IMG/VR virus record: IMGVR_UViG_2724679237_000005
Location: 44,631 to 108,630 of that record
DNA length: 64,000 nucleotides
From: a virus
Taxonomy: Duplodnaviria > Heunggongvirae > Uroviricota > Caudoviricetes
Reading direction: 5' to 3' (one strand)
Part shown: piece after piece, positions 1 to 64,000 of the stretch
How positions within the stretch are numbered: the stretch's first letter is position 1
How the letters are laid out: each line of letters starts with the position of its first letter
Program-made: the position numbers and the translations under genes
The notes under the pieces: model-generated
The model's input: only the letters and a program-made list of their open reading frames with translations
The model's database searches: none
Told to the model about the DNA's origin: nothing

Positions 1-406
1 ACCGGCTGTGTTTCCGCAACATTTCGTCTACTGGGCCTGAGTAAACCTTGTCTACTTTCCCAAAACGGATGATTTTCCCTGTGTCTGCGGATACGAGGCA
101 AATCAGCTTGTCTGGTGATAAACGATCTCGCCACGTCACACCTGAACGGAGTGTGTTGAAGTAGGGAGCATCCAATCCGATGATCGGTTTACGAAATGCG
201 AGTAATGGAACGTACCTGATGCAACTGTTTAAATGAAAATTCACACCAGCCTTATCAAGTTTAATTCTGGTTTCGTAGATCGGGCACTTCGCCGCTATAC
301 CGCAGATGTCACAAAGCAACTTCTGCTTATTCAGGTTGGAATTTGATTCGATAGTGTAGGAGCCGTCTTCAAGACGACGAACCCAGCGCGTGCGTTTTAG
401 ATCCAT
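1..406 (-). CDS. hypothetical protein, 3' end truncated by window edge
   Basis: Minus-strand frame open from ATG (complement of 404-406) to position 1 with no stop; Cys-containing stretch LLCDICGIAAKCP; not in ORF track because it lacks a stop inside the window. Confidence 0.45.
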   Translation of the reverse strand, partial: MDLKRTRWVRRLEDGSYTIESNSNLNKQKLLCDICGIAAKCPIYETRIKLDKAGVNFHLNSCIRYVPLLAFRKPIIGLDAPYFNTLRSGVTWRDRLSPDKLICLVSADTGKIIRFGKVDKVYSGPVDEMLRKHSR

Positions 407-484
407 ATGTCATTTTTCTGTGATTGTTAGCCGAGGCAACGATAACCCACCAGGTGCGCCGAAGGTAGTAAATGCCTGTTTTAA

Positions 485-501
485 TTATTCACATATCCAC
501 A
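485..501. promoter_or_regulatory. two adjacent DnaA-box-like 9-mers (TTATTCACA, ATATCCACA)
   Basis: One mismatch each to DnaA box consensus TTATCCACA; located immediately left of GATC cluster and iterons. Confidence 0.5.
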
Positions 502-505
502 GGAT

Positions 506-565
506 AGATCCTAATAAAGAGATCCATAGATAGATCCTTGTATAGATCAAATAAGATCCCCGATC
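506..565. repeat. cluster of six GATC (Dam) sites in short AGATCC-type repeats, origin-like
   Basis: AGATCC at 506, 520, 532, 554; AGATCA at 544; GATC at 562; spacing 8-14 bp; same arrangement as methylation-sensitive origins of P1-type replicons. Confidence 0.5.
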
Positions 566-605
566 GCTGTAAGCCGCTCCACGACTGGTCTGAAGCCATG
601 TTCAT

Positions 606-710
606 GTATGCTGCCAGCGGTAATTGATAGTCTGTCAACGGTTCGCCGTATGCTGCCAACTGTTTTTGGTATGCTGCCAGCGGCAAATCAAGTATGCTGT
701 CAGCGGTTGA
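606..710. repeat. upstream iteron set, 4 copies of ~18-19 bp GTATGCTGYCAGCGGYDA
   Basis: Copies at 606-623, 648-660 (degenerate), 669-686, 692-710; same repeat recurs downstream of repA. Confidence 0.7.
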
Positions 711-727
711 ATGACAAAGGTGTCCAC

Positions 728-1822
728 ATGTCCACAAAAAATAAAAAAGGTAAAAATAACAAAGAAGTAGAAGATAATCTCGACAACTTTGAAGAAGGTT
801 CCCTTGAATTGTACACAGGGGAACTTGTCCCTAATAGCAACAATACAGTCCAACCAATTGCGTTGATGCGGCTGGGGTTGTTCGTGCCCACGCTCAAGGG
901 GACAAAATACAGCAAGCGTAACAAGCCAAATGAGATCGATGCTTCAAAGGAGCTTGTTCAGCTCGAAGTAGCCCGTTCTGAAGGCTATTCCGATATCAAG
1001 ATAACCGGTCCTCGTCTCGACATGGATCATGATTTCAAAACGTGGGTGGGCGTTGTGCGTTCGCTGGCAGAATACGGCGAACCTAACGGTCGTGTCGAGT
1101 TAAGCATCACGAAATTTGCGAAGTTTTGTGGCTATCCATCGTCACAGATCCGCAAAACACTCCGCGACCGGCTTACAAACAGTCTTTTGAAGATCATGCG
1201 TACAACTCTGTCTTTCCAGAGAACGTATGAAGAAAAGAACGTCGACGGCTCTAACAAGATCTCGCTTCTGATGGTGCACCTCATCAATAGCGTGGACTAC
1301 AACGAGCAGAAAGATACGGTGGTGTTCTATGCAGAACCGAAGCTGGCCGAACTATATCGCTTTGACCATAAGGTTCTTTTGCAGTTAAAGGTTATCAATA
1401 AGCTACCACGCAAAGAAACAGCACAGGCTCTGTACACCTTCATCGAAAGTCTTCCAACCAAGCCTGCGCCGGTATCGCTTGCTCGATTGCGTGCGCGACT
1501 CAATTTGAGTAGTAGGAATGTCAGCTCGCAGAATCAGACTATACGTAACGGCTTAAAAGCTCTCCAAGATTTGGGCTATCTCGAATACAGCGAGATTAAG
1601 CGTGGGCGGTCGATCTATATCCAGATTCACAGCCGCAATCCAAAACTCAAAGTCGCACCGCCAAAACCTGAAGACATCGAACCCAAAAAACCAGATGAGA
1701 AAGCTGGGGAAATTGATGCCAAACAGAACATTATCAACAAGATAACCGAACTTTCGCAGAATTTGACGCCTGAAAATATCAAGATGATTGAGATCCTTTC
1801 CAATAGTCTCAAACTGCTTTGA
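728..1822 (+). CDS. repA: RepA-like iteron-binding replication initiator
   Basis: Plus-strand ORF flanked on both sides by iteron arrays; ORF-track start at 608 lies inside the iterons, so the ATG at 728 (MSTKNKKGKNN) is the likely true start. Confidence 0.7.
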   Translation: MSTKNKKGKNNKEVEDNLDNFEEGSLELYTGELVPNSNNTVQPIALMRLGLFVPTLKGTKYSKRNKPNEIDASKELVQLEVARSEGYSDIKITGPRLDMDHDFKTWVGVVRSLAEYGEPNGRVELSITKFAKFCGYPSSQIRKTLRDRLTNSLLKIMRTTLSFQRTYEEKNVDGSNKISLLMVHLINSVDYNEQKDTVVFYAEPKLAELYRFDHKVLLQLKVINKLPRKETAQALYTFIESLPTKPAPVSLARLRARLNLSSRNVSSQNQTIRNGLKALQDLGYLEYSEIKRGRSIYIQIHSRNPKLKVAPPKPEDIEPKKPDEKAGEIDAKQNIINKITELSQNLTPENIKMIEILSNSLKLL

Positions 1823-2356
1823 TATGCTGTCAGCGGTGAAATGTATGCTATCAGCGGCTATTTTTCTGAAAAGTATGCTGTGAACGGTTAAAGATATGCT
1901 ACCAGCGGTATAGTGAGATGAACGTATGCTGTGAGCGGTAAATCATCTATCACCACTCAATGCTCTGTCATACCTCCCCAGTGGTTACTAACCTCGAAGA
2001 GTGCATTCCATATAGGTTTGCGCTCACTAACATTCTATTGCTATTGCGCTGATTGCTTGTAGTGAAAGGCATTTATTGCCTGCTGCTCCTGATAGAACGT
2101 ATGCTGTCAGAGGTGTTTTATTGAGGAATTTTTGTTTGGATATGCTATCAGCGGTAATTAATGGCATATGTCAGACCTTCGTATGCTGCCAGCGGTAATT
2201 TTGTTCTGGTTATACCCATACCGGTACATATTATTCATGCAATGTCTTAAGTATGCTGTCAGCGGTAAAAAATCGAGTAAAGTATGCTGTGAGCGGTGAG
2301 ATAGACTCTCGATATGCTATCAGCGGCAGTTGATTGTGTATGCTGTCAGCGGTGAC
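1823..2356. repeat. downstream iteron array, about 12 copies, incA-like copy-control locus
   Basis: Copies of (G/A)TATGCT(G/A)(T/C)(C/G)AGCGGT at 1823, 1844, 1874, 1896, 1924, 2099, 2141, 2182, 2252, 2282, 2313, 2338; irregular spacing, first copy overlaps repA stop. Confidence 0.7.
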
Positions 2357-2400
2357 GACTATGAAATATGACTGCGGAACGAGCCGCAGTCAGTTTGCAT

Positions 2401-2613
2401 TTAGTGTATTTTCTTCAACAGACCCCAAAGTGTTCCGGCTTTTGTAGTCAGTTTTCCTGTTTCTGGATCGTACATACGCCATTCACGCCGCTGGTGGACG
2501 ATATACCCATCTTCACGTTCCAGACGCTCAAGAACGCCAGGCTGCTTGAAACCCTTAGCACGCCAGTATCCGCTTGTTTTCTCGATTTCCAGACCTGCTA
2601 GTGTTAATGCCAT
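2401..2613 (-). CDS. hypothetical small protein (70 aa)
   Basis: ORF in same orientation as and overlapping (ATGA-type junction) the next gene; no recognisable motif. Confidence 0.4.
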   Translation of the reverse strand: MALTLAGLEIEKTSGYWRAKGFKQPGVLERLEREDGYIVHQRREWRMYDPETGKLTTKAGTLWGLLKKIH

Positions 2614-2948
2614 TATCCAACCTCCTTGCAGTCATCGAAAAGGTAGCTTTGCTGAGAAGCGTGAACGCCATAGAAGCCCTTGTATTTGTTGTATACGAAG
2701 TGATCTTCTCCGACGCCGGTTAATTTGCCATTACGGTTTGTGAGATATGGGGATGACAATACTCGATCGTCACGCACAACATAGAACTGGTCGCCGCTGT
2801 CTACGACCATCGCGCCATATGGTGCTTTTATGACGTCGGTAAGAGCGCCATTCTTAACGTCGGCTACAGACATTTCACACTGATAAACAGTGGTGTCGGC
2901 CACAACGATCGAAGAAAGGAACAACAGCGCGAATGGGATGGCCTTCAT
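2613..2948 (-). CDS. hypothetical secreted protein (111 aa)
   Basis: N-terminal signal-peptide-like hydrophobic segment MKAIPFALLFLSSIVVA; no recognisable domain. Confidence 0.5.
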   Translation of the reverse strand: MKAIPFALLFLSSIVVADTTVYQCEMSVADVKNGALTDVIKAPYGAMVVDSGDQFYVVRDDRVLSSPYLTNRNGKLTGVGEDHFVYNKYKGFYGVHASQQSYLFDDCKEVG

Positions 2949-3124
2949 GCTGCCACCTCTTTGATTACATCAAATGCTGAATTAAATACGAGCACGATAG
3001 CCAAAGCGTTTATGACTACGTCGTTCACCGGGGAAAAGACTTTACGAATGACACCAGTGAAAATGCTGTCGATGACAAAAGCTATTGACACGATGAGTAA
3101 CAAGTATTCAATAAAAATCTTCAT
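2945..3124 (-). CDS. small membrane protein (59 aa), below ORF-track size cutoff
   Basis: ATG at complement 3122-3124, stop overlaps start of 2613..2948 gene (ATGA); two hydrophobic helices (MKIFIEYLLLIVSIAFVIDSIF...). Confidence 0.35.
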   Translation of the reverse strand: MKIFIEYLLLIVSIAFVIDSIFTGVIRKVFSPVNDVVINALAIVLVFNSAFDVIKEVAA

Positions 3125-3163
3125 GATAGGTAGATACTAACTTATATAAATTTTACTGTAAAC

Positions 3164-3439
3164 TCACTCAAAAGTGCTGATGCTTAAAATACGCTCAAGA
3201 TGTGCGGCATCTTCATCACTGATTTGTTGAGTCTCTTCTACGTACCAACAGTTGCCGTTATGCCAACAAACACCATCATCATCAACCATCACTGAATCAG
3301 CGTCATGACCTGTATATTCAACGAGAATACGCTGGATCAGCGCGTCAGTTTCCTCGTCGTTAAGGCCATTGGCTTTGACCATAAAAAGCGGAAACACGTC
3401 ATAGACAGTGCTGGTAACGATTCGAACTAAAACTCTCAT
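3164..3439 (-). CDS. hypothetical protein (91 aa)
   Basis: ORF with upstream ATAAGTA-type intergenic motif; acidic, no recognisable domain. Confidence 0.45.
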   Translation of the reverse strand: MRVLVRIVTSTVYDVFPLFMVKANGLNDEETDALIQRILVEYTGHDADSVMVDDDGVCWHNGNCWYVEETQQISDEDAAHLERILSISTFE

Positions 3440-3494
3440 GTATTTTTCCTTTTGTGGTTAGTGTTTACTTATTTTGTTAGTTATGAATAGGCGA

Positions 3495-3920
3495 TCAATC
3501 TTCTTGTTTAGGGAAAAACTGTTCAATAACTCTGTCAACGGCTGTGTCTATATGGAGTAGATGCCACACAACCATATCTTTGCTCCCCATGCCTTGTGTG
3601 AATATCACGTCATACTTACGCCATGCGCAGTGGAACCAATATGCTGAGTCATCAATTGGTAAATCCTCTCCCGCCTCTTTGAAGTATTTCAGCAGCATTG
3701 CTTGCTCTGCCGTTGGCGTTGGGCCTATTTCCTGAGCGTACATACGGATAAATCGCTGCCAGTCTGTCTCGTCGGTGGTCGGATCTGGTGGATTCATTTC
3801 GGCGATAGCGTTTCGTAGCTGATGCGCCCAATCAGGTTCAGGAAAGCCTTTTGATACTTCATCATCAATAACATCCAGAGCCGCGTTTGCGGCATCGTAG
3901 AGTTTCTTAATTGCTGCCAT
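3495..3920 (-). CDS. hypothetical protein (141 aa)
   Basis: ORF in operon orientation; no recognisable domain. Confidence 0.5.
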   Translation of the reverse strand: MAAIKKLYDAANAALDVIDDEVSKGFPEPDWAHQLRNAIAEMNPPDPTTDETDWQRFIRMYAQEIGPTPTAEQAMLLKYFKEAGEDLPIDDSAYWFHCAWRKYDVIFTQGMGSKDMVVWHLLHIDTAVDRVIEQFFPKQED

Positions 3921-3983
3921 GTTTTACTTCTCCTTATAAATAGGAAAATAATCACCTTTGAAAAAAATAAAGCAAAGATATAT

Positions 3984-4250
3984 TCACTCCGATACAAGAC
4001 GTTTATATGCTTCAATATCTCGCCGTGCTTCACCGAGCTTCCTCCTTAGATCCATATTTTCCAATTCAAGTTTCTCCATGTCTTTTTGGTATCGATCGCG
4101 GTGTTCTTTCCATGCTTTTCGATACGCCTTCATGTATGTCGTATTAGCTTTTCTCTTTGCCTGACGAACAGCATGGTGGTTTTCTATAAACCAGTCAGGG
4201 TCGTTAAATGCGACCAACGCCAACCACTTCACCAATCCCTTTGTCTTCAC
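3984..4250 (-). CDS. hypothetical coiled-coil protein (88 aa)
   Basis: Charged heptad-like C-terminus (EKLELENMDLRRKLGEARRDIEAYKRL); overlaps the small lipoprotein ORF, so one of the two starts may be wrong. Confidence 0.35.
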   Translation of the reverse strand: MKTKGLVKWLALVAFNDPDWFIENHHAVRQAKRKANTTYMKAYRKAWKEHRDRYQKDMEKLELENMDLRRKLGEARRDIEAYKRLVSE

Positions 4251-4359
4251 CTAATTTGTTTACTTTGATGCCAACGTATCCAGGCTCCACGCGATCGCAG
4301 CCAGTAAGACCCATTGTGCAAATAGCCGCCAGAGCAACTGCAAGTAAACCTTTCTTCAT
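4204..4359 (-). CDS. small lipoprotein (52 aa), below ORF-track cutoff
   Basis: MKKGLLAVALAAICTMGLTGC: signal peptide with lipobox LTGC; ATG at complement 4357-4359. Confidence 0.3.
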   Translation of the reverse strand: MKKGLLAVALAAICTMGLTGCDRVEPGYVGIKVNKLGEDKGIGEVVGVGRI

Positions 4360-4362
4360 TAC

Positions 4363-4563
4363 TTATTTCCCCTTTGCTTTGATTAATGAGTTGATAAACT
4401 TACGACCAGCAATAAGACCGATTACAGGAGCACCAAAACCAACGATAACTCCAAACATGACGGCTAAATCACTCTTGGTAGAAATCAGCGACGGAACCAG
4501 TAAACCGTAGATGAGAGCCACTGAAAGGCCTGTGGCTACTGCCAATAGATAGATTTTGATCAT
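4363..4563 (-). CDS. small membrane protein (66 aa)
   Basis: Two predicted TM helices; preceded by ATAAGTA-type motif at 4596-4611. Confidence 0.45.
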   Translation of the reverse strand: MIKIYLLAVATGLSVALIYGLLVPSLISTKSDLAVMFGVIVGFGAPVIGLIAGRKFINSLIKAKGK

Positions 4564-4655
4564 GTGTTTTCCTATGTGGTTGTTATGCGAAAATAATAAG
4601 TAAGTACTTATATATTTTCAAGAGATAAAAAAGGCGTCCTGTGGACGCCTTGTGT

Positions 4656-5729
4656 TTACTCTTCTACTGACTCGGTGGGGTTGTCTTTTGCTCTTCGGTC
4701 GTCGATTGCCTGCAAAGCCGCAATGATTTCAGCCAGTGGCTTCTCCCGATACATCTCGACGATCTGCGATTTGGTGTATTTCTTGTCACCAATTTCAACT
4801 CGCCCGCTGGCGTTCTTTGGCAGGTATCCTTCTTCCAGCATGTACTCGACGAGCGATTCGATAACGTCGAGGCCACGAGTAGGATCGAAGTAGAATTTCC
4901 AGGTGCATTTGCCATACGGTGGTGCAACTTTGTTTTTGATGCATTCTGCGCCTACGTCCTGGCCGATCTTCTCTTTACCATCCTTCATCACCGATGCACC
5001 AAGACGGATACGTACAGAAGCGTAGAACTTCGGTGAATCCCCACCTGGCGACGTAGTAGGGTCGCCAAACATTACACCGATTTTTGTGCGAACCTGATTC
5101 AAGAAGATGATGCAGGCGTTGTATTTGCGTGCCCACAAAGCCAGAGTAGGGAAGTTCGCACTCGTCGCACGAGCCAGTGCCGTATTGTCGTTCATGTTTA
5201 GCTGATCTTTGTCTTTGGCAGTGCCTTCAGCCATCTTTTCGAACTTCTCGGCTTTGGAGTTCGGAACCATAGACGCAAGAGAGTCAGCCACGATACAGAT
5301 TGGTGCTGATTCGGGGATAAGCTCTTCATCACGAACCAATTTAAGTATTGTGCCGATCAACTCTACAGAGTCTTCGAAGGTATCTGGCTGCTTGTATACC
5401 CACTGACCGTCATCCTCATCTGCGTTCAGGCCATTGGCGACAGCCAGGCCAACGTCAAAACTGTTTTCATGATCGAGGAATACCGCCAGACCATCTTGTT
5501 TTTGAGCGGAGATCATCGCTGCTGTTGCAAGGAACGTTTTCCCTGCACTTGGAGGACCGAATACTTCGACGATACGACCACATGGGAAGCCGCCATCGTA
5601 ACGACCAGAAATAGCTTTGTTTAACGGTGGAAAGCCTGTATCAATCCAATGAGTTACTTTCTGAATTTCGTCGTTGCTACCGATTTTCTTTTTCAGAGCA
5701 AGTGCCAGTGCGGATTTTCCTTTTGCCAT
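4656..5729 (-). CDS. RecA-like recombinase ATPase
   Basis: Walker A GPPSAGKT and RecA-like Walker B region ICIVADSLASMVP; RecA core length. Confidence 0.75.
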   Translation of the reverse strand: MAKGKSALALALKKKIGSNDEIQKVTHWIDTGFPPLNKAISGRYDGGFPCGRIVEVFGPPSAGKTFLATAAMISAQKQDGLAVFLDHENSFDVGLAVANGLNADEDDGQWVYKQPDTFEDSVELIGTILKLVRDEELIPESAPICIVADSLASMVPNSKAEKFEKMAEGTAKDKDQLNMNDNTALARATSANFPTLALWARKYNACIIFLNQVRTKIGVMFGDPTTSPGGDSPKFYASVRIRLGASVMKDGKEKIGQDVGAECIKNKVAPPYGKCTWKFYFDPTRGLDVIESLVEYMLEEGYLPKNASGRVEIGDKKYTKSQIVEMYREKPLAEIIAALQAIDDRRAKDNPTESVEE

Positions 5730-5731
5730 GA

Positions 5732-6004
5732 TCAGGCTCCTTTTGTTTCGTTGATTCGTTTTAAAGCGGCGGATTCATCGAATACAATCGCATCGTGGTT
5801 AAGGAGTCTGGATACACGAGCGAGGATTTTTACGACCTGCTCGCTGACTAATCCAAACTCGCGATCTGTCGCTTTCATTCCGGCAGCGCCTAGAATTGAC
5901 GGCAGTGCGATGACAGCGTACTCACCGTGATAAAAGACAATCTCTTTTGCCAGTTGGGCAGGGGTGGTTGTAGCGCCATTGATAATCGATTTAAGCATTA
6001 GCAA
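5732..6004 (-). CDS. hypothetical protein (90 aa)
   Basis: ORF tightly packed between RecA-like gene and exonuclease gene. Confidence 0.4.
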   Translation of the reverse strand: MLMLKSIINGATTTPAQLAKEIVFYHGEYAVIALPSILGAAGMKATDREFGLVSEQVVKILARVSRLLNHDAIVFDESAALKRINETKGA

Positions 6005-6993
6005 TACCTTTCGAATGGAAGAACAAACACTTCAAGGTCTTCAAGGAACGAACGGAAATTCAGCTCGTAGCACAGTTGCTCGAATGCTTTCACGTCACGA
6101 TTGCCTTTGATTGTTTCGATTTCGGTAGGCGGAAACTTCGTCTCAATCAGGTTCATTAGCGTGATGTTTCTCTTGAACGCTTCGAGCATTCGACAGCCTG
6201 TTTTCTCGTTGAAGGCATTCTTCGCTAGTTTGTTGAAGGCGGTCTTATGACGCCCTTTATTAACCACGATTGAGCCGTCGTTGATGCCGCGTACCATCGT
6301 TGCGACACTTCCCCATTCATGCAGCAGCTCTTTCGCACCGCCAGCACCAATGCCACCAACACCGCTAATGTTGTCCGAGTTATCGCCTTGTAATGCTTTT
6401 GCTTCCAAAAATGCGCGAGGCGTGGCGAATCCTGTCAGCTCCGCAAATTGCTCAAAATTAACCTGCTTGTTTTTGGCGTCTTCACGCAGGCTTACCCAGC
6501 TTACGTTTTCACGAACTAACTGAAGCCAGTCGCTATCGCCTGTTAACAGATAGATGTGTTCAACGGTTGGCTGCGGTGCCATGCGGGATACCAGCAGCCC
6601 GGCCAGATCATCCGCTTCTGCATCTTTTGCAATGAGTTGGGTAACTCCAAGCGCGGTCATCATTTTGAGGATGTATGGCTTCTGGATAGCAAAGCCTTCC
6701 TTCATCTTTTTCATATCAGGATCGTCGTCGCGATTTGCTTTGTAGTCCGGGTAAAAGTCGCGACGCTTGTCACTAAATCCATCCCAAAGAATCATAGGTC
6801 GGGCATGGAGGATGGAGGCATAACGACGGACGTTCTTAACAAAGCCGAAAGCAGCCTGTACTTCCATTTCGCCGTTGTGCAATTTGTCAGATTGTTGGTG
6901 GTAATAACCCAGGCTATTGCCATCTACGAAGAGATAATTCACCGGTACATTCCTTCCAAAAAGTAAGGCGTCCGTAGACGCCTTACTGGTCAC
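5998..6993 (-). CDS. 5'-3' exonuclease / flap endonuclease (Pol I N-terminal nuclease family)
   Basis: LFVDGNSLGYY and LQGDNSDNISGVGGIGAGGAKELL match the conserved 5' nuclease and helix-hairpin-helix motifs. Confidence 0.7.
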   Translation of the reverse strand: MTSKASTDALLFGRNVPVNYLFVDGNSLGYYHQQSDKLHNGEMEVQAAFGFVKNVRRYASILHARPMILWDGFSDKRRDFYPDYKANRDDDPDMKKMKEGFAIQKPYILKMMTALGVTQLIAKDAEADDLAGLLVSRMAPQPTVEHIYLLTGDSDWLQLVRENVSWVSLREDAKNKQVNFEQFAELTGFATPRAFLEAKALQGDNSDNISGVGGIGAGGAKELLHEWGSVATMVRGINDGSIVVNKGRHKTAFNKLAKNAFNEKTGCRMLEAFKRNITLMNLIETKFPPTEIETIKGNRDVKAFEQLCYELNFRSFLEDLEVFVLPFERYC

Positions 6994-7002
6994 GTAATGG
7001 GA

Positions 7003-8031
7003 TTACAGAGAGTCCAGCTCTCTCAGTAGGTCATCCAGACCTTCATCTTCCGTCGCAGATGCGGTTGCTACAGATGTCGCTGCGACTGCTTCAGACTCTT
7101 TGACTGATACGGCAACGGCAGCGGAACTTGCCTCTGGTTTAAATTCAGTTTCAACGGCACGGAGGATTTCTTCATCAACCAGACTGGTTGGTTCAGAAGC
7201 CGGTGTGTGCGCGGTTGCTACAGCCGTCGCTCCTTCTGTATGACCAGTGACAGAGCCAAATCCAGGTAGTGCCGCAGCCGATGTTTTCGCGGTTGAGGAA
7301 ATTGCTGGTGCAGATGCTGCGGCAGTTGGTGCAGCGATGCCAATCAGACGACCCATAGTGCGAACTGTCGACAGAAGACGAGTTTCATCAGCCTGATTTG
7401 CGTATGCGATCAGATCATGCTGGGTGTTCCAGAATTTATCTTCGATATCGCCTTTGTAGACTTTACGCTTAGGCGAGACGTCATATTTGGTATCGCGACC
7501 AGAGCCAGTACGTTTAATCAGGAATGCGTAGCCTTCCTCTTTGCTCAGTGGATTGCCGATATCATCAGCGATGTCTTCGGTGATTGCTTTGCAGATATCA
7601 TCGAATACAGTAGACGGCAGCTCGATTAACTGGCATTTCTCAGCATCTGCGAAATCCTCACGAGCAGAAAGAATGCCGTTGACCAGGTAGCGAGGAGTGG
7701 CACGCATTTGACCGATGCGTTCTTCCATTGCTTTGTTACCCTTGTGACGAGCGCGACCTTCCATCACCATTTCGCATAGCTGACAAGCGCGACCGTGAGT
7801 ATGTTGCTCACAAATATAAGCGTTGGTTGCTTCTTTACCTTCCTCGTTCTGATACTTAACGTAGTGCATACCGAAAGTCTGGAAGAACTTACCGTTTGGG
7901 TCGTCTTTATTCGGGAAGATGCGGATATAGTTGACGCCGTCTTTTAAGCGAGTCAGATCAACGTTGTTACCACGTTTGGCGGCAATGTCTTCACGAGTTT
8001 TGTTAAGCAAATCAAGTAATGTCTTAGACAT
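7003..8031 (-). CDS. putative ssDNA-binding protein (gp32-like)
   Basis: Cys/His cluster CEQHTHGRACQLC suggestive of a zinc site, Ala/Ser-rich linker and acidic C-terminal tail EDEGLDDLLRELDSL; position between recombinase and polymerase genes. Confidence 0.4.
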   Translation of the reverse strand: MSKTLLDLLNKTREDIAAKRGNNVDLTRLKDGVNYIRIFPNKDDPNGKFFQTFGMHYVKYQNEEGKEATNAYICEQHTHGRACQLCEMVMEGRARHKGNKAMEERIGQMRATPRYLVNGILSAREDFADAEKCQLIELPSTVFDDICKAITEDIADDIGNPLSKEEGYAFLIKRTGSGRDTKYDVSPKRKVYKGDIEDKFWNTQHDLIAYANQADETRLLSTVRTMGRLIGIAAPTAAASAPAISSTAKTSAAALPGFGSVTGHTEGATAVATAHTPASEPTSLVDEEILRAVETEFKPEASSAAVAVSVKESEAVAATSVATASATEDEGLDDLLRELDSL

Positions 8032-8148
8032 GTGTTTCTCCTTGTTGTGATTTGGCCGATGGCGCTATGCGCGTTGGGCTTTCGTTCATTCGTGGCTCTT
8101 TCGAGCTGTTAAATGATAGATCAGTACTTACTTATTATCTATCAAAAA

Positions 8149-8604
8149 TCAACGGGGAGTAATAAAGCGTTCAGAGCCTAATCGCTCTAATTCAACGATG
8201 GCCATCTTTGACGCCTGAACGATCATGTCTCGGCGATGCGAAAAGGCGGCGACAGCATGTTTGTATATGTCTGCGATGTGCCGTGCTTCATCCAACTTCT
8301 GCCGTTTAGACAGATACTGTGGGTTTGTTTTAACCTTAGCGTCCAGTACAGATTCGTTGAACTTAATGCCGTTCATACTCAAGTTCTTACGCTCTGTGTC
8401 GTATAGCTTTGCTTCAACAGCTTCAAGGTTAAGTTTTGCTTCTGCGACACTTCTTTCTGCATGGGCGAGTTTTGAGCCATATTCCATCAACAGGCGGGGT
8501 TGTCTACGCCAGACTTCTTCCAGATTGTCTCGGTCAAACTCGAGATCAGACATTATTTTCTCGTAAATATCGGCGATCATGCGCATTTCCTTATCACTTA
8601 TCAT
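8149..8604 (-). CDS. hypothetical protein (151 aa)
   Basis: ORF; coiled-coil-like; could be a recombination mediator by context only. Confidence 0.4.
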   Translation of the reverse strand: MISDKEMRMIADIYEKIMSDLEFDRDNLEEVWRRQPRLLMEYGSKLAHAERSVAEAKLNLEAVEAKLYDTERKNLSMNGIKFNESVLDAKVKTNPQYLSKRQKLDEARHIADIYKHAVAAFSHRRDMIVQASKMAIVELERLGSERFITPR

Positions 8605-8674
8605 TTTGTATTGATTATATCATTGTAATGATGAGGCAATGAGCTTGAAGATAGGGGGGGGAGGGGATAAGGGA

Positions 8675-8700
8675 AAACATGGCCTTTATGGCCATGTTTA
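8675..8700 (-). terminator. hairpin downstream of dnaE C-terminal fragment
   Basis: Perfect palindrome AAACATGGCC-TTTA-GGCCATGTTT; on minus strand stem is followed by UUUU. Confidence 0.45.
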
Positions 8701-8705
8701 TTGGA

Positions 8706-9875
8706 TCACGTCTTAATAGTTTCTGCTACGTCGGCTAATATCGCTTCTAGTCGTTCTCCCTCTTCAGGTCTGAAGTAAAGAATGTTGGGGTTAAACCCGT
8801 AAAAGACAGTAACGTCAAGGTCTGGAAGATACTCCTTCCTGCCGACCAAATCGGATGGCTTGTTTTTGTTGTTAAACAATGCCGTTGCCCGGCTGCCACA
8901 CGTCAGCACATAGGTCGGACGCACCAGATTGATCTCTTCACGTATAAAGTCGGTGAACTGGCCGATCTCGTCTTTGGTGTAGTCTTTTTCTTTGTCTTTA
9001 ACCTTCTTGCAAACGCCTGTGACATAGAGATCGCCCATGCGTAAATCTCCAGCCGTCAATAGCTTGGCCTTAAAGTCGTCGTATCCGTTCTCCATAAAGT
9101 AACCGGTTCGAGCATCATTGCCGTTCGCATTGTCCAGAATGATCATGATTTTCGGCTTAATACCAATGCTGGGGCGGATTAGTTCATCACCTAAGCCCAT
9201 TTCAGCCGCCATCCGCGTCATGAGTACGTTAATTTCAGCCGAACGTTTGGGGTTCATCTCAAACGAACGTGAGGCTTTAACTGCGTCTATGACAAGATTT
9301 CCCATCAATTCAGCCTGGTCGCGTAGGCGCTCTGGAGCAGTTGCTGGCAGACTACCTGGCTCGATGGATGCAAACGCCCCTACTTTTTGCAGCGATTCGC
9401 GCACTCGACTATTACAGGCACGTTTCTCGACAGCTTCTTCGAATTGCGCCAGTGACTCGAATTTGCCGCCAACTTTTTCTCGCGCTCTCATGATGGCTTG
9501 GCAGCCATTCTCAGAACACCCCTTCACAGCAGAGAATGGCGCATACAGCACCTGGCTGCCATCTTCAAGCGTGCGGATCTCGATTCGGTTAGATGACACG
9601 TTAACGTCTGGTGGCAATACGCGAATTCCATAGGTCAGCGCATCTTTAACCAGCCCTTGGTGTTTATCTTCGCCAAGAATAGTGAGAGCAGCAGCGAAAA
9701 ACTCTGCGGGATAATGAGTTTTCAACCACATAGATTGATAACTGATTAAGGAGTAAGCAACAGAGTGTGATTTGTTGAAGGCATACGCGCCGGATTTCTC
9801 AAACATATTCCAGATTTCTTCGGCTCGTTCGTGCGTCAGGCCATTGCTCTCTTCAACTACACTGGTAATTTTCAT
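8706..9875 (-). CDS. dnaE: DNA polymerase III alpha (DnaE), C-terminal fragment
   Basis: Contains the DnaE fingers signature AYAFNKSHSVAYSLISYQSMWLKTHYPAEFFAA; own ATG overlapping stop of HNH ORF. Confidence 0.8.
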   Translation of the reverse strand: MKITSVVEESNGLTHERAEEIWNMFEKSGAYAFNKSHSVAYSLISYQSMWLKTHYPAEFFAAALTILGEDKHQGLVKDALTYGIRVLPPDVNVSSNRIEIRTLEDGSQVLYAPFSAVKGCSENGCQAIMRAREKVGGKFESLAQFEEAVEKRACNSRVRESLQKVGAFASIEPGSLPATAPERLRDQAELMGNLVIDAVKASRSFEMNPKRSAEINVLMTRMAAEMGLGDELIRPSIGIKPKIMIILDNANGNDARTGYFMENGYDDFKAKLLTAGDLRMGDLYVTGVCKKVKDKEKDYTKDEIGQFTDFIREEINLVRPTYVLTCGSRATALFNNKNKPSDLVGRKEYLPDLDVTVFYGFNPNILYFRPEEGERLEAILADVAETIKT

Positions 9876-10606
9876 TCAGTCACCTCATCAATCTTCACGA
9901 ACTCATACCCATTGGAGGCCAGCCAGTCCCGCTGGCGCTCCCAGCTCCATACCTTTTCACGCATTTCGCTATGCAGGCGAATGTGGGCGTCTTCTGGAAG
10001 TGCCACCAGATTCCCAGGGGCGTTATCTACCGTATCGCGGTTAATATGGTGGACATGTTCATCGTCACGTAGCTCCCGACCGAGACGTTCTTTCGCTATC
10101 AACCGATGAACGTATTCGTATTGCGAAACGCCATTGTTACCAACCAGCTGCATCATGTAGCCGTTGGTTTTTACGATGATGCCATCTTTGTAGTTGTTCG
10201 CTTCTTCTCCGATCTTTCCGCGTTTGGCAGCCGCCAGCTTTTCCTTCGTCTCCGCGCGGATTGTTCTGCCGGTTAGCTTTTTCGAAACGGTGGCCACTCG
10301 CTCATCGATATCAGCACGCAGACCGGCATTCCACGAGGTTTTCCCATACATAGGGTTGCCAGTGCCAGTCCGGGCTTCGGAGAGTCGCTTCATACGTTCG
10401 TCATTATTTTTGTTTTTGCCACGATTCCAGGCTGGGGTAGCGGAGATCCGCGCGTTTCCGCGCCTGATCCCCCATTTGGCTAATAAGCGGTCAATATTTG
10501 CCTTGCTGCAACCAGCTTCGGCGGCAATGTCTTCTTTTCTCATCAGGTCAACCATGTAACGCTGACGTAACCATTCTTCTGTGATTTTGTACTTCGTACT
10601 CGGCAT
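9872..10606 (-). CDS. HNH homing endonuclease inserted within dnaE
   Basis: C-terminal HNH motif EHVHHINRDTVDNAPGNLVALPEDAHIRLH; N-terminal NUMOD-like stretches (GKTSWNAGL, RAETKEKLAAAKRG); sits between the two dnaE fragments. Confidence 0.8.
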   Translation of the reverse strand: MPSTKYKITEEWLRQRYMVDLMRKEDIAAEAGCSKANIDRLLAKWGIRRGNARISATPAWNRGKNKNNDERMKRLSEARTGTGNPMYGKTSWNAGLRADIDERVATVSKKLTGRTIRAETKEKLAAAKRGKIGEEANNYKDGIIVKTNGYMMQLVGNNGVSQYEYVHRLIAKERLGRELRDDEHVHHINRDTVDNAPGNLVALPEDAHIRLHSEMREKVWSWERQRDWLASNGYEFVKIDEVTE

Positions 10607-10654
10607 TTCTAAGACTCACTAAACAAATTGTTTTCTTATCTTATAAATTAATTC

Positions 10655-13018
10655 TCAAATATCGAAGCTCGTTATGTCGGCATTTATTGCCATTGCTTCG
10701 GCATAAGTGCGACGCTCACCATCAGCACAAAGTAGGCGTGCTGCTTTATGGATTTTTCTCGTAGAACCGTCATCCAGTGACACTGTCACCCAGCCTTCCT
10801 CCGCTCGCTTAATGAAGTCGCCGCCAATGGATTTCATTTTCTCCATATCTTTTTTCCCGATCGCTTTCCTGACCGAGTCTGCTTCCGCCATTGAGAACCC
10901 CGCCAAGATTCGCGTAGCAGCCATGATCTGTTCCTGATAAATCAGAACACCGTTTGTGTCGCGAGAGATGTCGTCCAGCATAGGGTGTAAGGAATGTGGA
11001 GCCATGAAGCCTTTGGCCACGGAGACATAGTCGTCCAACATGCCGGATTGAATCGGGCCTGGTCGGAAGAGTGCGGTCGTGGCGACAACGGTCTTGAAGC
11101 TCATTGGCTCGATGCCACCGCCCAGATCTTTAAGCAACTTACGCATGGGGCCGGACTCCAGCTGGAATACGCCCTGCGTGTACCCTGCAGCGAACCCATC
11201 CAGAACCTTGCGATCGTCCAGTGGGATAGCGTCGAGATTGATATCTTCACCTGTGTTCTCTTTTATGTAGCGTTTTGCACTATCGAGCAAATCGAGAGTT
11301 GCCAGGCCAAGCACGTCCAGCTTAATTAGGCCCATAGCCTCGCAGTAACGCTTGTCAAATGCGATACAACGCGCGTCACCACGTCGTTCAACCGGTGTAC
11401 GTTCTGTCAGAGGAACACCTGCTACGATCATCCCTGCCGCATGTCTACCAAAGCCACGCATAAGGCTTTGTAACTTGCAGGCTGCATTGAATGCATCAGG
11501 ATATTTTGTTGCGTATTTGTCGAGACTTGCCAGTTGTTCGCGCAGTTCTTCCAATGGAAGGCTATCATCCTCAGCGTTCTTCAGTTCTTTTGATACCGCC
11601 ATATCTGCGGACTCCACACCATAAATACGAGCGGTGTCACGTAGTGCAGAGGCTGCGCCCAGGTAGGTGAAGTTCGGAATGCCTGCAACGTAATCTTCGC
11701 CGTAGCGTTCATTCAGATACTCGATCACCTCATGGCGACGTGCCTGGCTGAAGTCCAAATCCGCATCTGGCAAGTCGAGACGCTCAGGGTTGATGAAACG
11801 CTCAAACAGAAGACCGTGACGGATTGGGTCGACGTTGGTTATGCCTATGCACCACGCCACCAGAGAACCGGCAGAGGAACCACGACCAGGCCCAACGGGA
11901 ATGCCAGTTTCACGACTATGATTCATCAGATCGCGCACCATCAGGAAGTAACCACAGAATCCCAGGCGAGTCAGCGTGTCCATTTCGTACTTTAGCCGCT
12001 CAACATAAACCCTGTTCTCAGAAGCAGGTGGTGTGTATCCAAACTCTTTTGTGGTAAGACGTTTACGCAGCCCTGCAACAGCCAGTTTCATCAGCGTTGC
12101 AGGTTCGTCGTCTGCCATCTTGGGCAGTGCTGGTGGCAATTCATGCCAGCGCCATGTGCAGGAATCGATAATGGTATCCTGCGTTGTTGAGGCCATTGCA
12201 GCTGTTACAGGCACATCCATGCGAACGGAGAAGGCTTTAAGCGCCTCAAGGAGATGGCGGCGACCATTGACGGCGTTATCTCGCTGGTGGGGGATACGCA
12301 GACGATGCGGCTGGTCGATTTTGATGTTGTTCGTAACCATGTGCGCAATGTCTTTAATGTCTGCATCGTCGATCGATTCGTAATAAGCGGGATAGAACGC
12401 CACTGGCTCTATTTTCAATGCGCTGGCGACTTTCATCGCCCGGACGTTAATCTGGTCGTAGAATGGGGTAGGGTGCGGATAAACCACACTATAGAAGTTG
12501 TCTTTTCCACCCGCTGTAATCAGTGTGCTTATGATTTTTGCAAAATCGTTGCGTTGGAACACGCTACCGATGTCGGAAGTAAGCAGGATGATGTTGCCTT
12601 TGGCATATGTAGAAACCAACTGTTCGAGCGAGAGACGCGGTACAAAGTAGAACTGTTCTCGTGTGTTGGCCGCCGTCATTAGTTCGCAGATGTCGCGATA
12701 TCCTTGCTCATTTTTAATTAGAGCGGTAAACGAGTAGTTACGTCCCCGCTCTAATGATTCCATACATCTCATAGATTCTTTAGCAAGTTTAGCCCGGTGC
12801 TCGTATGTGGGATCATCAACAATGTTTAGTTTCACACCACAAATAACCGCCATGTCGTCACCAGCGGCACGTTGTAGTGGAATAACGCTCGCAATATTCA
12901 TGCTATCTGCTGAAATTACAGCGGTGTAGCCAGCTTCTCTGGCAATCTTCACCGCGTTTTCTGCTTTTAGAGCCGACTCCCCAAGTGAGAAGTCAGTTCG
13001 AACCATCAGTGCCTTCAT
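10655..13018 (-). CDS. dnaE: DNA polymerase III alpha (DnaE), N-terminal fragment (PHP and polymerase core)
   Basis: Palm motif GYFLMVRDLMNHSRETGIPVGPGRGSSAGSLVAWCIGITNVDP and LFERFINPERLDLPDADLDF; ends just before the fingers FNKSHS motif, which is found in the downstream fragment. Confidence 0.85.
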   Translation of the reverse strand: MKALMVRTDFSLGESALKAENAVKIAREAGYTAVISADSMNIASVIPLQRAAGDDMAVICGVKLNIVDDPTYEHRAKLAKESMRCMESLERGRNYSFTALIKNEQGYRDICELMTAANTREQFYFVPRLSLEQLVSTYAKGNIILLTSDIGSVFQRNDFAKIISTLITAGGKDNFYSVVYPHPTPFYDQINVRAMKVASALKIEPVAFYPAYYESIDDADIKDIAHMVTNNIKIDQPHRLRIPHQRDNAVNGRRHLLEALKAFSVRMDVPVTAAMASTTQDTIIDSCTWRWHELPPALPKMADDEPATLMKLAVAGLRKRLTTKEFGYTPPASENRVYVERLKYEMDTLTRLGFCGYFLMVRDLMNHSRETGIPVGPGRGSSAGSLVAWCIGITNVDPIRHGLLFERFINPERLDLPDADLDFSQARRHEVIEYLNERYGEDYVAGIPNFTYLGAASALRDTARIYGVESADMAVSKELKNAEDDSLPLEELREQLASLDKYATKYPDAFNAACKLQSLMRGFGRHAAGMIVAGVPLTERTPVERRGDARCIAFDKRYCEAMGLIKLDVLGLATLDLLDSAKRYIKENTGEDINLDAIPLDDRKVLDGFAAGYTQGVFQLESGPMRKLLKDLGGGIEPMSFKTVVATTALFRPGPIQSGMLDDYVSVAKGFMAPHSLHPMLDDISRDTNGVLIYQEQIMAATRILAGFSMAEADSVRKAIGKKDMEKMKSIGGDFIKRAEEGWVTVSLDDGSTRKIHKAARLLCADGERRTYAEAMAINADITSFDI

Positions 13019-13202
13019 GTGTTTTTACCTTTCTGGTTTTTTTGATTTTGTCATTGGGGAAGCCTACGAACTTCCCATGCATCGAAATCGCAACTTCTTT
13101 TGCTGATTGGTGACAATCGGGCTTGTCTGGACACACCAGACAAGCCTTACCAGTTTCAGAAGCAGCGATAAGAGAGCCGAAACATCCTTTACGCACGATC
13201 AA
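12993..13202 (-). CDS. small Cys-rich hypothetical protein (69 aa)
   Basis: CLVCPDKPDC cluster; overlaps dnaE start by 25 nt so its start may be internal. Confidence 0.3.
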   Translation of the reverse strand: MIVRKGCFGSLIAASETGKACLVCPDKPDCHQSAKEVAISMHGKFVGFPNDKIKKTRKVKTHEGTDGSN

Positions 13203-14434
13203 CCAAATATTTTTTGAACAACTTCACGAGCCGCTTGTGCAGAAGCTGAAGGGAGTTTGTTAATGAAAGAACGCTCAATACCTGTCACAAAGTCGCCTCG
13301 CATCATTCCAATCTTGGCCGACAACAAAAGTTCACGAGGGCCAATTGGCTGACTGATAAGGTGTTCTTCGTATCCATCGCGAACGATACCGGCAAACTTA
13401 ACCATCTTTTCTGCGTATTCATCCACGATACCGGCATTTATCAACATGTTGATCTCTGCCTCTTTGCTCATGTATTTCACATTCGAAACGATGCCAAAAC
13501 GCGAAAAGTTCGCGGCGTTCTGGATGTTTGTACCCTGGTACAAGCCGGTTTCATCACCAGATCCGTTCGTGTTGCCAGTGCCAATGAAAGCAAACCGTTC
13601 ATGCGGAGTAATGCGACGCCATTCTGGAGTCGCCTCTTTGATGACCAACGCTTCACCTTCCAGCACTGGCTGATACACGCCAAGAATCTGTGGAAACGCA
13701 AAGTCGTATTCATCCGCGAGGTAAACCCAGCCATGCTTCATTGCGAGCGCAAGCAAGCCAGGTTCGAAATACGTAGAGCCATCACGCGCCAGAATTTGCC
13801 CCGTAACATGTGCCTCTTCCATTGATGCTGTATGTTGGGCACGGATCAACGGACGATTGAGCAAAGCACATAGCTGTGTAGGCAATGACGATTTGCCTGT
13901 TCCTGCATGACCCCACAAATAGCCAGGTATGCCAAGTTCAAGCATCATGAAAATATCTTTGATCAGTTCGAAGTCGCCATATACGTAGCCTTTCTTCACT
14001 TCGGGAACGAACTCTGGAAACGGCGTATTGACGTTGACGCTAACCATGAGCGGCGTCCCACGTTTTGTTCCGAGTTCTTCCACCGTTACGTCTAGCAGTT
14101 CGTGAGCTGCGACCAGATCTGTCTTGTACTCAACTGTGCCTGTGTAGCCTGGGCTACTGGTCACGCCAGATGATTTGGCCATTTCGCTTTTTTGCTCGGC
14201 ACGTTTAGCTTGAATTGCATCAAGTGCCTTTTTCGATAGCGTTGGCTCATCTGGAAACTGTGTTGTGTACATTTTCAGTACGGTGTCAGGATCGGCATCT
14301 TTTACTGACTCAGGAATGCCCTCGCAATTACCATTGGCTACATGGGACTTAAAATAGTGAAATGATTTTCCGCACCACTTGCAAACAAGGTAATCAGAAG
14401 GATTTTTTTCATTTTGCAGTGCAGTAGTCGTCAT
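13199..14434 (-). CDS. AAA+ ATPase, MoxR/CobS-like
   Basis: Walker A GHAGTGKS, Walker B LADEYDF; followed by a VWA-domain partner as in CobS/CobT pairs common in phages. Confidence 0.7.
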   Translation of the reverse strand: MTTTALQNEKNPSDYLVCKWCGKSFHYFKSHVANGNCEGIPESVKDADPDTVLKMYTTQFPDEPTLSKKALDAIQAKRAEQKSEMAKSSGVTSSPGYTGTVEYKTDLVAAHELLDVTVEELGTKRGTPLMVSVNVNTPFPEFVPEVKKGYVYGDFELIKDIFMMLELGIPGYLWGHAGTGKSSLPTQLCALLNRPLIRAQHTASMEEAHVTGQILARDGSTYFEPGLLALAMKHGWVYLADEYDFAFPQILGVYQPVLEGEALVIKEATPEWRRITPHERFAFIGTGNTNGSGDETGLYQGTNIQNAANFSRFGIVSNVKYMSKEAEINMLINAGIVDEYAEKMVKFAGIVRDGYEEHLISQPIGPRELLLSAKIGMMRGDFVTGIERSFINKLPSASAQAAREVVQKIFG

Positions 14435-14529
14435 GCGTTTTTCCTTTGTTTTCTAATGAGCGTTCAACTTCTTATATAAATATATCATTAACTATCGTAA
14501 GTGGTTACTTATCATTAAGGCTGTTTTGT

Positions 14530-16638
14530 TCACTTTAAAATGATACGAGATAGTTCAGTAACTACAGATGAACCAAGACTATCAACGCTCGTTACCAGGG
14601 CATGATTTGAGTAAAATCTCTCCGGTGCGTCAGTCATGATGCCAATTGCCATCAAATCAATGTCAGTCTGCGTTTCAATTTGTTTCGCAACCGAACGCAA
14701 ATGAGCGTCAAAACCTCTCCCAACAGCCCACGGCGCGCCATCACTCAGAACAAGCATGATCTTCCTGTCCTCCATGCGACCGGAAAATAACGATGCAAGG
14801 CTGGCTATGCTTTCACCATCCACGTTATTAAGAAGTGGGAATGTGTAGCCTACGCACCCCATACGTGAGCGAACTTCGCGAGAATTTACCTTTTCATTCC
14901 AATTTTTGATGATAGGTAGCATTAAAGATTCAAAGCGAGAGAACTCATACTTGACAGCCTTAAGTTCTCCTGCCGCCATATGACTACCAAATGTAGTGAA
15001 GCCGGTGATAATGTTGGGAACATTTATTCGATCAAGGGCATCGGCGATGGTATATGCACTTGCAAGAGCCAATTGTATCGTTATACCACTCATTGAACCT
15101 GATAAATCAATCACTTGTTGAACACAGGCGTTAACGGCTTTAGATTCTTCTTTTTTACGAAACACGCGATCATCATTCATTGCTAATCTGTAGATACTAG
15201 AACCATGAATGCGCCCCCGACGCTGGCCCGGTATAAACTGAACTCTGTTTCTGCTTGCTATTGCTCGCTCTAGGTCTTTTGCCAGCGTCGACGAAACACC
15301 TGACGAAAGATGCTTTTCAATATATTTGTCGAAGAGCTGGTTGCCTTCAGGAACGATGCGATAGCGGCTGATTGGATATCCTCCCAAATCAATATCGGAG
15401 AATGTTTTAATAAGCCGTTTGATATGGGCTTCTGCCTGATCAATCGAGCCGATGAAGTCGTATGAGCGATTGTATGGCCTGTATTCGCTTTTCGAGCTTT
15501 CTGTTAACTCGCTTTTAATCGTTTCGGATAGAGCATCTTCTGTCATGCCTCCGACTTCATCTTCTATGCTATCCAGCTCCTCTAAAGCCTCTTCCAGACT
15601 CATTTTTGACGGAGTTGGAATATCTGAAGAGCCGTCTTCTGTCGTTTTTCTTTTTTCGTGGTCAGCGGTTAATGATTCTGACGCCGCGTTATCAGAAGCA
15701 TCAGAATCTGATACCTCTTCATCATTTTCTGTATCATCGAATATTGTTTCTGATGATTCAGAATTATCTGAATCATCACTGTCGTTATTATCATGTTTGT
15801 GCTTACTGTGTGATTCTGGTTTGATAGATTTGTGATTATCTAACGCTGAGGGTGTCTCATAATCTTCGTTATCTTCATTGTTTTCTCCAGAGGCATCCGT
15901 CTGGTCAGCGTCTGAAGGATCGGAAGTTTTTCCCGGAGCTGACTCCTTACCTTTGCTTTCACTTTCAGTGTCTTTGAGGATCTTAGCTATGGTCGCAGCC
16001 ACCTTTACACAATCCTCGGTGCAAGACATGTTACGCACAGCCACATCGATACCATGTTCTTTTAATAATGAAATTGGTTTCTCAATGACAGGCCAGTATT
16101 CATCCATGAAATCTACGAACGGTGCTTGGCCATCCCAGGCTCTTACAACCGGACAGAGAAAGAAGTTTAGAAAAAGCGCGCGCTGATCTTTGCCACAATA
16201 AGCAATAGCCTCTGAAGCCTTTGGTTTAAAGACTTTTTCGATTATAAGGCGCTGAGTTGCCATCAGATTACGTCTTGTTCCGTTAAAGACCTGCCCCATT
16301 TTTCGCTCGATGAACACGTCTTCTAAGGCATTCCATAGCGACCAGGAAGGAACGCGTCCTTTTTCTCTCATTTTGTTGGACACACGAATATCGGTAAACA
16401 AAATGTGAGCAACCTCATGATCGAGAAATCCGCGCACAGCATTCATCAATGCCGGTGTTGCGTTATCCGGGATTGATGGGATGTTTACGAGAATTGGCTC
16501 TCCATCATCGTTATAGCGTACATAAGCGTCGTCCCCTCGTTCTGCAACAGGGATGTTTTTACCTGAAAGGAGAGCGACAACTCGTTTTACACTGTCACGG
16601 AAGTCCTGAACCTCTTTGATGGAACGTTTTTTAGACAT
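14530..16638 (-). CDS. von Willebrand factor A domain protein, CobT-like partner of the AAA+ ATPase
   Basis: MIDAS motif DLSGSMSG; long acidic Ser/Asp-rich low-complexity region. Confidence 0.65.
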   Translation of the reverse strand: MSKKRSIKEVQDFRDSVKRVVALLSGKNIPVAERGDDAYVRYNDDGEPILVNIPSIPDNATPALMNAVRGFLDHEVAHILFTDIRVSNKMREKGRVPSWSLWNALEDVFIERKMGQVFNGTRRNLMATQRLIIEKVFKPKASEAIAYCGKDQRALFLNFFLCPVVRAWDGQAPFVDFMDEYWPVIEKPISLLKEHGIDVAVRNMSCTEDCVKVAATIAKILKDTESESKGKESAPGKTSDPSDADQTDASGENNEDNEDYETPSALDNHKSIKPESHSKHKHDNNDSDDSDNSESSETIFDDTENDEEVSDSDASDNAASESLTADHEKRKTTEDGSSDIPTPSKMSLEEALEELDSIEDEVGGMTEDALSETIKSELTESSKSEYRPYNRSYDFIGSIDQAEAHIKRLIKTFSDIDLGGYPISRYRIVPEGNQLFDKYIEKHLSSGVSSTLAKDLERAIASRNRVQFIPGQRRGRIHGSSIYRLAMNDDRVFRKKEESKAVNACVQQVIDLSGSMSGITIQLALASAYTIADALDRINVPNIITGFTTFGSHMAAGELKAVKYEFSRFESLMLPIIKNWNEKVNSREVRSRMGCVGYTFPLLNNVDGESIASLASLFSGRMEDRKIMLVLSDGAPWAVGRGFDAHLRSVAKQIETQTDIDLMAIGIMTDAPERFYSNHALVTSVDSLGSSVVTELSRIILK

Positions 16639-16736
16639 GGCTAATCCTTTGTTATGAAAACAAATTATTTACTAGTGTGTTTAATGTAGCACTGCGCGAA
16701 CAGGGAACTAAGCCATTCGCGCAGGGAGAAGAGGGG

Positions 16737-16949
16737 TTAACAGATTCTGACGGCTAAAGACCCGGAGCCGGTATTGAGAAGCGTGAAGCGTTTGTTGTTA
16801 AGTTCGAATATAAAGCCAGTTGTGTCATTCACACCAACCTGAATCTGCTCATTCGGTAGATCGGTGAGGATGTCAGCTACACACTCATCAGCTAATTTCT
16901 GTACGTGTCCGATCTCAAGAGCGATTAGGCTGGAAATAGTGGTTTTCAT
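16737..16949 (-). CDS. hypothetical protein (70 aa)
   Basis: ORF only; divergent from the HTH regulator gene. Confidence 0.35.
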   Translation of the reverse strand: MKTTISSLIALEIGHVQKLADECVADILTDLPNEQIQVGVNDTTGFIFELNNKRFTLLNTGSGSLAVRIC

Positions 16950-17126
16950 TCAATCAATCCATTCTAACTTATACTATGGTAAGGAATACTACTAAAATTT
17001 GTATCAATACTGAATACATCTATATCAGATGCAAGTTAATTTTCTTACCTATTTTGGGCTGGTTTTTCTCCATGCATGGACCTTTGCTCGGTCTTACAAG
17101 TGCCTGCCGAAAAAAATGATAATAGC

Positions 17127-17154
17127 TTTACAACCCTAATCTTTGATGTAATAT
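17127..17154 (+). promoter_or_regulatory. sigma70-like promoter for the HTH regulator
   Basis: TTTACA (17127-17132), 16-nt spacer, TAATAT (17149-17154); followed by palindrome GGTAAGCACTTACC at 17157-17170 and an AGGT Shine-Dalgarno. Confidence 0.45.
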
Positions 17155-17200
17155 CGGTAAGCACTTACCAGAGAGAATTAAACGCGCAAAGGTTGTAATA

Positions 17201-17587
17201 ATGTCTGACAACAAGATTGAATTTATAGAAAGTCGCTATGCTGCTTTTATCGCAGGGCTGATTGAATCCTCACCTATGAGTCAGGCCCAAATAGCCAGAC
17301 TTATTGGTTATAAAAATGCCAACAACCTTTCTTTAATTAAAAGTGGCAAAATTCCTTTGCCTATCGATAAGGTTCGTCCGCTGGCGCTGGCGCTGGGTAT
17401 TGAGCCAAGTCGTCTTATGATGATGGTGCTGGAAGAACGCCAACCTGAACTCGCAGCATTTTTATACAAAGAAGGCACCGCTCCTCTTAACGAGGACGAA
17501 AAACAGGTTCTTGCTGCATATAACGAGCGATTCGGTAAAGAGAAAGGCGCATCACAAAAGGTTGTTGAGGCCATAAAGTCTCTATGA
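17201..17587 (+). CDS. XRE-family helix-turn-helix transcriptional regulator (repressor-like)
   Basis: HTH segment SQAQIARLIGYKNANNLSLIKSG; convergent with the recombinase gene. Confidence 0.6.
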   Translation: MSDNKIEFIESRYAAFIAGLIESSPMSQAQIARLIGYKNANNLSLIKSGKIPLPIDKVRPLALALGIEPSRLMMMVLEERQPELAAFLYKEGTAPLNEDEKQVLAAYNERFGKEKGASQKVVEAIKSL

Positions 17588-18685
17588 AAAATTTACACGA
17601 ATAAGCTCTGTTGATAGACGATCTCCCTTGAATTTGTGGTCAATTTCGTCTAAATCCGGTTGCTCTACGATTGATGCGATGTACGTCGAGAAACTTTCTA
17701 AGGCGTCTCGCATCTCGTCCATATAATCGTGCCGGTCGTAGACCCGATCTATCCCCTCAAGACTGTGGTTCATGATTTTGCGTGATACCTCCTGGCTTAT
17801 GCCTAATGCTGGGAAGTAACTACGCGCAGTACGGCGCAAATCTCGGGGTGTAAATGGCTCAAGCTCCATCAGTTCTGGTCGTTCCAGAATACGACGTAAT
17901 GCCTGGGCTATTGCCACTTTAGACATAGGAAGGTCTTTCCCGATTTTTTTATTCGAAGGCACGAGCCACTGGCTATCTTTACCGTATTCGAACAACTCTT
18001 CAATGCATGTGCGCATTAATGTGCTTAAAGGCAGCGAATGCTCACGTGCTGACTTGTTTCTTTTGCCTTGATTCCAAACCCCACGCTTAAGATTGAACTC
18101 ACTTTTTTTAGCCCGCAGTACTTCGTCAGGTCGTCTTGCTGATACAAGACACAGCCTGGCCGCCCATTTTGTACCAGCGCACACATTGAAGTAGTCCCAT
18201 ATATTCCAGAACACCCATACCTCTGCGTCGGTCAGCTTCCGCTCGCGAGGTGTGGGCTTTGCGCCACCGGCAACTTTGTTTAGTGACATATCGTTTAACG
18301 GTGACACGTCTATCATTCCCTGGAAGGCGCACCAGCTAAGGAACTGCTTCATCAGAGAGAAAACGCGGCGGCCCATAACAATTTTGCCATCCAGTATTAG
18401 TGGGTTGACCAGTTGGTTCACCATGAACCTATTAATGTCACTTACTTTTACATCGGCAATGTGCGGCAAAACATGTATCAAAATACAATGAACAGCGATC
18501 TCTGGCCGACGTCTTGTTATCAGCAGAGATAAGCGAGTGAATAACATGAATGCGTCCGAGAATCTCATGTCATTGCTGACCTGGGAGATCATAACGGCCT
18601 GCATTTGAGATGCTCTTTCGAGATACTCAATCGCCTCTTTTGAGGTGTTCTCCGCAGCGCGTGCTCTGTCAAAGCTATTTTTCAT
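17582..18685 (-). CDS. tyrosine site-specific recombinase (integrase/resolvase family)
   Basis: C-terminal catalytic region with RDLRRTARS, HSLEGIDRVYDRHDY (His-x-x-Arg and Tyr nucleophile pattern). Confidence 0.75.
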   Translation of the reverse strand: MKNSFDRARAAENTSKEAIEYLERASQMQAVMISQVSNDMRFSDAFMLFTRLSLLITRRRPEIAVHCILIHVLPHIADVKVSDINRFMVNQLVNPLILDGKIVMGRRVFSLMKQFLSWCAFQGMIDVSPLNDMSLNKVAGGAKPTPRERKLTDAEVWVFWNIWDYFNVCAGTKWAARLCLVSARRPDEVLRAKKSEFNLKRGVWNQGKRNKSAREHSLPLSTLMRTCIEELFEYGKDSQWLVPSNKKIGKDLPMSKVAIAQALRRILERPELMELEPFTPRDLRRTARSYFPALGISQEVSRKIMNHSLEGIDRVYDRHDYMDEMRDALESFSTYIASIVEQPDLDEIDHKFKGDRLSTELIRVNFS

Positions 18686-18783
18686 ATGACAATCACCGAG
18701 TTACGCCGATGTACTGTATAAGTAAACAGTATATTAGGCATAGATTCTTATAGGATCAAGAGTAAAAGTAACTCATTTTCAGT

Positions 18784-18816
18784 AATGATTCCATACATAG
18801 TAGGTATGGAATCATT
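18784..18816. repeat. perfect 13-7-13 palindrome AATGATTCCATAC-ATAGTAG-GTATGGAATCATT
   Basis: Read directly; about 100 bp upstream of the recombinase start; followed on plus strand by a T-rich run, so it could alternatively act as a terminator hairpin. Confidence 0.6.
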
Positions 18817-18895
18817 TAGACGTTGTTTTTTGAATTTTAAGGGAAACAGGAGTGAGTTTGGTGGGAATAAAAACGGCTCCTGTGAGCCGTTTAAA

Positions 18896-19141
18896 TCAGA
18901 GGGTGCTGACGTATGCAGCCAGTTCTGTGTATCCGCCAATCGGTTGGCCATCGATCAGTACCTGGGGGATAGTCTCTACCGGTTTACCAACAATTTCACT
19001 AAGTTTTTCCTTGTCGATACCGGCAGTGGTGATGTCGATGTACTCATAATCACCGTAGCCATGTCCCTTTAGTTGCTTCGCCAGCTCGACCGCACGTTTG
19101 CAGTATGAGCAGTTATCTCGTCCGTAGATAGTGATCGTCAT
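18896..19141 (-). CDS. glutaredoxin-like protein
   Basis: Active-site CSYC in MTITIYGRDNCSYCKRA; ORF-track start at 19219 is probably too far upstream, the ATG at complement 19139-19141 gives an ~81-aa protein. Confidence 0.7.
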   Translation of the reverse strand: MTITIYGRDNCSYCKRAVELAKQLKGHGYGDYEYIDITTAGIDKEKLSEIVGKPVETIPQVLIDGQPIGGYTELAAYVSTL

Positions 19142-19315
19142 TGTTACCTCATAGAATTGATATGCAACTTTACTTACAAAGAAGATAGGTATGTGCATAC
19201 TTATCATTGCAGTCTGCATTATAAAGCTATTAAAGCCTCGATCAATCTATTAATTAAGGCATTGTTTGGTTAACATTACCCTAATATTTTATAGTTAGTA
19301 GAGTGAAATACATAC

Positions 19316-20578
19316 ATGCCTTTTTTAATTTTCATTATTATACTACTGCTCACCGTGATTTTTTGGGATTGGGTTGTTTTAAATGGTCAAATTGTTGGAA
19401 CATTGGCTACAGCATTTGCTTTTATAGCAACAGCATGGAATGCCTACGAAGCGAGAAAAAGTGCAAAAGCAGCTTTTTCAGCCCTTCAATTAACAACAGA
19501 ATCATTGTTCGAAATGCGAAAGAGTGCATTTAAACAATGGTTTGATTCCTTATTAAATCAACATGATGAGCTATGTCTTCTTGCAAAACAAATTATCGAT
19601 AAACGCAAAGTTAATTTAAACAGCGATGAGTTACATAGACTATATTACCCATTGGTAAAACAGCATGAGGTAATACAGTATGTGAAGCATATTATTAATA
19701 TTTTTGAGTATGTGGATAGTTCATTTTATATTGATGGGGAATGTCTAAAGGAAAAAAGAGCGTATGTGTCACAATTAATTTTCAAAATCCCACCTCAGAT
19801 GAAGTTGATCATTGCTATCTTTGGATTAAAAATCGATTATTGTGAACATATTAATTCGGGAAAACTGTGTTGTTTATTGAATAAATATGATTTTTTCAAT
19901 GATGAAATATTTTTTGATGATGCTTATTCAGATATGCCTTATCTGGATGCATTCATAAACCTTAGATTCAACAAAATATTCAAATCTCGAATGATAAATT
20001 ATTTTGATAATATCATTAAAAGTTATTATGTTCCATCGGACGTTAAAAGGGACTGGATGTTTCGAAACCCAAAGCTCGTGCCGTCGGTTCTTATGAATTA
20101 TAAAACTCCTTGTTCTCCTATAATTAATGATTACTTTGAGAAGTTGCCTTTACATGTAAGAAACTACTTTGAGGAACTACTTAAAACCGCGAATGATAGA
20201 GTTACTCATTTTGACGTTTACATCCCACGCCTTATTGGTTGTTCAATCGTGCAACATTACGAAGATGTGCCTTCCGAAAAAAACAGGTTAAATGACAGGA
20301 ATGATGTAATAGCTATGGCTGAAGATTACATCGAGAAAAGAAAATATAATCAACTGGATTACATACTTGAAGATATATACTTCAAGAGTGACGAAGATAT
20401 AATCCCTGGCCACCATTTGATTGTGGCATTTGATGACTATGAATTTAAATTATCACTCATTAAGATAAATGAGAATAAAGATAGCGATAATCTTTTAAAT
20501 CGAATTTATACTGAATCCAGTAGCATGGTTAAAGAATATAAGCGCGAAATATTAAAACTGGGCGACTATGTAAAGTAA
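19316..20578 (+). CDS. AT-rich accessory gene: membrane-anchored 420-aa protein of unknown function
   Basis: Plus-strand among minus-strand genes; markedly AT-rich codon usage; two N-terminal hydrophobic helices (FLIFIIILLLTVIFWDWVVL, IVGTLATAFAFIATAW); own terminator; no recognisable catalytic motif. Confidence 0.6.
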   Translation: MPFLIFIIILLLTVIFWDWVVLNGQIVGTLATAFAFIATAWNAYEARKSAKAAFSALQLTTESLFEMRKSAFKQWFDSLLNQHDELCLLAKQIIDKRKVNLNSDELHRLYYPLVKQHEVIQYVKHIINIFEYVDSSFYIDGECLKEKRAYVSQLIFKIPPQMKLIIAIFGLKIDYCEHINSGKLCCLLNKYDFFNDEIFFDDAYSDMPYLDAFINLRFNKIFKSRMINYFDNIIKSYYVPSDVKRDWMFRNPKLVPSVLMNYKTPCSPIINDYFEKLPLHVRNYFEELLKTANDRVTHFDVYIPRLIGCSIVQHYEDVPSEKNRLNDRNDVIAMAEDYIEKRKYNQLDYILEDIYFKSDEDIIPGHHLIVAFDDYEFKLSLIKINENKDSDNLLNRIYTESSSMVKEYKREILKLGDYVK

Positions 20579-20595
20579 ATTGCACTGTTCAACAA

Positions 20596-20624
20596 AAAAG
20601 GGGCCGAAGCCCCTTTGAATTTTG
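20596..20624 (+). terminator. rho-independent terminator of the AT-rich gene
   Basis: AAAAGGGGC-CGAA-GCCCCTTT stem-loop followed by TTTGAATTTT. Confidence 0.6.
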
Positions 20625-20690
20625 CGCTGAAAAAAGTGTTGCTAGGATGTTAGCAAGCTATGGTTAAGAACGTCTGCCGTAATTATCTAT

Positions 20691-20768
20691 CACAGCGTTG
20701 AGCGGTCTGGTTTATGTTAGCGGAGTCTTAATCGAGTTGATTAAAAGGCCAAACCGCTCAACGCTGTG
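20691..20768. other. long hairpin (20-bp arms, one mismatch) adjacent to the 3' end of tRNA-Ser
   Basis: CACAGCGTTGAGCGGTCTGG at 20691-20710 pairs with CCAAACCGCTCAACGCTGTG at 20749-20768; inner hairpin TTAATC/GATTAA in the loop. Confidence 0.5.
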
Positions 20769-20770
20769 TC

Positions 20771-20857
20771 TGGCGGAGAGTAATGGAATCGAACCATCAT
20801 CGTTTGCACAATGGGACGGTTTTCAAGACCGCTTGAGCACCATGCTCCCTACTCTCC
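20771..20857 (-). tRNA. tRNA-Ser (anticodon TGA)
   Basis: Hand-folded: acceptor GGAGAGT/ACTCTCC, anticodon arm GCGGT-CTTGAAA-ACCGT, long variable arm, T-loop GGTTCGATTCC, 3' GCCA encoded. Confidence 0.75.
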
Positions 20858-21177
20858 AGCTATTGTGATGGTCGGTGCTGAACTCCGACACAGGGTTGTA
20901 GCAAGCCCCGCAAAGCGCGCACTACTGTAGTTGCGGCACATCAGCCTGTGCATTCATCACAATGGTAAGATCACTACCTTTCGACCAGTCATTGTGCACA
21001 TGAACGACGATTAACCGTAATGATATTATCGTTGTGTTGTGAAGCCAGATGCTTATCTTCTGGTTGCTTCAAAGAGCTGCACTTCCTCACAACGGTAAGA
21101 GCACTGGTCTGACTCTATCGATTTACGGCCTTGTGGGTCAGTATCGCCGATTCGCCCAATGCTCTTACCTGTTGTGT

Positions 21178-21253
21178 TGGTGCCGGTTAACGGACTTGAA
21201 CCGCTGGCCATTCGCTTACAAAACGACTGCTCTACCAACTGAGCTAAACCGGC
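21178..21253 (-). tRNA. tRNA-Thr (anticodon TGT)
   Basis: Hand-folded: acceptor GCCGGTT/AACCGGC, D-arm GCTC-AGTTGGTA-GAGC, anticodon loop TTTGTAA, T-arm AGCGG-TTCAAGT-CCGTT, CCA encoded; one mismatch at top of anticodon stem. Confidence 0.7.
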
Positions 21254-21257
21254 AATT

Positions 21258-21344
21258 TGGTGGGGAGTGATGGAGTCGAACCACCCGAGTCGCCATGACA
21301 GTAGATTTACAGTCTACACCGCTACCTCTACGGACTAACTCCCC
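21258..21344 (-). tRNA. tRNA-Tyr (anticodon GTA)
   Basis: Hand-folded: acceptor GGGGAGT/ACTCCCC, anticodon arm GTAGA-CTGTAAA-TCTAC, long variable arm, T-loop GGTTCGACTCC, CCA encoded. Confidence 0.8.
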
Positions 21345-21349
21345 TAAAT

Positions 21350-21424
21350 TGGCGATGGTGGGTGGATTCGAACCACCGACCAGTTGGTTAACAGCCAACT
21401 GCTCTACCGCTGAGCTACACCATC
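21350..21424 (-). tRNA. tRNA-Asn (anticodon GTT)
   Basis: Hand-folded: acceptor GATGGTG/CACCATC, D-arm GCTC-AGCGGTA-GAGC, anticodon arm GTTGG-CTGTTAA-CCAAC, T-arm GGTGG-TTCGAAT-CCACC, CCA encoded. Confidence 0.8.
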
Positions 21425-21609
21425 AATTCAGCACTGCCAGTATTTATTACTCAACAGTGCCAATCGCGACGGTTTAGTTTCTGCCAGGAAACGCACCGCT
21501 ACTTGCACTTTTCGTTAGTGCCAGACGCTTTCGACTTCGCTCAATAGTAGAAGGCAAAATCTTTAAGTAGATGATGTTTCTGAGGACAGCACCTACTTTG
21601 TAATTTATA

Positions 21610-21632
21610 CAATGTGATGTATGGAATCATTT
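21610..21632. repeat. copy B of 23-bp repeat CAATGNGATGTATGGAATCATTT
   Basis: Shares 14 bp (GTATGGAATCATTT) with the right arm of the 18784-18816 palindrome and 22 of 23 bp with copy C. Confidence 0.6.
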
Positions 21633-21639
21633 GTTGTGA

Positions 21640-22160
21640 AAACAGGCACCAATGGCAACAGTGGTTAAACCTACACAACAATCCCGTCTTCACAACGTTG
21701 AGGCCACTACTCCGATTGAATGTTTGCCCAACATGTTACATATCAACGCTCGCCGGTATCTCTGTGAATAGAACCTTAGAATTGATAAAAATGTAATGGC
21801 CTCAACGTTGTGTGCTGGCTAACCATACCAGCCGGGCTACGTCGCCGCTTTTTAACCCAGTATAAACGACATAATTGAACAAAATGACGTAACAGGATGG
21901 GCGGTCAGTGGCTAAGAATCCGGGAGTCATATGGAGTTGAAAATATACCAACCGCCCATTCTGTTACTTCATCGGAGGGAACATGAATGTTCCCTCCTGC
22001 GTTCTGCAATCACACTCGCTCAGTGTGTCCCATTTCGGTAACGAGGCTGGAAACTGACCTCGCTGGTGTTTGGCTTATTAGGCTACTGCCAGATAGACTT
22101 CTTCGTTTGCACTTGTATTTAAGTTCAAACAGTCGCGTCTCAACGAAAACAAAGTCATCT
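21640..22160. other. ORF-poor, highly structured ~0.5-kb region; candidate noncoding RNA or cis-acting element
   Basis: No ORF with a credible start; inverted repeats 21691-21705/21798-21812 and 21897-21905/21951-21959; perfect hairpin GGAGGGAACA-TGAA-TGTTCCCTCC at 21975-21998; ATAAGTA-type motif at 22172-22193. Confidence 0.4.
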
Positions 22161-22202
22161 TATACATAAAAGATAAGTAAGTAAACACTTATCGCTGTGT
22201 TT

Positions 22203-22493
22203 TTATTCGGTTGTGACTTTTTTGATCAAGGCCACTCTACGACTAGGTGTTCTTGTGATGGTGGCAGTGAATCGTTTCGCTTGGATAGTAATGGTTTCGT
22301 TCTCCTTAAGTTGCCCGTAGCGAGTTTCAACCAGGGTGCCAAGACGCCACAGACCATCATCGATACGTTTATGACTAGCAAATTTAATCAGCAACAGTTT
22401 TACGACTAACTGACCTACGTAAAAGGCGAATGCGACTCCGGCCGCTAAGAAATAGGTGGCCAACCACCATTCCCAAGAAGTTAACTTGCTCAT
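22203..22493 (-). CDS. small membrane protein (96 aa)
   Basis: N-terminal TM helix WWLATYFLAAGVAFAFYVGQLVV; start overlaps stop of upstream small ORF (ATGA). Confidence 0.45.
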   Translation of the reverse strand: MSKLTSWEWWLATYFLAAGVAFAFYVGQLVVKLLLIKFASHKRIDDGLWRLGTLVETRYGQLKENETITIQAKRFTATITRTPSRRVALIKKVTTE

Positions 22494-22642
22494 TTTTTCA
22501 CCTTTGTTTCATGAACTACCCGATACACGCGCTTTCCGATGCACAGTGTTTTGGTTTTAAGTTCCTGCTTAATCAAATCACGACAGATGCCGAAGCCGAT
22601 AAGGAAGCCACCCATAAAAGCCAATGAGATGTATGGAATCAT
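22490..22642 (-). CDS. small membrane protein (50 aa) starting inside repeat copy C
   Basis: ATG at complement 22640-22642 within the repeat (MIPYISLAFMGGFLIGFGI...); stop overlaps next start; below ORF-track cutoff. Confidence 0.3.
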   Translation of the reverse strand: MIPYISLAFMGGFLIGFGICRDLIKQELKTKTLCIGKRVYRVVHETKVKK

Positions 22643-22647
22643 TTCAA
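22625..22647. repeat. copy C of 23-bp repeat CAATGNGATGTATGGAATCATTT
   Basis: Read directly at 22622-22644 region; provides the start codon of the 50-aa ORF on the minus strand. Confidence 0.6.
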
Positions 22648-22854
22648 CGCTCCTGACTCTACTAGTTGCTGTAGCAATACTTTCCCTTTATCAGTTAACT
22701 GGTAGTTGGCCGAACACTTCGTTTCAGAAACGTTTGCAACCAACCCTAACCGCTCTAACTTAGCCCGCGTTTTAGGCTTCCAGTACTCAGGGAACTCTGA
22801 CCACTTACTGATTTCATGAAGTGTTTCCTTCTCCCGTTTACTTAATACGATCAT
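22639..22854 (-). CDS. hypothetical small protein (71 aa)
   Basis: ORF; stop overlaps start of the next gene (ATGA). Confidence 0.45.
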   Translation of the reverse strand: MIVLSKREKETLHEISKWSEFPEYWKPKTRAKLERLGLVANVSETKCSANYQLTDKGKVLLQQLVESGALK

Positions 22855-23017
22855 CCTTAATCTCCTTCACGGTGTTGGTTATTTCTACAATGCGATAAAT
22901 ACGACCGCGTCTTTCTATAACACCGCTTTTAATGTAGTCATTGATGCAACTGGACATCACCACAATACCTATGAAAAAACCAACTGCTAAAAATGCAATC
23001 ATCCAACCGAGCATCAT
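22838..23017 (-). CDS. small membrane protein (59 aa), below ORF-track cutoff
   Basis: GGAGATAAAG Shine-Dalgarno then ATGATG at complement 23012-23017; hydrophobic MMLGWMIAFLAVGFFIGIVVM. Confidence 0.35.
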   Translation of the reverse strand: MMLGWMIAFLAVGFFIGIVVMSSCINDYIKSGVIERRGRIYRIVEITNTVKEIKDDRIK

Positions 23018-24336
23018 TCTTTATCTCCGATTCGATCTTCTGTATCGCGTAAGCAACGCGGCCATTTCAGTCGTGGGTGGCGTAAGCTGCCATCCGGCGT
23101 TTTCTCGTGACAATGAACCTCGACAATACGACCACGGTACTTCTCTTTGTTGTTCCAGATCTCGTCCAGATATTTATGCTTAATGCCGCTCGCACGAACA
23201 ATCACACCGTTTTCAAGGCGAATAACAATTTTTCCAAGCGTGTTGGCAAAACCAGAGTCCGGGTCGCCCGGCTCAAAGTCGATAATTTCACCATCTTCTG
23301 AATCTTCGTCTTTTAACTTCCACCAGCTGCGGGTACGTTTAAACTCGTAAACAGAGTTCGGATCTTTGCCCATCTCCCCTTCTTCGTTATCGTCCAGGCG
23401 TTTCATGAAGCGTTCGATGAAGTCTTCGTGGCTATGGATGATATAGAACGGATGCAGGTGAATGTCTTGTGTGTAGCCTTCACTGCGATCGTTTTTGAAC
23501 AACGCCACCAGCATAGCCAGGCGCTCTTTCAGCTTCATACCTGTCTTTGCATACTCTTTGGATTTAGCCTGTGCTCGCCATTCCGGTAGGAAGAAGTCGA
23601 AAACATGATAAATAGCGCCAATTGCCTGCACGTTCTTTTTGCGCAATGCAGATACGGACTGGTTAAATGAACCGGCTGTTCCTTCACCATCGAAGAAGAT
23701 GTGTTTGTGGCCTGAAAGTTTGCCTAATTCGAGCATGGCTGGCTTTAGGTGATCGAGAGACGTGATTGGATTACCAGTACGAGAAAGGAAGTTAACCTCT
23801 TCCTCGTCAACAATAACCTCACAAATTACTCGCAAACCATCGAGCTTAAGGCTGCCAATCATCGGCCATTTGGCTTTAGGATTTGGCTTGAAGGGGTATT
23901 TGTCGCCTTTTTCTTTATACGGTGACGCCAGCTGCACCTCGAATTTCGGAATGGGATTTTCAAAAACCTTGTTGCATAGGCTAATCCCAACGCCAGCTTT
24001 CGGATCTTTTAAGAGGAAACGACGGAAGACGTCCTGCCCATCGGCGCACATTGACGCAACGATAGACTCAACAGCAGCTATTGCTGCGTTCCCCGTCAGC
24101 TCGCGAGAGGCCAGCTTATTCAGTATATCAATGGCTTTTTCGTCACTAGGGACGGACTCACTAAGCGGCTCTGCCACTTTGTATTTCTTTACCCCAAAAC
24201 GGATGAAAGGGTTGAGCATCAATGAAACCATGCTTTGCTCGAAGTCATCCATGTTGGCTAATGCCTCTTTTTTTGCATTGGTTCCCATAGCTTTCATTTC
24301 GTCCAGCTTATGCTTAAGTGCGATCAACTTTTTCAT
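23014..24336 (-). CDS. ATP-dependent DNA ligase (phage type)
   Basis: Adenylation motif I KLDGLR in GSLKLDGLRVICEV (KxDGxR); size typical of T4-like ligases. Confidence 0.7.
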   Translation of the reverse strand: MKKLIALKHKLDEMKAMGTNAKKEALANMDDFEQSMVSLMLNPFIRFGVKKYKVAEPLSESVPSDEKAIDILNKLASRELTGNAAIAAVESIVASMCADGQDVFRRFLLKDPKAGVGISLCNKVFENPIPKFEVQLASPYKEKGDKYPFKPNPKAKWPMIGSLKLDGLRVICEVIVDEEEVNFLSRTGNPITSLDHLKPAMLELGKLSGHKHIFFDGEGTAGSFNQSVSALRKKNVQAIGAIYHVFDFFLPEWRAQAKSKEYAKTGMKLKERLAMLVALFKNDRSEGYTQDIHLHPFYIIHSHEDFIERFMKRLDDNEEGEMGKDPNSVYEFKRTRSWWKLKDEDSEDGEIIDFEPGDPDSGFANTLGKIVIRLENGVIVRASGIKHKYLDEIWNNKEKYRGRIVEVHCHEKTPDGSLRHPRLKWPRCLRDTEDRIGDKE

Positions 24337-24815
24337 TGTTGTTTTGCCTCCATATGTTGATCGATTTGCTCATGTGTTTCTTTTGTTGTTTCTTCAAGCA
24401 ACGCCGCATACACGTCAGTGATCGCTGTTTGTGATGTGGTGCTCTTCTTAACCATGCTATTAATCGTTACACTGTCACGTTTTCGTTTTATAGTTCTGGC
24501 TTGTTTATTCCGTTCTTCAACCTCCTTAATGAGTGCGGTCATATCTTCAAAATACAGAGATTCTCCTTTACGAATCTCTTCAACCATCATTTTTAACGCC
24601 TTGCATTTGCCTGCTTTAATAGCGGTTGCGCACGACTGGAAAGAAGTTCGAGGAAGACGGTTTTCTTTGAAGGCAAGAATGGTGTGCTGGCAAACGGAAT
24701 AGCTGCAATATGCCGACTCACCGTTTATCTTTACTTCCTCACAACGAAGTGAATAACCGTTATTTCCTGAAATAGAAGGGATTTTTGACAAATCAGCTTT
24801 CACAATTACCGCCAA
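24333..24815 (-). CDS. hypothetical Cys-rich protein (160 aa)
   Basis: ORF with CEEVKINGESAYCSYSVCQH and SCATAIKAGKC cysteines; no recognised family. Confidence 0.45.
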   Translation of the reverse strand: MAVIVKADLSKIPSISGNNGYSLRCEEVKINGESAYCSYSVCQHTILAFKENRLPRTSFQSCATAIKAGKCKALKMMVEEIRKGESLYFEDMTALIKEVEERNKQARTIKRKRDSVTINSMVKKSTTSQTAITDVYAALLEETTKETHEQIDQHMEAKQQ

Positions 24816-24870
24816 AAATAATCTTGTGCTTACCTATCATTATTTGCGTAAAAAACGACACACTGAGAGC

Positions 24871-25653
24871 TTACCAACTTCCCCAGCTAATCATCTTGCG
24901 CTGATCGCTTTCTAAGCGATAGGGGGCAAGAAGCTCTGTGACATGATTGGTGGCGTATGATTTAGCCTCTTGCTCTATCATCGGTAATTCGTTAGCAATC
25001 CTGACCATCTTCCCAGCAAATTCCGCCATTACGCCATCACATGCCTTACCCGCATCAACAACGATATGCACCAGATCCAACTGGCTTTTGCACATGTCCC
25101 AAAGAGTCGAATATTCGCTCTCCCTGATTAGGTTTACAGCATCATTAGCCCCTTTATTAATCAAAACCTCCAACAGATTTGTCGGGGTGACGAAATCGGC
25201 TTTCAGAGACAATGTTGGTTCAGCTTTTACCGACAGCAAGTAATCTTCAAAGTTTTGCTTGTCTTCCAGCAAAGCTAAACTACGCATAGCTCGAATTGAT
25301 TCTCGAATAACGGCTTCAATATGTTCGTCACCTGGAGGACAGATAATAGTATCTGTATAGATGACTCTGCCATCAAACCACGCCCCAACCTGCACTTTTA
25401 GAGTTCGTAAGTTTTCTTTGCGTACAAAAACAACTAATGCAGAACGTCGTGCATGTGCAGGTTCGCCCCATACGCACAACTTAACCTTCAGATAAGGTAG
25501 CCCCGGTAGAGGGATCTCGACCAAACGAGTGGCGATATGATCCATTGCCGTATTGACGGCTTTTTCAATGATGTCTAGCCGATTGCTCTCGCTGATTTCT
25601 AAACCAGTTTTATCAATGATGTTGCAGGCTAATCTCTTAATTTCTTCTTTCAT
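24871..25653 (-). CDS. hypothetical protein (260 aa)
   Basis: ORF with upstream ATAAGTA-type motif; no recognised domain. Confidence 0.5.
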   Translation of the reverse strand: MKEEIKRLACNIIDKTGLEISESNRLDIIEKAVNTAMDHIATRLVEIPLPGLPYLKVKLCVWGEPAHARRSALVVFVRKENLRTLKVQVGAWFDGRVIYTDTIICPPGDEHIEAVIRESIRAMRSLALLEDKQNFEDYLLSVKAEPTLSLKADFVTPTNLLEVLINKGANDAVNLIRESEYSTLWDMCKSQLDLVHIVVDAGKACDGVMAEFAGKMVRIANELPMIEQEAKSYATNHVTELLAPYRLESDQRKMISWGSW

Positions 25654-25778
25654 ACCAACTCCTAGCTAACGGATGAAAGTATTCTTACAAAAACTTAAGT
25701 ATGTATCTACTTATCATTTTAGATGCAATAGTTCTTTATACTAAGATGCCGGGCATATCCTCAGCCCAGCATTCACCT

Positions 25779-26192
25779 TTAATGAGCTACAGCCTCACTG
25801 TTGCACATCTTTCTGTAGACCTGCTTATAACGCTGTAAATCATGAGGATCATTAGGTGCCAACGACTTCGATAGGATTTTGTATACCACCCCTTTTGAAA
25901 ACATGCCCTTTGGCTTCATTTCGAGTTCAACAACATATGAGTGATAGCCCACGTATGCACCAAAGCCATTTTTGGCGTTTAATTCACCACACACAAAGCC
26001 TGTCACACTCCCATCATCATGATCAGTCCTGACAAACTTATCTTTCCTAAACATCACCGACGTGGGATCTTTCATATCATCCGCAATTGCCTGTTGGCCC
26101 AGAGTAATAGCCTTCTCGTCTGTAGGCTTACACCCAACTAATGCAAACAAAGACAATAAAGCACCTGTTAAAATCAACTTCTTTTTGCTCAT
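25779..26192 (-). CDS. lipoprotein (137 aa)
   Basis: Signal peptide with lipobox LVGC (MSKKKLILTGALLSLFALVGC). Confidence 0.55.
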   Translation of the reverse strand: MSKKKLILTGALLSLFALVGCKPTDEKAITLGQQAIADDMKDPTSVMFRKDKFVRTDHDDGSVTGFVCGELNAKNGFGAYVGYHSYVVELEMKPKGMFSKGVVYKILSKSLAPNDPHDLQRYKQVYRKMCNSEAVAH

Positions 26193-26422
26193 TTTGACTT
26201 CCCTTTATTTATATTTATCGTAGGTATTAGTTAACCAAAACACGAGCCGTGTCACAATAATTCCATAGCTCATTATCTCTATCGGTGATTAATATCACAT
26301 CAACTTTACAGTCCATAAATTAAATTATCAAAGCTGACAGATTAACTAAATTTAAGTACCCTTTTCGCACACTTGACGCTTGCCGCGTCTAAACTATTCA
26401 TCCTATATCAACAGAAAAAAAC

Positions 26423-27568
26423 ATGAAATACATAAAACCTTCATCGTTGCTGGCATTAACTTTGCTTTTTAGCTCTGGATTCGTTAACGCAGACAATAAA
26501 CAAACGCTGATAGAAGCCGCTAACGCAGGTGATACCGCAGCACAAAGTGAGTTAGGGACAAATTATTTGGATGGTGTCAATGGTTTTGATAAGGATGTAG
26601 TTGAGGCCAAGAAGTGGATTGATCTCGCTGCAGAAAAGGGAGATAAAGTAGCATATTATGCACTTGGAGTTATGTACACATTTGGCGAGGGTGTAGATAA
26701 AGACCTAAATAAAGCTGTTGAGTACTACAAACTTGCGGGGGATGCTCGTGAAGGTAGAGCCTACAACAATCTTGGTGCTATTTATCAAAAGGGGATGCTT
26801 GGTAAAGTAGATCATGCACTCGCCATTAAATACTTCAAACTAGCCTCTGATGCCGGGTATGTTAAAGCAACTTCAGTTCTTGGGGCGTATTACCAATATG
26901 GTAAAGGCGTTCAAAAGAATTATAAAAAGGCTTTTACTTATTACAAAAAGGCGGCAGACCAAGGCAGTTCAGAAGCTATGATAGGATTAGGAATACTATA
27001 CGATGATGGGTTAGGCGTTAAACGCAATGATGCAGAAGCAGTTAAGTGGTATAAAAAGGCAGCGGAACTTGGAAACGCCGACGCCATAACCAATCTTGGC
27101 ATTATGTATGAGAATGGGGAAGGAGTAAAAAAGGACTATAAAAAAGCAGCCGACCTTTATCAGACTGCTTGCAATAAAGGAGAAAAAAGAGGCTGTGAAT
27201 ACATTACTGAACTGAAAGAAAGCGGAAAATATCGAGTATCTGATTCCAAAGCCAAATCAAAATCAGATGTACAGCGACTTATTGCTAAATCCATTGATAA
27301 AGGCGTTAACGCAACTTTTACCTGGCAAGGTGATGACGCCACATTCACCGCTAATGGCGGCAAAATTGACTGCACTTTCCTAAAGGATTTTTCAGAGAAA
27401 GGAGGCAATCTGGCTACCTCGTTTGTTTGCACCGATAACGTTCAAATCATCCTGAAGCAATTCAGAGATACCAAGAATGCCTACCTCGCGGTAATGACTG
27501 ACAACTTCAACACAGAAGTTAAATCATTTTCGGTCAATGTTTACGTGACTAATACTGGTTCAAACTAA
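26423..27568 (+). CDS. secreted Sel1-repeat (TPR-like) protein with unknown C-terminal domain
   Basis: Signal peptide then at least six Sel1-like repeats (e.g. AYYALGVMYTFGEGVDKDLNKAVEYYKLA, AMIGLGILYDDGLGVKRNDAEAVKWYKKAA); plus-strand, lower GC. Confidence 0.7.
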   Translation: MKYIKPSSLLALTLLFSSGFVNADNKQTLIEAANAGDTAAQSELGTNYLDGVNGFDKDVVEAKKWIDLAAEKGDKVAYYALGVMYTFGEGVDKDLNKAVEYYKLAGDAREGRAYNNLGAIYQKGMLGKVDHALAIKYFKLASDAGYVKATSVLGAYYQYGKGVQKNYKKAFTYYKKAADQGSSEAMIGLGILYDDGLGVKRNDAEAVKWYKKAAELGNADAITNLGIMYENGEGVKKDYKKAADLYQTACNKGEKRGCEYITELKESGKYRVSDSKAKSKSDVQRLIAKSIDKGVNATFTWQGDDATFTANGGKIDCTFLKDFSEKGGNLATSFVCTDNVQIILKQFRDTKNAYLAVMTDNFNTEVKSFSVNVYVTNTGSN

Positions 27569-28813
27569 TGCTGCTATGCCTTTTACCTTGCTTAAAAGTT
27601 CAAGCTGTCGTGAGTAAGGTTTTGCGCAATAGTAGGCTTTGATAATCTTCCCCGGTGTCGCATCGCCGGGGTCGAGTCCTTCCTCGCCCAAACACGCAAC
27701 TTTGACATTAAGACCGATACTGGTCAGTCGCCTGGCTGCGGCCATAGTGTTGCGTATAGCTTGCTTTTCACTATCCCACATCATGATCACATTACGTAAC
27801 CCACGCGCCTTGAGCGTCAGGAACGCGCCTAACTGATCTTCTGCATCCTGAGTGGTGTTACCAGATAGATGCATCCCGAACGTTCCTATTGGTTCCACGT
27901 AATCACGTAATGTTTCTTCGTCAAAAATAGCTCGTTTAACCCCCATAACATCGAACGCCCCCTCACAGACAACTACAGTCTGTTTGCCGACTGCATTATG
28001 GCCGTTGTAGAGAAACTTACCTGAAGCTGGAAGCTGCATAGGAAAGAGGTAGCGGCGTTCTGCTGTACCGGTAATGTCTCGTCCCTGAAATGTCTTCATT
28101 ACCCCATCCAGATCGTAAACCGGTATCAGTATTCGCATATCGAATATCTGCCCTTTTACCTGATCTGTATACGGATCTACATAAGCGTGCTTGCCTTCGA
28201 CGCAGTATCGTAGGTCAAAATACTTTGCCATTTCAGGTGATATGTTTCGTTCAACCAGATAGTCTGGAAGACGGCCATCTATAGGAAGCTCGTAATGACG
28301 AGGGAGTGCAACTGGCCCCTCTAACTCGACTGTGCTTGCAAGCACTAGCTCTTCTTTCTTTGGTGCCCACCCCTGGGAAAGAAGGGCGTTCTGCACATAT
28401 TCCTCGAACTGTCGTCGTGATTTGCCGCTGTAGTGCTTGAGGAAGACCAGCTTATTGAACTGAATCTCTTCGGGATGATCACCAGCGAAGCATTTACCGA
28501 CGCCACTGGTCAGATTGAAATATACCTTCCAGTTGGAGCTGCCGCATACCGGACACTCTTTGATATTCACTTCACGACCGCGAGCACTCACGCCTCCACG
28601 TCGATAAACGATACCTTCAGTATCCAACCATTGTTCAAAATCTAATTCGGCAATTAGCTCTTTCAGCTCGCTCACGATAATTCCACTTTTAACAGGCAAT
28701 ATTGTGACCAACCTAAATGTTGATATAACATAAAGGCTCATGTGTTTTTCTTTTGTGGTTTGGCAAAAGAAAAGTTGTTTCACCAATGAATCAAGCGTGG
28801 AGGTGTTCTCCAC
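27560..28813 (-). CDS. DNA primase (zinc finger plus TOPRIM)
   Basis: CPVCGSS...CFAGDH zinc-binding motif and TOPRIM VVVCEGAFDVMG; track start is GTG inside a hairpin, true start uncertain. Confidence 0.65.
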   Translation of the reverse strand: MENTSTLDSLVKQLFFCQTTKEKHMSLYVISTFRLVTILPVKSGIIVSELKELIAELDFEQWLDTEGIVYRRGGVSARGREVNIKECPVCGSSNWKVYFNLTSGVGKCFAGDHPEEIQFNKLVFLKHYSGKSRRQFEEYVQNALLSQGWAPKKEELVLASTVELEGPVALPRHYELPIDGRLPDYLVERNISPEMAKYFDLRYCVEGKHAYVDPYTDQVKGQIFDMRILIPVYDLDGVMKTFQGRDITGTAERRYLFPMQLPASGKFLYNGHNAVGKQTVVVCEGAFDVMGVKRAIFDEETLRDYVEPIGTFGMHLSGNTTQDAEDQLGAFLTLKARGLRNVIMMWDSEKQAIRNTMAAARRLTSIGLNVKVACLGEEGLDPGDATPGKIIKAYYCAKPYSRQLELLSKVKGIAALV

Positions 28814-28822
28814 GCTTATTTT

Positions 28823-30163
28823 TTAGGTAACGTCTAAGATTCGCTCAATGAAGCGCATTTGTTCGAGGTTTTGTTTAACGCGAATGCTGATCCCTCCCTG
28901 CTGGTTACGCGAACCAGCAAAGTAGAGACGAGCCTCTCCTTTCGCTTCTTCTTCTTCGGTTTTGTTGATCGTTATTACCAGGTCAGCAATACGTACTTTT
29001 TCGATGTTGTCGGCAGCGTGCATCATTGTGGCAACTTCTGACGCGCCACCTTCACGGTTTGTTTGCGACGCCGTGATACCAGCAACGTTATGCTTGTCAT
29101 AAAGAGCACGTAAATCGGTGTAGATACTACGAATGTTGGCGCGATCATCACGAAGGTCATAACTGGCACGCATCAAATCTGCGTAGTCGACAACAACCAT
29201 GTCAGGCACCATGCCATTGGCTTTCATACTGTTAAGCATACGGTCCAGATCTGCCGGTGACATACTTCCTGACGGACGCTCAACAACCCACAAACTACCA
29301 ATCCCCTTAGAGGCTCCCAACTCTGCCAACTTACGATGAACTTCATCGCGCCGTTCCACCAACTTGGACATTTCCGTCTCCGACAATCTTGCATCAAAAC
29401 GGTCGGACAAAATGTTGGTGTGAACCTCCAGCGAGAGATACAGAACATTGTAGCCAGCAAGCGTTGCGTTTATGGAAAACTCACCCATTGCGGTCGATTT
29501 ACCGGATTTAGCGAACCCCATGAAGAGCACCATTTCGCGCTTTGCCCAGCCTTTTTGGTACAGCAACCTATCGAGAAGAGGGAGTCCAGTTGTAATACTG
29601 TTTGGTACATACTCCTCTGAAGCCTCATATTCACGCGCTTTCAATCGCTCACTTGCGGAGGTGTAGTAGTCATAGATTCCGGTCGCTTCGTTCGATCCAA
29701 TCTGCTGAACCTTGGCCATGATTGCCATCGCCCCCTGAAAGTCGCCCTTCTCTTTCAGTTCAGCAGCCTTAATCAGAGCATCATCAAACGCTACGCTTTT
29801 TGCGAAGGTTGATACCTGGTCAACCATGTACGAGGTATCGGACAATTTTTCTGCAAGGATGCGCTTAAACGCAGCAACAACATCGGCGAATAGTTCCTCA
29901 CGGATAGTCTTATCGCGTTTCGCACGCTTAAGCATATCCAGAATTGCAGATGAAGAGGGCGCGCTCTTGTACATACGGTAATAGCCCGAAACCATATTAA
30001 CCAATATGGCATTGGCCGCATTGGCAAATTGGCTAGGCACAACCAGATCTCCCGCACGAGTAAGAAACTCGTGATCACGACAAAAATATGCCGTCAGTCT
30101 GTTCTGGAAATCTTCATCAAACTCTTCGGACAGCCCGCGTCCTGTATGGCAAAGTTCGGTCAT
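28823..30163 (-). CDS. dnaB: DnaB-family replicative helicase
   Basis: Walker A GFAKSGKST, C-terminal Arg-finger region AGSRNQQGG; ORF-track start at 30190 is TTG, the ATG at complement 30161-30163 has a better Shine-Dalgarno (AAAGGAAAG). Confidence 0.75.
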   Translation of the reverse strand: MTELCHTGRGLSEEFDEDFQNRLTAYFCRDHEFLTRAGDLVVPSQFANAANAILVNMVSGYYRMYKSAPSSSAILDMLKRAKRDKTIREELFADVVAAFKRILAEKLSDTSYMVDQVSTFAKSVAFDDALIKAAELKEKGDFQGAMAIMAKVQQIGSNEATGIYDYYTSASERLKAREYEASEEYVPNSITTGLPLLDRLLYQKGWAKREMVLFMGFAKSGKSTAMGEFSINATLAGYNVLYLSLEVHTNILSDRFDARLSETEMSKLVERRDEVHRKLAELGASKGIGSLWVVERPSGSMSPADLDRMLNSMKANGMVPDMVVVDYADLMRASYDLRDDRANIRSIYTDLRALYDKHNVAGITASQTNREGGASEVATMMHAADNIEKVRIADLVITINKTEEEEAKGEARLYFAGSRNQQGGISIRVKQNLEQMRFIERILDVT

Positions 30164-30208
30164 GTGCTTTCCTTTGTTTTTTTTAAACAAATTGTTTTCT
30201 AGTATTAG

Positions 30209-30958
30209 TTAATTAGATAGGGGATCAATAAACCGCCGTGCTTCTTCCAGTTCTTCTGGAAAGTGGGCGGAAATAAGGCGCTCTGGAACGATTTCCATTA
30301 GCCAGATAGCGGAGAAAATTGCGCGTATGCGCTTGCTGCGGGGGATGGTGCGTAAACGCTCCAGAATCCACTCAAAATAGCTTTCCTGAATCGGGTTGAA
30401 CTGCATGTCTCCCATATGCTTAAAGCTAACCAGAGAGTCATCCAGACGGGTTGTTGCGCGTCTGGCTAATTTCTCTTCGAATATCTCAATCAACTCTGGC
30501 TGCCACAAATGCTGTGGGCGCGGCAGCTTGTCCCACAGACGTCGTGCAGCTGCGGAAAGAACGGTGGAAATAAAGTAGTCGTATGAGCAGCAATAGCGGT
30601 CAGCAAACTGGCGTGCTTTCCATAGCGACGTTTTATTGGCAGTCGACAACTCCTGATAAGGCAGGCGTTTTAACCCGGTGGTGAACGGAGCTGTTTCAAA
30701 GTGTTCGCGACCGTGCGTCAGCATGATATTTGAGTACTGACGTTTGTATGCCTCCGTAAAAAGACAGGTGGCCATGAGAGGATGCATGTCGCGGTAATCA
30801 AACCACTTCGTCTCGAAGAGTTCAGCCTCGTCTTTACAGCGCGACAAACCAATGTTTTCAGCGACCCACTTGTCCATAACAGCGGTATTCCACTCTGTCA
30901 TGAAGTCGTACTGGTCGTTGTCGATGGTATCGAAAAAGATTTGGCTCATGTGGCTCAC
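30209..30958 (-). CDS. hypothetical protein (249 aa), possibly replication-associated
   Basis: ORF immediately upstream of dnaB in the same operon; no recognised motif. Confidence 0.45.
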   Translation of the reverse strand: MSHMSQIFFDTIDNDQYDFMTEWNTAVMDKWVAENIGLSRCKDEAELFETKWFDYRDMHPLMATCLFTEAYKRQYSNIMLTHGREHFETAPFTTGLKRLPYQELSTANKTSLWKARQFADRYCCSYDYFISTVLSAAARRLWDKLPRPQHLWQPELIEIFEEKLARRATTRLDDSLVSFKHMGDMQFNPIQESYFEWILERLRTIPRSKRIRAIFSAIWLMEIVPERLISAHFPEELEEARRFIDPLSN

Positions 30959-31065
30959 CTGGTAGGTAGTTACTTACTTATCACAATGAGCGGATGATAG
31001 CGACTGGTGGCAGTTTTTGGAAGTGGAAACGGAAGGGAGTTGTTCTGGTGGTGTCTTTTAAAAGA

Positions 31066-31120
31066 CCTGCTTCCGTATATATTTAATAAGTTACTTATTA
31101 TTTATATATACAGAAGCAGG
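31066..31120. repeat. 55-bp AT-rich near-perfect palindrome with GC clamps
   Basis: CCTGCTTCCGTATATATTTAATAAGT / ACTTATTATTTATATATACAGAAGCAGG; lies in divergent intergenic region between the 249-aa gene and the GIY-YIG gene. Confidence 0.6.
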
Positions 31121-31230
31121 CATAACTTGTCGTCTTAGACGCCCAGAAGCTCTACACTTTGAGCCTGTTAAATTGATTAAAACCTATGTGTAAAATAGAA
31201 CGCATTAGTCAGTAGCAAAGAGATGCAATA

Positions 31231-31998
31231 ATGGACGATTTATCGGTATACGCGAGATCATTGGATAAGGCTAAATACTATGTTTACTGTCTCTATGATA
31301 CAGAAGACAAGATGAAAAGACCGTTTTACATAGGAAAAGGCAAATCGACTCGTTGTCTCGATCACATCAAGTATCCCGATGACTCTCCCAAATCCATGCG
31401 GATCAAAGAACTTTTGGCTAATAAAAAATTAGGCATAGATATTCTTCGTCATGGTATGGATGAAACCACAGCCAAACTTGTTGAGGCGACATGCATCGAC
31501 CTTATGGGGGTCGGAGAGCTTACGAATAAGGTTCGAGGAAGTGGTTCCATGATGGGCAGAATATCACTGGACGCCTACCATCACTTAGTGCTGCAAGAGG
31601 AAACTGAAATTGCTCCTGAGCACGCCGGTCTTGCCTTCCTGCTAAACAGCACCTACAAGTCAGGAATGTCCGCTCTGGCATTATATGAAGCTACGCGTGG
31701 CGTATGGGCAAAGGTTCCAAGAGACGAGAATCTCAAATATGCCTACGCTACATATGGTGGGCTGATAATGGAAGTTTATCAGATTGAATGCTGGGTCAAA
31801 GCCGGTTCTCAGCAGTACTTTACAAGGGATATAGCTCTTGGCCCCGACACAAAACGTTATGAATTTGTTGGCAGAATAGCCGATGAGCATATTAGAAAAC
31901 TGTATGTAGGCAAATTAATCAAGAAGCCACCAAGCTACGGTAGCCCTTTTGTGAAGGTTGGGATGGTTAGGACTGAACATAGTGTTAGCGCGGCATAA
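31231..31998 (+). CDS. GIY-YIG nuclease domain protein (free-standing homing-endonuclease-like)
   Basis: YVYCLYD...PFYIGKGKS...R...E motif arrangement of GIY-YIG domain at N-terminus; plus-strand, own terminator. Confidence 0.6.
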   Translation: MDDLSVYARSLDKAKYYVYCLYDTEDKMKRPFYIGKGKSTRCLDHIKYPDDSPKSMRIKELLANKKLGIDILRHGMDETTAKLVEATCIDLMGVGELTNKVRGSGSMMGRISLDAYHHLVLQEETEIAPEHAGLAFLLNSTYKSGMSALALYEATRGVWAKVPRDENLKYAYATYGGLIMEVYQIECWVKAGSQQYFTRDIALGPDTKRYEFVGRIADEHIRKLYVGKLIKKPPSYGSPFVKVGMVRTEHSVSAA

Positions 31999-32014
31999 AG
32001 CTGACACTGTAGTT

Positions 32015-32052
32015 ATGCATTGGCGCAATGTACGCGCCAATGCATGATTTTT
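32015..32052 (+). terminator. rho-independent terminator after GIY-YIG gene
   Basis: ATGCATTGGCGC-AATGTAC-GCGCCAATGCAT perfect 12-bp stem followed by GATTTTT. Confidence 0.55.
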
Positions 32053-32410
32053 AACCTTTCTTCATCAACTCTCGTTTGATTTCATCGGTACGCATCGTGA
32101 CATCGGCAGCGGTGATCGCCTCATTCAATTTCACGATGTCCTCGATTTCCTGCGGTGACTTCTCTGCCAGATGGAAAATGGCTGCTCGAATCACGTCAGA
32201 ACGAGTGAACTTCTCGAAGCGAGGGATGAACTTCATCATCTCCAGCAGTTCGAAGTATTCGTCCTCCAGTGACATTGTGCGGCTTTTAATTTTCTCTTTG
32301 CCACGAGTCGGGCGTCCCTGTGGTCTGACTGGTTGGCGCAAAGGAGTTGTGTTCTTAGCCGGTGCATCAGGCTCTTTGCGCTTTGCTAGGTCACCCATTT
32401 TCATGGACAT
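32051..32410 (-). CDS. small partition protein, ParG/ribbon-helix-helix-like centromere binder (putative)
   Basis: 119-aa basic N-terminus, translationally coupled directly downstream of parA as in type Ib partition systems. Confidence 0.45.
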   Translation of the reverse strand: MSMKMGDLAKRKEPDAPAKNTTPLRQPVRPQGRPTRGKEKIKSRTMSLEDEYFELLEMMKFIPRFEKFTRSDVIRAAIFHLAEKSPQEIEDIVKLNEAITAADVTMRTDEIKRELMKKG

Positions 32411-33078
32411 TATTCTTCTTCCTCCAGACTCAACAGATAATCTACAAATTCTTCAAACTCGGCTTCCGCCTTTTTGTCGCGCTCGCTACCGGTCATTTCA
32501 AAGATAGAACGACCAGACTCTTCCGCATCATCATAGACGTTGCGGTTATATAGATTGACTGGCGCAGACTCGATTCCAAACGTCTCAACAATCTCTTTAG
32601 CCGCCAGAATGCGAGACACTTGTGATGGCAAAGCCGGGCACTGGTTCATGACCGCGCGGACCTTCACTTTATCGTTTACATTGCGAACATTGTCGATAAT
32701 AGGATCGATGTCACGTAAAGATTTCAAATCACGACGCTTAGGACGCAGCGGGATAATGATAACGTCAGCCATCAGCATCGCTTGTCGCTGAATTTCGGAG
32801 TCAAAGCCACCAGCATCTACCACTACATACTCAGCTCTACCCTGAAGCGATTTTAGGTGCTTAATGATGTCATCCTGAACGTATGCAAAAGGAATCAGCT
32901 CAAGGTCTTCGTTCTGTCGACGGTCTTCACACCAGCTCGTTGTCGTGCGCTGAATATCTATATCGGTGATATAAACCTTCTTCTTCTTTTTGACTTTCAG
33001 GCAAACGGCAATTTGCTGGGCAACGGTGGATTTGCCAGGCCCGCCCTTTGTGCCGCCAACCACAAAGATCTTGGTCAT
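32410..33078 (-). CDS. parA: ParA partition ATPase (small, type Ib)
   Basis: Deviant Walker A GGTKGGPGKST; 222 aa. Confidence 0.8.
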   Translation of the reverse strand: MTKIFVVGGTKGGPGKSTVAQQIAVCLKVKKKKKVYITDIDIQRTTTSWCEDRRQNEDLELIPFAYVQDDIIKHLKSLQGRAEYVVVDAGGFDSEIQRQAMLMADVIIIPLRPKRRDLKSLRDIDPIIDNVRNVNDKVKVRAVMNQCPALPSQVSRILAAKEIVETFGIESAPVNLYNRNVYDDAEESGRSIFEMTGSERDKKAEAEFEEFVDYLLSLEEEE

Positions 33079-33231
33079 TGGAGAGTTCCCTTTGCGTATA
33101 TAATTATCGTCTGAAACAACTTGTTTTCTTATATGTGATATAGCCTAAATGCCTACGGCTGTGGTGTAAAGGTTAAATGGTAGGTGCTGCCTTAGAATTT
33201 TTAGGCGAGAATCAATGGCTGTTAACAAAAA

Positions 33232-33249
33232 AGGCGACCAAAGTCGCCT
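33232..33249 (-). terminator. rho-independent terminator for 33255..34007 gene
   Basis: AGGCGAC-CAAA-GTCGCCT hairpin flanked by A6 and T5 runs (bidirectional geometry). Confidence 0.5.
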
Positions 33250-33254
33250 GATTT

Positions 33255-34007
33255 TTAATCTTTTAGGTATAAACCTACTGGAGTTCTTGTTTTGCGGGAG
33301 ATGATAAGTACGATAAATTTCTGAACGTTAACTTGCACTTTGTTTGGGAGCCAAGAGCTTAACTCTGCATCAAGCAACAATCCTCTGTTCCACGGCAAAA
33401 ATCCGGTTTCTTTCCCCATCCCGTACTCGCCTAACACATCCTCGAACGTTTCTGTTTTGGCATTGTATATACGCACATCGCCGGTTCGCATGAGAGGCCC
33501 TGCCCAGATCTTAGCACCAGGAATGGTTTGTGTATCGTCGCAGACTAAATGCTCATACCAATGAAGAAGAAAGAGATAGGTACGGTGACACAATCCTCGC
33601 TGACGACGCTCTCTGACAGTTTCGACACCAGCTACCTGGTAACATTCGATCTCATTACCGTCTTCAACAAAACTATATTCACGCAGAGCTATCCTACCAG
33701 CGATCGTATTTTTGTTTTCGTCCAGAAGCCCGGACTGGAGCACCTCTTTGATAATCTCTTCTTCAGGGGCATCTTCATCCGCTCGATCTAAGATGAATTC
33801 GCTCAGGTCGCCTTGGTCGCGCGCACCTACACGTTCCATAGAGACATACAGGCAAATGTCATCTTCTGGTTCAATGATTTCAATTTCTGAGATTTTATAG
33901 AGGGAGGCTTCATTGATAAGAAAGCCAAAACGAACAACACGAGTCTCCCCTTTATGAGGAAACTCGCTTAGATCTTTTGAATATGCGCTATCTAGTGTAG
34001 GAGCCAT
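33255..34007 (-). CDS. hypothetical protein (250 aa)
   Basis: ORF followed by terminator; no recognised motif. Confidence 0.5.
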   Translation of the reverse strand: MAPTLDSAYSKDLSEFPHKGETRVVRFGFLINEASLYKISEIEIIEPEDDICLYVSMERVGARDQGDLSEFILDRADEDAPEEEIIKEVLQSGLLDENKNTIAGRIALREYSFVEDGNEIECYQVAGVETVRERRQRGLCHRTYLFLLHWYEHLVCDDTQTIPGAKIWAGPLMRTGDVRIYNAKTETFEDVLGEYGMGKETGFLPWNRGLLLDAELSSWLPNKVQVNVQKFIVLIISRKTRTPVGLYLKD

Positions 34008-34375
34008 TTTGTAGCAGAATCATCAGCCTTAACCGTGCTGACAATGCTACCATGATTGCGTAAGAAGCGGCGAATAGAATGTTCAATAACCTCCGAAAAA
34101 GCCTCGATAAAACGAGACAGCTCAGGGTACTGTTTAGCTGGCTTGACTACAAAACGAACACGACCATTCAGGTAAATTGCTTCAGCTAATGGCTTCACGC
34201 TTGCACCAGCGCGCTCAACATCGTCTTTGAAGGTAACGATGAAGCGTGAGTCTTCCGGTTCAATAGCGTCATTATTGAGCTTACGTACTTCAAGCTTGTG
34301 CTGATTCAGCACATGAGTCTCGATAATACTCGTGCAATCGCGAATAGTTTGTATAGAACGTTTCTCGTTCAGCAT
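33992..34375 (-). CDS. hypothetical protein (127 aa)
   Basis: ORF; overlaps next gene start by 16 nt. Confidence 0.45.
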   Translation of the reverse strand: MLNEKRSIQTIRDCTSIIETHVLNQHKLEVRKLNNDAIEPEDSRFIVTFKDDVERAGASVKPLAEAIYLNGRVRFVVKPAKQYPELSRFIEAFSEVIEHSIRRFLRNHGSIVSTVKADDSATKWLLH

Positions 34376-34599
34376 GTGTCCACCTTAGCCGTTAACACAA
34401 GTGTCATTGCGGCACCCCTCTCGGGGTTGAAGGCTACGAGGATGCGTAGCCTGTATGTGCCCACTTACGTGGATGCCTAATAAATCTACATCAAATTACT
34501 AAATGATTCAACATGAGCTTGAGTGAACAGGCGTGTATATGAGTGAAGATGCCATCTTTAGGATAAAAGGTAAACTGAGACCACTCATCAATCATCGAC

Positions 34600-34836
34600 T
34601 CAGTTCAGGTGCCCCCACTCACACAGCCTTTCACCTATCGTATTGTGGATAAGCAACTGTCGCTCCGTTTCCTCAGTCATAAAATCCTCTCTACTCACAT
34701 AGATAGGATTTGCAGCATCGCAGAATAGCACGCCTGGAGCCTGCGTCTTAATCACGCACCCATTTATCAAACAGCTCGCGATGAACACCAGAGGCATCTT
34801 TTTGCCGCACTTCATTAACCGTTTCATTTTTGACAT
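34600..34836 (-). CDS. o-spanin (Rz1-like outer-membrane lipoprotein), embedded in Rz frame
   Basis: Lipobox-like FIASC after short signal sequence, Pro/Cys-containing, encoded in alternate frame overlapping the Rz-like gene; start uncertain. Confidence 0.45.
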   Translation of the reverse strand: MSKMKRLMKCGKKMPLVFIASCLINGCVIKTQAPGVLFCDAANPIYVSREDFMTEETERQLLIHNTIGERLCEWGHLN

Positions 34837-34999
34837 CCACTGTGCTTTGAAGTCGTTTTCTGTCTTCCTGTTTTGCCTTCTCTTCCATTGCTCGTCGCGC
34901 CGCATTTCCGCCCATCGTGTAAGCGCCGACCAGAACGAAAAGAACGGCAGCCAGCGTAATCAAAGCAACTTTTAGCTTTGTCATCAGGCTGCCTAGCAT
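34748..34999 (-). CDS. i-spanin (Rz-like)
   Basis: N-terminal TM helix ALITLAAVLFVLVGAYT followed by charged coiled-coil region; sits with embedded lipoprotein ORF next to lysis genes. Confidence 0.55.
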   Translation of the reverse strand: MLGSLMTKLKVALITLAAVLFVLVGAYTMGGNAARRAMEEKAKQEDRKRLQSTVDVKNETVNEVRQKDASGVHRELFDKWVRD

Positions 35000-35000
35000 A

Positions 35001-35720
35001 TTAGACCATCCCTTTCTGGTGTCTTCTTACCTGCGACCAGGCGATAAATCCAGCCACAACAATAGTGGCAATACCGAAGATGATGCGTACTGTATCCCCG
35101 CTAGAGATATGACCTTGTGCTTTATCCATAGCAGCGGAAACCTGCGGCATAACATCGGCCAGCTGCGCCAGACCAATACCTGCTGTAACAGTTGCGCCTG
35201 CTGTTTCTTTAGTTACAGGAACAGCCTTCACGGTTTTCACCGGCTTAACGACGCCAGCTCGACGCAGACCTTCCTCAATAACTTCTGCCGCATACCAGGT
35301 GTTCAGCGTTTTTAGCGGACCTCGCCCATTCTCATGGCGAATGATTGCCTCAACCAAAGGTCGAAGAATGTCGTAATCATGCAGATCGATAATCATGTCT
35401 GCGGTTACACCAACGGCTTTAGACACCTCATTAATGTAGGCGTCAGTATTGTTTTCATTCGGCGGTGCCCAGCGTTCAATAACTTCACGAATGGTATCGA
35501 TACTTGAGCCGTCTTTTGCGCGACGTTTGTCGTGGTAGGTAATTAGAGTCACCGCCAGCGCACGAATCCCCCAAACAGGGTCTTTAAACGTGCAAAAGCG
35601 CGGTTCGTCTGGATTCGCAACCAGACCTTGCCACGGTGATCCTTTATCAAGATTACCGGGGTTATTATTACGAATGCCTCTCGGAGTCTTCATCCTTGAT
35701 CTCCTGTTATTGCAGTCCAT
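35001..35720 (-). CDS. putative endolysin or lysis-associated protein with C-terminal TM helix
   Basis: Position between holin-like and spanin genes; conserved-looking motif GIRNNNPGNL; C-terminal hydrophobic helix; enzymatic class not determinable by eye. Confidence 0.35.
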   Translation of the reverse strand: MDCNNRRSRMKTPRGIRNNNPGNLDKGSPWQGLVANPDEPRFCTFKDPVWGIRALAVTLITYHDKRRAKDGSSIDTIREVIERWAPPNENNTDAYINEVSKAVGVTADMIIDLHDYDILRPLVEAIIRHENGRGPLKTLNTWYAAEVIEEGLRRAGVVKPVKTVKAVPVTKETAGATVTAGIGLAQLADVMPQVSAAMDKAQGHISSGDTVRIIFGIATIVVAGFIAWSQVRRHQKGMV

Positions 35721-36042
35721 TTTTTACGCCATACGCGGCTAACCCCAAAAGCAGTGCAGTAATAATGAACGACGTTATTTTAGAAACAATGCCGCCAAAG
35801 AACCCACTGGAGATGGAATCTAACCGGTTAAGGAGCTTGTCCAGGTTGGAGTGTTGAATACTATGTTGCGCTGGGGTCATATCACCAAAGTAGGTTTTCA
35901 GCTGATCATTGACCTCCTGGCCAATTTCTTCACGTAGCTCTTTGCCTAATTTGCCAACAACCTCCCGAGCAACGATCGCGGCAATACGCTCAACTTGCTC
36001 TGTTGTAACGCCCGCCATCTCGTTCGACATGTTTTCCTCCAT
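35707..36042 (-). CDS. putative holin / small membrane protein
   Basis: C-terminal TM helix ITSFIITALLLGLAAYGV; lysis-cassette position. Confidence 0.35.
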   Translation of the reverse strand: MEENMSNEMAGVTTEQVERIAAIVAREVVGKLGKELREEIGQEVNDQLKTYFGDMTPAQHSIQHSNLDKLLNRLDSISSGFFGGIVSKITSFIITALLLGLAAYGVKNGLQ

Positions 36043-36108
36043 GAAAAGTCAAATCGGGATGGCGGATTTATATCACATTTCACCCTTTTGTTGTAGGTGT
36101 GTACTTAC

Positions 36109-36345
36109 CTACCATTCAGCATTGCAACGGACTGATGAGAAAGCACCTACTCCTACCCATCGCCAGTTATAGATGCTACCCGCTTTGTATAAGGTATAGT
36201 CGTTCACTTTTTTAACAGCATATATGGGTATGACTGTCTCCTGTCCACCAATGATAGCCTCACCATAACATATAGGTGTCGGCAATTTCTGGCAGCCAGT
36301 AAGAGAGAGAACAACAGCTATTGTTAGAAATAATCTTTTCATCAT
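36109..36345 (-). CDS. Cor/Llp-like small outer-membrane lipoprotein (candidate superinfection exclusion)
   Basis: 78 aa, signal peptide with lipobox LTGC, encoded directly downstream of tail fibre genes. Confidence 0.45.
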   Translation of the reverse strand: MMKRLFLTIAVVLSLTGCQKLPTPICYGEAIIGGQETVIPIYAVKKVNDYTLYKAGSIYNWRWVGVGAFSSVRCNAEW

Positions 36346-36352
36346 TTACTCA

Positions 36353-36961
36353 TCAGTTATACAGATTTCTATTTATTACCGGTACTCTGCCATTTACGCT
36401 AAAACTATGGCCGCCATTAAGTTGGTTTACGAATATAGAGCTAACAGTATTTCCATATGCCGCATATCCATAAACCATTGTCATGGCCCCGCCCGGTACT
36501 GGAACCGCGAACACATTTGCATATGTTGGGATTATCGCTGGCGGGTAATCAAAAACATGCCCTCCAGAACTGTTCCACTCCGTATTATTAAGAAAGGTAA
36601 ATGAAAGTGGGATATTTGCCGTATTATAGATCTCCTCTCCTCGCGCATTGAAAAAACTCATGCCCCAAGTTTCTTTTTTGGCTATACCTTTCGAAAATAC
36701 GTATATCGTGGCACTAGAGTCGCTACCCTGACCTCCGAAACTGTAAATCACCTGGTTGTTACGCACTATTCTGTTGGCTATTAATGAAACAGCTTTCGAA
36801 TAGGCAACAAAAATCATCGGTGAACGATCTGGAGATATTTGGGTGTTAAACTCTGTCCCGCCGGACAAAGAAACAACCTGCTTTCTCTGAAAAACGATAG
36901 GAGACAAAGAAGGAGACATCCAGACCTTCCCGTCAGATCGATATATCTTGCTTCCGTACAT
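36353..36961 (-). CDS. tail fibre-associated protein (202 aa)
   Basis: Gly/Ser/Asn-rich, translationally coupled (TAATG) to upstream gene, downstream of side tail fibre. Confidence 0.45.
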   Translation of the reverse strand: MYGSKIYRSDGKVWMSPSLSPIVFQRKQVVSLSGGTEFNTQISPDRSPMIFVAYSKAVSLIANRIVRNNQVIYSFGGQGSDSSATIYVFSKGIAKKETWGMSFFNARGEEIYNTANIPLSFTFLNNTEWNSSGGHVFDYPPAIIPTYANVFAVPVPGGAMTMVYGYAAYGNTVSSIFVNQLNGGHSFSVNGRVPVINRNLYN

Positions 36962-37215
36962 TATTTTTGAAAAACCAATATGTTTAAATTACCACTAGCT
37001 CCAGACCACGAAATGGTATTTCCAGAAACCGTAAGACTTGTGTATTTTCCATTGGTTACGTCCATTATGTAATAGTCGATTCCCAATCCCGCCTCAACCT
37101 CATATGTTCTACTTCCTGAACCAGAGGGAGTAAAATAATCGAGATAATAAACAGGGGCCAACGCATCGACCATCTCCTGTCTTGATGGCGACCAAACCTG
37201 TGCACCATAGCTCAT
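36961..37215 (-). CDS. hypothetical tail-associated protein (84 aa)
   Basis: ORF between fibre gene and 202-aa gene. Confidence 0.4.
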   Translation of the reverse strand: MSYGAQVWSPSRQEMVDALAPVYYLDYFTPSGSGSRTYEVEAGLGIDYYIMDVTNGKYTSLTVSGNTISWSGASGNLNILVFQK

Positions 37216-37275
37216 AAATATATCCTTATACTTTTAAGCAGGGGCTGGTTTAGTTCCAGCCCCGATTGAAGTTGT

Positions 37276-40200
37276 TTATTCTTTAGGTGAATTTAACTTC
37301 GTTTCAAGCTCCTCAACCCTTTTGGTCAATTGCTGAATATGATGAATGAGTGGTACAACCAAACGCTCATACATCACTCCTTCAGCGACCATACCATTTG
37401 AGGAAATATCTCCTGGAGAATCATTATTTGTTGGTTCACGCCAATGGACATATTGCGGGGCAATCTCACCAACCTCTTCAGCAATAAGGCCGTAATACCC
37501 CCAATCCTTTCGGTCACCTCGACAAATTGAACGATACCAAACAGGTCTTAATGACAAAAGTTCATCAGCATATCGATCTTGTAATGTTTCAATATCCTTT
37601 TTATAGCGCCTTGAAGATGTTGAACGCCAAACTGTATTGATACCTGGGTTTGGATCAATGTACATATTGGCACCGCTAGTAGTTGTGCCAATATCCCATA
37701 TAGCAAACCCTCCACTACCGCCTGATTTGACAACCAGTGTTTCAGCAATAATATCCAGGTTGCCACTATAGCCTGTCAGTGATGATCTGCTTGCATAGGA
37801 ACTTAGAAGGTTTGTTACCTCTGTTTTCGTATAAGCATTAAGGTTAGCCGCAGTCAAAGTAATATCGGCAGAGCCATCAAACGCCACACCAGCAATTTTC
37901 CTTGCTGTCTGCAATTTTGTGGCTGTTGCGGCATTACCAGTAGTATTCTGATTACCGGTTGTATTCACACCAGGGATTGAATCCTTAGCGGTATATACCT
38001 GCGCCCACGCTGACCATGCCGCATCAGTGGTATCTCTTCTGGAGCGAATGAAAACCGGCGCATGTGCACCGCTCGTACCACTCCAGCCAATAAGCAACTC
38101 GCCCTCACCAGCAGCACTCGCACCTTTCATGTGCAATACGTTGCCATACGTGGTCGGGTAGCTATTGTTGTACGCCTCGTACATTTGAATGCCAGCAGTA
38201 CCTTGAGTAGAACCGCTTAAAGCCGTAACTCGACCACGAGAAACCAATGTATTAATATTGATATCACCTGAACCATCAAACTTAACACCATTGATGTTTC
38301 TCGCTGTTTGCAACTTCGTAGCTGTTGAAGCATTGCCATTCAAGCTACCATTTACGCCACCAGTAACATTTAGTCCATTACCAATAGACACAACACCGCT
38401 GCTATTATTAATTATAATCGGTCGCAAACTGTTCCATGAACCTAACGTATCTCCTGATGCTGTTAGCATGAAATATGTGCTGCCGCCGTCATTACGGATA
38501 AAGAACCCGTAGTTACCGTAAGCAATGCGGAAACCATTTGCATATTTTGAAACGATCTCACCAGAAGACGTTAACCCTCCAGATAATGTGCCACCTGAAA
38601 GCGGTAATGCTCCTACATCAGAAGCTGTTGGTTTGTTTCTAGTGTTATAAGAACGACGCCAGCCTGGTGCATAATCACTTCCATTGTACACATAAATAAA
38701 TTCCGCATTGTTAACACCACCATGACCCGATGTTGTTGTCGTTGTAACACGAATAGTGTAGTGGCTTGTTGCCTTATTACTAAACACCTCAATCACGGAA
38801 CCAGATAGATCGATCCTACCGCAACCAGTGTCGTCTATATAATTATTGTTGGCGTAAGTCCATGAGCACCGTGCGATCCAATGTTTGTTTGTAAATGCCC
38901 CCTGATTATTTAGCCAAGTTATAAATTGAGCAGTCGTAAATGCCGTTCCGTTACCACTATTTAACCATCCAGCGGCAGCGGTTGGCGCGTTTATATCAGC
39001 CGGCTGAGGCATAAATCCAGTCGTGTAAACCTGCTCCCAACCACTTTCAAAACCATAGCCATCTCTTGAGGAACGGTAGAACAGACCACCATTTTTATAG
39101 TGAGCTTTAATTTGAAGCGTACGGCAACTACCTACACCGGTATAAAAGTTGGCAAGAATATAACTGTCGCCTGTTCTAGTTACATTGTAAGCACCAGATT
39201 CAGCATTCCACGGCACGCCACCATCAGCATCCGCATATGACCCTGTTGCCCTTCTTGCGAAAGCGGCAACATGCGCAGCGGTTAAAGTGATATCAGTAGA
39301 ACCATCAAATGGAACACCGGATATTTTTCTTGCAGTCTGAAGTTTTGTAGCAGTTGCAGCATTACCAGTGGTGTTCTGATTACCCGTAGTGTTTACACCT
39401 GGAAGGTTGATATTTGCAGAACCGTCGAAACCAACTCCACCGATAGATCTTGCCGTCTGCAATTTCGTTGCTGTACTTGCATTACCATTTAATGTTCCGG
39501 TGATCCCACCAGTAACAGACAACGGACCTGAAACTGTTCCTCCGGTTGTTGGCAGTGCTCCAATATCTAACGGCGTCGGTTTCTGATGTGTGCTATACAT
39601 CGTATAAACAACACCATCGGTAACGCTGGAAGGCTTACTCGCTGAATATGTTGGCGATGTATAAATAGAAACTGACGCATTTGCAGTACAATCCCAATGG
39701 ATATTTACACTCGTCGCATAATTGCCAATTTCAACGTAAATATCATATGTATCGCCGGATGTGTTGATCCAGGCGAAATTCGTTAATCCGACAGCTGTAC
39801 GCTTCCACAAAGCACCTGTAATCCCTTTGGGGTTTCCATTGCCTGCTCGTAGAACCAGTTCTGAAATGCCTGCCTGATGTGGGGAGCCGACGTTGTAACC
39901 AGCGCCACCAATCAATGCGATGTAAACGATGGAACTCGCTTGTGGCATTGTAACAGTAGCCAGTTTGAACCACCCGGCCCCGCCAGAGAAAGACATCGTT
40001 ATTGAATTTAAAGTACCAATATCTTTCGGCGTTAATGTGATATCCGCAGTCAGTGCTTTCCCGTTAATTTTTCGGTTAGATGGCACCCTGCTGTTCGCAT
40101 TGTCATTGACTACTTTAACTGCTTTTGGCGTTGCGGCCAGCGATTCACTGGTGCTGTCGACAGCACTGCTAAGTTTCACAACACCTTTAGTTGTAAGGCT

Positions 40201-41574
40201 TGCGTCTTCCATCGCAACTGCACCGGCAATCTCTTCAGCACGATCAGCAGCAGCTTCCGCACGGGTCGCAGCGGATTCAGCAGCAGTTTTGCTCTGAGAT
40301 GCTGCCGTCGCACTGCCTGCCGCCTCTGTTGCTTTCGTGGATGCCGTCGTGGCGCTGCCCTTCGCTGCTGACGCCTGTCTGGTCGCCTCATCTTTTGAAG
40401 CAGACGCAGATGATGCCGATGACGCTGCCGAACTGGCGGACGATGCGGCTGCCGTTTTTGAGGATTCTGCACGGGTTTCCGACGCTTTCGCGTTCGTTTC
40501 GGATGTCTTCGCTGCGGAAGCAGACCTCGCTGCTGCGCTGGCCTGTTCAGTGGCTTCGCCAGCCTTCGTTGTGGCTGTTGAAGCAGACGATGCGGCACTT
40601 TCTGCCGATTTTCCGGCGGCGGTGGCACTGGCTGAGGCCTGCCCGGCACTTGTTGACGCGGCACTGGCAGACGACGCAGCCGCTGTTTTTGAGCCTGCCG
40701 CAGCCGAGGCGCTCTGTCCCGCTGCCGTTTCAGAAGACCTGGCGTTCGTCTCGGACGTTTTTGCCGCCTTCGCGGAATTTCCTGCCGCCGTTGCCGAGGA
40801 AGCGGCATTACTGGCGCTCGAGGCTGCGCTCGTTTCTGATGATTTCGCTGCCTCTTTTGAGGCCGCCGCATCCCGGGCTGAGGTGGCAGCTTCTGACGCC
40901 TTCGTGGTCGCGGTGGATGCAGAAGTGGCTGCAGATTTTTGTGACGCTGCAGCATTCGTTTCAGACGTTTTCGCGGCACCGGCACTGGTGGCCGCCGCGC
41001 TTTTTGAGGACTCTGCAGCGGATGCACTTTGAGACGCTTGAGAGGCTTTTTCTCCAGCGGTATTGGCGCTTTCTGCTGCTGCGGCAGCACTGGCCGCCGC
41101 CTCACGAGCTTTGTCGCCAGCAGCATCAATCGCGTCAGTGTTATTTTTATACCACTCAACGTTTTCGTTGTGCTCGTTGACGATCTGCATTAGCGGCTTA
41201 ACGGTCACTTCTGTACCGTCTTCACGCTCGATTGTCACCTCATCCAGAGCAGTCAACCAACTGCGCATGGACTTGGAATCAGCCGACATACGCGACATTA
41301 GTGCTGTAAAGCGCGCGCTAAACTGTGTTAAGTCGCCTTCATAGGTCGTAATGATTCGGCACGGAACTTCAGACTGAGTTTCGCCGGTATAAGGTTCTGA
41401 GAGAACAATGTTCGTATCACTGGTTACGCGCTTGATCTCATACAGCTTATTGTCGGGGCCAATGACGATCATCCCCGGCAACACACCATTAGCTGTTACG
41501 TTCCAGGCTGTCCCTGCCCCAACCAGAGTATTGCTGCCCTGTGTAAATGTGATAGTACCTTCCCTGTACCACAT
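37276..41574 (-). CDS. stf: side tail fibre (lambda Stf-like) with C-terminal intramolecular chaperone domain
   Basis: Long Ala/Ser/Thr-rich segment closely resembling lambda Stf (AAKTSETNAAASQKSAATSAS...), five or more fibre repeats GNASTATKLQTAR-IxGV-FDGS, C-terminal SSRRYKKDIETL...YGLIAEEV chaperone-like domain. Confidence 0.85.
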   Translation of the reverse strand: MWYREGTITFTQGSNTLVGAGTAWNVTANGVLPGMIVIGPDNKLYEIKRVTSDTNIVLSEPYTGETQSEVPCRIITTYEGDLTQFSARFTALMSRMSADSKSMRSWLTALDEVTIEREDGTEVTVKPLMQIVNEHNENVEWYKNNTDAIDAAGDKAREAAASAAAAAESANTAGEKASQASQSASAAESSKSAAATSAGAAKTSETNAAASQKSAATSASTATTKASEAATSARDAAASKEAAKSSETSAASSASNAASSATAAGNSAKAAKTSETNARSSETAAGQSASAAAGSKTAAASSASAASTSAGQASASATAAGKSAESAASSASTATTKAGEATEQASAAARSASAAKTSETNAKASETRAESSKTAAASSASSAASSASSASASKDEATRQASAAKGSATTASTKATEAAGSATAASQSKTAAESAATRAEAAADRAEEIAGAVAMEDASLTTKGVVKLSSAVDSTSESLAATPKAVKVVNDNANSRVPSNRKINGKALTADITLTPKDIGTLNSITMSFSGGAGWFKLATVTMPQASSIVYIALIGGAGYNVGSPHQAGISELVLRAGNGNPKGITGALWKRTAVGLTNFAWINTSGDTYDIYVEIGNYATSVNIHWDCTANASVSIYTSPTYSASKPSSVTDGVVYTMYSTHQKPTPLDIGALPTTGGTVSGPLSVTGGITGTLNGNASTATKLQTARSIGGVGFDGSANINLPGVNTTGNQNTTGNAATATKLQTARKISGVPFDGSTDITLTAAHVAAFARRATGSYADADGGVPWNAESGAYNVTRTGDSYILANFYTGVGSCRTLQIKAHYKNGGLFYRSSRDGYGFESGWEQVYTTGFMPQPADINAPTAAAGWLNSGNGTAFTTAQFITWLNNQGAFTNKHWIARCSWTYANNNYIDDTGCGRIDLSGSVIEVFSNKATSHYTIRVTTTTTSGHGGVNNAEFIYVYNGSDYAPGWRRSYNTRNKPTASDVGALPLSGGTLSGGLTSSGEIVSKYANGFRIAYGNYGFFIRNDGGSTYFMLTASGDTLGSWNSLRPIIINNSSGVVSIGNGLNVTGGVNGSLNGNASTATKLQTARNINGVKFDGSGDININTLVSRGRVTALSGSTQGTAGIQMYEAYNNSYPTTYGNVLHMKGASAAGEGELLIGWSGTSGAHAPVFIRSRRDTTDAAWSAWAQVYTAKDSIPGVNTTGNQNTTGNAATATKLQTARKIAGVAFDGSADITLTAANLNAYTKTEVTNLLSSYASRSSLTGYSGNLDIIAETLVVKSGGSGGFAIWDIGTTTSGANMYIDPNPGINTVWRSTSSRRYKKDIETLQDRYADELLSLRPVWYRSICRGDRKDWGYYGLIAEEVGEIAPQYVHWREPTNNDSPGDISSNGMVAEGVMYERLVVPLIHHIQQLTKRVEELETKLNSPKE

Positions 41575-41666
41575 GTTGAATATGCTCCTTGATTTGGTGG
41601 GCTATCCTTGCCCACCATTAAGTATGTACCTACTTATTTTTACCGATATAAATATTTTTTTCTACA

Positions 41667-44600
41667 TTACAGAAGGCCAATTCTTACTCGTAGGACGTTG
41701 TTATCGTCATAAACGTCAATCCGCTGACCATTTATGACCAGTCGCCCATTACCCCCGCTATTACCGTTGATCTCAAGCGTTCCATTTTTGCCGAACCGCC
41801 ATCCAGATCTACCGCTAACAAAATTGGTAGATTGCAGATCGCCTACTTTTGCATTGGTGATTGTGCCATCCTTGATATACGCACCATTCATATAGGCGAT
41901 ACTGTTTTCGATAACAAATGGCGTGGTGATCTTCCCGTTAACAGAGTTGACCAAACCAAACCTGTCAGCCTGCACCAAAAACTGAGAAAGGCCAGTGGTG
42001 TCGATACCAAGCGCAATACCAGCAACATACTTCTGCCCTCCGCTCGTTGAAGTTTCCATTTTCAACGTCCACGCGGTTGACACTTTTTTGTTGGTATCAG
42101 CAATAGCTGTTGCCTGCTGTTGAATTGTCGCGGTATTTCCATCCACCTCTGCTTTCAGAGTATCGATTCGCCCACTCAGAGCATTATCTGCCTGCGTTCT
42201 CGCTGTCGTTTCAGTTGTTACCGCCGCGGAAATGTTGGCTGCCGTTTGAGACTCTAAGTTTGTGATTTGAGTCGCCAATGCAGCATCTTGCTCTGTACGC
42301 GTTTTCGTTTCGGTTGCTACAGCCGCTTTAATATCCTCTTTGTATTGAGAGGTCAGCTTGGTGATCTGAGACGACAACGCCGAGTCAGCATCAGTTCGAG
42401 CCTGCGTTTCAACTGCAACGGCCGCACTAATATCTTTCGCTGTCTGTGCTTTTAAACTTGAAACCTCTTTTGTTAAAGCGGTATCACCATCAGCACGAGC
42501 CGTTGTTTCTCTGGCAAGAGATGCCTCGAGATCATTAGCTTTTGCTGTAAGAGACGAAATCTGAGTGGACAATGCACTATCGGCATCAGTCCTTGCCTTT
42601 GTCTCTACAGCAACCGCTGCGGCAATATCAGTTCCGGTTTGTGCTCGCAGGCTGTTAATTTCTCGTGAGAGCGCCTGGTCAGCACTTGCTCTGGCCTCCT
42701 GCTCCTGAGTGATGGCAGCGGATATATCACCGTCAACCTTTGACTGAAGCTGGTTTATTTGTTTGGCTAACGCAGAGTCCCCGCTTGCTCGGGCCTCCTG
42801 CTCACTACGTATTGCAGCAGAAATATCATCATCAACCTTTGCCTGAAGTTGGGTGATCTGGCTTGCCAGAGCCGAATCTTCCGTTGCTCGGGCTTCTTGC
42901 TCTTCCTTAATAGCTGCGACGATATCGTTGCTTACTTTCGACTCAAGCTGAGTGATCTGTGTCGTCAGAGCTTCATCGGCAGATGTGCGAGCCTCCTGCT
43001 CTGTACTAATCGCCGCGCTGATATCTCCTTCAAACTTAGATTGCAGCTGAGTGACACGCTTTGCCAACGCTTCATCGCCATCGGCACGAGCGGTGGACTC
43101 TTCCAGAATACTGGCCTTAATGTCTTCGCCAATTTCTACGCGAATTTCCTCAACCTTCGTGGCCATTGCAGACATATCATCAGCAAAGGTTTTCTGTGTT
43201 GTTGCGATCTTCGCGTTATTGACCATCTGCTTGTGCTGGTCTTCATCTTGACGAAGAGCCAGGTCAATATTTGTTTTGGCTAACGCCTCAATGTTCGTAG
43301 TCAGTTCTGCACTGGCACGATCGACCTCTGCAACCGTCTTTTTCATTTCTTCAACGGCAGCGGAGCTTTCCTCTACCGTTGACTGCAACACTTCCAGTTG
43401 TTTAGCGTTTGCAGCATCGCCTTCAACACGAGCCTCGCTTTCCTTAGCAATAAGAGCCGCCGCTTCATCTCTTGCAGCCTTTATTGCCTCGACTGTATTA
43501 GCGAGAGCTTTATCGTGTTCAGATACGGTGTTTTCGATTTCAACAATTGCAGCATCAGTAGCATCAATTTTTTCAAACGCTTCATTGACCTTGTCGATCG
43601 TTGCCGAAACCTCACCTTTAAGCTCGGTTTGTGCGTTCTCCAAAGCATCGCTACGCTCGTTGAATTTTATTTCAAAACCCGCGAGGTTATCGCTGAACTG
43701 CTTATCTAATTCAGCTATATCTTCCTTAACGTCGTTTACCGACCCCTCCAAAGATTCGACGCTCTGGTTGATATGCTCATTTAACTCGTCAACTGCTTCT
43801 TGAGAGGCTTTGCTGTTGATGTCCTCAAGCAGAGCCTGACCAAGCTCGGAAGATGTAATTTTGCCAGCCAGGAACGACAGTACATCGCGAGTTGTCGCCT
43901 CTGTACCCAAGTTTGAGTTCGGAGGGCTTAACATACCTCGCTTGTTCGATGCTCGAACCCAGTAATACCACGTTTCGCTATCCCCAAGACCAGCATGTGT
44001 AAAGGTGGTGCTTGCAGACTCTGCGATCAGTTTCGCCGTATCCAGATTGTTGGTCTGGGATGCGTAAACATTAATGTGATCAAGGTCTACCGAATCTGGA
44101 TTAACCCAATTCAGTATCACATTACGATAGTCTCCAACGGCCGTTAATGACGTTGGTGCATCCGGCGGTGTCATTGTGCCCAGCACCTGATAAACGGTAC
44201 TGATAATTTCTGTTTTTTTACCGTTGAATGAAACCGCATACAGTTGGAAGTCGTAGCGTCCATTCTCCGCGACATTAACGATTTCGTATTGCTCTTCGGT
44301 TACACGCGCCGATTGCCAGTTCGATACATTGTTTTCATCAGAACGTCGCCAACTGATCCAATACTCTGGAGATTTTCCTTCCCATGTTGCAGTCAGTTTT
44401 ACTGACAGGTTGCCCGGGCTTGAGAGATAAGTCCCTTCAGTGATTTGCAGATTAGATGGCTTGGAGTAAGTTGGGTCCAATACCGTCGTATTCTGCGGGA
44501 TCAGCGTTGCGCCATTGTCGATTGCCTCATATTTAGACGGATTGTTCTCAACAGCGGTGATGTCAAAGCTACCCGGCGTTTCCCCCTGCGCGATGTTAAC

Positions 44601-46400
44601 GATGCGAACGCGCATAGGTTCGAGATCTGGTTCTGTAATTGTCCAGACACCGTTCAAAACAGGCGTTTCCGCTGACGACAGGGCTTTTGAAAACGTAACC
44701 TTTGTTATGTTTTCGCCAGTTTCAAGAACATCGCGTTCAACGATTTTGCCTTCCTGATTCAATATCCGAATAAAGCTGCCGCTTTTAGCTAACGACACAG
44801 GCGCATCGAGAGTGATGCTGTTTTTGGTAAACTCCACAATTCGACCGGAGTTACGTTTACCTGCACGATATTTGTTCTGAATCAGAACGGTTTCACCAGG
44901 CATCAGAAATGAGGCGTCTAAGCCGGCAGTAAATGTAATTACATCCGACTCCATTCTGGCGGTATACAAAAGCCACAAACCAACTCGGTGAGCCTGGCCT
45001 CGGCTTGTACATCCAAATGCTACGACTTCTGTTTTACGCTCACCATAACGGCGCATTGCGTCCTGATCTTCAACGTATTCGATGTTTTGCTTATAACCGT
45101 CCTCCTTGTTGTTGTAGGTTACGAGCGCAACGGATGGGCGATCTTTACGCGCAGAACCTTTATAGGTAAACAGTCCATCTTTGACGTTGGAGTTGGTAAA
45201 CATCATTACCGGATCTGATGGGCTATCCTGCATGATGTTAACCATGCCACCAGCCCAAAACACCATGCCGCGGAATGCACCGGCAATATCCTGAATTAAT
45301 CGGTATGCGTCTTGTCGACTGGTGATCTGCGTATTGATTGCAAAGCGTTTCTCTTTACCCCCAAAGCCATCATCGACCTCTTCGTCACAATATCGACCAA
45401 TCTGGTAGAGCTGGCCGAGGTCAATCATGGATTCCGACACAAATTGCCCAAGACCATACCGAGTATTGGTAAGCAAATCGTAGAGAATCCACGCAGGGTT
45501 TGAAGAAGACAACAGCTTAAAAGTACCGTCCCATACGCCGACATAAGTATTGGTGTATTCGTTGTAGTTTGACGGTACTCGGATTTTGATACCGCGCACC
45601 AAATACGAACGGGAAGGCATTGTGCTACCAAACTGCTCTGAATTGACCTTCAAGCCAACAAGAGCAGAGTTAGGGTAGTTCATTGGCGTGTCGACAATCT
45701 CACCTATGGAATCAACCCATGTGTCGTTGTAGAGGTACTGGCTACTGTTATCATCTGTAAGACGAATCACCCTAACCTTGTATGCACGACCAGGCTTAGG
45801 TAGTTTCAGCTCATAGCTACGGTAATACACGCCTGTTTTCTTTGCCGTTAGCGTGATATCAACGCTTTTTTCACCTTCAGCGACCACATCTACAAATGTT
45901 GAGTCGCCATTTGCTATCTGGAACTTGTACTCAACAGTCGTACCGTTCGTGTCACCAGTTTTTTTATCTATGCTTCGCAAAGAAGGAAACTTCATGATGA
46001 CACGAACCCGATCAGCTTCATCGTTATCGATTGAAACCGTTACATAATGTGTTTTTTTTAACTGGATATTGACGGATTTAGGCGTTTCAACGAAATCAAA
46101 GCCAGACATTGGAGTCTGGTCTTGTGAACCGTCGCGAAAATCCCATGTGATTCCGCTGAAGTTGGAGGAACCGTCTTCATTTACAATCGGCAGATCGTCG
46201 ATAAAAATAGATCTTGCGCCATTTACTAAGCCGCCAATTACCCCTTCCCCAAGAAGATCGAGGATAGCGGCCATTGCACGAGAATTTACGGTATCGTCGG
46301 CTTCAACCGGTGTACGGCTGGAGCTTTTGCTGCTTTTTTTACCACCCGCACCGGCAATAAACAGCGGTAGCTTTTTCTTCTTGAACTGTTCCATGTTCAA
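41667..46400 (-). CDS. J: central tail fibre / tip attachment protein J-like
   Basis: Strong similarity to lambda J core (ALVGLKVNSEQFGS, AFGCTSRGQAHRVGLWLL, KYVAGIALGIDT...SQFLV); contains a run of 33-aa coiled-coil repeats. Confidence 0.8.
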   Translation of the reverse strand: MNMEQFKKKKLPLFIAGAGGKKSSKSSSRTPVEADDTVNSRAMAAILDLLGEGVIGGLVNGARSIFIDDLPIVNEDGSSNFSGITWDFRDGSQDQTPMSGFDFVETPKSVNIQLKKTHYVTVSIDNDEADRVRVIMKFPSLRSIDKKTGDTNGTTVEYKFQIANGDSTFVDVVAEGEKSVDITLTAKKTGVYYRSYELKLPKPGRAYKVRVIRLTDDNSSQYLYNDTWVDSIGEIVDTPMNYPNSALVGLKVNSEQFGSTMPSRSYLVRGIKIRVPSNYNEYTNTYVGVWDGTFKLLSSSNPAWILYDLLTNTRYGLGQFVSESMIDLGQLYQIGRYCDEEVDDGFGGKEKRFAINTQITSRQDAYRLIQDIAGAFRGMVFWAGGMVNIMQDSPSDPVMMFTNSNVKDGLFTYKGSARKDRPSVALVTYNNKEDGYKQNIEYVEDQDAMRRYGERKTEVVAFGCTSRGQAHRVGLWLLYTARMESDVITFTAGLDASFLMPGETVLIQNKYRAGKRNSGRIVEFTKNSITLDAPVSLAKSGSFIRILNQEGKIVERDVLETGENITKVTFSKALSSAETPVLNGVWTITEPDLEPMRVRIVNIAQGETPGSFDITAVENNPSKYEAIDNGATLIPQNTTVLDPTYSKPSNLQITEGTYLSSPGNLSVKLTATWEGKSPEYWISWRRSDENNVSNWQSARVTEEQYEIVNVAENGRYDFQLYAVSFNGKKTEIISTVYQVLGTMTPPDAPTSLTAVGDYRNVILNWVNPDSVDLDHINVYASQTNNLDTAKLIAESASTTFTHAGLGDSETWYYWVRASNKRGMLSPPNSNLGTEATTRDVLSFLAGKITSSELGQALLEDINSKASQEAVDELNEHINQSVESLEGSVNDVKEDIAELDKQFSDNLAGFEIKFNERSDALENAQTELKGEVSATIDKVNEAFEKIDATDAAIVEIENTVSEHDKALANTVEAIKAARDEAAALIAKESEARVEGDAANAKQLEVLQSTVEESSAAVEEMKKTVAEVDRASAELTTNIEALAKTNIDLALRQDEDQHKQMVNNAKIATTQKTFADDMSAMATKVEEIRVEIGEDIKASILEESTARADGDEALAKRVTQLQSKFEGDISAAISTEQEARTSADEALTTQITQLESKVSNDIVAAIKEEQEARATEDSALASQITQLQAKVDDDISAAIRSEQEARASGDSALAKQINQLQSKVDGDISAAITQEQEARASADQALSREINSLRAQTGTDIAAAVAVETKARTDADSALSTQISSLTAKANDLEASLARETTARADGDTALTKEVSSLKAQTAKDISAAVAVETQARTDADSALSSQITKLTSQYKEDIKAAVATETKTRTEQDAALATQITNLESQTAANISAAVTTETTARTQADNALSGRIDTLKAEVDGNTATIQQQATAIADTNKKVSTAWTLKMETSTSGGQKYVAGIALGIDTTGLSQFLVQADRFGLVNSVNGKITTPFVIENSIAYMNGAYIKDGTITNAKVGDLQSTNFVSGRSGWRFGKNGTLEINGNSGGNGRLVINGQRIDVYDDNNVLRVRIGLL

Positions 46401-46411
46401 AAAATCCTTGT

Positions 46412-47005
46412 TTACATTAGCTGGTCAATCGTGATTGAAGAACTCACAACCTGTGAGCCAACCAGAATTTCCTCGCCATAGATAAGTTGTACTGGGTTGC
46501 CCTGGTTTTCTGTATTTTGAGGGCCGTCGAAATAATAAGAGTTCGAGTTATCTGCCTGTCTCACACTTTCGTTAGTGGCTTGCGGCGATATGATTTGTGA
46601 TATGCCGCCCATCATCAGTGACAAACCGAGAGGTGCTAAAGCAGGCATCACTACCGCCGATACAACCAACAAAGCGGCCCCTACTACCGTCTGAAACCAC
46701 CCAAAAGCAGATCCACCGCTTCCTCGCGGAACAGGTGTAATGCGGATTTTGGCAATGTTGTCAGACTGCCCCATCATCTGATATTCACTCTCGTCCACAG
46801 ACCACTTGTGGCCCTGTTTATTGGTGATCTGGATGTGGTATCTGTCATAGGTTTTGATGTTGCGCTTCATCCATGCTTTAAACCCTGGCTTGTTGGCCTC
46901 AATTAAATCCAGAGCCTGTTTTGTATTGCGCACCTTTAGATGCCAGTGGCGGCCAAAATGTTTGGCCATAGGGCCGCCAAGCTGCACATGAACTAACTCA
47001 GACAC
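46412..47005 (-). CDS. I: tail assembly protein I-like
   Basis: Size, position after J, C-terminal hydrophobic segment as in lambda gpI. Confidence 0.7.
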   Translation of the reverse strand: MSELVHVQLGGPMAKHFGRHWHLKVRNTKQALDLIEANKPGFKAWMKRNIKTYDRYHIQITNKQGHKWSVDESEYQMMGQSDNIAKIRITPVPRGSGGSAFGWFQTVVGAALLVVSAVVMPALAPLGLSLMMGGISQIISPQATNESVRQADNSNSYYFDGPQNTENQGNPVQLIYGEEILVGSQVVSSSITIDQLM

Positions 47006-47817
47006 GTCTCATCTCCCTTGAGCAAGTCTCTGTGACGCAAGTGATGCGTCGTATGTTTCTGATACATCCCGCCGTAATAAGCACGACAACTAAGGCGGTC
47101 GATCTGGTGATGAAGAATCATTCCATCGCCGATATAAACCGCACAGTGGTCAGGCATTTTTCCGTATTGGATAAAGAAGACGTCCCCACGTTGAGGTTCT
47201 GTTCCGGACGCAAGCCGTACCAATCCTTCGTTTCGGTAGTTCTGATCGAGAATGTCGTTATCGCCGGTGTACCACGATGGAATATGCAGGTGTGCGTTCG
47301 GGTTTAGTTCGACGTTAAACTCACGCTTCAAATAGTCCCGACACAACATCCAGCAATCAAATACGCCAAATACATACGGTCTGCCCAGGTATGGCATTTC
47401 GAAACCATCAGGTGTGATCACATTCATCTCGCTAAAATGGAAAGGGGCATCTCCCTCAACATTCTTGCGAATAGCCAGAATCATCCACGGAACTTCCGTC
47501 GCTTCGCAGCCTGCACGATCGGCATAAGATGCTTCTGCTGATTCATCAGTATGTGAATGCCAGATTGCGATAACATCACCCGCATCCTCTGCCGCCATAA
47601 TGTCGTCAACGTGCATTACAAAAGTGTTCTGCGGGTTCTCCGAAACATTCCGCGCTTCCATAAAGCGATATTTGTCGCCATTAGTTCTAACCAGAAAGCC
47701 ACACGCTTCATTAGGGTAGCGATTTATGGCGCAGAGATAGATTTGCTGCATAACGTCAGAGCCAAGCTCAGGGATTGCTTTATTACCCATACCGCGTAGC
47801 TCCAATAAATCCGCCAA
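46993..47817 (-). CDS. K: tail assembly protein K-like (JAB/MPN plus NlpC/P60)
   Basis: JAB metalloprotease motif around IWHSHTDESAEASYAD, position between L and I. Confidence 0.75.
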   Translation of the reverse strand: MADLLELRGMGNKAIPELGSDVMQQIYLCAINRYPNEACGFLVRTNGDKYRFMEARNVSENPQNTFVMHVDDIMAAEDAGDVIAIWHSHTDESAEASYADRAGCEATEVPWMILAIRKNVEGDAPFHFSEMNVITPDGFEMPYLGRPYVFGVFDCWMLCRDYLKREFNVELNPNAHLHIPSWYTGDNDILDQNYRNEGLVRLASGTEPQRGDVFFIQYGKMPDHCAVYIGDGMILHHQIDRLSCRAYYGGMYQKHTTHHLRHRDLLKGDETCLS

Positions 47818-48514
47818 AATGGATCACACCGTCGGCAAAATAATTCCGACGCGCATTACAGGCGTCATAACGTTTTGTGCAGTAATCCGCACCAGACATA
47901 GACGTCTGCTGGTTATTTTTGTCGAAATATGGACCGGTATAGCCGCATTCTGGCCCTCGGTATTTCCACGGGCAGGTGTTTTTAATGATCTGACGATACG
48001 GCAGTTGCACCCCCATCAAATCGAACACACTGGACAATTCAAACTCGACAACCTGATGAGTTTCGAGAGTTTTCTGTTCGATAAACCACATTTCATCCGG
48101 AAAATGTTGGTTTGGATCTGCTGTTGGGTTGCCGTCTTTAAAATTAACGGCATCGAGGAAGCGAGCCAGCGTCATCTTGCGAATAATGCGGCAGCCAACA
48201 AGATCGTCGTTCGCCTGAACTTCCGCAGAGACGGTTCCGGCAAAGTTCGATACCTGAATTTTTGGACGTGGCAACGTTCCCTGGCCAGTTTTGTCAAAGC
48301 CTGATGCTTTGATTGGCCACGGCTCGTATGTCACTCCTTGCCAGACGACCGGTTGCATCAGTTCGTTTGTTCCGGCGTGGAAGAATAGCTTTCCCCCTGA
48401 AGTTGTGTTCGACATATCCAATACGAACAACTCAATGAGTGCAGAGGGAGATAAGCTCTGAATATCAGCTTTAATTCCCATTGTTTCATCCTTGAAATAA
48501 GTAGGCGCTAACAT
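47783..48514 (-). CDS. L: minor tail protein L-like
   Basis: C-terminal Cys cluster CPWKYRGPECGYTGP...C...C as in lambda gpL. Confidence 0.75.
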   Translation of the reverse strand: MLAPTYFKDETMGIKADIQSLSPSALIELFVLDMSNTTSGGKLFFHAGTNELMQPVVWQGVTYEPWPIKASGFDKTGQGTLPRPKIQVSNFAGTVSAEVQANDDLVGCRIIRKMTLARFLDAVNFKDGNPTADPNQHFPDEMWFIEQKTLETHQVVEFELSSVFDLMGVQLPYRQIIKNTCPWKYRGPECGYTGPYFDKNNQQTSMSGADYCTKRYDACNARRNYFADGVIHFGGFIGATRYG

Positions 48515-48563
48515 CCTGTCAGCGCCACAATGATAGTAAATTAGTACTTACTTATCCAGATGC

Positions 48564-48899
48564 TTAAGCCTCAAATACTTGTCTGAATGTGGCAGTTAAG
48601 ACACAGTACCCCTGATATCGCTTGACCGTATGACTGTCACATACAACTACAATCTGCTTGCCTCTTGGATTAACCCAATAGAACGATTCAACACCTGATC
48701 GCTCAGTCAGGAAGTCATCGATTGCATTAATTTCGTTGTATGATCTGGTAAAGGTTAACGACCATTCTTCTTTAATACGATTAAGACCTTGAGCCTGTCG
48801 CTGCTCGTAGTCATCACCAAAATTAAGTACCGTTACATTCGGTTTTACGCTCTTTTCAGATTCGTAATCTGGATACCAATTAAACGTTTGTCTTTCCAT
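48564..48899 (-). CDS. M: minor tail protein M-like
   Basis: 111 aa, position immediately downstream of tape measure gene. Confidence 0.65.
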   Translation of the reverse strand: MERQTFNWYPDYESEKSVKPNVTVLNFGDDYEQRQAQGLNRIKEEWSLTFTRSYNEINAIDDFLTERSGVESFYWVNPRGKQIVVVCDSHTVKRYQGYCVLTATFRQVFEA

Positions 48900-48941
48900 C
48901 TCACATCCTTGTGAGACTGCCCCGGTCGGGGCAGTCGATAG

Positions 48942-51900
48942 TTAGTTACGTTGAGTGTTTGGGTTGAGTGATCCGCCAGGGCGTTTCTCTTGAGCGATAG
49001 TCTCAAGCGCGATTGCTTTCATCCGTTGAGCGGCATTGTTCCATATGCTTTCTGTATCGCCGGATTCTGTCGTGCTACCGTCACTATGGACGTTGATCTC
49101 AATTGATACAGGAGAAAGAACATTTCCGCCTCCACTCATACCATCGGTACTGAGCGTTACAGGGATTGTTCGGCCATCAGGCAATGGAACATACGCCTCA
49201 TTCATAGAACCTTCCCCAAACAACGCTAATTGAGGCGAGTTAGCAATACCGCCTTTCTGGTATGCCCGGAGCGGGATCACGCCGTCTTTTCCGAATATTC
49301 CTCCATTTGCAAACTTCGGGATTGCAGGAATGCCTTTAGTTCCGTCAGCCACACTGCTGGTTGCGGTTTTAGCAGAGCTTGATGTCACGCTGTCGAAACC
49401 ACCGCCAGTCCAAGCTGAAACAAGACCAGATGCAACCGTTGCTCCAAAACTCAACCACTTATTACCAGAGCCGGAAGCATTAGCTCCAAGCATTGCAAAC
49501 GCGGCAGACAGAGCGCCGGTAACAGAGCTGAGGTTCTGCATCGAGAAGATGGAGTCCTTCACTGCTTTTGTCTCAGCATCTTTGGCTTCGGTGCTATCAA
49601 ATAGCCCCGATACCCAGCTACCAATCGCATTTGTTGCAGTGCCAATTGCGCTGGTGGTCTGCTGTGTTGTTTGCCCCAATCCAGTTACCGAACTGGACGT
49701 CTCCTTCGTGGCTTCTCCTACTGACTTGTCGCCGTTAACAGTGTTGCCCATTCGTACCCCTTGATTGGCAACGGCGGAAGCAACCCCGGCCAGCAAATTA
49801 CCACTCTGTGAACTACCAGCTGCGGTGGTTCCCATCCCCAACATGTTCATTAGAGGCAGCGTGATCTGCGACTTCACGACCATATTGGTGATATCTTTCA
49901 AAATGGACTGAGACAGGCTGGAGAAGCTCATCTTCCCGTTAATAACGAAATCAGTCAGGACATCAGTTAAGCCACTAAACAAATCAGTCCAGGTGCTTTC
50001 GATCTGCTCTGCCAAGTTTTCGTATTCCAGTGCCAACTTCTGCGTCGCAATCCCCGTCTCTTTAATAAGCGCGGTATTGCCAGCAGCAATAAGTTGATTG
50101 ATTTTCTTTGTATAAAGCGCCACGACTTTAGGATCAGACGCCTTATCACGAAGTTCTATCAACGCTTTGAGATTGCGGTTGTAAGTGTCTTCGAAATCAG
50201 CAACTTTCTCTTCACGAGACGGCGTATAGCCAGCACTAATAATGGAATCCGCCTCCGGTGCCCAAGTGGAGATCATCTGCTCAACATTGCGGCGATTAAA
50301 CATCTCGCGATATTCAGGTGTCGCATTTTTGAGGTCTTCAAGACGTTTTTTCGCCTTGTCGATCATCTCTTGAGTGATGAACTCGTTAGGAATCGCATTA
50401 GCCAAATCAGTTAGCGATTTTGTTGTATCGCGAAGAGACTGATCAAACGATACCGTAGCCTTAGAGCTTTCACCCATTTGCCCCATAAGCTGATCGGCTT
50501 TATCCAGAGCCTTCTGATATCCGGCCGCCAGTTTCTGTTGCGCTGCCTGTTCTTTCTTGGCCGCACGCTGCGAGGCATTAGCTGATCGTTGGGCTGCTTT
50601 CTCGGCGGCTGCGGCATCCTGTTCACGAGCTTTAGTAAGTGCGGCAATGGCTGCGGCACGCTCTTCATCGCTCATTTTCTCCAGAGAGCTGGCACTGGAT
50701 GCTTTCTGCAAATTAAGCTGCGTCTTGAGTTGTTTAGGCCCAATAATCGGCTTACCTTCGAAGTCCATCATCGGAGTGCCGTCAGGCAAAGTACGTTGAT
50801 AAGTCGCAGAATCCATCTGGTTTCGCATATATTGCGCCAGCGCCTTCTGAGCAGCTTTATCAGTTGTACCTAACCCCAGAACAGTCCCCTGGTTTGACAT
50901 TACGCCCTTACCAGTTTTGGCAGCGTTATCTCTCTCGAACTCTGCCTGAGTCAGTTCCTGAGCGACGACTTCCAAATTCTCCTGATAACCACGAATACTG
51001 CCTTGCAGTTTCTTGATCTGCTCGGTGTTTCCTTCCTTTTTCGCTTTTTCAAGCTGATCATTAAGAGTGGCTATTTGCCCCTCGACAGCATTCTTACGAG
51101 AAGAAAGTGAATCAACCAGTTTTTGCGCAGGCTCCAGATAGCTTTTGTTTACCGTTTCACGTAACGGTGCCAATAGCTTGTTCTTTTCGTCATCTGAAAG
51201 TGAACCGTCATCATTGATTTTCTGGATCTTATCCAGAGCCTCCTGCCGGGCTTTCACGAATGTTGCCGCAAAGTCTCTATTCTCTTCCCGTATTTTCTCT
51301 ATCTGTGATTCTGCCGCATCTTTTGCAAGACGTTTGGCTACAGCAATGTCTCCGCGTTCAATTGCCCCAGTAGTTTTATCGCGTTTCTTACGAAGGTCAT
51401 TTAGCTCATTTTCTATACGCTTACGTTCATCCTGATTAATCTTTACTGTAGTTCCGGCCATACCCGGCCCATAAACCACCTTTTCGCCAGATTTTAACTC
51501 TTGTTCCTTTTGCGTGATTTGTTGCTCAAGACGCGCTTTATACTCCGCCATCTGTGCACGTTTGGCCGCCGTCATCGCCTCTGGTATTTTCCTAATCTCG
51601 TCAACGACCTTTGAAGTTTCGCTGCGGAGCATGGTCATGTACGTGATTAGGCCAGCAACAGCTACAGTGGCAACTGTAAATGCTGCCCCTATAGGGTTTG
51701 CTGCAATGAACGCCGTTAATCCAGCAAAAGCGCCTTTAAGCCCCGTAATCGCCCCACGGATGGCGAAAATAAGAGAGGGGATCGGAGCCAGCCCCATACG
51801 TGCCGCACGATTGAATCGAGTTACTGCTGTAGCGCCGAGGTTAAATGGAGTCTGTATGGCGGTCGCCATCGTGGCAAAGGTGCTAACCATCTGGCTGCCT

Positions 51901-53522
51901 GCGCCAACTACCCCCATGATCCCTGCTCGCATCAGTTTGAACGCAACCATCGCGGCCACTACCTTACCGAGATTAATTACCAGCTCTTGGTTCTTTGCTA
52001 ACCATTGAGCAAGCTGACGCAACCCATCGATTGCCGTCGTTAACCCCGAGCCTAAAGAATTGGCAAACGAAATCCCTTCGGCGCTATTCATGATTGAAGC
52101 CAGTTCTTTCATCCCCTTCGATAGAGAATCCAGATATCCGGCCTGACCAACCCGATCAGCAAATAACGTGAATGACGTCTGAAGTTGCGCCAGCGCACCT
52201 GTGTAGGTTTGCATCATGTCTTTCGCTGCGTTCTCATTCTCCGCACGCAGACCAACAAACATCAGAGACAACGCCTGTTTTGCCTCAACCGTACCGCTGG
52301 CAACGGCTTTAGTCAGTTCCCCCATAGTGATGCCTGCGGCGTCTGCCATTGCCTGCATCGCGTTAGGAACGGCTTCACCTAATTGCTGACGTAGTTCTTC
52401 CATTGACACAACGCCCTTACCGGACATCTGCTGAACGGCCACAGCCGCACGTTTCAACAGCTCACTATCACCACCAAAACGAGCAACGGAGTCCACCAGC
52501 GCCTTCAGAGAACCATCGGTTGGATCTAAGCCAGCAGAACGAAACTTCACGAAGGAATCTGTTAACGCCTGCATCGCGAACGGCGCATTTTGCGCCATGT
52601 CTACGATGTACTTCATATCATCAGCGGCAGCCTGGCCCGGGTTGGACTTCTCCTTATTCAACCCTCGAAGCATCACCCGCATACGTTCCATTTCGGCCGC
52701 AGCTTCAACAATAGGCTTCTGCCACCCAAACATGATGTCAGTAACCGTTCTGGCTGCATCTCCGATCTCGCCAAGCAGGAAAATGTTGCCACGAAGGCCA
52801 GAGAACATACCTCCTTCGTTACTTTTACCGCTATGGCCAGAAGCGCCGCTACGCCGCCCGCTACCACCATCGCCACTTCCAGATGTACGAACGCGTACCG
52901 GCTTGCTAATCAGTTGCTGACGTCCGATAACTTCGTCCATCTGCTCACGAACCTTTTTCAGTCCCTCGGCAGCCTGACTCGTTGTGACACCCCAATTACT
53001 GAGTCGCTTCGTCGTGGTATTAAGGCGCGTATTCATGCCACTCACGGACGCAGAGACTTCTTTGGCCTCCGTACCAAAGCGGCTTGCGCTTTTGCTTGCA
53101 TAGGTCGCCCAATCAGAGAAATCATTTAGCTCTGATTGCACTTTACGTAATGACGCGGTGAGTTTATCTACTGAAGAAGTTGTCGTATCGACGCGCTCAA
53201 TCAGGGCTTTAAGACCAGAATTGAGGCTGGTGATGTTGCCACGCATTTTACGCGTAGCATCTGAAGCAAGCTCAAAACCGGCAGCTACATCCTGTAGTTT
53301 ATCTGCCGTAGAATCGAGCTTGCTTTCCAGAACGCCAATGATACGGGCGACCGAACCCAAAGAGCGTTCAAAGGTTTGGATTTTTTGAGCAGGCTTTGTT
53401 ACCTGCTCACCAAATCGAGTAAGCAGTTTCCCCGCACGATCGATTGACGCTGTAAACTGTTTGTCTTCCAGCGACAGGATAAACTCTACGTTTTGTGACA
53501 TTCCCTTGTCATCCTCTGCCAA
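48942..53522 (-). CDS. tail tape measure protein
   Basis: 1526 aa, extended alpha-helical/coiled-coil composition, Gly-rich hydrophobic segments, position between chaperones and gpM. Confidence 0.85.
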   Translation of the reverse strand: MAEDDKGMSQNVEFILSLEDKQFTASIDRAGKLLTRFGEQVTKPAQKIQTFERSLGSVARIIGVLESKLDSTADKLQDVAAGFELASDATRKMRGNITSLNSGLKALIERVDTTTSSVDKLTASLRKVQSELNDFSDWATYASKSASRFGTEAKEVSASVSGMNTRLNTTTKRLSNWGVTTSQAAEGLKKVREQMDEVIGRQQLISKPVRVRTSGSGDGGSGRRSGASGHSGKSNEGGMFSGLRGNIFLLGEIGDAARTVTDIMFGWQKPIVEAAAEMERMRVMLRGLNKEKSNPGQAAADDMKYIVDMAQNAPFAMQALTDSFVKFRSAGLDPTDGSLKALVDSVARFGGDSELLKRAAVAVQQMSGKGVVSMEELRQQLGEAVPNAMQAMADAAGITMGELTKAVASGTVEAKQALSLMFVGLRAENENAAKDMMQTYTGALAQLQTSFTLFADRVGQAGYLDSLSKGMKELASIMNSAEGISFANSLGSGLTTAIDGLRQLAQWLAKNQELVINLGKVVAAMVAFKLMRAGIMGVVGAGSQMVSTFATMATAIQTPFNLGATAVTRFNRAARMGLAPIPSLIFAIRGAITGLKGAFAGLTAFIAANPIGAAFTVATVAVAGLITYMTMLRSETSKVVDEIRKIPEAMTAAKRAQMAEYKARLEQQITQKEQELKSGEKVVYGPGMAGTTVKINQDERKRIENELNDLRKKRDKTTGAIERGDIAVAKRLAKDAAESQIEKIREENRDFAATFVKARQEALDKIQKINDDGSLSDDEKNKLLAPLRETVNKSYLEPAQKLVDSLSSRKNAVEGQIATLNDQLEKAKKEGNTEQIKKLQGSIRGYQENLEVVAQELTQAEFERDNAAKTGKGVMSNQGTVLGLGTTDKAAQKALAQYMRNQMDSATYQRTLPDGTPMMDFEGKPIIGPKQLKTQLNLQKASSASSLEKMSDEERAAAIAALTKAREQDAAAAEKAAQRSANASQRAAKKEQAAQQKLAAGYQKALDKADQLMGQMGESSKATVSFDQSLRDTTKSLTDLANAIPNEFITQEMIDKAKKRLEDLKNATPEYREMFNRRNVEQMISTWAPEADSIISAGYTPSREEKVADFEDTYNRNLKALIELRDKASDPKVVALYTKKINQLIAAGNTALIKETGIATQKLALEYENLAEQIESTWTDLFSGLTDVLTDFVINGKMSFSSLSQSILKDITNMVVKSQITLPLMNMLGMGTTAAGSSQSGNLLAGVASAVANQGVRMGNTVNGDKSVGEATKETSSSVTGLGQTTQQTTSAIGTATNAIGSWVSGLFDSTEAKDAETKAVKDSIFSMQNLSSVTGALSAAFAMLGANASGSGNKWLSFGATVASGLVSAWTGGGFDSVTSSSAKTATSSVADGTKGIPAIPKFANGGIFGKDGVIPLRAYQKGGIANSPQLALFGEGSMNEAYVPLPDGRTIPVTLSTDGMSGGGNVLSPVSIEINVHSDGSTTESGDTESIWNNAAQRMKAIALETIAQEKRPGGSLNPNTQRN

Positions 53523-53778
53523 ATATTTGCATCAGTTGCTCTTTGGCGTCAGGGTCTGCCTTATCCTGGCTTGGATCGTAGACTTTATCTGTTACGACTG
53601 GTCTTCCAATCCTGAGTTGCAAACCCTCCATGAACGCCTTCACAGCCTCGCCATCCGCCTGGGACGCACGAGCGACTTGTAAGTTGCGGACATCCTCTTC
53701 CGCACGCAGACGGTCTATATTGCGACTGAGCATCCAGAACATCGTGAGAGGAACGTTCAGTAGCTCTAATGGCGACAC
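53509..53778 (-). CDS. tail assembly chaperone extension (T-like), probable frameshift product
   Basis: ORF in alternate frame directly downstream of G-like chaperone and upstream of tape measure. Confidence 0.4.
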   Translation of the reverse strand: MSPLELLNVPLTMFWMLSRNIDRLRAEEDVRNLQVARASQADGEAVKAFMEGLQLRIGRPVVTDKVYDPSQDKADPDAKEQLMQIFGRG

Positions 53779-53858
53779 GGCGTAGTGAGCAACTACACGA
53801 CTGAAATAGAATCCGAGATCTATTGAGACGGTCCTTGTCCCGGATTCATCGCGGGAAA

Positions 53859-54176
53859 TTACTTTGCCCCTTCGCCAGCCGCTTTTTCGTTTTCTTCATC
53901 AATCACTTCCATAGCGAAGGTGAAGATCTGCTGGAGTTGCGGAACAGTCAGTTTTTCAAGAACTTCGTCAGGTACTGAAGGGATAACCTTACGAACCAGA
54001 TCTGCATAAGCTGTCACTTGCTCAACAGGAGACATGTTCATGAGATCTTTGCCTTCCATCTGCTTGATGGAAACGAACAGACCTACCGTCATTTCAACGA
54101 TGGGATATTCCTGACCGCCAAATTTGATGCTTTTCTTCGGAGGCAGAATGGAATCTAGATCGAGTAATTTGGTCAT
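53859..54176 (-). CDS. tail assembly chaperone (G-like)
   Basis: 105 aa acidic protein between major tail and tape measure genes. Confidence 0.55.
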   Translation of the reverse strand: MTKLLDLDSILPPKKSIKFGGQEYPIVEMTVGLFVSIKQMEGKDLMNMSPVEQVTAYADLVRKVIPSVPDEVLEKLTVPQLQQIFTFAMEVIDEENEKAAGEGAK

Positions 54177-54231
54177 TGGTTAAAATCCTTTTAAAAGAGA
54201 GGCCCATCCTGAGCCTCTGCTTAATTACTGA

Positions 54232-55014
54232 TTAATCTGCGGGGTTAATCGTTACTGACTTAGTTGCCTTCTTACCACCGCTATTGCTGGTGAAGGAGAT
54301 ATTTGTAGAACCCTGCGCCACACCACGTACCAGACCCGTTTGATCTACCGTGGCCTTTTCCTGGTCTTCAGATTCCCAAACACCGGTTTTGTCTGCGGCA
54401 TCAGCTGGAGTGATTTCGGCTGTCAGTTGCACAGTCTCCCCTGCTTTTACAGTTGGAGATTCCGGTTTGATCGACACGGTTTTTACCGGTTTAGGGCCGC
54501 TCATTCTTCCCAGAACGCCTTCGTCATCAGGGTATGCGCTGAACTGAACAGAGAACACACGAACATCATCAGACTGGTAAGTCATGGTGAAGTTACCTGC
54601 GGTCGCAGCTTTCGGGATGGTCAGAACGTAGTCGGTAGTGTCCTGCGGAGTCAGAACCAGCTCTTTGGCTACGTCGATCAGGTTGACACCCTGTGCGGAA
54701 GTGATGGTCACAGCGTTGTCGTCTTCGTTCAGAGTAGACCCCGGCATCAGATCGACCATATTTTTCAACACAGACTCGGCCAGCGGCGCAGTAATGGTAA
54801 TGTTACGACCCTGCACCAGCTCTGACATAATTGTCTGGCCGTGCTGGTCGACAGTGACTTTCAGCGTTTCAGTGGCTACTTCAACCTGAACACCACCTTT
54901 GGTGTAACCCAAATCCACACCACCAAACGACACCTTACAGGCACCAAGTTTGATGTTTTTTACATGGGTATTAGACATTGATGGAAAACTCCTTTTTCCG
55001 TTAATTCTACGCAT
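54232..55014 (-). CDS. major tail protein with C-terminal Ig-like (Big_2) domain
   Basis: C-terminal Big_2-like segment VKTVSIKPESPTVKAGETVQLTAEITPADA; position upstream of chaperones. Confidence 0.7.
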   Translation of the reverse strand: MRRINGKRSFPSMSNTHVKNIKLGACKVSFGGVDLGYTKGGVQVEVATETLKVTVDQHGQTIMSELVQGRNITITAPLAESVLKNMVDLMPGSTLNEDDNAVTITSAQGVNLIDVAKELVLTPQDTTDYVLTIPKAATAGNFTMTYQSDDVRVFSVQFSAYPDDEGVLGRMSGPKPVKTVSIKPESPTVKAGETVQLTAEITPADAADKTGVWESEDQEKATVDQTGLVRGVAQGSTNISFTSNSGGKKATKSVTINPAD

Positions 55015-55052
55015 TCATTGCGCTAATAGTAAGTATATACTTACCGATTAAC

Positions 55053-55409
55053 CTAATTCAATAAATAGCCAGCAAATTCAACAGGAATGCCTGCTTCTAT
55101 TAATGCTCCATCATTTTTGGGATAAATGATTGGCATCGCCATCGGTCGTACCAGTCGAAAATAAACACCACCAGATTCCGTTTCCTCTACTGGAAACATC
55201 TCAATGATTTTATTGGCTTTCTCAACCGTCGTAGTAATTGACGAACCACGCACAATTATTGTGAATGATTCGTGGTAAAAGCCCTGTAGCTCATGATCGA
55301 TGCTGATACCGGTATTTGGGTTAATAAGCAGGACGCCAGATTTCACATTGGCAGGCAAGTAGTGACAGAAAATGTCAGTCCCGACCGTGCCAATCTTTGC
55401 CTTCTGCAT
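55053..55409 (-). CDS. tail completion / tail terminator protein (putative)
   Basis: Position; ORF-track start at 55559 overlaps upstream gene by 120 nt, internal ATG at complement 55407-55409 used. Confidence 0.4.
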   Translation of the reverse strand: MQKAKIGTVGTDIFCHYLPANVKSGVLLINPNTGISIDHELQGFYHESFTIIVRGSSITTTVEKANKIIEMFPVEETESGGVYFRLVRPMAMPIIYPKNDGALIEAGIPVEFAGYLLN

Positions 55410-55437
55410 CAAACTTGCAAACGCTTCAATAAACACA

Positions 55438-55911
55438 TTAACCTCTCGTAAAACCGGCTTTTCTGGCAGCCTCAAGAATCGCTTCTGAGAACTGCTTCTC
55501 GCTAATTTCCACCGCTCTTTCCAGAAAGTGTGGCCCAACACGAGGTTTAACACCGGCAATTGGTGGGTTTGTCACGTTCTTCATTCGAGAAAGATAACCG
55601 AGTCGGTATTTACCCAGCTCCATGTACTTAGCATAGTCACCGACTTCTACGCCCGGATGCCCCTGACGTGGTTTTGCTCCAGACACAGAAAGCTCAATGC
55701 GCAGCCCTGAATAACCTTCTTTAATCACCCTGGCAAAGATGGCTGTCTCCAGAGATCCGGTTTCCAGCGGGGCCATTGCACGGCTGAGACGCTCAACCAA
55801 ACGCGCCAGCTTTTCCATGTCCCGAATAAGATATCGCTTAAATGCTTTCTGGCTGTTATTGAGTCTATTCCCCGCACGTTTGAACTGATGCGCATCGTAT
55901 TTCAGACCCAT
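55438..55911 (-). CDS. head-tail joining protein (putative)
   Basis: Position between head and tail modules. Confidence 0.45.
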   Translation of the reverse strand: MGLKYDAHQFKRAGNRLNNSQKAFKRYLIRDMEKLARLVERLSRAMAPLETGSLETAIFARVIKEGYSGLRIELSVSGAKPRQGHPGVEVGDYAKYMELGKYRLGYLSRMKNVTNPPIAGVKPRVGPHFLERAVEISEKQFSEAILEAARKAGFTRG

Positions 55912-56342
55912 ATATTCGCCCCCACTTCAAGATGCCCAGGTCTTCCTCGTAGCCCCCAGCGGCGATGAACACTGGACACCTTTAATTTTTGACCTTCAAG
56001 GATCAGCACATCATCAAGTTGTACAGCCGCTTCTAAAGGGACAACTAACACAGCATCAAACAGCTCCAGACTCGCCTTACCACGACTACCAGAGCTATCA
56101 GCACGAACTGACGATTTCTCATTACTCTGTTCGAACTTAACCACGCCGACATTCGTCTTCCTGACGAATTGTAATTGCGCCTCGCCGTAAACGTTCTTTG
56201 CGCCAAAGCGGTAGATCGCAATTTCTGTTTGCCATGAAATATTCATGCTCTCTCCCTGTTGTTGTCGGTCGCTCTCATTACTGGCCAAAAACCCTTTCGA
56301 CCAAAAGTAAATAATGCGACTGGCGTTACGCACGGCGAACAA
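55902..56342 (-). CDS. head-tail adaptor / head closure protein (putative)
   Basis: Position only. Confidence 0.4.
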   Translation of the reverse strand: MFAVRNASRIIYFWSKGFLASNESDRQQQGESMNISWQTEIAIYRFGAKNVYGEAQLQFVRKTNVGVVKFEQSNEKSSVRADSSGSRGKASLELFDAVLVVPLEAAVQLDDVLILEGQKLKVSSVHRRWGLRGRPGHLEVGANIWV

Positions 56343-57159
56343 TCATACGGTTGTTGATGTAACTGACCAGCAAGCGCCAGGTACTACGAGCCACATGCAC
56401 GTTTGCAGCTTTACCGGTACGGTACATGTTGGTTGTTTCACCGATGGACTCTGACAAAATGCCATCCTCTCGTGCTGCGGCAACATCATTGCCATTTGCG
56501 ATCTCACACGCTTCGTTGACAACGGCAAGCATCAACGCTTCTTTGAAGTAGTCAGGGAACTCTTCAAACTTCTCCTGCGTCATCTTTTCCCAATCGACTA
56601 AATCATGCCGGTACGCTCCATCTGCTCCCCACGGAATGTCATACACATTCAGCATATTTTGAGGGCGATCGTATCGGTCAAAGTCGATACGTAGAATTTT
56701 GCGGATTGAGAACGGTAAAGTTTTAATTCGTCTGGTAGCCTCAATGAGACGCTTGCGCATTAAGCCTTCACCATCCGACAGCAAAGTGTCCCCATTCAGC
56801 ATATCGATCGCCTGCATTTGAGCATCAGCGACAGTTGCAAACGACTGTTCTGGTATCGACAGTTCAAAACTATTCAGCAGAACATACATTTGCCGCTCTT
56901 CATGCGTCAGACCCGATGCAACAGCCTTCACAATGACGTACCGCAGATCTCGCTCTTTCTCAGAGAGCTGGTTATATTCAGCCGACACGACAACCGGAAT
57001 CGACATTTGACCGCTGGTAATTTCTAGCGGCTCGCCATCAACGAGAATAGCCCCGGTGCTGTCCTTTACTGTGTAGGTAGCAGATTCGATATCCAGCACG
57101 TTGAAGGCAAATGAAAGAGAAACAGCTTCACCGCTACGATACGAGTCGATCTGCGCCAT
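56326..57159 (-). CDS. hypothetical structural protein (277 aa)
   Basis: ORF in head module. Confidence 0.4.
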   Translation of the reverse strand: MAQIDSYRSGEAVSLSFAFNVLDIESATYTVKDSTGAILVDGEPLEITSGQMSIPVVVSAEYNQLSEKERDLRYVIVKAVASGLTHEERQMYVLLNSFELSIPEQSFATVADAQMQAIDMLNGDTLLSDGEGLMRKRLIEATRRIKTLPFSIRKILRIDFDRYDRPQNMLNVYDIPWGADGAYRHDLVDWEKMTQEKFEEFPDYFKEALMLAVVNEACEIANGNDVAAAREDGILSESIGETTNMYRTGKAANVHVARSTWRLLVSYINNRMIVRRA

Positions 57160-57593
57160 TACTCACCGCCTTGTGCTTTCAGGATGCCGTCAATCATTTC
57201 GACAATTCCTTTCGCTTTAACACCAACCTGATTACCAATAACTCGTAGACCGGCAATACCTTCGTTGTCTGCAATGGACTCCAGCTCTTCTCGTGTGAAA
57301 GTCTGAATCTGTTTGGCCGGTTCATCTGGTGTCCCACGTTTCATTGGCACAATGTCAGGCGCTGCTGGCTCGGTAATCAGGTCTGCGGTCAATTCACCAC
57401 GATCACTGTATGCGGCAGACGGAGAAACATTTTTGCCCTCTACTGTTGACGCTCGCATTGAAGCACAAATCCTCTGCTGATCGATAAAAGGCAACTCTGC
57501 GACGGACACCCCATTCTCGAACTGAACGCCGCACAACATTCCCGAATAACCGGAAAATTGCGGTTCTAATAAAACAATTTTTGCTGGTTTCAT
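57159..57593 (-). CDS. hypothetical structural protein (144 aa)
   Basis: ORF in head module. Confidence 0.4.
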   Translation of the reverse strand: MKPAKIVLLEPQFSGYSGMLCGVQFENGVSVAELPFIDQQRICASMRASTVEGKNVSPSAAYSDRGELTADLITEPAAPDIVPMKRGTPDEPAKQIQTFTREELESIADNEGIAGLRVIGNQVGVKAKGIVEMIDGILKAQGGE

Positions 57594-57637
57594 AACGCTT
57601 TCTCTCTACATGGGCGGCGAAAGCCGCCCAATATCGG

Positions 57638-58558
57638 TTATTCCTGTGCGACAGTAACTTCTACAGTCGCTGTCGCTTTGTGGCTACCATCTTGGGTAGT
57701 AACCTCGATTGTGGCAGTGCCAGCCGCAACACCAGTTACAACACCGGTTTCGCTGTCCACCGTTGCAAACTCGGTATTTTTGGATTCCCAAGTAACGGTT
57801 TTATTTGTTGCTCCTGCCGGCTCGACATTTGCGGTCAGCTGAACAGTTTTGTTTGCCTCAACGGTTGTGCTATTTGGGTCGATTTCGACACCAGTAACAG
57901 CCACAACAGGCGCAGTTACTTCCACCGTTGCAGTTGCCTTTTTGCTGCCATCTTGGGAAACGATCTCAATCGTCGCAGTGCCAACTTCTACACCAGTAAC
58001 GTTCCCGCTCTGGTCTACCGTTGCCTTGTCTTCATTTTTGGAAGACCAGGTAACTGCCTTATTCGTCGCATTTGACGGCTGAACATTCGCTTTCAGACTG
58101 ACTGATTTCCCTTTCTCAACAGAGGTTGAGTCTGGCGTTACCGTTACGGATTGAACGGCTACCGGATTTACGGTGACTTCCACTGACGCGGAAAGCTGGG
58201 TTTCCTGATCAGTTGCGGTAATTTTCACTTTGCCTGGTGCTACGCCAGTTACTAATCCAGTGCCGTTGACGGTTGCAATTTGATCATTGGCTGACTTCCA
58301 GGTGAATGAACTGGCACTCTTACCCATAGTAATACCTGCACTAAGTTGAACAGTTTTCCCAACCAAAACTGACGGTGAAGCCGGGGTTATGTTTACGGAT
58401 TGGGAGAAGGGAACCGCCTGCAAACAAGCAGATAGCTGACTTTGTTGTCGCTCGGTTAAAGGTTCATCGGAGATAGAATTGGTAAATCCGGCACGGCACA
58501 TATGCCCCGTAAAATCCGAAAATGCCTCTTCCGTAATCTTCATCTTTTGTTCTGGCAT
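57638..58558 (-). CDS. Ig-like (Big_2) repeat protein, probable capsid decoration protein
   Basis: Three tandem Big_2-like repeats (e.g. VTGVEIDPNSTTVEANKTVQLTANVEPAGATNKTVTWES). Confidence 0.6.
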   Translation of the reverse strand: MPEQKMKITEEAFSDFTGHMCRAGFTNSISDEPLTERQQSQLSACLQAVPFSQSVNITPASPSVLVGKTVQLSAGITMGKSASSFTWKSANDQIATVNGTGLVTGVAPGKVKITATDQETQLSASVEVTVNPVAVQSVTVTPDSTSVEKGKSVSLKANVQPSNATNKAVTWSSKNEDKATVDQSGNVTGVEVGTATIEIVSQDGSKKATATVEVTAPVVAVTGVEIDPNSTTVEANKTVQLTANVEPAGATNKTVTWESKNTEFATVDSETGVVTGVAAGTATIEVTTQDGSHKATATVEVTVAQE

Positions 58559-58573
58559 TTCTCGCTCCTACAA

Positions 58574-58600
58574 AAAGGGTGGGCGTATAGCCCACCCTTT
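58574..58600 (-). terminator. rho-independent terminator after putative major capsid gene
   Basis: AAAGGGTGGGC-TATAC-GCCCACCCTTT followed on minus strand by TTTTTG. Confidence 0.6.
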
Positions 58601-58631
58601 AACATAGATAATTACTTATCTACTGCACTGA

Positions 58632-59507
58632 TTAAATTTTTACATTGGTCAATGCAGCGATAGCCTTATCGTGCTTATTCGCCAGAGAGCAGTACCACTT
58701 CACACGGGTACGTACTGCGTCTTTGTTCTGTACAGTACCAATGTTTTCAACAACGATACCTGCGTTGTCGCCGCCATACAGACCTGTAACGCCGTTCTCT
58801 TCTGACAGATGCAGGCAGTAGATGCTTGCTTTGCCAGAATCGGTCGGGATGAAGTCGTTGATGATGAACGGAACGCCGTTATGACACAGCATCGGACGAC
58901 CGAAGTTCTCCATCATGATTTCAGACGGGCCTACGTTTACTGTACGCAGCAGCGCACGGTAAGCACGCAGGTGCTCTGAACGCATCATGATGCAGTCAGC
59001 ACCAAGATCTTTCACCGCATCGACCAGTTCGTCGAACATAGAGAAAGTCATAGATGCACCGGCGATATCGATCTTCTGATCTGCGTGCATCAGGCGTGGA
59101 ATGCCGTCAAACGCTTTGTTGTTGGAGCTGGAGTCACCCAAAATCAGGTTGCGACGGAACGCACGAGCCAGACCTTTAACTTTCTGACGAACCTGAATAG
59201 CCAACTGGTTGTTGGTGTCGGCCATAGTGGTCGCCAGGAATTTATCAACGTCTACGTCACCAGCCAGAATACGCAGTTTCGCAACGCATTCTTCGAAGGT
59301 TGCTGCACCTTCAGGGATGGTGTCGTTAACGTCGATGAAGGTAGCTTCACTCAGCGTTTTTTCACGGTTGTACAGATATGCCTTTGAATTAATTTTCATA
59401 AAAGGCAAGATGGCAAACAGGTCATCGCGATCGATGATAGTTTCGATCACACCCTGTTCAAGTTCGTTGTTAGACAGCTTTTCAGCTTCTTCACGCAGTA
59501 ATGGCAT
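58632..59507 (-). CDS. putative major capsid protein
   Basis: Position after scaffold-like gene, followed by strong terminator; no motif verified. Confidence 0.5.
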   Translation of the reverse strand: MPLLREEAEKLSNNELEQGVIETIIDRDDLFAILPFMKINSKAYLYNREKTLSEATFIDVNDTIPEGAATFEECVAKLRILAGDVDVDKFLATTMADTNNQLAIQVRQKVKGLARAFRRNLILGDSSSNNKAFDGIPRLMHADQKIDIAGASMTFSMFDELVDAVKDLGADCIMMRSEHLRAYRALLRTVNVGPSEIMMENFGRPMLCHNGVPFIINDFIPTDSGKASIYCLHLSEENGVTGLYGGDNAGIVVENIGTVQNKDAVRTRVKWYCSLANKHDKAIAALTNVKI

Positions 59508-59532
59508 CTATCAATTCCCTTTGATTTAGATG

Positions 59533-60420
59533 TTACTTAAGTCCAATTTTCCCCAGACCGGAGGCCAACTTATCCATAGTCGACTTGTTCTTCGGTTGGG
59601 ATATTGTGTAGGTCGATTTGGAATGTGAGCCTACACCCTGCTTGGCTTCGCTACGCATCAATGCGTCAGCTTCCGGATCTGCCCGCACAATGCGTTCAAT
59701 CGCGGATTCAAACGGCAACGGCTTACCTTCACCGTCAACCAGAACAGCTCGTTCTTTGTGACCTGCCGGTTTGTCATAACCCACTACGCTACCGTCTTCA
59801 CCCACTTCAAAATGAGAACCGTAGATCACGCGGGCTTTTGCCGGAGTCATCAGAACTTTGTCACGTAGGAAGAGAGAGTTACTGAAGGAAGCGCCCACGG
59901 TCATCTCGACTAATTGAGATTTCAGTGATGCGTTTTCACTTTCCAGTGCTGCATAACGTTCGTCACGCTGTGCCAGCTCTGCCTGGTGTGCTTCGATCAT
60001 CTGTTTTTTAACAGCATCGAACTCACCACGACGCTCCAGTTCAGCTTGCTCCGCCTCACGACGTGCGTTTTCTGCGGCCTGTTCAGCTTCTAAAAGCTGG
60101 CGAGCACGCGCCGGGTCGATTTCACCGTACTGAGCAAGCTGATCGGCCAATGTGCGCTCTTTCTCTTTGCGCTTCATGTTCTCTTTCAGCAGTTCAGCAC
60201 CAGCTTTCTTGGTTTTGCGAAGTTCGGCCAGTAACTCTTCATGAGTCATGCCAGCGTATTCGTCATCACCCTTCGGCTGCTCTTTTTGTTCACCCTGTTT
60301 GTCAGGATCTTGTGTACTCTGCTCATTATCAGCAGCTACACCGCCAGCGCCTCCACGCTCATGCGCTTCAGCGACATCCATCAGACCACGACGGGCCAAA
60401 AGCATTTGCCACAGATTCAT
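59533..60420 (-). CDS. scaffolding protein (putative)
   Basis: Highly charged coiled-coil composition (EAEQAAENARREAEQAELERRGE), between portal and capsid genes. Confidence 0.5.
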   Translation of the reverse strand: MNLWQMLLARRGLMDVAEAHERGGAGGVAADNEQSTQDPDKQGEQKEQPKGDDEYAGMTHEELLAELRKTKKAGAELLKENMKRKEKERTLADQLAQYGEIDPARARQLLEAEQAAENARREAEQAELERRGEFDAVKKQMIEAHQAELAQRDERYAALESENASLKSQLVEMTVGASFSNSLFLRDKVLMTPAKARVIYGSHFEVGEDGSVVGYDKPAGHKERAVLVDGEGKPLPFESAIERIVRADPEADALMRSEAKQGVGSHSKSTYTISQPKNKSTMDKLASGLGKIGLK

Positions 60421-60441
60421 AAAAATTCCTTTTGTTACTTA

Positions 60442-62016
60442 TCACTCGTTCTCTTGAGTAGATGAGTCCCCATTCCCTCGGGGTTGATCTTGCCCGCTTT
60501 CTTGGGCCGCACCACGATCATAAGTAAGTGCTGACTTATTTTCAAGGGTATTTAGATCATTTTTTGGAGGAAAATTCAAGAGATCTTTATCAAATTCCTT
60601 TTTCATCGCCTCAGTAATGTTCGGGAAAATCTTCTCAATAAGCATTTCCATCTGGTGACGACGTACAGAGTCCGGTGCCTGAAGTAATGACAGTTTCTCG
60701 GCAACAGAAAATTCATCAGTAAGGCCACGAATATCGAAACTTTCTGGATACGCAATTAAAGAGTGGTCTTCGTCCAGATCTACCCCCATCCATTTCGCAA
60801 CCAGTAGCATGATTTGGCGTTCAGCCCTTTCCAGACGCTCTGCTTTTGTGACAAGCAAGCTATTTACACGCTGGAAGTCATACATTTTTGCGGCACCAGA
60901 TGAATTATCGATTCCCTGTGCGTTGTCCTGCTTCGTTCGCTCACCAGCTACACCAACTGAATGGTAGATTTCGTTAATCACCGTCTTAATCGTAGTGATG
61001 ATCATCTGAGCTTGTTTCGGGTCTGGTGACAGATAAAACGGCTGGTTTCCACCTTCAGAATCGTAGGTGAAGACTCGCTTTGTGCCCATTTCAAGCACTT
61101 TAGTGTGGTTTTCATCACCAGGTAAAAGCGACTGTACCGGTATAGCCAACTGGCTAAATGTCTGATCCTGAATAATGGCATCAAGGTTTGACAGATAGTT
61201 TGCAACCGCACGATCAAGATAAGCGATATCATCGATCAACGATGGGCTGAAATACGGTGATTCACTTTCTCCAATACAATCAACAGGAAACACAGGAACT
61301 ACGCCGAGATTATGCTCACCGCTATCCTCTAAAATAACTTTTGCCTGACGGCGACCTGCTCCACCAGCGCCCTTCTTCACTTCCTCACGGAACAGATACC
61401 ACTCGTTTTGTGTCCACAGACGATAACGTTGGTATTCCTGACCTGTAGAAGTAAAAGGATCTGCGTCATCACGAGCGACTTCCACAATTAACGCCCACAA
61501 CATATTCCCGTCGTCGTCCCATGCCACATCCAGCATTTGCTGAGGTGAAATCCAGTAGGCGTAGGCGCGAGCATCTTTCTTTTTCTCGTCAGCTACTGAC
61601 TCAACATCACCACTCATCGTGCTATCGACAACAACCCATATGCGACCGTAAATAGACGACTGCAAATCAATAGCGGCCATAAATGAGTCAATAGAGGCAT
61701 TCTGGCGAGTCGCACGTTTCCAGAAATTGCGGATCTGCTCTGGTGCCTCTTCGATATTTCTATGAATGTCTTCTTTAAAGAGATATTTGTTGATGAGGTT
61801 TACCACCTCACGAGTGTGGTTGAAGCGATAAGCACGTTCAACTCGCTCCTTAAACTCCTGATCTCCCTCTTTAAAGTAACGAAAGATATTGTCTGTAAAC
61901 CAACCACGCCCGCCAGCGTAAGTGCTGGCGAGGAAGTCCCAATGTTCTTTTTTCTTTTCGTATTCCGGGTGGCGTCGCGCCACCAGATCCTTAATTTGTT
62001 TGTCGTTCAATTCCAT
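60442..62016 (-). CDS. portal protein
   Basis: 524 aa, immediately downstream of terminase large subunit. Confidence 0.7.
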   Translation of the reverse strand: MELNDKQIKDLVARRHPEYEKKKEHWDFLASTYAGGRGWFTDNIFRYFKEGDQEFKERVERAYRFNHTREVVNLINKYLFKEDIHRNIEEAPEQIRNFWKRATRQNASIDSFMAAIDLQSSIYGRIWVVVDSTMSGDVESVADEKKKDARAYAYWISPQQMLDVAWDDDGNMLWALIVEVARDDADPFTSTGQEYQRYRLWTQNEWYLFREEVKKGAGGAGRRQAKVILEDSGEHNLGVVPVFPVDCIGESESPYFSPSLIDDIAYLDRAVANYLSNLDAIIQDQTFSQLAIPVQSLLPGDENHTKVLEMGTKRVFTYDSEGGNQPFYLSPDPKQAQMIITTIKTVINEIYHSVGVAGERTKQDNAQGIDNSSGAAKMYDFQRVNSLLVTKAERLERAERQIMLLVAKWMGVDLDEDHSLIAYPESFDIRGLTDEFSVAEKLSLLQAPDSVRRHQMEMLIEKIFPNITEAMKKEFDKDLLNFPPKNDLNTLENKSALTYDRGAAQESGQDQPRGNGDSSTQENE

Positions 62017-62042
62017 TTGAATAACCTTAGATAATTACTTAC

Positions 62043-63299
62043 CTATCGAGAACCACCAAGAATAACACGGTTTTTGACTGGATACCTACGATGTACTGGA
62101 TAGCCCAATGCGTCTGCACTATGCTCAATGCCACCTGTCTTATCCATATCTCGTGTTCCAGGCTTGTAGATGACTTTTTCCAGTGAATCAATCAAATGCT
62201 TGCACTTCGGATCGATATACAGCCGGATATCTCCAGATGCGGTCATCAGCATTCGGTTAACAGCATTAACACGATCCGCAATTGGCGGGTGCTTTTTCGA
62301 ATAATCGACACGTAAGAATCCCTTCTCTTTGAATATGTCGACGTCAGACTCCCCGCGAGCATGTTGGCGATAAGCACCTGCCGGATCTGGAAATACCGTT
62401 ATCTGTGATTTCCAGCGCCAGAAGCGTCTCTCAAGCTCATCACAAACCTCTGCCGTGTTAGAGGAAAAGAGCACCAATTCATCAATTGCCCATAGCTCAC
62501 CATTTGGCTGAGGTTGCAAAATTACTGAAGACATCGGGTCAATGTTGAAGTCCTGCCCTACCCATATAGGCAACCGAGGGTTGAACTGAAGCGGTTTTAC
62601 ATGCACGTTACGATCGAACGGGTAGTAAACGCGCCCGGACATGTTCTCAAAGCTCGCCAGGTACTCCTGAGCGAACGATTTCGGGTCCATATCGTTCTTA
62701 GCAGCTTCAATTTCCGCCGTAGGTACAAACGGAGAATCGGCAGTTACAAACTGCCAGCTCTTCCACTGTCCCTTTCTTTGCAGCTCTACATTCTGGCCTA
62801 TAGTCCACAGTTTGTGAAATTCCGAGAAGCCTTTTGGCGTACCAATGATCAGTGCACCGCCGCGTGTCGATGAAAGAGTAGGTCGTAACACCTTGTACCA
62901 GGTGTCAGCCTTCATATCCTGAAATTCATCAAGCACTACAAAATGCAACGCTACGCCGCGCAGAGTGTCAGGCTTATCAGCACCTTTGAGGGCGATCTCC
63001 GAACCGTTCTTCAACACGATTGTCATCGTGGTGTCGTTCTTTTTCCTAACCCACTTACGAGGCAGAACTTCCTGTAGATCGTCCCACAAAATCTGGCGAG
63101 CCATCTGGTAAGTAGGAGCGACATACCAGACCCTTTGCTTTTTTTCCTTTGCCGCCGCACGAATAATAGTGGAGATCGACAACCGGGATTTTCCCCAGCG
63201 TCGACCAGCACAAACAACTTTAAATCGATGCGGAGACTGGAAGACTTTCATCTGTCCAGAATGCAGTTGCACAAGACTGAGCGAGGACGGGATTGCCAT
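62043..63299 (-). CDS. terminase large subunit
   Basis: Walker A VVCAGRRWGKS and Walker B-like VVLDEFQD in N-terminal ATPase domain; C-terminal nuclease-sized domain. Confidence 0.8.
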   Translation of the reverse strand: MAIPSSLSLVQLHSGQMKVFQSPHRFKVVCAGRRWGKSRLSISTIIRAAAKEKKQRVWYVAPTYQMARQILWDDLQEVLPRKWVRKKNDTTMTIVLKNGSEIALKGADKPDTLRGVALHFVVLDEFQDMKADTWYKVLRPTLSSTRGGALIIGTPKGFSEFHKLWTIGQNVELQRKGQWKSWQFVTADSPFVPTAEIEAAKNDMDPKSFAQEYLASFENMSGRVYYPFDRNVHVKPLQFNPRLPIWVGQDFNIDPMSSVILQPQPNGELWAIDELVLFSSNTAEVCDELERRFWRWKSQITVFPDPAGAYRQHARGESDVDIFKEKGFLRVDYSKKHPPIADRVNAVNRMLMTASGDIRLYIDPKCKHLIDSLEKVIYKPGTRDMDKTGGIEHSADALGYPVHRRYPVKNRVILGGSR

Positions 63300-63931
63300 T
63301 ATTCGTCCTCCCCTTCACTTCCATCATCTGTCGCATCAAATTCGCTTAGAGCTTCTTCTTCCAACGTCTCAAGCAATTCGTCATCGATGATTTCAGGCTC
63401 GTCGTCTTCCTGACGTAATTTCGCCACCTGGGAAGGCGTAAGCTCACCAAATACCAGGTTCGGAATTTCTTCCTCGTCATTTTCCGCATGATCCATGCCC
63501 AATGCTTTGGACGAAACTTCAAAGCATTTTGCAAGGGTATTACTTGCTCTCTGTAAGCTCTTGAGAGAATCCTCAATCGCCCCTAAAGGCTTACCCTCAC
63601 GTTTGGCCGTAGTGACTTCGACCATCACCATCTGCCCCAACGCATACGCCCAGCCGTCATAACGTGTACGACGTTCTTCTATCTTTTCCGCACGGGCTTT
63701 AGCGCGAAGCTCTGCGTCAGATTTAAGAGACTCACGAACCATCTTCCCAACAGAGTCCGCGCCTTTCTCTAATCCTCGCTTTTTGAAATGTCTGGAGAGT
63801 GTTTCACGACGAATGCCGTACTCTTCCTCCAGCTTTGAGAGTGTATATTCGCCTGACGTCCATTTGGCTTCAGCTTCGGCCCACTCCGCTGGTGTCAGGC
63901 GAGTTTTTACCTCGTCTTTTTCGACCGTCAT
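63299..63931 (-). CDS. terminase small subunit (putative)
   Basis: Directly upstream of large subunit with overlapping stop/start; N-terminal HTH-like segment, acidic C-terminus. Confidence 0.55.
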   Translation of the reverse strand: MTVEKDEVKTRLTPAEWAEAEAKWTSGEYTLSKLEEEYGIRRETLSRHFKKRGLEKGADSVGKMVRESLKSDAELRAKARAEKIEERRTRYDGWAYALGQMVMVEVTTAKREGKPLGAIEDSLKSLQRASNTLAKCFEVSSKALGMDHAENDEEEIPNLVFGELTPSQVAKLRQEDDEPEIIDDELLETLEEEALSEFDATDDGSEGEDE

Positions 63932-64000
63932 AGATCCCTCTAAAACACACAGAGCGCGTCCATGCGCTCTAAAACAACTTGTTTACTGCATCTGCTAACC

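Follow-up and report, generated by a model that had tools for sequence, protein, structure and literature searches.

A non-coding tRNA operon and its repeated units

The stretch of DNA analyzed here, 64 kb in length and hereafter called the window, comes from a P1-related phage-plasmid. Its minus strand carries a tRNA operon in which ~1.6 kb (22202 to 20597) is without a credible open reading frame. Positions 20560-21500 match Escherichia phage CMS-2020a and Cyrano at 95-97%, and P1, P7, and D6 at 82-85%, while matches to 20680-21180 were recovered from 997 PLSDB plasmids and from 756 of 5426 complete E. coli genomes (~14%). Four tRNA genes and a closing terminator were located as follows:

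21424-21350, minus strand: tRNA-Asn (ARAGORN)
21344-21258, minus strand: tRNA-Tyr (ARAGORN)
21253-21178, minus strand: tRNA-Thr (UGU), the upstream boundary of the spacer (ARAGORN; Rfam tRNA, 66.8 bits)
20857-20771, minus strand: tRNA-Ser (UGA), the downstream boundary of the spacer (ARAGORN; Rfam tRNA-Sec/tRNA clan, 44.8 bits)
20616-20597, minus strand: intrinsic terminator at the end of the non-coding operon, AAAGGGGCUUCGGCCCCUUU with a U run behind it (terminator scan)

The homologous P1 stretch lies within the C1-controlled ban operon, where the order is dmt, Pban, a 'dicF-like region', tRNA-Asn, tRNA-Thr, upl and plp (on the opposite strand), tciABC, tRNA-Ile, and ban. A promoter scan of 20400-22700 recovered no sigma-70-like promoter, with none internal to the operon, and the P1 C1 operator (ATTGCTCTAATAAATTT, up to 3 mismatches) had no match in the window. 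Compared with shuffled sequences, both the leader (22210-21425, z = -8.1) and the stretch from 21180 to 20680 (z = -5.1) fold strongly. Within the 64-kb window, every hairpin that is 50-160 nt long, has 20 or more pairs, and contains no more than 3 G-U pairs lies in the tRNA operon; the hairpin finder was over-tolerant of G-U and needed a cut-off of at least 17-18 pairs.

The original prediction, made from the sequence alone, had singled out a repeat family in the 320-nt spacer between tRNA-Thr and tRNA-Ser (20858-21177). The direct repeat TCACAAYGGTAAGAKCAC indeed has exactly two copies in the 64-kb window (20957-20974 and 21087-21104), with a shuffle expectation of 0.13 matches and two or more matches in none of 100 shuffles; the copies are real, and their predicted end positions overshoot by a few bases. 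The proposed inverted copy (21156-21176) is also genuine, with a 1-nt bulge, and pairs with the second direct copy as predicted: the arms 21094-21107 and 21156-21169 are 93% complementary and are extended by GTTGTG/CACAAC, giving a hairpin from 21176 to 21088 with 20 pairs and a 48-nt insert. A further predicted hairpin beside tRNA-Ser (20691-20768) was recovered with its 20-nt arms, 2 nt from the 3' end of the tRNA; on the plus strand these arms reach 95% complementarity, and on the minus strand every position pairs, one of them as G-U. Reading the sequence on the minus, tRNA-bearing strand changes the interpretation, and brings out two multi-branch units, about half of the spacer, that had been overlooked.

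On that strand, 316 of the 320 spacer nucleotides resolve into two tandem modules composed of two unit types, here called A and B, in the order A1, Bs, A2, and B. The general A unit is a hairpin of ~20 bp with a CACAAC/GUUGUG base, often a bulged A, a conserved U-G near the top of the stem, and a variable insert of 30-90 nt. The general B unit is tRNA-shaped: its closing stem has 9 bp (GUUGUGGUG/CACCACAAC) and encloses a 5' hairpin, then a variable insert at the place of an anticodon arm, and finally a 3' hairpin directly next to the 3' strand of that stem. Matches to covariance models for B (R1) and for the arms of A (R2), described in the next section, are noted in the list:

21973-21883, minus strand: A-type hairpin of the leader, 25 pairs (hairpin scan)
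21812-21691, minus strand: A-type hairpin of the leader, 20 pairs (hairpin scan)
21696-21633, minus strand: weak B-like unit of the leader (R1, 10.1 bits)
21176-21088, minus strand: A1, 5' CACAAC-A-GGUAAGAGCAUUGG / CCAGUGCUCUUACC-GUUGUG 3', with a 48-nt insert
21093-21036, minus strand: Bs, a short type B unit with closing stem GUUGUGAGG/CUUCACAAC (R1 match)
21036-20958, minus strand: A2, a type A hairpin with three stem mismatches, fold z = -0.9 (R2 match)
20963-20862, minus strand: B, a full type B unit with closing stem AUUGUGAUG/CAUCACAAU (R1 match; the minimum free energy structure reproduces the scaffold)
20768-20691, minus strand: A3, a type A variant, CACAGCGUUGAGCGGUUUGG / CCAGACCGCUCAACGCUGUG, 20 continuous pairs, z = -9.9

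The complete operon therefore reads, on the minus strand, leader units, tRNA-Asn, tRNA-Tyr, tRNA-Thr, A1, Bs, A2, B, tRNA-Ser, A3, and terminator. A1 begins 1 nt past the CCA of tRNA-Thr; its arms are the second direct copy and the inverted copy of the repeat, and its stem has 20 pairs with one bulged A and one U-G (-37.5 kcal/mol, z = -5.9). The remaining direct copy forms the 3' arm of A2, whose three mismatches mark it as a decayed copy; relatives such as CMS-2020a retain a better stem. Bs lacks a 5' hairpin, and its 3' hairpin, CCAGA-AGAUAAGCA-UCUGG, has 5 bp and a 9-nt loop. In B, the 5' hairpin (GCACA-GGCUGA-UGUGC) is followed by a branched insert of 46 nt and then by the 3' hairpin (GUCGG-AGUUCAGCA-CCGAC), which lies directly against the 3' strand of the closing stem; the topology is tRNA-like, and the unit ends 4 nt ahead of tRNA-Ser. 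Both Bs (z = -1.8) and B (z = -1.9) fold only modestly better than shuffled sequences. The GUUGUG that ends each A unit also starts the next B unit (A1/Bs, 21093-21088; A2/B, 20963-20958), and on account of this shared motif we treat A-B as a composite module. Beyond tRNA-Ser, A3 is a variant with CACAGCGUUGAG arms; its insert consists of a small covarying hairpin followed by single-stranded AAGACUCCGC, which is conserved between the E. coli and Klebsiella copies. A3 is kept in all E. coli and Klebsiella relatives that have the tRNA-Ser, including Cyrano.

A separate observation concerns the leader. At 22110-22075, on the operon strand, lies a 10-codon SsrA-tag-like template encoding ANEEVYLAVA followed by two stop codons, with neither a start codon nor a recognizable tRNA-like domain. 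The peptide pattern is conserved in the 27 loci examined, as 7 peptides in 12 nucleotide versions, and the template often lies upstream of the A and B units on the same strand. A relaxed tmRNA search returned nothing credible in the spacer. Compared with the spacer, this template may be the greater surprise at the locus.

Conservation, strand, and spread of the two scaffolds

The B model, R1, was built from 17 units drawn from D6, plasmid pRHB13 (which carry different B inserts), and IMG/VR contigs; its training set left out the window and its near-identical relatives and included two STnc100-like units. Searched over the whole window, R1 ranked B first (64.6 bits, E 6e-16) and also recovered Bs (24.4 bits, E 8e-5), the only other match being the weak leader unit. 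The A-arm model, R2, was built from 30 viral-contig units and, over the 64 kb, recovered A1 (39.5 bits, E 5e-9) and A2 (~22 bits, E ~5e-4), with no other match at E<1. Runs of R2 with filters off returned only fragments, as long inserts were not accommodated, and were disregarded. Units were assigned to type A on the combination of at least 18 pairs, a CACAAC...GUUGUG base, a variable insert, and an R2 match, which was found for A1 and A2; A3 and the leader A units are variants recognized by the hairpin scan alone.

Both scaffolds covary. Across 35 genome-scan matches, 98.8% of the cells of the B scaffold are paired, and double-sided changes occur at 11 of 19 pairs, against 2.0 in shuffles (none of 500 reaching 11) and 1-2 in slid controls; this alignment was fitted to the model, and a MAFFT alignment of the training units pointed in the same direction, more weakly. 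In 22 distinct versions of the A arms, 96% of positions are paired, a figure that is partly circular because A units were selected as hairpins, and double changes are seen at 18 of 20 pairs. The base of the A stem and the U-G at pair 17 (13 of 22) are conserved, and the mid-stem covaries.

Folding energies are nearly equal on the two strands (minus versus plus: A1, -37.5 versus -36.7 kcal/mol; B, -36.8 versus -37.5 kcal/mol). As they do not separate the strands, our strand assignment rests on substitution counts, orientation, and context. On the tRNA strand, G-U exceeds A-C by 37:11 in A and by 18:3 in B; R2 scores A1 higher on the minus strand than on the plus strand (39.5 versus 33.3 bits); and B shares the orientation of the neighboring tRNA at all five genome loci where the scan found a tRNA and that of the tRNAs at all 16 P1-like loci.

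The family extends well beyond the window. A gapped A-then-B pattern matched at least 120 stretches in IMG/VR. Among the matches listed, 63 of 124 are true hairpins (18-25 pairs) representing 39 distinct sequences, and the remainder (~50%) are chance matches with 6-14 pairs, so that pair count separates the two groups cleanly. In species-representative genomes, a 28-nt segment of the B 5' scaffold was found at 30 places, spanning ~20 Enterobacterales genera along with Aeromonas, Marinobacterium, and a handful of unusual MAGs; R1 matched every one of the 30 at full length, and their inserts differ greatly in length. An automated search, which missed hairpins with two bulges, placed an A hairpin directly upstream of B at 8 of these 30, and nine further loci folded by hand had an A hairpin in every case, in eight of them within the minimum free energy structure. 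Scanning 142 kb of carrier contigs with Rfam at gathering thresholds returned nothing but a tRNA, PGAP annotation beneath the match consisted of tRNAs only among the matches listed, and the A units matched no Rfam family. A literature search by gene names, sequences, and tag peptides likewise found no description of the A-B family.

Related loci vary in module number and insert. Cyrano joins the same two tRNAs by an 8-nt spacer (ACACAAUU) with no unit; the spacers of CMS-2020a SCU-107 (224 nt) and pRHB13 (213 nt) hold one A-B module; the window (320 nt) holds two; those of P7, D6, and CMS-2020a SCU-175 (446-490 nt) hold two modules plus linkers; and P1 has three. Klebsiella plasmids carry one A unit and Bs between tRNA-Asn and tRNA-Ser, and a counterpart of Bs is also present in P1, D6, and P7. 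The original prediction had named absence of the repeats from relatives as a refuting outcome; the relatives do have them, in variable number. At the first position after tRNA-Thr, at least three unrelated inserts occur (window; P1/D6; P7/Ro157c2) while the scaffold is retained. Conversely, a lambdoid prophage of E. coli AR_0017 has the A1 insert of the window in a unit placed between a tR'-like terminator and the holin gene, and the two copies differ by compensatory changes both in the stem (GGUAAG/CUUACC to GGAAAG/CUUUCC) and in an insert helix (CUGAC/GUCAG to CUGCC/GGUAG). One relative (L080) has a true T-arm at the position of the B 3' hairpin, and the A inserts of some relatives contain hairpins resembling a T-arm or an initiator anticodon arm (GGGCUCAUAACCC). 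Collectively, A and B are conserved and covarying scaffolds with exchangeable inserts, widespread in P1-like phage-plasmids and lambdoid prophages. The result is a two-scaffold family with dozens of inserts, largely unannotated; of its carriers, lambdoid prophages are themselves commoner than P1-like phage-plasmids.

Probable processed small RNAs and competing readings

We are highly confident that the spacer is made of members of this A-B cassette family. That its units are processed small RNAs with functional inserts is, by analogy with known prophage RNAs, the reading we favor as reasonably likely. The original prediction had offered processing signals or a small RNA as one option, and this option fits well: the repeats are the arms of a conserved hairpin scaffold, and a second, tRNA-shaped scaffold, with kinship to the prophage sRNA STnc100, accounts for the remaining half. 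In the favored scheme, the units would be co-transcribed with the tRNAs from a putative upstream early promoter. The shape of the units and the DicF precedent suggest that RNase III would cut the A stems of ~20 bp, with RNase P or RNase E acting at the tRNAs and perhaps also on the tRNA-shaped B scaffold. The predicted folds of A1 (with one bulge) and A3 have the shape of an RNase III substrate, of about two helical turns or ~20 bp; recognition of B by RNase P is uncertain, as B lacks both an encoded CCA and a canonical T-loop. In a P1 CRISPRi study, plaques showed no defect when plp, upl, and trnT were targeted (PMC10695390); whatever the units do would therefore be accessory. Once released by host RNases, stable insert-bearing small RNAs would be expected to accumulate, their inserts acting as base-pairing seeds or mimics, as for STnc100/PasD and DicF; the AAGACUCCGC of A3 would be plausible as a seed of anti-Shine-Dalgarno type. 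Adjacent A and B units would also compete for the six pairs of the shared GUUGUG, and, more speculatively, cleavage of A could thereby license full closure of B.

Alternatively, the units might serve only in cis as processing or stability punctuation, that is, as RNase III or RNase P entry sites or exonuclease barriers whose inserts have no function in trans, in the manner of the RNase III sites in T7 early mRNA and the stems of rRNA operons. The tight spacing of A1 behind the CCA of tRNA-Thr and of A3 behind tRNA-Ser, the RNase III-sized stems of ~20 bp, the placement of units in the leaders of long phage operons, and the tolerated decay of A2 would all suit such a role. However, Cyrano links the same two tRNAs by 8 nt with no unit, which shows that the tRNAs do not need them, and units on viral contigs lie mostly away from tRNAs (any tRNA at 21 of 120 among the loci listed). 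The inserts, moreover, have conserved helices, with compensatory change between the P1-like and lambdoid copies, and conserved single-stranded motifs, and STnc100 and PasD have been described as sRNAs whose target sets differ (bioRxiv 10.64898/2026.05.13.724894). We regard a purely cis-acting role as unlikely.

It is less probable still that the units are selfish elements acting at the DNA level, either palindromic or MITE-like repeats or recombination hotspots working through their CACAAC/GTTGTG ends, with no RNA function. Copy number and order do differ between close relatives, inserts reassort between scaffolds, the Cyrano junction resembles a collapse onto a single CACAAY motif, and both strands of the window fold about equally well. 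Against this stand the excess of G-U over A-C on the transcribed strand and the asymmetry of B, which is co-oriented with the neighboring tRNA at every locus where one was found, together with the conservation of the 28-nt B segment over ~20 genera. No target-site duplications were found, the annotated contexts examined contained no transposase or integrase, and the core differs from that of integron attC sites (RYYYAAC/GTTRRRY).

Decay of tRNA genes, the other option raised by the original prediction, is largely refuted, and we consider it very improbable. The position of the units within a tRNA operon, the topology of B, the T-arm of the L080 unit, and the arm-like hairpins in some A inserts are what such a reading would draw on, and since one relative has a canonical T-arm at the 3' hairpin position, 'tRNA-like' is a fair term for B units. 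Relaxed tRNA searches, introns included, nevertheless gave no credible tRNA in the spacer: ARAGORN made no call there at default settings, with introns, or at thresholds down to 80%, and its calls at 60-70% fell on both strands at noise level. Rfam tRNA (RF00005) had no hit in the spacer at E<=10, and at that cut-off all Rfam models over spacer and leader gave tRNAs and noise only. The A units have no cloverleaf, and both scaffolds are conserved across genera and covary, unlike decaying pseudogenes. That the spacer is a remnant of the P1 protein genes plp and upl, on the plus strand, is exceedingly improbable: P1 annotates both across the homologous region and tblastn fragments occur in the window, but the Plp and Upl matches change frame at module borders (window, P7, E. 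albertii, Ro157c2), plp (a Cys/Ser-rich 125-aa ORF) has TTG as its start codon and shares 30 nt with tRNA-Thr, both genes are unannotated in P7 and D6, the longest plus-strand ORF of the spacer (73 aa) runs into the tRNAs, no conserved ORF was found in the spacer, and the two opposite-strand ORFs of P1 are probably spurious.

Recognition of the scaffolds suggests testable maturation rules, corrects the probable mis-annotations of plp and upl, and, through scaffold-based searches, makes new phage sRNAs findable without relying on their variable functional parts. The A scaffold, the A-B composite, the exchangeable inserts, and the placement between tRNAs are absent from Rfam 15 and from the searchable literature. 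A far-reaching extension, to which we give only a small chance, is that the A and B scaffolds are a natural system for displaying exchangeable inserts, comparable in phages to the engineered 'tRNA scaffold'. With it, temperate phages of enterobacteria would produce interchangeable small RNAs both in operon leaders and in tRNA operons. Together with anti-Shine-Dalgarno-like seeds, the mimics, in relatives, of the initiator-tRNA anticodon arm and of the T-arm, and the SsrA-tag-like template, they might then constitute an operon of translation-apparatus mimicry that decoys tRNA-targeting host defenses or manipulates ribosome rescue.

Relation to known phage and prophage RNAs

The closest known counterparts of the two scaffolds are STnc100/PasD and the DicF locus, for which, along with the P1 'dicF-like region', the A-B family provides a common structural context. 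Type B contains the core of STnc100 (RF02076): a 5' (G)UGGUGAAU with a hairpin, and a 3' CCGG...CCGG-CACCA(C) that closes on the 5' end. This core architecture was found in both window units with the R1 scores given above, Bs being without the 5' hairpin. The Rfam STnc100 model itself matched B units of relatives (pRHB13, 44.1 bits; E. albertii, 38.5; K-12 Qin, 34.4; P1, 33.4), all below its gathering score of 47. The window B units gave no STnc100 match at E<=10 (20400-21700) and reached no Rfam threshold. STnc100 and PasD are reported to be prophage-encoded sRNAs, with RIL-seq target data cited for PasD (bioRxiv 10.64898/2026.05.13.724894); one STnc100 copy lies 75 nt downstream of stx2, and its RNA has been seen by RT-PCR (PMC12370729). 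Both STnc100 and the B units occur in phage operon leaders. Unlike STnc100, however, the window units have different inserts, stand in tandem with A hairpins inside a tRNA operon, and have no terminator of their own in the terminator scan. On sequence and predicted fold, B belongs with STnc100/PasD, as a divergent member of that kind or a variant of it.

The DicF locus (K-12 Qin, dicBF operon) has the same architecture, namely an A hairpin, a B-like unit, dicF, and a B unit. K-12 dicF served as a positive control for Rfam (76.7 bits), and the B unit that follows it scored 36.9 bits with R1. In P1, a stretch overlapping and adjoining the annotated 'dicF-like region' has its match (77.6% over 98 nt, E 2e-14) in the B-like unit next to dicF and not in dicF itself. 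The DicF model (RF00039) had no match in 20400-22300 at E<=10 or in P1 at E<=5. Both RNase III and RNase E are described as required for DicF maturation (Faubladier 1990, cited in PMC6212723), and DicF is the sole experimental precedent for the processing of such an array. Unlike the DicF locus, the window has no DicF, and its units are interleaved with tRNAs.

Several other candidates were considered and set aside. The insert of the leader hairpin at 21973-21883 had looked DicF-like by eye and was dropped, as the Rfam DicF model lent no support. YrlA (RF02553) gave sub-threshold matches only (15-26 bits; gathering score 69), and these fell on genuine tRNAs rather than on A or B units. The ends RCACAAC / GTTGTGR recall integron attC sites, yet every copy deviates at one or two consensus positions, and the attC reading fails because that core consensus is not present; an integrase gene was also absent from the annotated regions flanking the units in P1, Cyrano, D6, Ro157c2, P7, and the lambdoid prophage. 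Rfam C4 had no match in the window.

At a broader level, small structured phage RNAs that are co-transcribed with tRNAs or processed like them are represented by the T4 species 1 and 2 RNAs (rnaC/rnaD) and by C4 of P1 and P7, which have paired 5' and 3' ends and are matured by a host tRNA-processing enzyme (RNase P for C4). The A and B units showed no similarity to them in sequence or by model. To our knowledge, neither the design of a scaffold with an exchangeable insert nor the tandem A-B arrangement is a feature of T4 species 1 and 2 or of C4. Conserved hairpins of ~20 bp also separate segments of polycistronic phage transcripts in the RNase III sites of T7 early mRNA and in lambda sib. In contrast to these T7 and lambda RNase III signals, the A units carry large, diverse, and structured inserts and are paired with a tRNA-shaped unit.

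Extent of the RNA operon and genes at its end

The non-coding stretch 22202-20597 looks like a single RNA-gene operon over its entire length. The leader upstream of tRNA-Asn carries further units of the scaffold types found among the tRNAs, and an additional hairpin lies close to the 3' end:

21883-21973, minus strand: long type A hairpin in the leader, 25 pairs
21691-21812, minus strand: long type A hairpin in the leader, 20 pairs
21633-21696, minus strand: weak B-like unit in the leader
20630-20659, minus strand: second terminator-like hairpin, UUGCUA...UAGCAA then UUUUUU, weaker than the main terminator

Positioned between the main terminator and A3, the type A hairpin that follows tRNA-Ser, this weaker hairpin could set the bounds of a 3'-end-derived RNA including A3.

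The site past the RNA operon may represent a variable slot for accessory or defence genes. In the window, an ORF of 420 aa and unknown function (19316-20578, plus strand) converges on the operon end; P1 has tciABC at the corresponding place downstream of its RNA array, and the Klebsiella plasmid KpWEA3 encodes an AbiH-family abortive-infection gene 3' of the array, in a different orientation.

An SsrA-tag-like template in the leader

The leader also contains a short peptide template:

22075-22110, minus strand: SsrA-tag-like 10-codon template, GCAAACGAAGAAGUCUAUCUGGCAGUAGCCUAAUAA, encoding ANEEVYLAVA, then two stops

Its flanks are conserved over about 22160-21990 (minus strand), and an A-rich stretch precedes the GCA. 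In 27 fetched loci, the template was found again 5' of tRNAs or A-B units, in every case as 10 codons plus stop and with synonymous variants. The peptide versions in relatives are ANDDLMMVAA (P1), ANDDLMMAAA (P7) and ANDNQYLAVA (Klebsiella), as well as ANDEQFLAVA, ANEEMYLAVA and ANDDLMLAAA. The P1 template lacks a start codon and has an in-frame stop 8 codons 5'. No tRNA-like domain was found for the template, ARAGORN was negative at default settings, and the Rfam tmRNA_permuted model reached only 20-25 bits. We found no mention of these peptides in the literature searched.

tRNA-part mimicry in the inserts of relatives

Some A inserts of relatives mimic parts of tRNAs. The sites comprise the second A unit of P1 (L001) and of relatives L003 and L007, relative L080, and IMG/VR loci L019, L040, L051, L082, L111, L022, L033, L042 and L084. 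Several viral contigs carry GGGCUCAUAACCC, the E. coli initiator-tRNA anticodon arm, in their A inserts; P1-type A units contain GGGGUCAUAUCCC. T-arms of canonical form (GGGUUCGAAUCCC, GGGUUCAACUCCC) are present in other A inserts, and a true T-arm, GCCGG-UUCGAUU-CCGGC, occurs in one B unit, that of L080. None of these motifs is seen in the inserts of the window itself.

Corresponding loci in Cyrano, P1 and Qin

In the close relative Cyrano (L002, OV696614), tRNA-Thr and tRNA-Ser are linked by ACACAAUU only (1768-1775). The entire array looks to have collapsed onto one CACAAY motif, providing a natural deletion control.

Two further loci are listed here:

1376-1945 and 2525-2626 of phage P1 (L001, NC_005856): upl, plp and the 'dicF-like region'
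about 19173-19582 and 11062-11172 of the E. coli K-12 Qin prophage (L168): dicF array and further B-like unit

The annotated P1 ORFs upl and plp are probably spurious, because they run antisense to A-B units and their reading frame is not kept among relatives. A P1 stretch overlapping and adjoining the 'dicF-like region' matches the B-like unit beside dicF in Qin rather than dicF. In Qin, an A hairpin and then a B-like unit precede dicF, which is followed by a B unit and dicB; the late-operon leader has an additional B-like unit, with cspB on one side and essQ on the other. The Qin dicF locus is an array of the same type as the window's A-B arrays, with dicF embedded within it.

What the first reader, a model, noticed from the sequence alone, without database searches (positions are those of the whole stretch)
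21425..22200. ORF-poor ~0.7-kb stretch with nested inverted repeats: candidate structured noncoding RNA or cis element
In an otherwise tightly packed genome this region has no ORF with a credible ribosome-binding site. It contains several perfect or near-perfect inverted repeats: 15-bp arms at 21691-21705 and 21798-21812 enclosing ~90 nt, 9-bp arms at 21897-21905 and 21951-21959, and a perfect 10-bp-stem hairpin at 21975-21998 that sequesters a GGAGG-N-ATG. The genome-wide ATAAGTA-type intergenic motif is present at its right edge (22172-22193) and repeat copy B at its left edge. It lies between the small-membrane-protein operon and the tRNA genes, all transcribed leftward, so it would be co-transcribed with the tRNAs or form its own RNA.
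Basis: partly seen in the sequence, partly recalled or inferred. Interest (0 to 1): 0.6.

Follow-up and report, generated by a model that had tools for sequence, protein, structure and literature searches.

The report
Acceptor-less tmRNA-like gene in phage-plasmid
The "empty" 0.7-kb gap encodes, on the minus strand, a highly structured RNA whose first ~155 nt copy the message half of tmRNA, the bacterial ribosome-rescue RNA (resume signal, 10-codon tag, pseudoknots), but lack its tRNA-like half; the same unannotated module is found in hundreds of unrelated enterobacterial phages and phage-plasmids.

Summary
All three inverted repeats are present (coordinates within 1 nt), the stretch folds far better than shuffles (z = -5.75), and no ORF is conserved. 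The window is an SSU5-like E. coli phage-plasmid.

A promoter at 22157-22185 drives an RNA starting near 22150. It carries a tmRNA-type resume context (U-5, A-4, GCA) and a 10-codon tag frame, ANEEVYLAVA, with UAAUAA in a helix-5-like loop.

This ~155-nt module recurs, unannotated, in 405 phage records, 773 plasmids and 258 of 5426 complete E. coli genomes. Hosts include Felix O1-like, CBA120-like and HK620-like phages, siphophages, SSU5 and Yersinia pMT1. It usually sits at the head of a tRNA cluster or in the lambdoid late leader.

Tag variation falls mainly on third codon positions, which suggests the frame is decoded. No acceptor stem, CCA end or canonical T-arm exists, ARAGORN and Rfam do not call it, and the promoter leaves no room for a 5' acceptor strand.

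Best reading: a tmRNA-derived coding piece without an acceptor domain, acting on host trans-translation. The mechanism is inferred.

The parts
22172..22193 (.). Palindromic operator-like motif (GATAAGT-N8-ACTTATC, with inner TAAGT-N4-ACTTA) overlapping the -35 hexamer
   Evidence: the same TAAGT-N4-ACTTA palindrome recurs at several sites of the window (14504, 30969, 31090, 55036 and others). A function as a repressor site is inferred.
22157..22185 (-). Sigma-70-like promoter: -35 TTTACT (22180-22185), 17-nt spacer, -10 TAAGAT (22157-22162). Predicted start about 22150-22151.
   Evidence: Read from the sequence. It matches 8 of 12 positions and so falls below the scan threshold. The same geometry with stronger hexamers (TTGACA-17-TAAGAT, TATAGT or TAGATT) sits 7-12 nt upstream of GUUUUCG in Michonne, HY02, KP591P3 and swi2.
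21998..22150 (-). Module 1: tmRNA-like coding module (5' GUUUUCG motif, resume context, tag frame, helix 5, pseudoknot PKa, PKb hairpin)
   Evidence: BLAST matches to unrelated phages. A covariance model built only from non-SSU5 copies hits 21998-22122 at 73.5 bits, E = 1.7e-14, the only hit in the window. Sub-threshold Rfam hits are to tmRNA families only.
22144..22150 (-). GUUUUCG 5' motif: 59 of the 61 aligned sequences have GUUUUCG and two differ by one base. It resembles the GG(A/U)UUCGAC D-loop analogue of tmRNA.
   Evidence: The Rfam permuted-tmRNA consensus aAaUGGuUUCGACggG is shown. Homology of this motif is inferred, not proven.
22078..22110 (-). Tag reading frame GCA AAC GAA GAA GUC UAU CUG GCA GUA GCC UAA = ANEEVYLAVA*. 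A second UAA lies at 22075-22077. The resume context is ...AAAUACAAGU|GCA, with U at -5 and A at -4.
   Evidence: There is no in-frame start codon with a Shine-Dalgarno sequence. Variation across 30 distinct versions is concentrated at third positions (8 of 10 third against 4 of 20 other positions, p = 0.0027).
22063..22092 (-). Helix-5-like stem (CUGG...CCAG, with UGGC/GCCA inside) holding the stop codons in its loop
   Evidence: pairs 81-84 with 107-110 are kept in 21-22 of 22 sequences. The stem hardly varies, so it carries little covariation.
22028..22062 (-). Pseudoknot PKa: stem 1 CGAGG/CCUCG, stem 2 UCCA/UGGG
   Evidence: helices 3 and 4 have compensatory changes (columns 124/143: AU 11, GC 8, CG 3; columns 125/142: AU 12, GC 7). 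The EntCP102 copy changes both stems together.
21999..22027 (-). PKb hairpin CACACU/AGUGUG. In other phages its loop pairs downstream to form a second pseudoknot; in the SSU5 group that second stem is not supported.
   Evidence: helix 5: 100% of cells paired, compensatory changes in 2 pairs. The second stem is seen as GCCC/GGGC, GCCCAC/GUGGGC, GGCGGGAG/CUCCCGCC and GGCCCUGA/UCAGGGC. SSU5 and Citrobacter break the putative GCG/CGC stem.
21974..21997 (-).
   Evidence: columns 158-168 with 181-191; five pairs change on both sides in relatives, so the stem is kept while the sequence is not.
21884..21972 (-).
   Evidence: about 27 pairs, with several G.U to G-C changes that are valid only in the minus sense.
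21814..21874 (-). Stem UUAUGUCGUU/GGCGACGUAG, with a possible pseudoknot (GGGUU/AGCCC), followed by hairpin GCUGG...CCAGC
   Evidence: pairs 291-299 with 320-328 and 333-339 with 345-351, with one compensatory change in pTB212. The pseudoknot was read by eye and not tested.
21691..21812 (-). It is homologous to the CACAAC-AGGUAAGAGCAUU.../...AGUGCUCUUUCC-GUUGUG 'cassette' stems of other phages.
   Evidence: columns 353-372 with 457-476; four pairs change on both sides, including columns 365/464 as GC 4, AU 3. Searches give the cassette family.
21541..21630 (-). Remnant ORF (MIPYI...), which duplicates the 5' end of the small gene at 22490-22642. It is truncated in SSU5 (MIPYIQ*).
   Evidence: It is not part of the RNA module and marks the end of the structured region.
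21178..21424 (-). tRNA-Asn, tRNA-Tyr and tRNA-Thr, downstream on the same strand
20858..21176 (-). Further shared RNA modules between tRNA-Thr and tRNA-Ser: a cassette hairpin at 21088-21176 and 'module 3' at 20858-20961
   Evidence: module 3 aligns with HK620, swi2 and KP591P3 and has compensatory changes in three stems.

Best explanation
Shown: the gap is a gene for a structured RNA of about 0.5 kb on the minus strand, roughly 22150 to 21640. It lies just downstream of a promoter-like site whose -35 hexamer is overlapped by an operator-like palindrome, and upstream of four tRNA genes on the same strand. Its 5' ~155 nt form a module with the architecture of the mRNA-like half of tmRNA. That module has an A-rich leader with U at -5 and A at -4 before a GCA codon, and a 10-codon frame (ANEEVYLAVA) with no start codon that ends in UAAUAA inside a stem. 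A covarying H-type pseudoknot and a second pseudoknot-type hairpin follow. The module lacks the tRNA-like half: there is no acceptor stem, no CCA end and no canonical T-arm. The rest of the RNA is a chain of conserved hairpins.

Inferred mechanism: the module acts on the host's trans-translation system as a coding piece without an acceptor. During infection or induction it is made in quantity and is used in place of the host tmRNA's own message by stalled ribosomes that hold Ala-tmRNA/SmpB, or by an acceptor RNA not yet identified. Rescued proteins would then end in (A)ANxxx(Y/F)LAVA instead of ...YALAA. This tag keeps the residues that E. coli SspB reads (N3, D/E4, Y/F7) but changes the LAA-COOH end that ClpX reads. 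Rescue would therefore proceed without ClpXP destruction of the phage's own truncated products. The downstream hairpins probably stabilise the RNA or serve as processing sites that separate it from the tRNAs.
For: Identity and homology:
- BLAST finds the module in unrelated phages.
- A model built without any SSU5-like copy hits the window at E = 1.7e-14. Its only other hit in 90 kb, E = 0.07, is the tag region of E. coli ssrA.
- Every sub-threshold non-tRNA Rfam hit that overlaps the module, in six loci, is to a tmRNA family. The Rfam permuted-tmRNA consensus around the resume codon, AUAAAUGCAAACGA, is identical to the phage sequence.
- ARAGORN at an 80% threshold reports exactly these tags.

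Structure:
- Three helices of the two pseudoknots covary; 0 of 500 shuffles reach the observed covariation score and slid partners collapse. EntCP102 adds further compensatory changes.

Decoding:
- A at -4 is invariant and U at -5 occurs in 27 of 30 versions, as at U85/A86 of E. coli tmRNA.
- Variable sites are 8 of 10 third positions against 4 of 20 others, p = 0.0027.
- Amino-acid changes are conservative (D/E, Y/F). Synonymous codons seen are GCA/GCT, AAC/AAT, GCC/GCT/GCG and TAA/TGA.

5' end:
- Promoters lie 6-12 nt upstream of GUUUUCG in four lineages.

Spread and context:
- 405 phage records, 773 plasmids and 258 of 5426 E. coli genomes carry it, never annotated.
- It lies at the head of, or within, tRNA clusters, or between Q and the lysis genes in lambdoid prophages.

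Rationale:
- tmRNA tagging and degradation can block phage and plasmid propagation (PMC6207430).
- A phage-borne partial tmRNA, the tRNA-like-domain-only gene of DS6A, is known and inhibits tmRNA (PMC4131195).
Against: - No tRNA-like domain was found in cis. ARAGORN finds none at default settings, and no partner complementary to the 5' 43 nt exists in the window.
- All known two-piece tmRNAs carry the acceptor 5' strand on the coding piece; this one does not.
- I know of no experiment showing that a free message-like RNA can be loaded onto a ribosome in trans.
- The module is dispensable for plasmid maintenance.
- A Yersinia pestis small-RNA screen that mapped reads to pMT1 did not list it (PMC3770706).
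- The promoter match is weak (8 of 12).
- Codons 7-11 of the IMG/VR copies were fixed by my search pattern, so their conservation is partly circular. The BLAST-derived copies are not affected.
- The effects on SspB and ClpX are inferred from what is known of the E. coli tag and were not tested.
Confidence: 0.55

Rival explanations
1. Decoy or inhibitor. The RNA is not decoded. It mimics the message/pseudoknot body of tmRNA and soaks up a factor that binds that body (SmpB's tail, ribosomal protein S1, RNase R). This would lower host trans-translation, in the way the tRNA-like-domain-only RNA of mycobacteriophage DS6A is thought to titrate SmpB.
For: The module lacks an acceptor domain, so direct use in tagging is hard to picture. 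There is a precedent for a partial phage tmRNA that inhibits tmRNA (PMC4131195, PMC11915505). The upstream A-rich resume context and the pseudoknots are the best-conserved parts.
Against: A pure decoy would not be expected to show third-position variation, conservative amino-acid replacements and a maintained stop codon in the tag frame.
Confidence: 0.25
2. Relic or spacer. The module is a decayed fragment of a tmRNA gene that phages once captured. It now serves only as a structured leader or processing spacer of the tRNA operon, and the hairpins are RNase III or RNase E sites.
For: It sits at the head of tRNA clusters. Long 18-20-bp stems resemble RNase III stalks. It can be lost by insertion without loss of the plasmid.
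Against: It is kept at about 75-80% identity in at least six unrelated phage lineages, some with no tRNA nearby (HK620 and the prophage loci). Conservation is highest at the resume and tag region rather than at stems, and the variation has a coding-like pattern.
Confidence: 0.12
3. Complete but very unusual tmRNA. The tRNA-like domain is supplied in cis by the downstream hairpin H3, a degenerate homologue of the T-arm-bearing cassettes that follow the module in Carvaje, KP591P3, swi2, L011 and L069, or by 'module 3' at 20858-20961. Processing would expose a 3' end to which CCA is added.
For: In several lineages a canonical T-arm (GGGUUCGAAUCCC) closed by a long stem lies within 60-120 nt of the module. 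ARAGORN at a relaxed threshold joins the two into a 'tmRNA'. In the prophage type, the upstream cassette ends in ...UUUCCA directly before GUUUUCG. Cba120 has tRNA-like genes with an encoded CCA after the module.
Against: Cassette inserts are unrelated to each other and often have no T-arm, and some loci have no cassette at all (L013, L016, L063). No G3:U70 pair was seen, and no CCA lies at the right distance in most copies. The window's own H3 has only a weak T-arm-like hairpin. Module 3 occurs in only 29 of 81 loci.
Confidence: 0.06
4. DNA-level cis element (origin, pac or partition site), or a small protein-coding gene.
For: The region has inverted repeats and an intergenic position. Small ORFs of 29-60 aa are listed.
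Against: G.U pairs and compensatory changes are specific to one strand. No ORF is conserved. The module occurs in phages with unrelated replication and packaging systems. It is interrupted in a plasmid that persists.
Confidence: 0.02

Closest known systems
tmRNA (SsrA; Rfam RF00023 and clan CL00001)
   Same: Shared features: an A-rich leader with U-5/A-4 before a GCA resume codon; a tag frame of 10 codons beginning ANDE-like and ending in a hydrophobic Ala-rich tail; stop codons (UAAUAA in the window) in the loop of a helix-5-like stem; and pseudoknots directly downstream. It is best hit by tmRNA models, and the phage model hits the ssrA tag region in return.
   Different: It has no acceptor stem, no CCA, no G3:U70 and no canonical T-arm, and no convincing PK1. 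It scores below all Rfam gathering thresholds and ARAGORN does not call it. The tag ends in LAVA, not LAA. Primary-sequence similarity to E. coli ssrA is confined to about 30 nt.
Two-piece (circularly permuted) tmRNA of alpha- and beta-proteobacteria and cyanobacteria (Rfam RF04321, RF01850)
   Same: A separate coding piece with a resume context identical to the family consensus (AUAAAUGCAAACGA). The 5' end also resembles aAaUGGuUUCGACggG.
   Different: Known coding pieces start with the acceptor 5' strand and pair with an acceptor piece made from the same gene. Here the predicted transcription start leaves no room for an acceptor strand, and no acceptor piece with CCA lies upstream.
Partial tmRNAs: the tRNA-like-domain-only gene of mycobacteriophage DS6A and the tag-less mitochondrial and plastid tmRNAs (PMC4131195, PMC11915505)
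   Same: These are mobile-element or organelle genes that keep only half of tmRNA. The DS6A form inhibits host tmRNA.
   Different: They keep the tRNA-like half and have lost the message. This one is the mirror image: it keeps the message and pseudoknots and has lost the tRNA-like half. Phage tmRNAs listed so far are from mycobacteriophages and Bacillus phage G, not from enterobacterial phages or plasmids.
Large or stable noncoding RNAs of phage tRNA regions: GOLLD and ROOL RNAs, and T4 species 1 and species 2 RNAs (from general knowledge)
   Same: Structured RNAs of unknown function that sit next to or inside phage tRNA clusters and are transcribed with them.
   Different: No Rfam match to GOLLD or ROOL at any threshold. 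Those RNAs have no tag reading frame. The T4 RNAs were not compared here.

Membership tests
tmRNA (one-piece) | tRNA-like domain: 7-bp acceptor stem formed by the 5' and 3' ends, G3:U70, and a 3' (A)CCA | tested here: not met
   ARAGORN at default settings finds none in the window or in 70 related loci. The promoter lies 6-12 nt from GUUUUCG in four lineages, which leaves no acceptor 5' strand. No CCA-terminated stem lies in 21425-22200.
tmRNA (one-piece) | T-arm with the GUUCRANYC loop | tested here: not met
   The window has only a weak hairpin, AUGUU-GGGCA-AACAU, inside H3. Canonical T-arms occur in the downstream cassettes of some other phages only.
tmRNA (one-piece) | Resume codon (usually GCN) preceded by a conserved upstream context, with no start codon or Shine-Dalgarno sequence | tested here: met
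   GCA in 29 of 30 and GCT in 1 of 30 versions. A-4 in 30 of 30 and U-5 in 27 of 30. The leader is A-rich. ARAGORN's 'resume consensus' matches.
tmRNA (one-piece) | Short tag frame ending in a hydrophobic, Ala-rich C-terminus, with the stop codon in the helix-5 loop | tested here: met
   Ten codons, AN(D/E)xx(Y/F)LAVA, followed by UAA(UAA) inside the CUGG...CCAG stem. The C-terminus is LAVA rather than LAA.
tmRNA (one-piece) | Pseudoknots downstream of the tag (PK2-PK4) | tested here: met
   PKa (both stems) and PKb (stem 1) covary. PKb stem 2 is seen in four sequence versions but is not supported in the SSU5 group.
tmRNA (one-piece) | PK1 and helix 2 between the tRNA-like domain and the tag | tested here: inconclusive
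   RNAalifold finds no consensus structure 5' of the tag. The AGAAACUGACCAC segment is absent from the window, Felix-type and L034 copies.
tmRNA (one-piece) | Score at or above the Rfam gathering threshold | tested here: not met
   Best scores are 29.2 bits for RF04321 and 15.9 bits for RF00023, each against a gathering score of 47, and 17.3 bits for RF01850 against 84. Nothing passes in the gathering scan of the window.
tmRNA (one-piece) | Alanylation, SmpB dependence and tagging of stalled nascent chains | not testable with these tools
   This needs biochemistry or proteomics. No SmpB homologue is encoded in the window.
Two-piece (permuted) tmRNA | An acceptor piece ending in CCA encoded upstream of a coding piece that begins with the acceptor 5' strand | tested here: not met
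   In the window the promoter and a protein-coding gene lie directly upstream. In HY02 the 'acceptor piece' of the RF04321 hit is simply the 3' half of the preceding tRNA.
GOLLD / ROOL and other curated Rfam families | Match to the family covariance model | tested here: not met
   In the window, the only Rfam hits inside the gap at E up to 10 are the two sub-threshold tmRNA hits. Nothing but tRNAs passes the gathering scan.

The most novel reading that the evidence does not exclude
Many enterobacterial phages and phage-plasmids carry a free-standing tmRNA 'message' that is decoded in trans. Examples are Felix O1-like, CBA120-like and HK620-like phages, SSU5-like plasmids and Yersinia pestis pMT1. 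In this reading, ribosomes rescued by the host's Ala-tmRNA/SmpB, or by an unrecognised phage tRNA-like acceptor, switch to the phage template and add a LAVA tag that escapes ClpXP. That would be viral reprogramming of ribosome rescue and the first tmRNA coding piece that works without its own acceptor domain.
Probability: 0.3. Interest if true: 0.92.

Novelty: new variant of a known kind. Interest (0 to 1): 0.8.

Why it matters
tmRNA is thought to need its tRNA-like and message-like halves joined, either covalently or by base pairing. The partial forms described so far keep the tRNA-like half. A conserved, apparently decoded message half with no acceptor, spread through well-studied phages and clinically common phage-plasmids, would be the missing mirror image. 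It would give a direct experimental route to two questions: whether template loading in trans-translation can occur in trans, and how phages handle the ribosome stalling they cause.

It also bears on three other points. It offers one reason why phages carry tRNA islands, namely a wider toolkit for repairing translation. It affects the stability of phage and plasmid proteins in hosts, because the tag is predicted to be a poor ClpX degron. And it exposes an annotation gap: more than 1,000 public records carry the element with no feature, and neither ARAGORN, Rfam nor PGAP can see it.

Even if it proves to be a decoy or a relic, it is a new, widely distributed and clearly defined RNA family. The model R1 built here can find it.

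Tried and rejected
1. Rfam scans: E-value mode on 3.5 kb, gathering mode on the whole window, and scans of six related loci. No family passes threshold; only weak tmRNA hits appear.
2. ARAGORN at default settings finds no tmRNA. At an 80% threshold it reports the right tags but with spurious 5' domains and many false calls, so it is not used as proof.
3. A search for a base-pairing partner of the module's 5' 43 nt in the whole window found nothing above chance.
4. Direct BLAST of E. coli ssrA against the module shows only the resume and tag region as similar, so this is not a recent copy of the host gene.
5. Y RNA / Ro idea: Felix-like phages encode a TROVE-domain protein near the tRNAs. It was dropped because the module also occurs where no such gene is annotated nearby and it has a tag frame.
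6. attP or integration-site fragment of ssrA. Rejected because such fragments carry the 3' tRNA-like end, not the message.
7. Small-ORF reading, including the 36-aa GTG ORF at 22078-22188 that contains the tag. Rejected because the upstream part is not conserved, has indels, and overlaps the promoter.
8. 'Module 3' or the cassettes as the universal acceptor partner. Rejected as a general explanation because they are present in only some loci.
9. Published Yersinia pestis small-RNA data: sR082 and sR083 on pMT1 map elsewhere.
10. My first IMG/VR pattern was miscounted by one base and found nothing. The corrected pattern worked.
11. The genome-contig scan returned a single locus, in Pseudocitrobacter, so it says little about distribution.
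12. Literature searches for the tag peptides and for phage tmRNA-like terms found no description of this element. The library is incomplete, so prior description cannot be excluded.
Full report
**What the window is.** The window is about 99% identical over this region to Escherichia phage Cyrano and CMS-2020a and to many E. coli plasmids of about 110 kb. It is 78-80% identical to Salmonella phage SSU5, to Klebsiella, Enterobacter and Citrobacter phage-plasmids, and to Yersinia pestis pMT1. It is therefore an SSU5-like phage-plasmid. In every annotated relative, the gap between tRNA-Asn and the first small gene carries no feature, or only a lone unsupported 'hypothetical protein'.

**Checking the observation.**
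- The three inverted repeats are real. They are 21691-21710 with 21793-21812, 21884-21905 with 21951-21972, and the perfect hairpin at 21974-21997.
- The 511 nt from 21640 to 22150 fold with z = -5.75 on the minus strand and z = -5.49 on the plus strand, measured against dinucleotide shuffles.
- In an alignment of seven SSU5-like lineages, all three helices are kept. H1 changes sequence entirely yet stays a stem, with five pairs changed on both sides. H3 has compensatory GC-to-AU changes.
- H2 and others show G.U to G-C alternations that pair only in the minus sense. These would be C.A mismatches on the plus strand.
- No ORF of 35 aa or more keeps its position across lineages.
- The GGAGG-N-ATG in H1 is specific to this lineage.

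**The unexpected core.** A distant BLAST with the gap matched unannotated DNA in unrelated phages over window 22008-22162 only. The matches were Felix O1-like phages (Michonne, HY02, Sf13 and others), HK620 and HK633, Klebsiella siphophages (Carvaje, KP591P3), swi2, and CBA120-like phages.

Read on the minus strand, the shared segment contains GCA AAC GAA GAA GUC UAU CUG GCA GUA GCC UAA UAA. This translates to ANEEVYLAVA**. It has no start codon or Shine-Dalgarno sequence and is preceded by an A-rich run.

Other phages have different versions of the same frame:

| Tag | Source |
|---|---|
| ANEDTYLAVA | SSU5, pMT1 |
| ANDNQYLAVA | Klebsiella plasmids |
| ANDNVFLAVA | Felix-like phages |
| ANEEMYLAVA | HK620, siphophages |
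| ANDNTFLAVA | CBA120, written GCU AAU GAU... |
| ANDEQFLAVA / ANDDQFLAVA | prophages |
| ANDTQYLAVA | Enterobacter plasmid, last Ala written GCG |

E. coli tmRNA encodes ANDENYALAA, which also has ten codons and is followed by UAAUAA (locus L075).

**Features shared with tmRNA.**
- Across 30 distinct versions, A at -4 is invariant and U at -5 is present in 27. These correspond to U85 and A86 of E. coli tmRNA, which established work links to resume-codon selection.
- Variable positions are 8 of 10 third codon positions against 4 of 20 others, p = 0.0027.
- The stop codons lie in the loop of a CUGG...CCAG stem, as in tmRNA helix 5.
- Two H-type pseudoknots follow. On a 22-sequence alignment, PKa stem 1, PKa stem 2 and PKb stem 1 show repeated compensatory changes. 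For example, one pair occurs as AU 11, GC 8 and CG 3. Of 500 shuffles, 0 reach the observed covariation score, and slid partners fall from 81% to 21-45% paired.
- PKb stem 2 appears in four sequence versions in other phages. It is not supported in the SSU5 group.
- Every sub-threshold non-tRNA Rfam hit that overlaps the module is to a tmRNA family. The permuted-tmRNA consensus around the resume codon is identical to the phage sequence.
- A covariance model built from 18 copies, with all SSU5-like sequences left out, finds the window at 21998-22122 (minus strand) with 73.5 bits and E = 1.7e-14. That is its only hit in the 64 kb. Its one other weak hit in 90 kb searched is the tag region of E. 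coli ssrA.

**What is missing.**
- There is no tRNA-like domain. ARAGORN calls no tmRNA in the window or in 70 related loci, and nothing reaches an Rfam gathering score.
- In four lineages a sigma-70-type promoter sits 6-12 nt upstream of the nearly invariant 5' motif GUUUUCG. These are TTGACA-17-TAAGAT in Michonne, TTGACA-17-TATAGT in HY02, TTGACA-17-TAGATT with a TG extension in KP591P3 and swi2, and TTTACT-17-TAAGAT in the window. The RNA therefore starts at or just before that motif, and there is no room for an acceptor 5' strand.
- GUUUUCG plus the following bases resembles the D-loop analogue and helix-2 start of tmRNA (GGAUUCGACGGG; Rfam consensus UGGuUUCGACggG). I count that as a lead, not proof.
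- No complementary partner for the 5' 43 nt exists elsewhere in the window, and no SmpB gene is present.
- Similarity to E. coli ssrA is confined to about 30 nt, so this is an old, diverged relative and not a recent capture.

**Context.**
- In the window the module heads a run of RNA genes on the minus strand. The order is: module 1; hairpins H1, H2, a further stem and H3; a remnant of a duplicated small ORF (21541-21630); tRNA-Asn, tRNA-Tyr and tRNA-Thr; a hairpin 'cassette' (21088-21176); 'module 3' (20858-20961); and tRNA-Ser.
- In Felix-like phages the module lies inside the cluster of more than 20 tRNAs, between tRNA-Ile and tRNA-Arg.
- In the siphophages it lies just upstream of tRNA-Ser, tRNA-Arg and tRNA-Met.
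- In HK620 and prophage loci it lies between the Q antiterminator with pR' and the lysis genes, with no tRNA nearby. From general knowledge, Shiga-toxin phages carry tRNA genes at that position.
- The window's promoter is overlapped by a palindrome (TAAGT-N4-ACTTA) that recurs at other sites in the window. This suggests control by a phage regulator.
- The module is dispensable for plasmid survival. In NZ_CP104844, an ISEcp1-blaCTX-M-55 unit is inserted about 7 nt upstream of the resume codon.

**Prevalence and annotation.** The module matches 405 phage records, 773 PLSDB plasmids and 258 of 5426 complete E. coli genomes. Of the 270 places in E. coli genomes, 256 are on plasmids. In the records listed it has no feature, or lies under an unrelated one. 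The tmRNA database papers list phage tmRNAs only from mycobacteriophages and Bacillus phage G, plus the tRNA-like-domain-only gene of DS6A. Their 2014 survey found no ssrA in other viral or plasmid records (PMC4131195; PMC11915505). My text searches found no description of these tags or of such an element (and others), but the library is incomplete.

**Mechanism.**
- Shown: the RNA-level conservation, the tmRNA-like anatomy, the coding-like variation in the tag frame, the absence of a detectable acceptor domain, and the genomic context.
- Inferred: that the RNA engages the host's trans-translation machinery.
- I favour use as a template (confidence about 0.3-0.4 within the overall statement). 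The frame looks decoded, and the tag keeps the positions read by SspB (N3, D/E4, Y/F7) while replacing the ALAA-COOH end read by ClpX with LAVA. This comparison rests on established knowledge of the E. coli ssrA degron and was not tested here.
- Under that reading, rescue would proceed without degradation. This would suit a phage whose own messages are cut or truncated. Independent work shows that tmRNA tagging can block phage and plasmid propagation (PMC6207430).
- The main rival is a decoy that titrates a tmRNA-binding factor, the mirror of DS6A. A relic or spacer, or a hidden cis acceptor in the downstream cassettes, are less likely for the reasons given under the rival explanations.

**Verdict.** It is an unannotated, widely distributed tmRNA-like gene without an acceptor domain, followed by conserved hairpins, at the head of a phage-plasmid tRNA island. 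It fails the membership test for tmRNA proper because it has no tRNA-like domain. It shares the defining features of the message half, so I file it as a new variant of a known kind.

Noticed in passing
window 21088-21176 (-); also L005, L006, L008, L009 and L011-L074, flanking the module: A family of hairpin 'cassettes'. Each has a conserved stem of 12-20 bp (…CACAAC-AGGUAAGAGCAUU / AGUGCUCUUUCC-GUUGUG…) that covaries between lineages and encloses unrelated inserts of 25-110 nt, some with a canonical T-arm. The same insert can lie upstream of the module in one phage and downstream in another. The window's H3 (21691-21812) appears to be a diverged member. Possible readings are RNase III stalks releasing small RNAs, or decayed tRNA-like genes.
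   Followed up: partly
window 20858-20961 (-), directly 5' of tRNA-Ser (20771-20857): 'Module 3', a cloverleaf-like RNA (UGUGAUG-AA-GCACAGGCUGAUGUGC...GUCGGAGUUCAGCACCGAC-CAUCACA). It is homologous to sequences in HK620, swi2 and KP591P3, with compensatory changes in three stems. It is present in 29 of 81 loci. No Rfam match.
   Followed up: partly
window 22172-22193, 14504, 30969, 31090, 55036 and other sites: A palindromic motif, TAAGT-N4-ACTTA, recurs at several sites in the window. At 22172-22193 it overlaps the -35 hexamer of the tmRNA-like gene's promoter. It is probably the operator of a phage-plasmid regulator.
   Followed up: partly
L085 (NZ_CP104844.1 plasmid), equivalent to about window 22118; also H228: An ISEcp1-blaCTX-M-55-wbuC transposition unit is inserted inside the tmRNA-like module of a near-identical phage-plasmid, about 7 nt upstream of the resume codon. 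It separates the promoter from the tag.
   Followed up: yes
window 21541-21630 (-) compared with 22490-22642 (-): The sequence ATGATTCCATACATC... duplicates the start of the small membrane-protein gene (MIPYI...). In SSU5 it is cut short after six codons. It is a pseudogene remnant at the 3' edge of the structured RNA.
   Followed up: partly
L007 (phage CBA120), about 1640-1720 and 1735-1860: Two tRNA-like sequences with T-arms (GAAGGUUCGAGUCCUUC, UGGGUUCGACUCCCUA), 6-7-bp acceptor stems and an encoded CCA follow the module. Neither ARAGORN nor the Rfam tRNA model reports them. The first has a G.A mismatch at position 3:70.
   Followed up: no
L079 (Yersinia pestis pMT1): In pMT1 the tmRNA-like module and its hairpins are kept, but the distal part of the region is replaced, and the locus abuts caf1R of the F1 capsule operon.
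   Followed up: no
L004 and L010 (Felix O1-like phages): A TROVE/DUF2828 'RNA-binding protein', resembling Ro60/Rsr, is encoded at the edge of the same tRNA cluster that holds the module. This hints at a wider set of RNA-handling functions in these islands.
   Followed up: no

Follow-up and report, generated by a model that had tools for sequence, protein, structure and literature searches.

A probable modification-dependent anti-phage nuclease, related to PD-T4-3/CMoRE, as exchangeable cargo of an SSU5-like phage-plasmid

The window examined here, meaning the whole stretch of 64,000 nucleotides that was analysed, shows 99.1% identity to Escherichia phage CMS-2020a (CP053388) and 98.3% to PhiR41_1. 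With Salmonella phage SSU5 it is collinear at ~85% identity, and it was therefore classified as an SSU5-like E. coli phage-plasmid. A 255-aa open reading frame (ORF) with an ATG start was found on the plus strand using the ORF listing, flanked on both sides by blocks of minus-strand genes. This placement had been given in a preliminary description of the locus, and was confirmed by the ORF map and PHROGs. The features of the locus are as follows.

30209-30958, minus strand: phrog_2500 gene, left neighbour of the nuclease ORF, followed by genes for a DnaB-like helicase and a primase
31066..31120, no strand assigned: AT-rich near-perfect palindrome of 55 bp, CCTGCTTCCGTATATA...TATATACAGAAGCAGG, found as a self-reverse-complement BLAST match and part of the backbone
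31121..31230, plus strand: cassette-specific 5' leader; likeness to related phage-plasmids stops at ~31120-31123
31231..31998, plus strand: nuclease ORF, 255 aa
32015-32045, plus strand: GC-rich hairpin
32051-32410, minus strand: gene for a small 119-aa parB/ParG-like protein (PHROG 5111), right neighbour of the nuclease ORF and downstream of parA
32410-33078, minus strand: parA, in the right block

The parB-like protein weakly matches aCcr1, a family of ribbon-helix-helix regulators.

A consensus scan of positions 30900-32200 identified no consensus sigma-70 promoter upstream of the nuclease ORF. The best promoter candidates picked by hand are weak (TTAAAT-17-TAAAAT at 31168-31196, 8/12 matches), as is a putative ribosome-binding site, AAGAG, recognized by eye 9 nt 5' of the ATG. 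The hairpin begins 17 bases past the nuclease stop codon. It has a perfect 12-bp stem and a 7-nt loop, ATGCATTGGCGC / AATGTAC / GCGCCAATGCAT, and is followed directly by a TTTTT run that extends to 32052. RNAfold extended the stem to 16 pairs at -29.1 kcal/mol (z=-3.97), a value that was equalled by 0/200 shuffles. A terminator of its own with a perfect stem had been assigned to this gene before, and both the folding and the coordinates agree. A consensus terminator scan over 30900-32200 did not report the hairpin, perhaps because the stem extension takes up part of the T run. The hairpin is likely the intrinsic terminator of the nuclease gene, placed where the nuclease and parB-like genes converge.

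Comparison with five relatives delimited a cassette of 0.93 kb that comprises leader, ORF and hairpin. Similarity ends exactly after the palindrome and picks up again at the parB-like stop codon (32051-32053), which forms the right edge of the slot. The palindrome is conserved and forms the exact left edge in every relative compared (alignment of six elements). Its role may be that of terminator, operator, partition site or recombination site. Rfam, searched around the gene, gave neither an intron nor another RNA family, and on the palindrome a chance miRNA-like match (E=0.59). The hairpin lies in the variable segment and so belongs to the cassette and not to the conserved backbone. By eye, 3/4 of the other aligned cassette variants have at the right junction a GC-rich hairpin that differs from this one. 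The GC content of the cassette is 43.7%, compared with 46.4% for the window.

The contents of the slot in the relatives are listed below.

Cyrano: DUF2971 protein, PADLOC candidate PDC-S31
SSU5: DUF2971 protein (PDC-S31) plus two other genes
CP054387: 567-aa KAP-family NTPase, PADLOC candidate PDC-S49
NZ_CP104844: 357-aa protein (L006 2125-3198, plus strand), without a Pfam or PADLOC match
NZ_CP027369: empty, with the junction at L005 ~1890-2055

Between identical edges there are at least four unrelated cargoes and an empty form. The 357-aa protein, in a slot of ~1.24 kb, also occurs in several phage-plasmids of E. coli, E. fergusonii and Shigella sonnei, and because of the slot's other occupants it was considered a candidate defence gene. 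Neither target-site duplications nor att-like repeats were evident at the slot edges in the alignments. Since the edges are the palindrome end and a stop codon and show no repeats, homologous recombination in the flanks is the simplest reading, and cassettes would be exchanged by this route.

The distribution of the cassette was examined using PLSDB and complete E. coli genomes. A 1.9-kb query spanning the slot matched 731 PLSDB records, and the cassette was present in 132. Among complete E. coli genomes 106/5426 have the cassette, on plasmids every time. The left flank was matched in 259 E. coli genomes, 247 of them with most of the flank length. Comparing 106 genomes with 259 or 247 yields a cassette frequency of ~41–43% among E. 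coli SSU5-like elements.

Several further features were noticed. A 94%-identical copy of the cassette lies on NZ_CP075717, a 162-kb IncF conjugative plasmid (L007 5001-6615), within a fragment of phage-plasmid backbone that retains pieces of both flanks and has an IS3-family element upstream. The centre of its hairpin is inverted, with GCGCGTACATTGCGC there compared with GCGCAATGTACGCGC in the window; the loop is flipped inside the palindromic stem. A second variable slot extends from parA to the lysis genes at 33100-34500. In the window and PhiR41_1 it holds two minus-strand ORFs at 33255-34007 (phrog_3307) and 33992-34375, for which no Pfam or PADLOC match was found. Cyrano, pMB5646_2 and NZ_CP104844 have a plus-strand DUF1778/GNAT (KacAT-type) toxin-antitoxin pair in this slot instead. 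Finally, a plus-strand gene at 26423-27568 in the window encodes a 381-aa Sel1-repeat protein (Pfam Sel1, E=1e-52) amid minus-strand replication genes, and looks like another opposite-strand cargo gene.

The nuclease ORF was then considered as a protein. Pfam placed PF22945 (LEM-3-like GIY-YIG) on aa 32-104 with E=5.5e-7, over the curated cut-off. The motifs YVYCLYD and YIGKGKS lie at aa 17-23 and 33-39, respectively. The GIY-YIG arrangement proposed earlier for the N-terminal part is upheld by the Pfam match and both motifs. Six residues (Y17, Y19, Y33, R41, E85, N99) are invariant in 52 members of the window protein's clade and again in 110; R41 and E85 are the catalytic Arg and Glu of the GIY-YIG active site, and the preliminary description had pointed to conserved Arg and Glu positions. 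PHROGs assigned the protein to phrog_5356, a family without annotated function, and NCBIfam has no model that matches it.

The preliminary description left the C-terminal ~160 aa unassigned. These residues now match the C-terminal domain in crystal structures of PD-T4-3, a defence protein renamed CMoRE (9U7U, 9U7Z, 9U75 and 9U8D; Liu et al., Nat Commun 2026, PMC12923530). The PADLOC PD-T4-3 model aligned aa 11-231 of the window protein with profile positions 11-238 of 256 (E=1.3e-23). In a PDB sequence search the sole matches were the CMoRE structures 9U7U/9U7Z and 9U75/9U8D (E=2e-15, aa 12-230), with the 9u7u chain covered at 17-243. A profile of the 52-member clade retrieved the CMoRE structures at E=2.2e-23, and the C-terminal 135 aa searched alone against the PDB retrieved CMoRE only (E=2.5e-4). 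A confident AF2 model of the window protein has two domains and a pLDDT of 86.9. The best four Foldseek matches to this model were PD-T4-3 structures, aligned over the full length with E=5e-12 to 1e-10. The searches by PDB sequence, clade profile and Foldseek converge on CMoRE. Because both sequence and structure match CMoRE, the C-terminal half was assigned to the CMoRE sensing domain, with the following limits.

aa ~100-112 of the window protein: low-confidence linker in the AF2 model
aa ~113-245 of the window protein: predicted modification-sensing domain at the C terminus, from homology to CMoRE

The window protein shares with PD-T4-3/CMoRE a single gene of ~250 aa, an N-terminal GIY-YIG domain joined to a C-terminal sensing domain (type I architecture), and homology in the sensing domain itself. 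It also shares the 'GIYxY-YIG' signature with a third tyrosine, Y17-V-Y19 and Y33-I-G in the window protein, all invariant (n=110). CMoRE residues Y17, Y19, Y31, R39, E93 and N105 correspond to Y17, Y19, Y33, R41, E85 and N99. Of the CMoRE interface residues, the intra-dimer R80 and V92 have conserved counterparts in R73 and V84 (clade: I or V), and L96 is replaced by an invariant Cys88. The window protein is very probably a member of the PD-T4-3/CMoRE family in the broad sense. Nucleases fused to PUA-like readers of modified bases (EVE/YTH/ASCH/SRA; VcaM4I, McrB N-domains) gave grey-zone scores at 3–10% identity, a likeness that we treat as a lead and not as a classification.

A catalytic GIY-YIG domain, which homing endonucleases of this kind share, is present in the window protein, and the gene had been called typical of a mobile homing endonuclease. 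A free-standing homing endonuclease of the Seg/I-TevI type would cut the cassette-less allele and be copied in by recombinational repair. The gene fits this in being self-contained and on the opposite strand amid conserved phage replication and partition genes, and empty (NZ_CP027369) and occupied alleles coexist. In addition, homologues from jumbo phages that are 28–30% identical were labelled homing nucleases by their depositors. Against it, no NUMOD, IENR1, HTH or zinc-finger module was found in the window protein using Pfam up to E=1, so the match of the C-terminal region to a known homing-endonuclease DNA-binding module that the preliminary description had allowed for did not appear, and the C-terminal half corresponds to the sensing domain of CMoRE, homologous to nothing else found. 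The Rfam search around the gene detected no intron. The classic presence/absence polymorphism also foreseen for this site gave way to at least four alternatives and an empty form among related phage-plasmids, making the slot multi-allelic with shared edges and not a two-state HE+/HE- locus.

The distribution of homologues bears on the same question. Homologues 50–78% identical to the window protein are lone genes in bacterial chromosomes, and the close ones stand alone in chromosomes of Providencia and Shewanella. With clusters made at 50% identity, the clade profile matched 3156 cluster representatives at E<=1e-3, of which 159 reached E<=1e-30. Among the 150 clade-profile matches listed, nearly all are 240-265 aa and have the same architecture. 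An identical partial protein is on record from Shigella sonnei. I-TevI and T4 SegA-G differ from the window protein in the DNA-binding module, the C-domain, the slot pattern and the chromosomal spread of homologues. The homing endonuclease was rejected, since Pfam showed no homing DNA-binding module in the protein, Rfam showed no intron, the slot is multi-allelic and chromosomal homologues are widespread; we regard this explanation as very unlikely.

The same window has, for contrast, a typical homing-type insertion in dnaE, the gene for DNA polymerase III alpha.

10655-13018, minus strand: DnaE-N, 787 aa, with PHP, Pol3 alpha and finger domains
9872-10606, minus strand: HNH_3+NUMOD3 endonuclease ORF, 244 aa, which splits dnaE
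8706-9875, minus strand: DnaE-C, 389 aa, with HHH_6

The split dnaE spans 8706-13018 on the minus strand, while the relative pMB5646_2 has one dnaE of 1172 aa. In the window 999 bp (9823-10821) stand for 204 bp of pMB5646_2. Rfam found no group I intron at the split gene. It has the look of a true insertion by a free-standing homing endonuclease, dividing a replication gene that is essential.

The jumbo phages are lytic phages of Serratia, Pectobacterium and Klebsiella (such as Moabite, 2050HW and N1M2; records H14-H27). Their full-length homologues are 25–30% identical over 71–88% of the query and were labelled GIY-YIG or homing nucleases by depositors. These proteins may instead be CMoRE-like enzymes directed against co-infecting phages with modified DNA.

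CMoRE is known from E. coli ECOR68, APEC O1 and O157:H7. It is a type IV restriction enzyme made of one protein, which binds DNA containing 5hmC or glucosyl-5hmC and degrades it (PMC12923530). Its direct defence is effective against T2, T4 and T6 and spares host DNA, and defence against T-even phages is lost on T4 with unmodified cytosine (PMC12923530). The N-terminal 'GIYxY-YIG' nuclease domain is accompanied by an acidic autoinhibitory loop of 15 residues, with four consecutive acidic residues in 'most' members, and mutations that neutralize the loop lead to cutting of normal DNA and to toxicity (PMC12923530). The functional form is a tetramer, a dimer of dimers, and the authors report no structural homologue (PMC12923530). 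By analogy, the window protein would adopt the same oligomeric state. A diverged family member from Capnocytophaga, PD-T4-3Capno, is 48% identical to PD-T4-3 and is likewise a modification-dependent nuclease, cutting T4 and Mu DNA (Rodriguez-Rodriguez et al., Cell Host Microbe 2025, PMC12366544). That modification dependence persists despite this divergence supports the view that function holds across the family.

The window protein departs from CMoRE in several respects. Overall identity is ~32% (N-domain 37%, C-domain 29%). CMoRE is chromosomal whereas the window protein is carried by a phage-plasmid. With the PADLOC model the window protein scored 82 bits (79-98 in its clade) compared with 399 bits for a true CMoRE sequence, and the window clade was therefore treated as a sister clade. 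The largest difference is in the alpha2-alpha3 loop, which has 12 residues in the window protein (IKYPDDSPKSMR) and 17 in CMoRE, making it 5 shorter. In place of the DDDE/DDDD of CMoRE the window protein has DD; its loop contains two acidic and three basic residues for a net charge of +1. Thus the acidic autoinhibitory loop with four consecutive acidic residues that most family members have is not found in the window protein. Loop length is 12 in 108/110 clade members, and a run of four acidic residues is present in just 16/110. The residue aligned to Y127 of CMoRE, which contacts 5hmC, is not conserved in the window clade, a mismatch that carries little weight because the contact is made through the main chain and the alignment is poor there.

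Given ~32% identity and a shortened, less acidic loop, the modification that the window protein recognizes is something we infer by analogy with CMoRE, and we put the chance that it is specific for 5hmC/5ghmC at about even. A CMoRE-like modification-dependent nuclease could also have another specificity or regulation, recognizing a different modification or avoiding self-cutting without an acidic lid. Candidate modifications would include Mu-type N6-carbamoylmethyl-adenine, arabinosyl-hmC and deazaguanines. The C-domain that is just 29% identical to CMoRE and the loop that is shortened and non-acidic in most of the clade point in this direction, as does the already broadened activity of PD-T4-3Capno on T4 and Mu DNA. 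We nevertheless consider a changed specificity or regulation unlikely.

The nuclease could also act outside defence, as an anti-defence effector, a plasmid-addiction toxin or a competition weapon, for example by degrading the DNA of the host or of a rival plasmid during the lytic cycle. Partition genes adjoin the nuclease gene, relatives have the DUF1778/GNAT toxin-antitoxin pair in the neighbouring variable slot, and lytic jumbo phages have the full-length homologues described above. On the other side, neither a partner nor an antitoxin gene accompanies the nuclease in the cassette, and in experiments the family restricts phage by direct defence and leaves host DNA intact (PMC12923530). PD-T4-3 is active in its native host, where its deletion left retention of a test plasmid unchanged (bioRxiv 10.1101/2024.12.20.629700). 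A toxin or addiction module was rejected for want of a partner gene in the cassette and because the family works by direct defence. We judge non-defence roles as a whole to be extremely improbable.

The possibility of a defence effector, which the preliminary description had raised as its alternative, is favoured because the protein is homologous over its full length to an experimentally proven defence system and candidate defence genes occupy the same slot. The observations beneath it are homology in both domains, conservation of catalytic residues, the structure of the cassette, slot polymorphism and distribution. From sequence comparison the window protein is likely to be a modification-dependent anti-phage restriction nuclease, carried as cassette cargo by an SSU5-like phage-plasmid.

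In the proposed mechanism, the cassette would be expressed independently during plasmid-prophage maintenance, on the other strand from the replication and partition operons. Incoming phage DNA would be bound by the C-terminal domain at a modified base, which in the characterized CMoRE is 5hmC or glucosyl-5hmC, as in T-even phages. The N-terminal GIYxY-YIG domain, with Y17, Y19, Y33, R41, E85 and N99, would then cleave the modified DNA, and the unmodified DNA of the host and phage-plasmid would be left intact. The expected outcome is direct, non-abortive protection against lytic phages with hypermodified DNA. Protecting the host cell would in turn protect the phage-plasmid.

The family has already been discovered, renamed and crystallized, with its mechanism established, and automated tools flag it in SSU5-group phage-plasmids. 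A survey preprint on phage-plasmids reports DefenseFinder calls of PD-T4-3 among SSU5-group elements from E. coli and Shigella, which may not be this exact gene, and the term PD-T4-3 occurs at least 44 times in its supplement. Known biology therefore accounts for most of what is seen in this PD-T4-3/CMoRE relative carried as swappable phage-plasmid cargo. The temperate phage-plasmid, present in ~2% of complete E. coli genomes, probably equips its host against hypermodified phages of the T-even type, which is relevant to the choice of phages for therapy against strains with SSU5-like elements.

A bolder proposal, which we hold only tentatively and think doubtful, is that a large sister clade of CMoRE lost the acidic 'safety-catch' loop and, with a sensing domain 29% identical, would read a different hypermodification or tell self in another way. 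It would also make the palindrome-bounded slot by parAB a site of defence-gene exchange, and the occupants that lack annotation, among them the 357-aa protein, would count as new defence genes. The sister clade with its short, non-acidic loop offers a natural test of the CMoRE autoinhibition model, and is a possible source of new modified-base specificities for epigenomic tools. With its exact edges, the cargo slot makes its uncharacterized occupants reasonable new defence-gene candidates.
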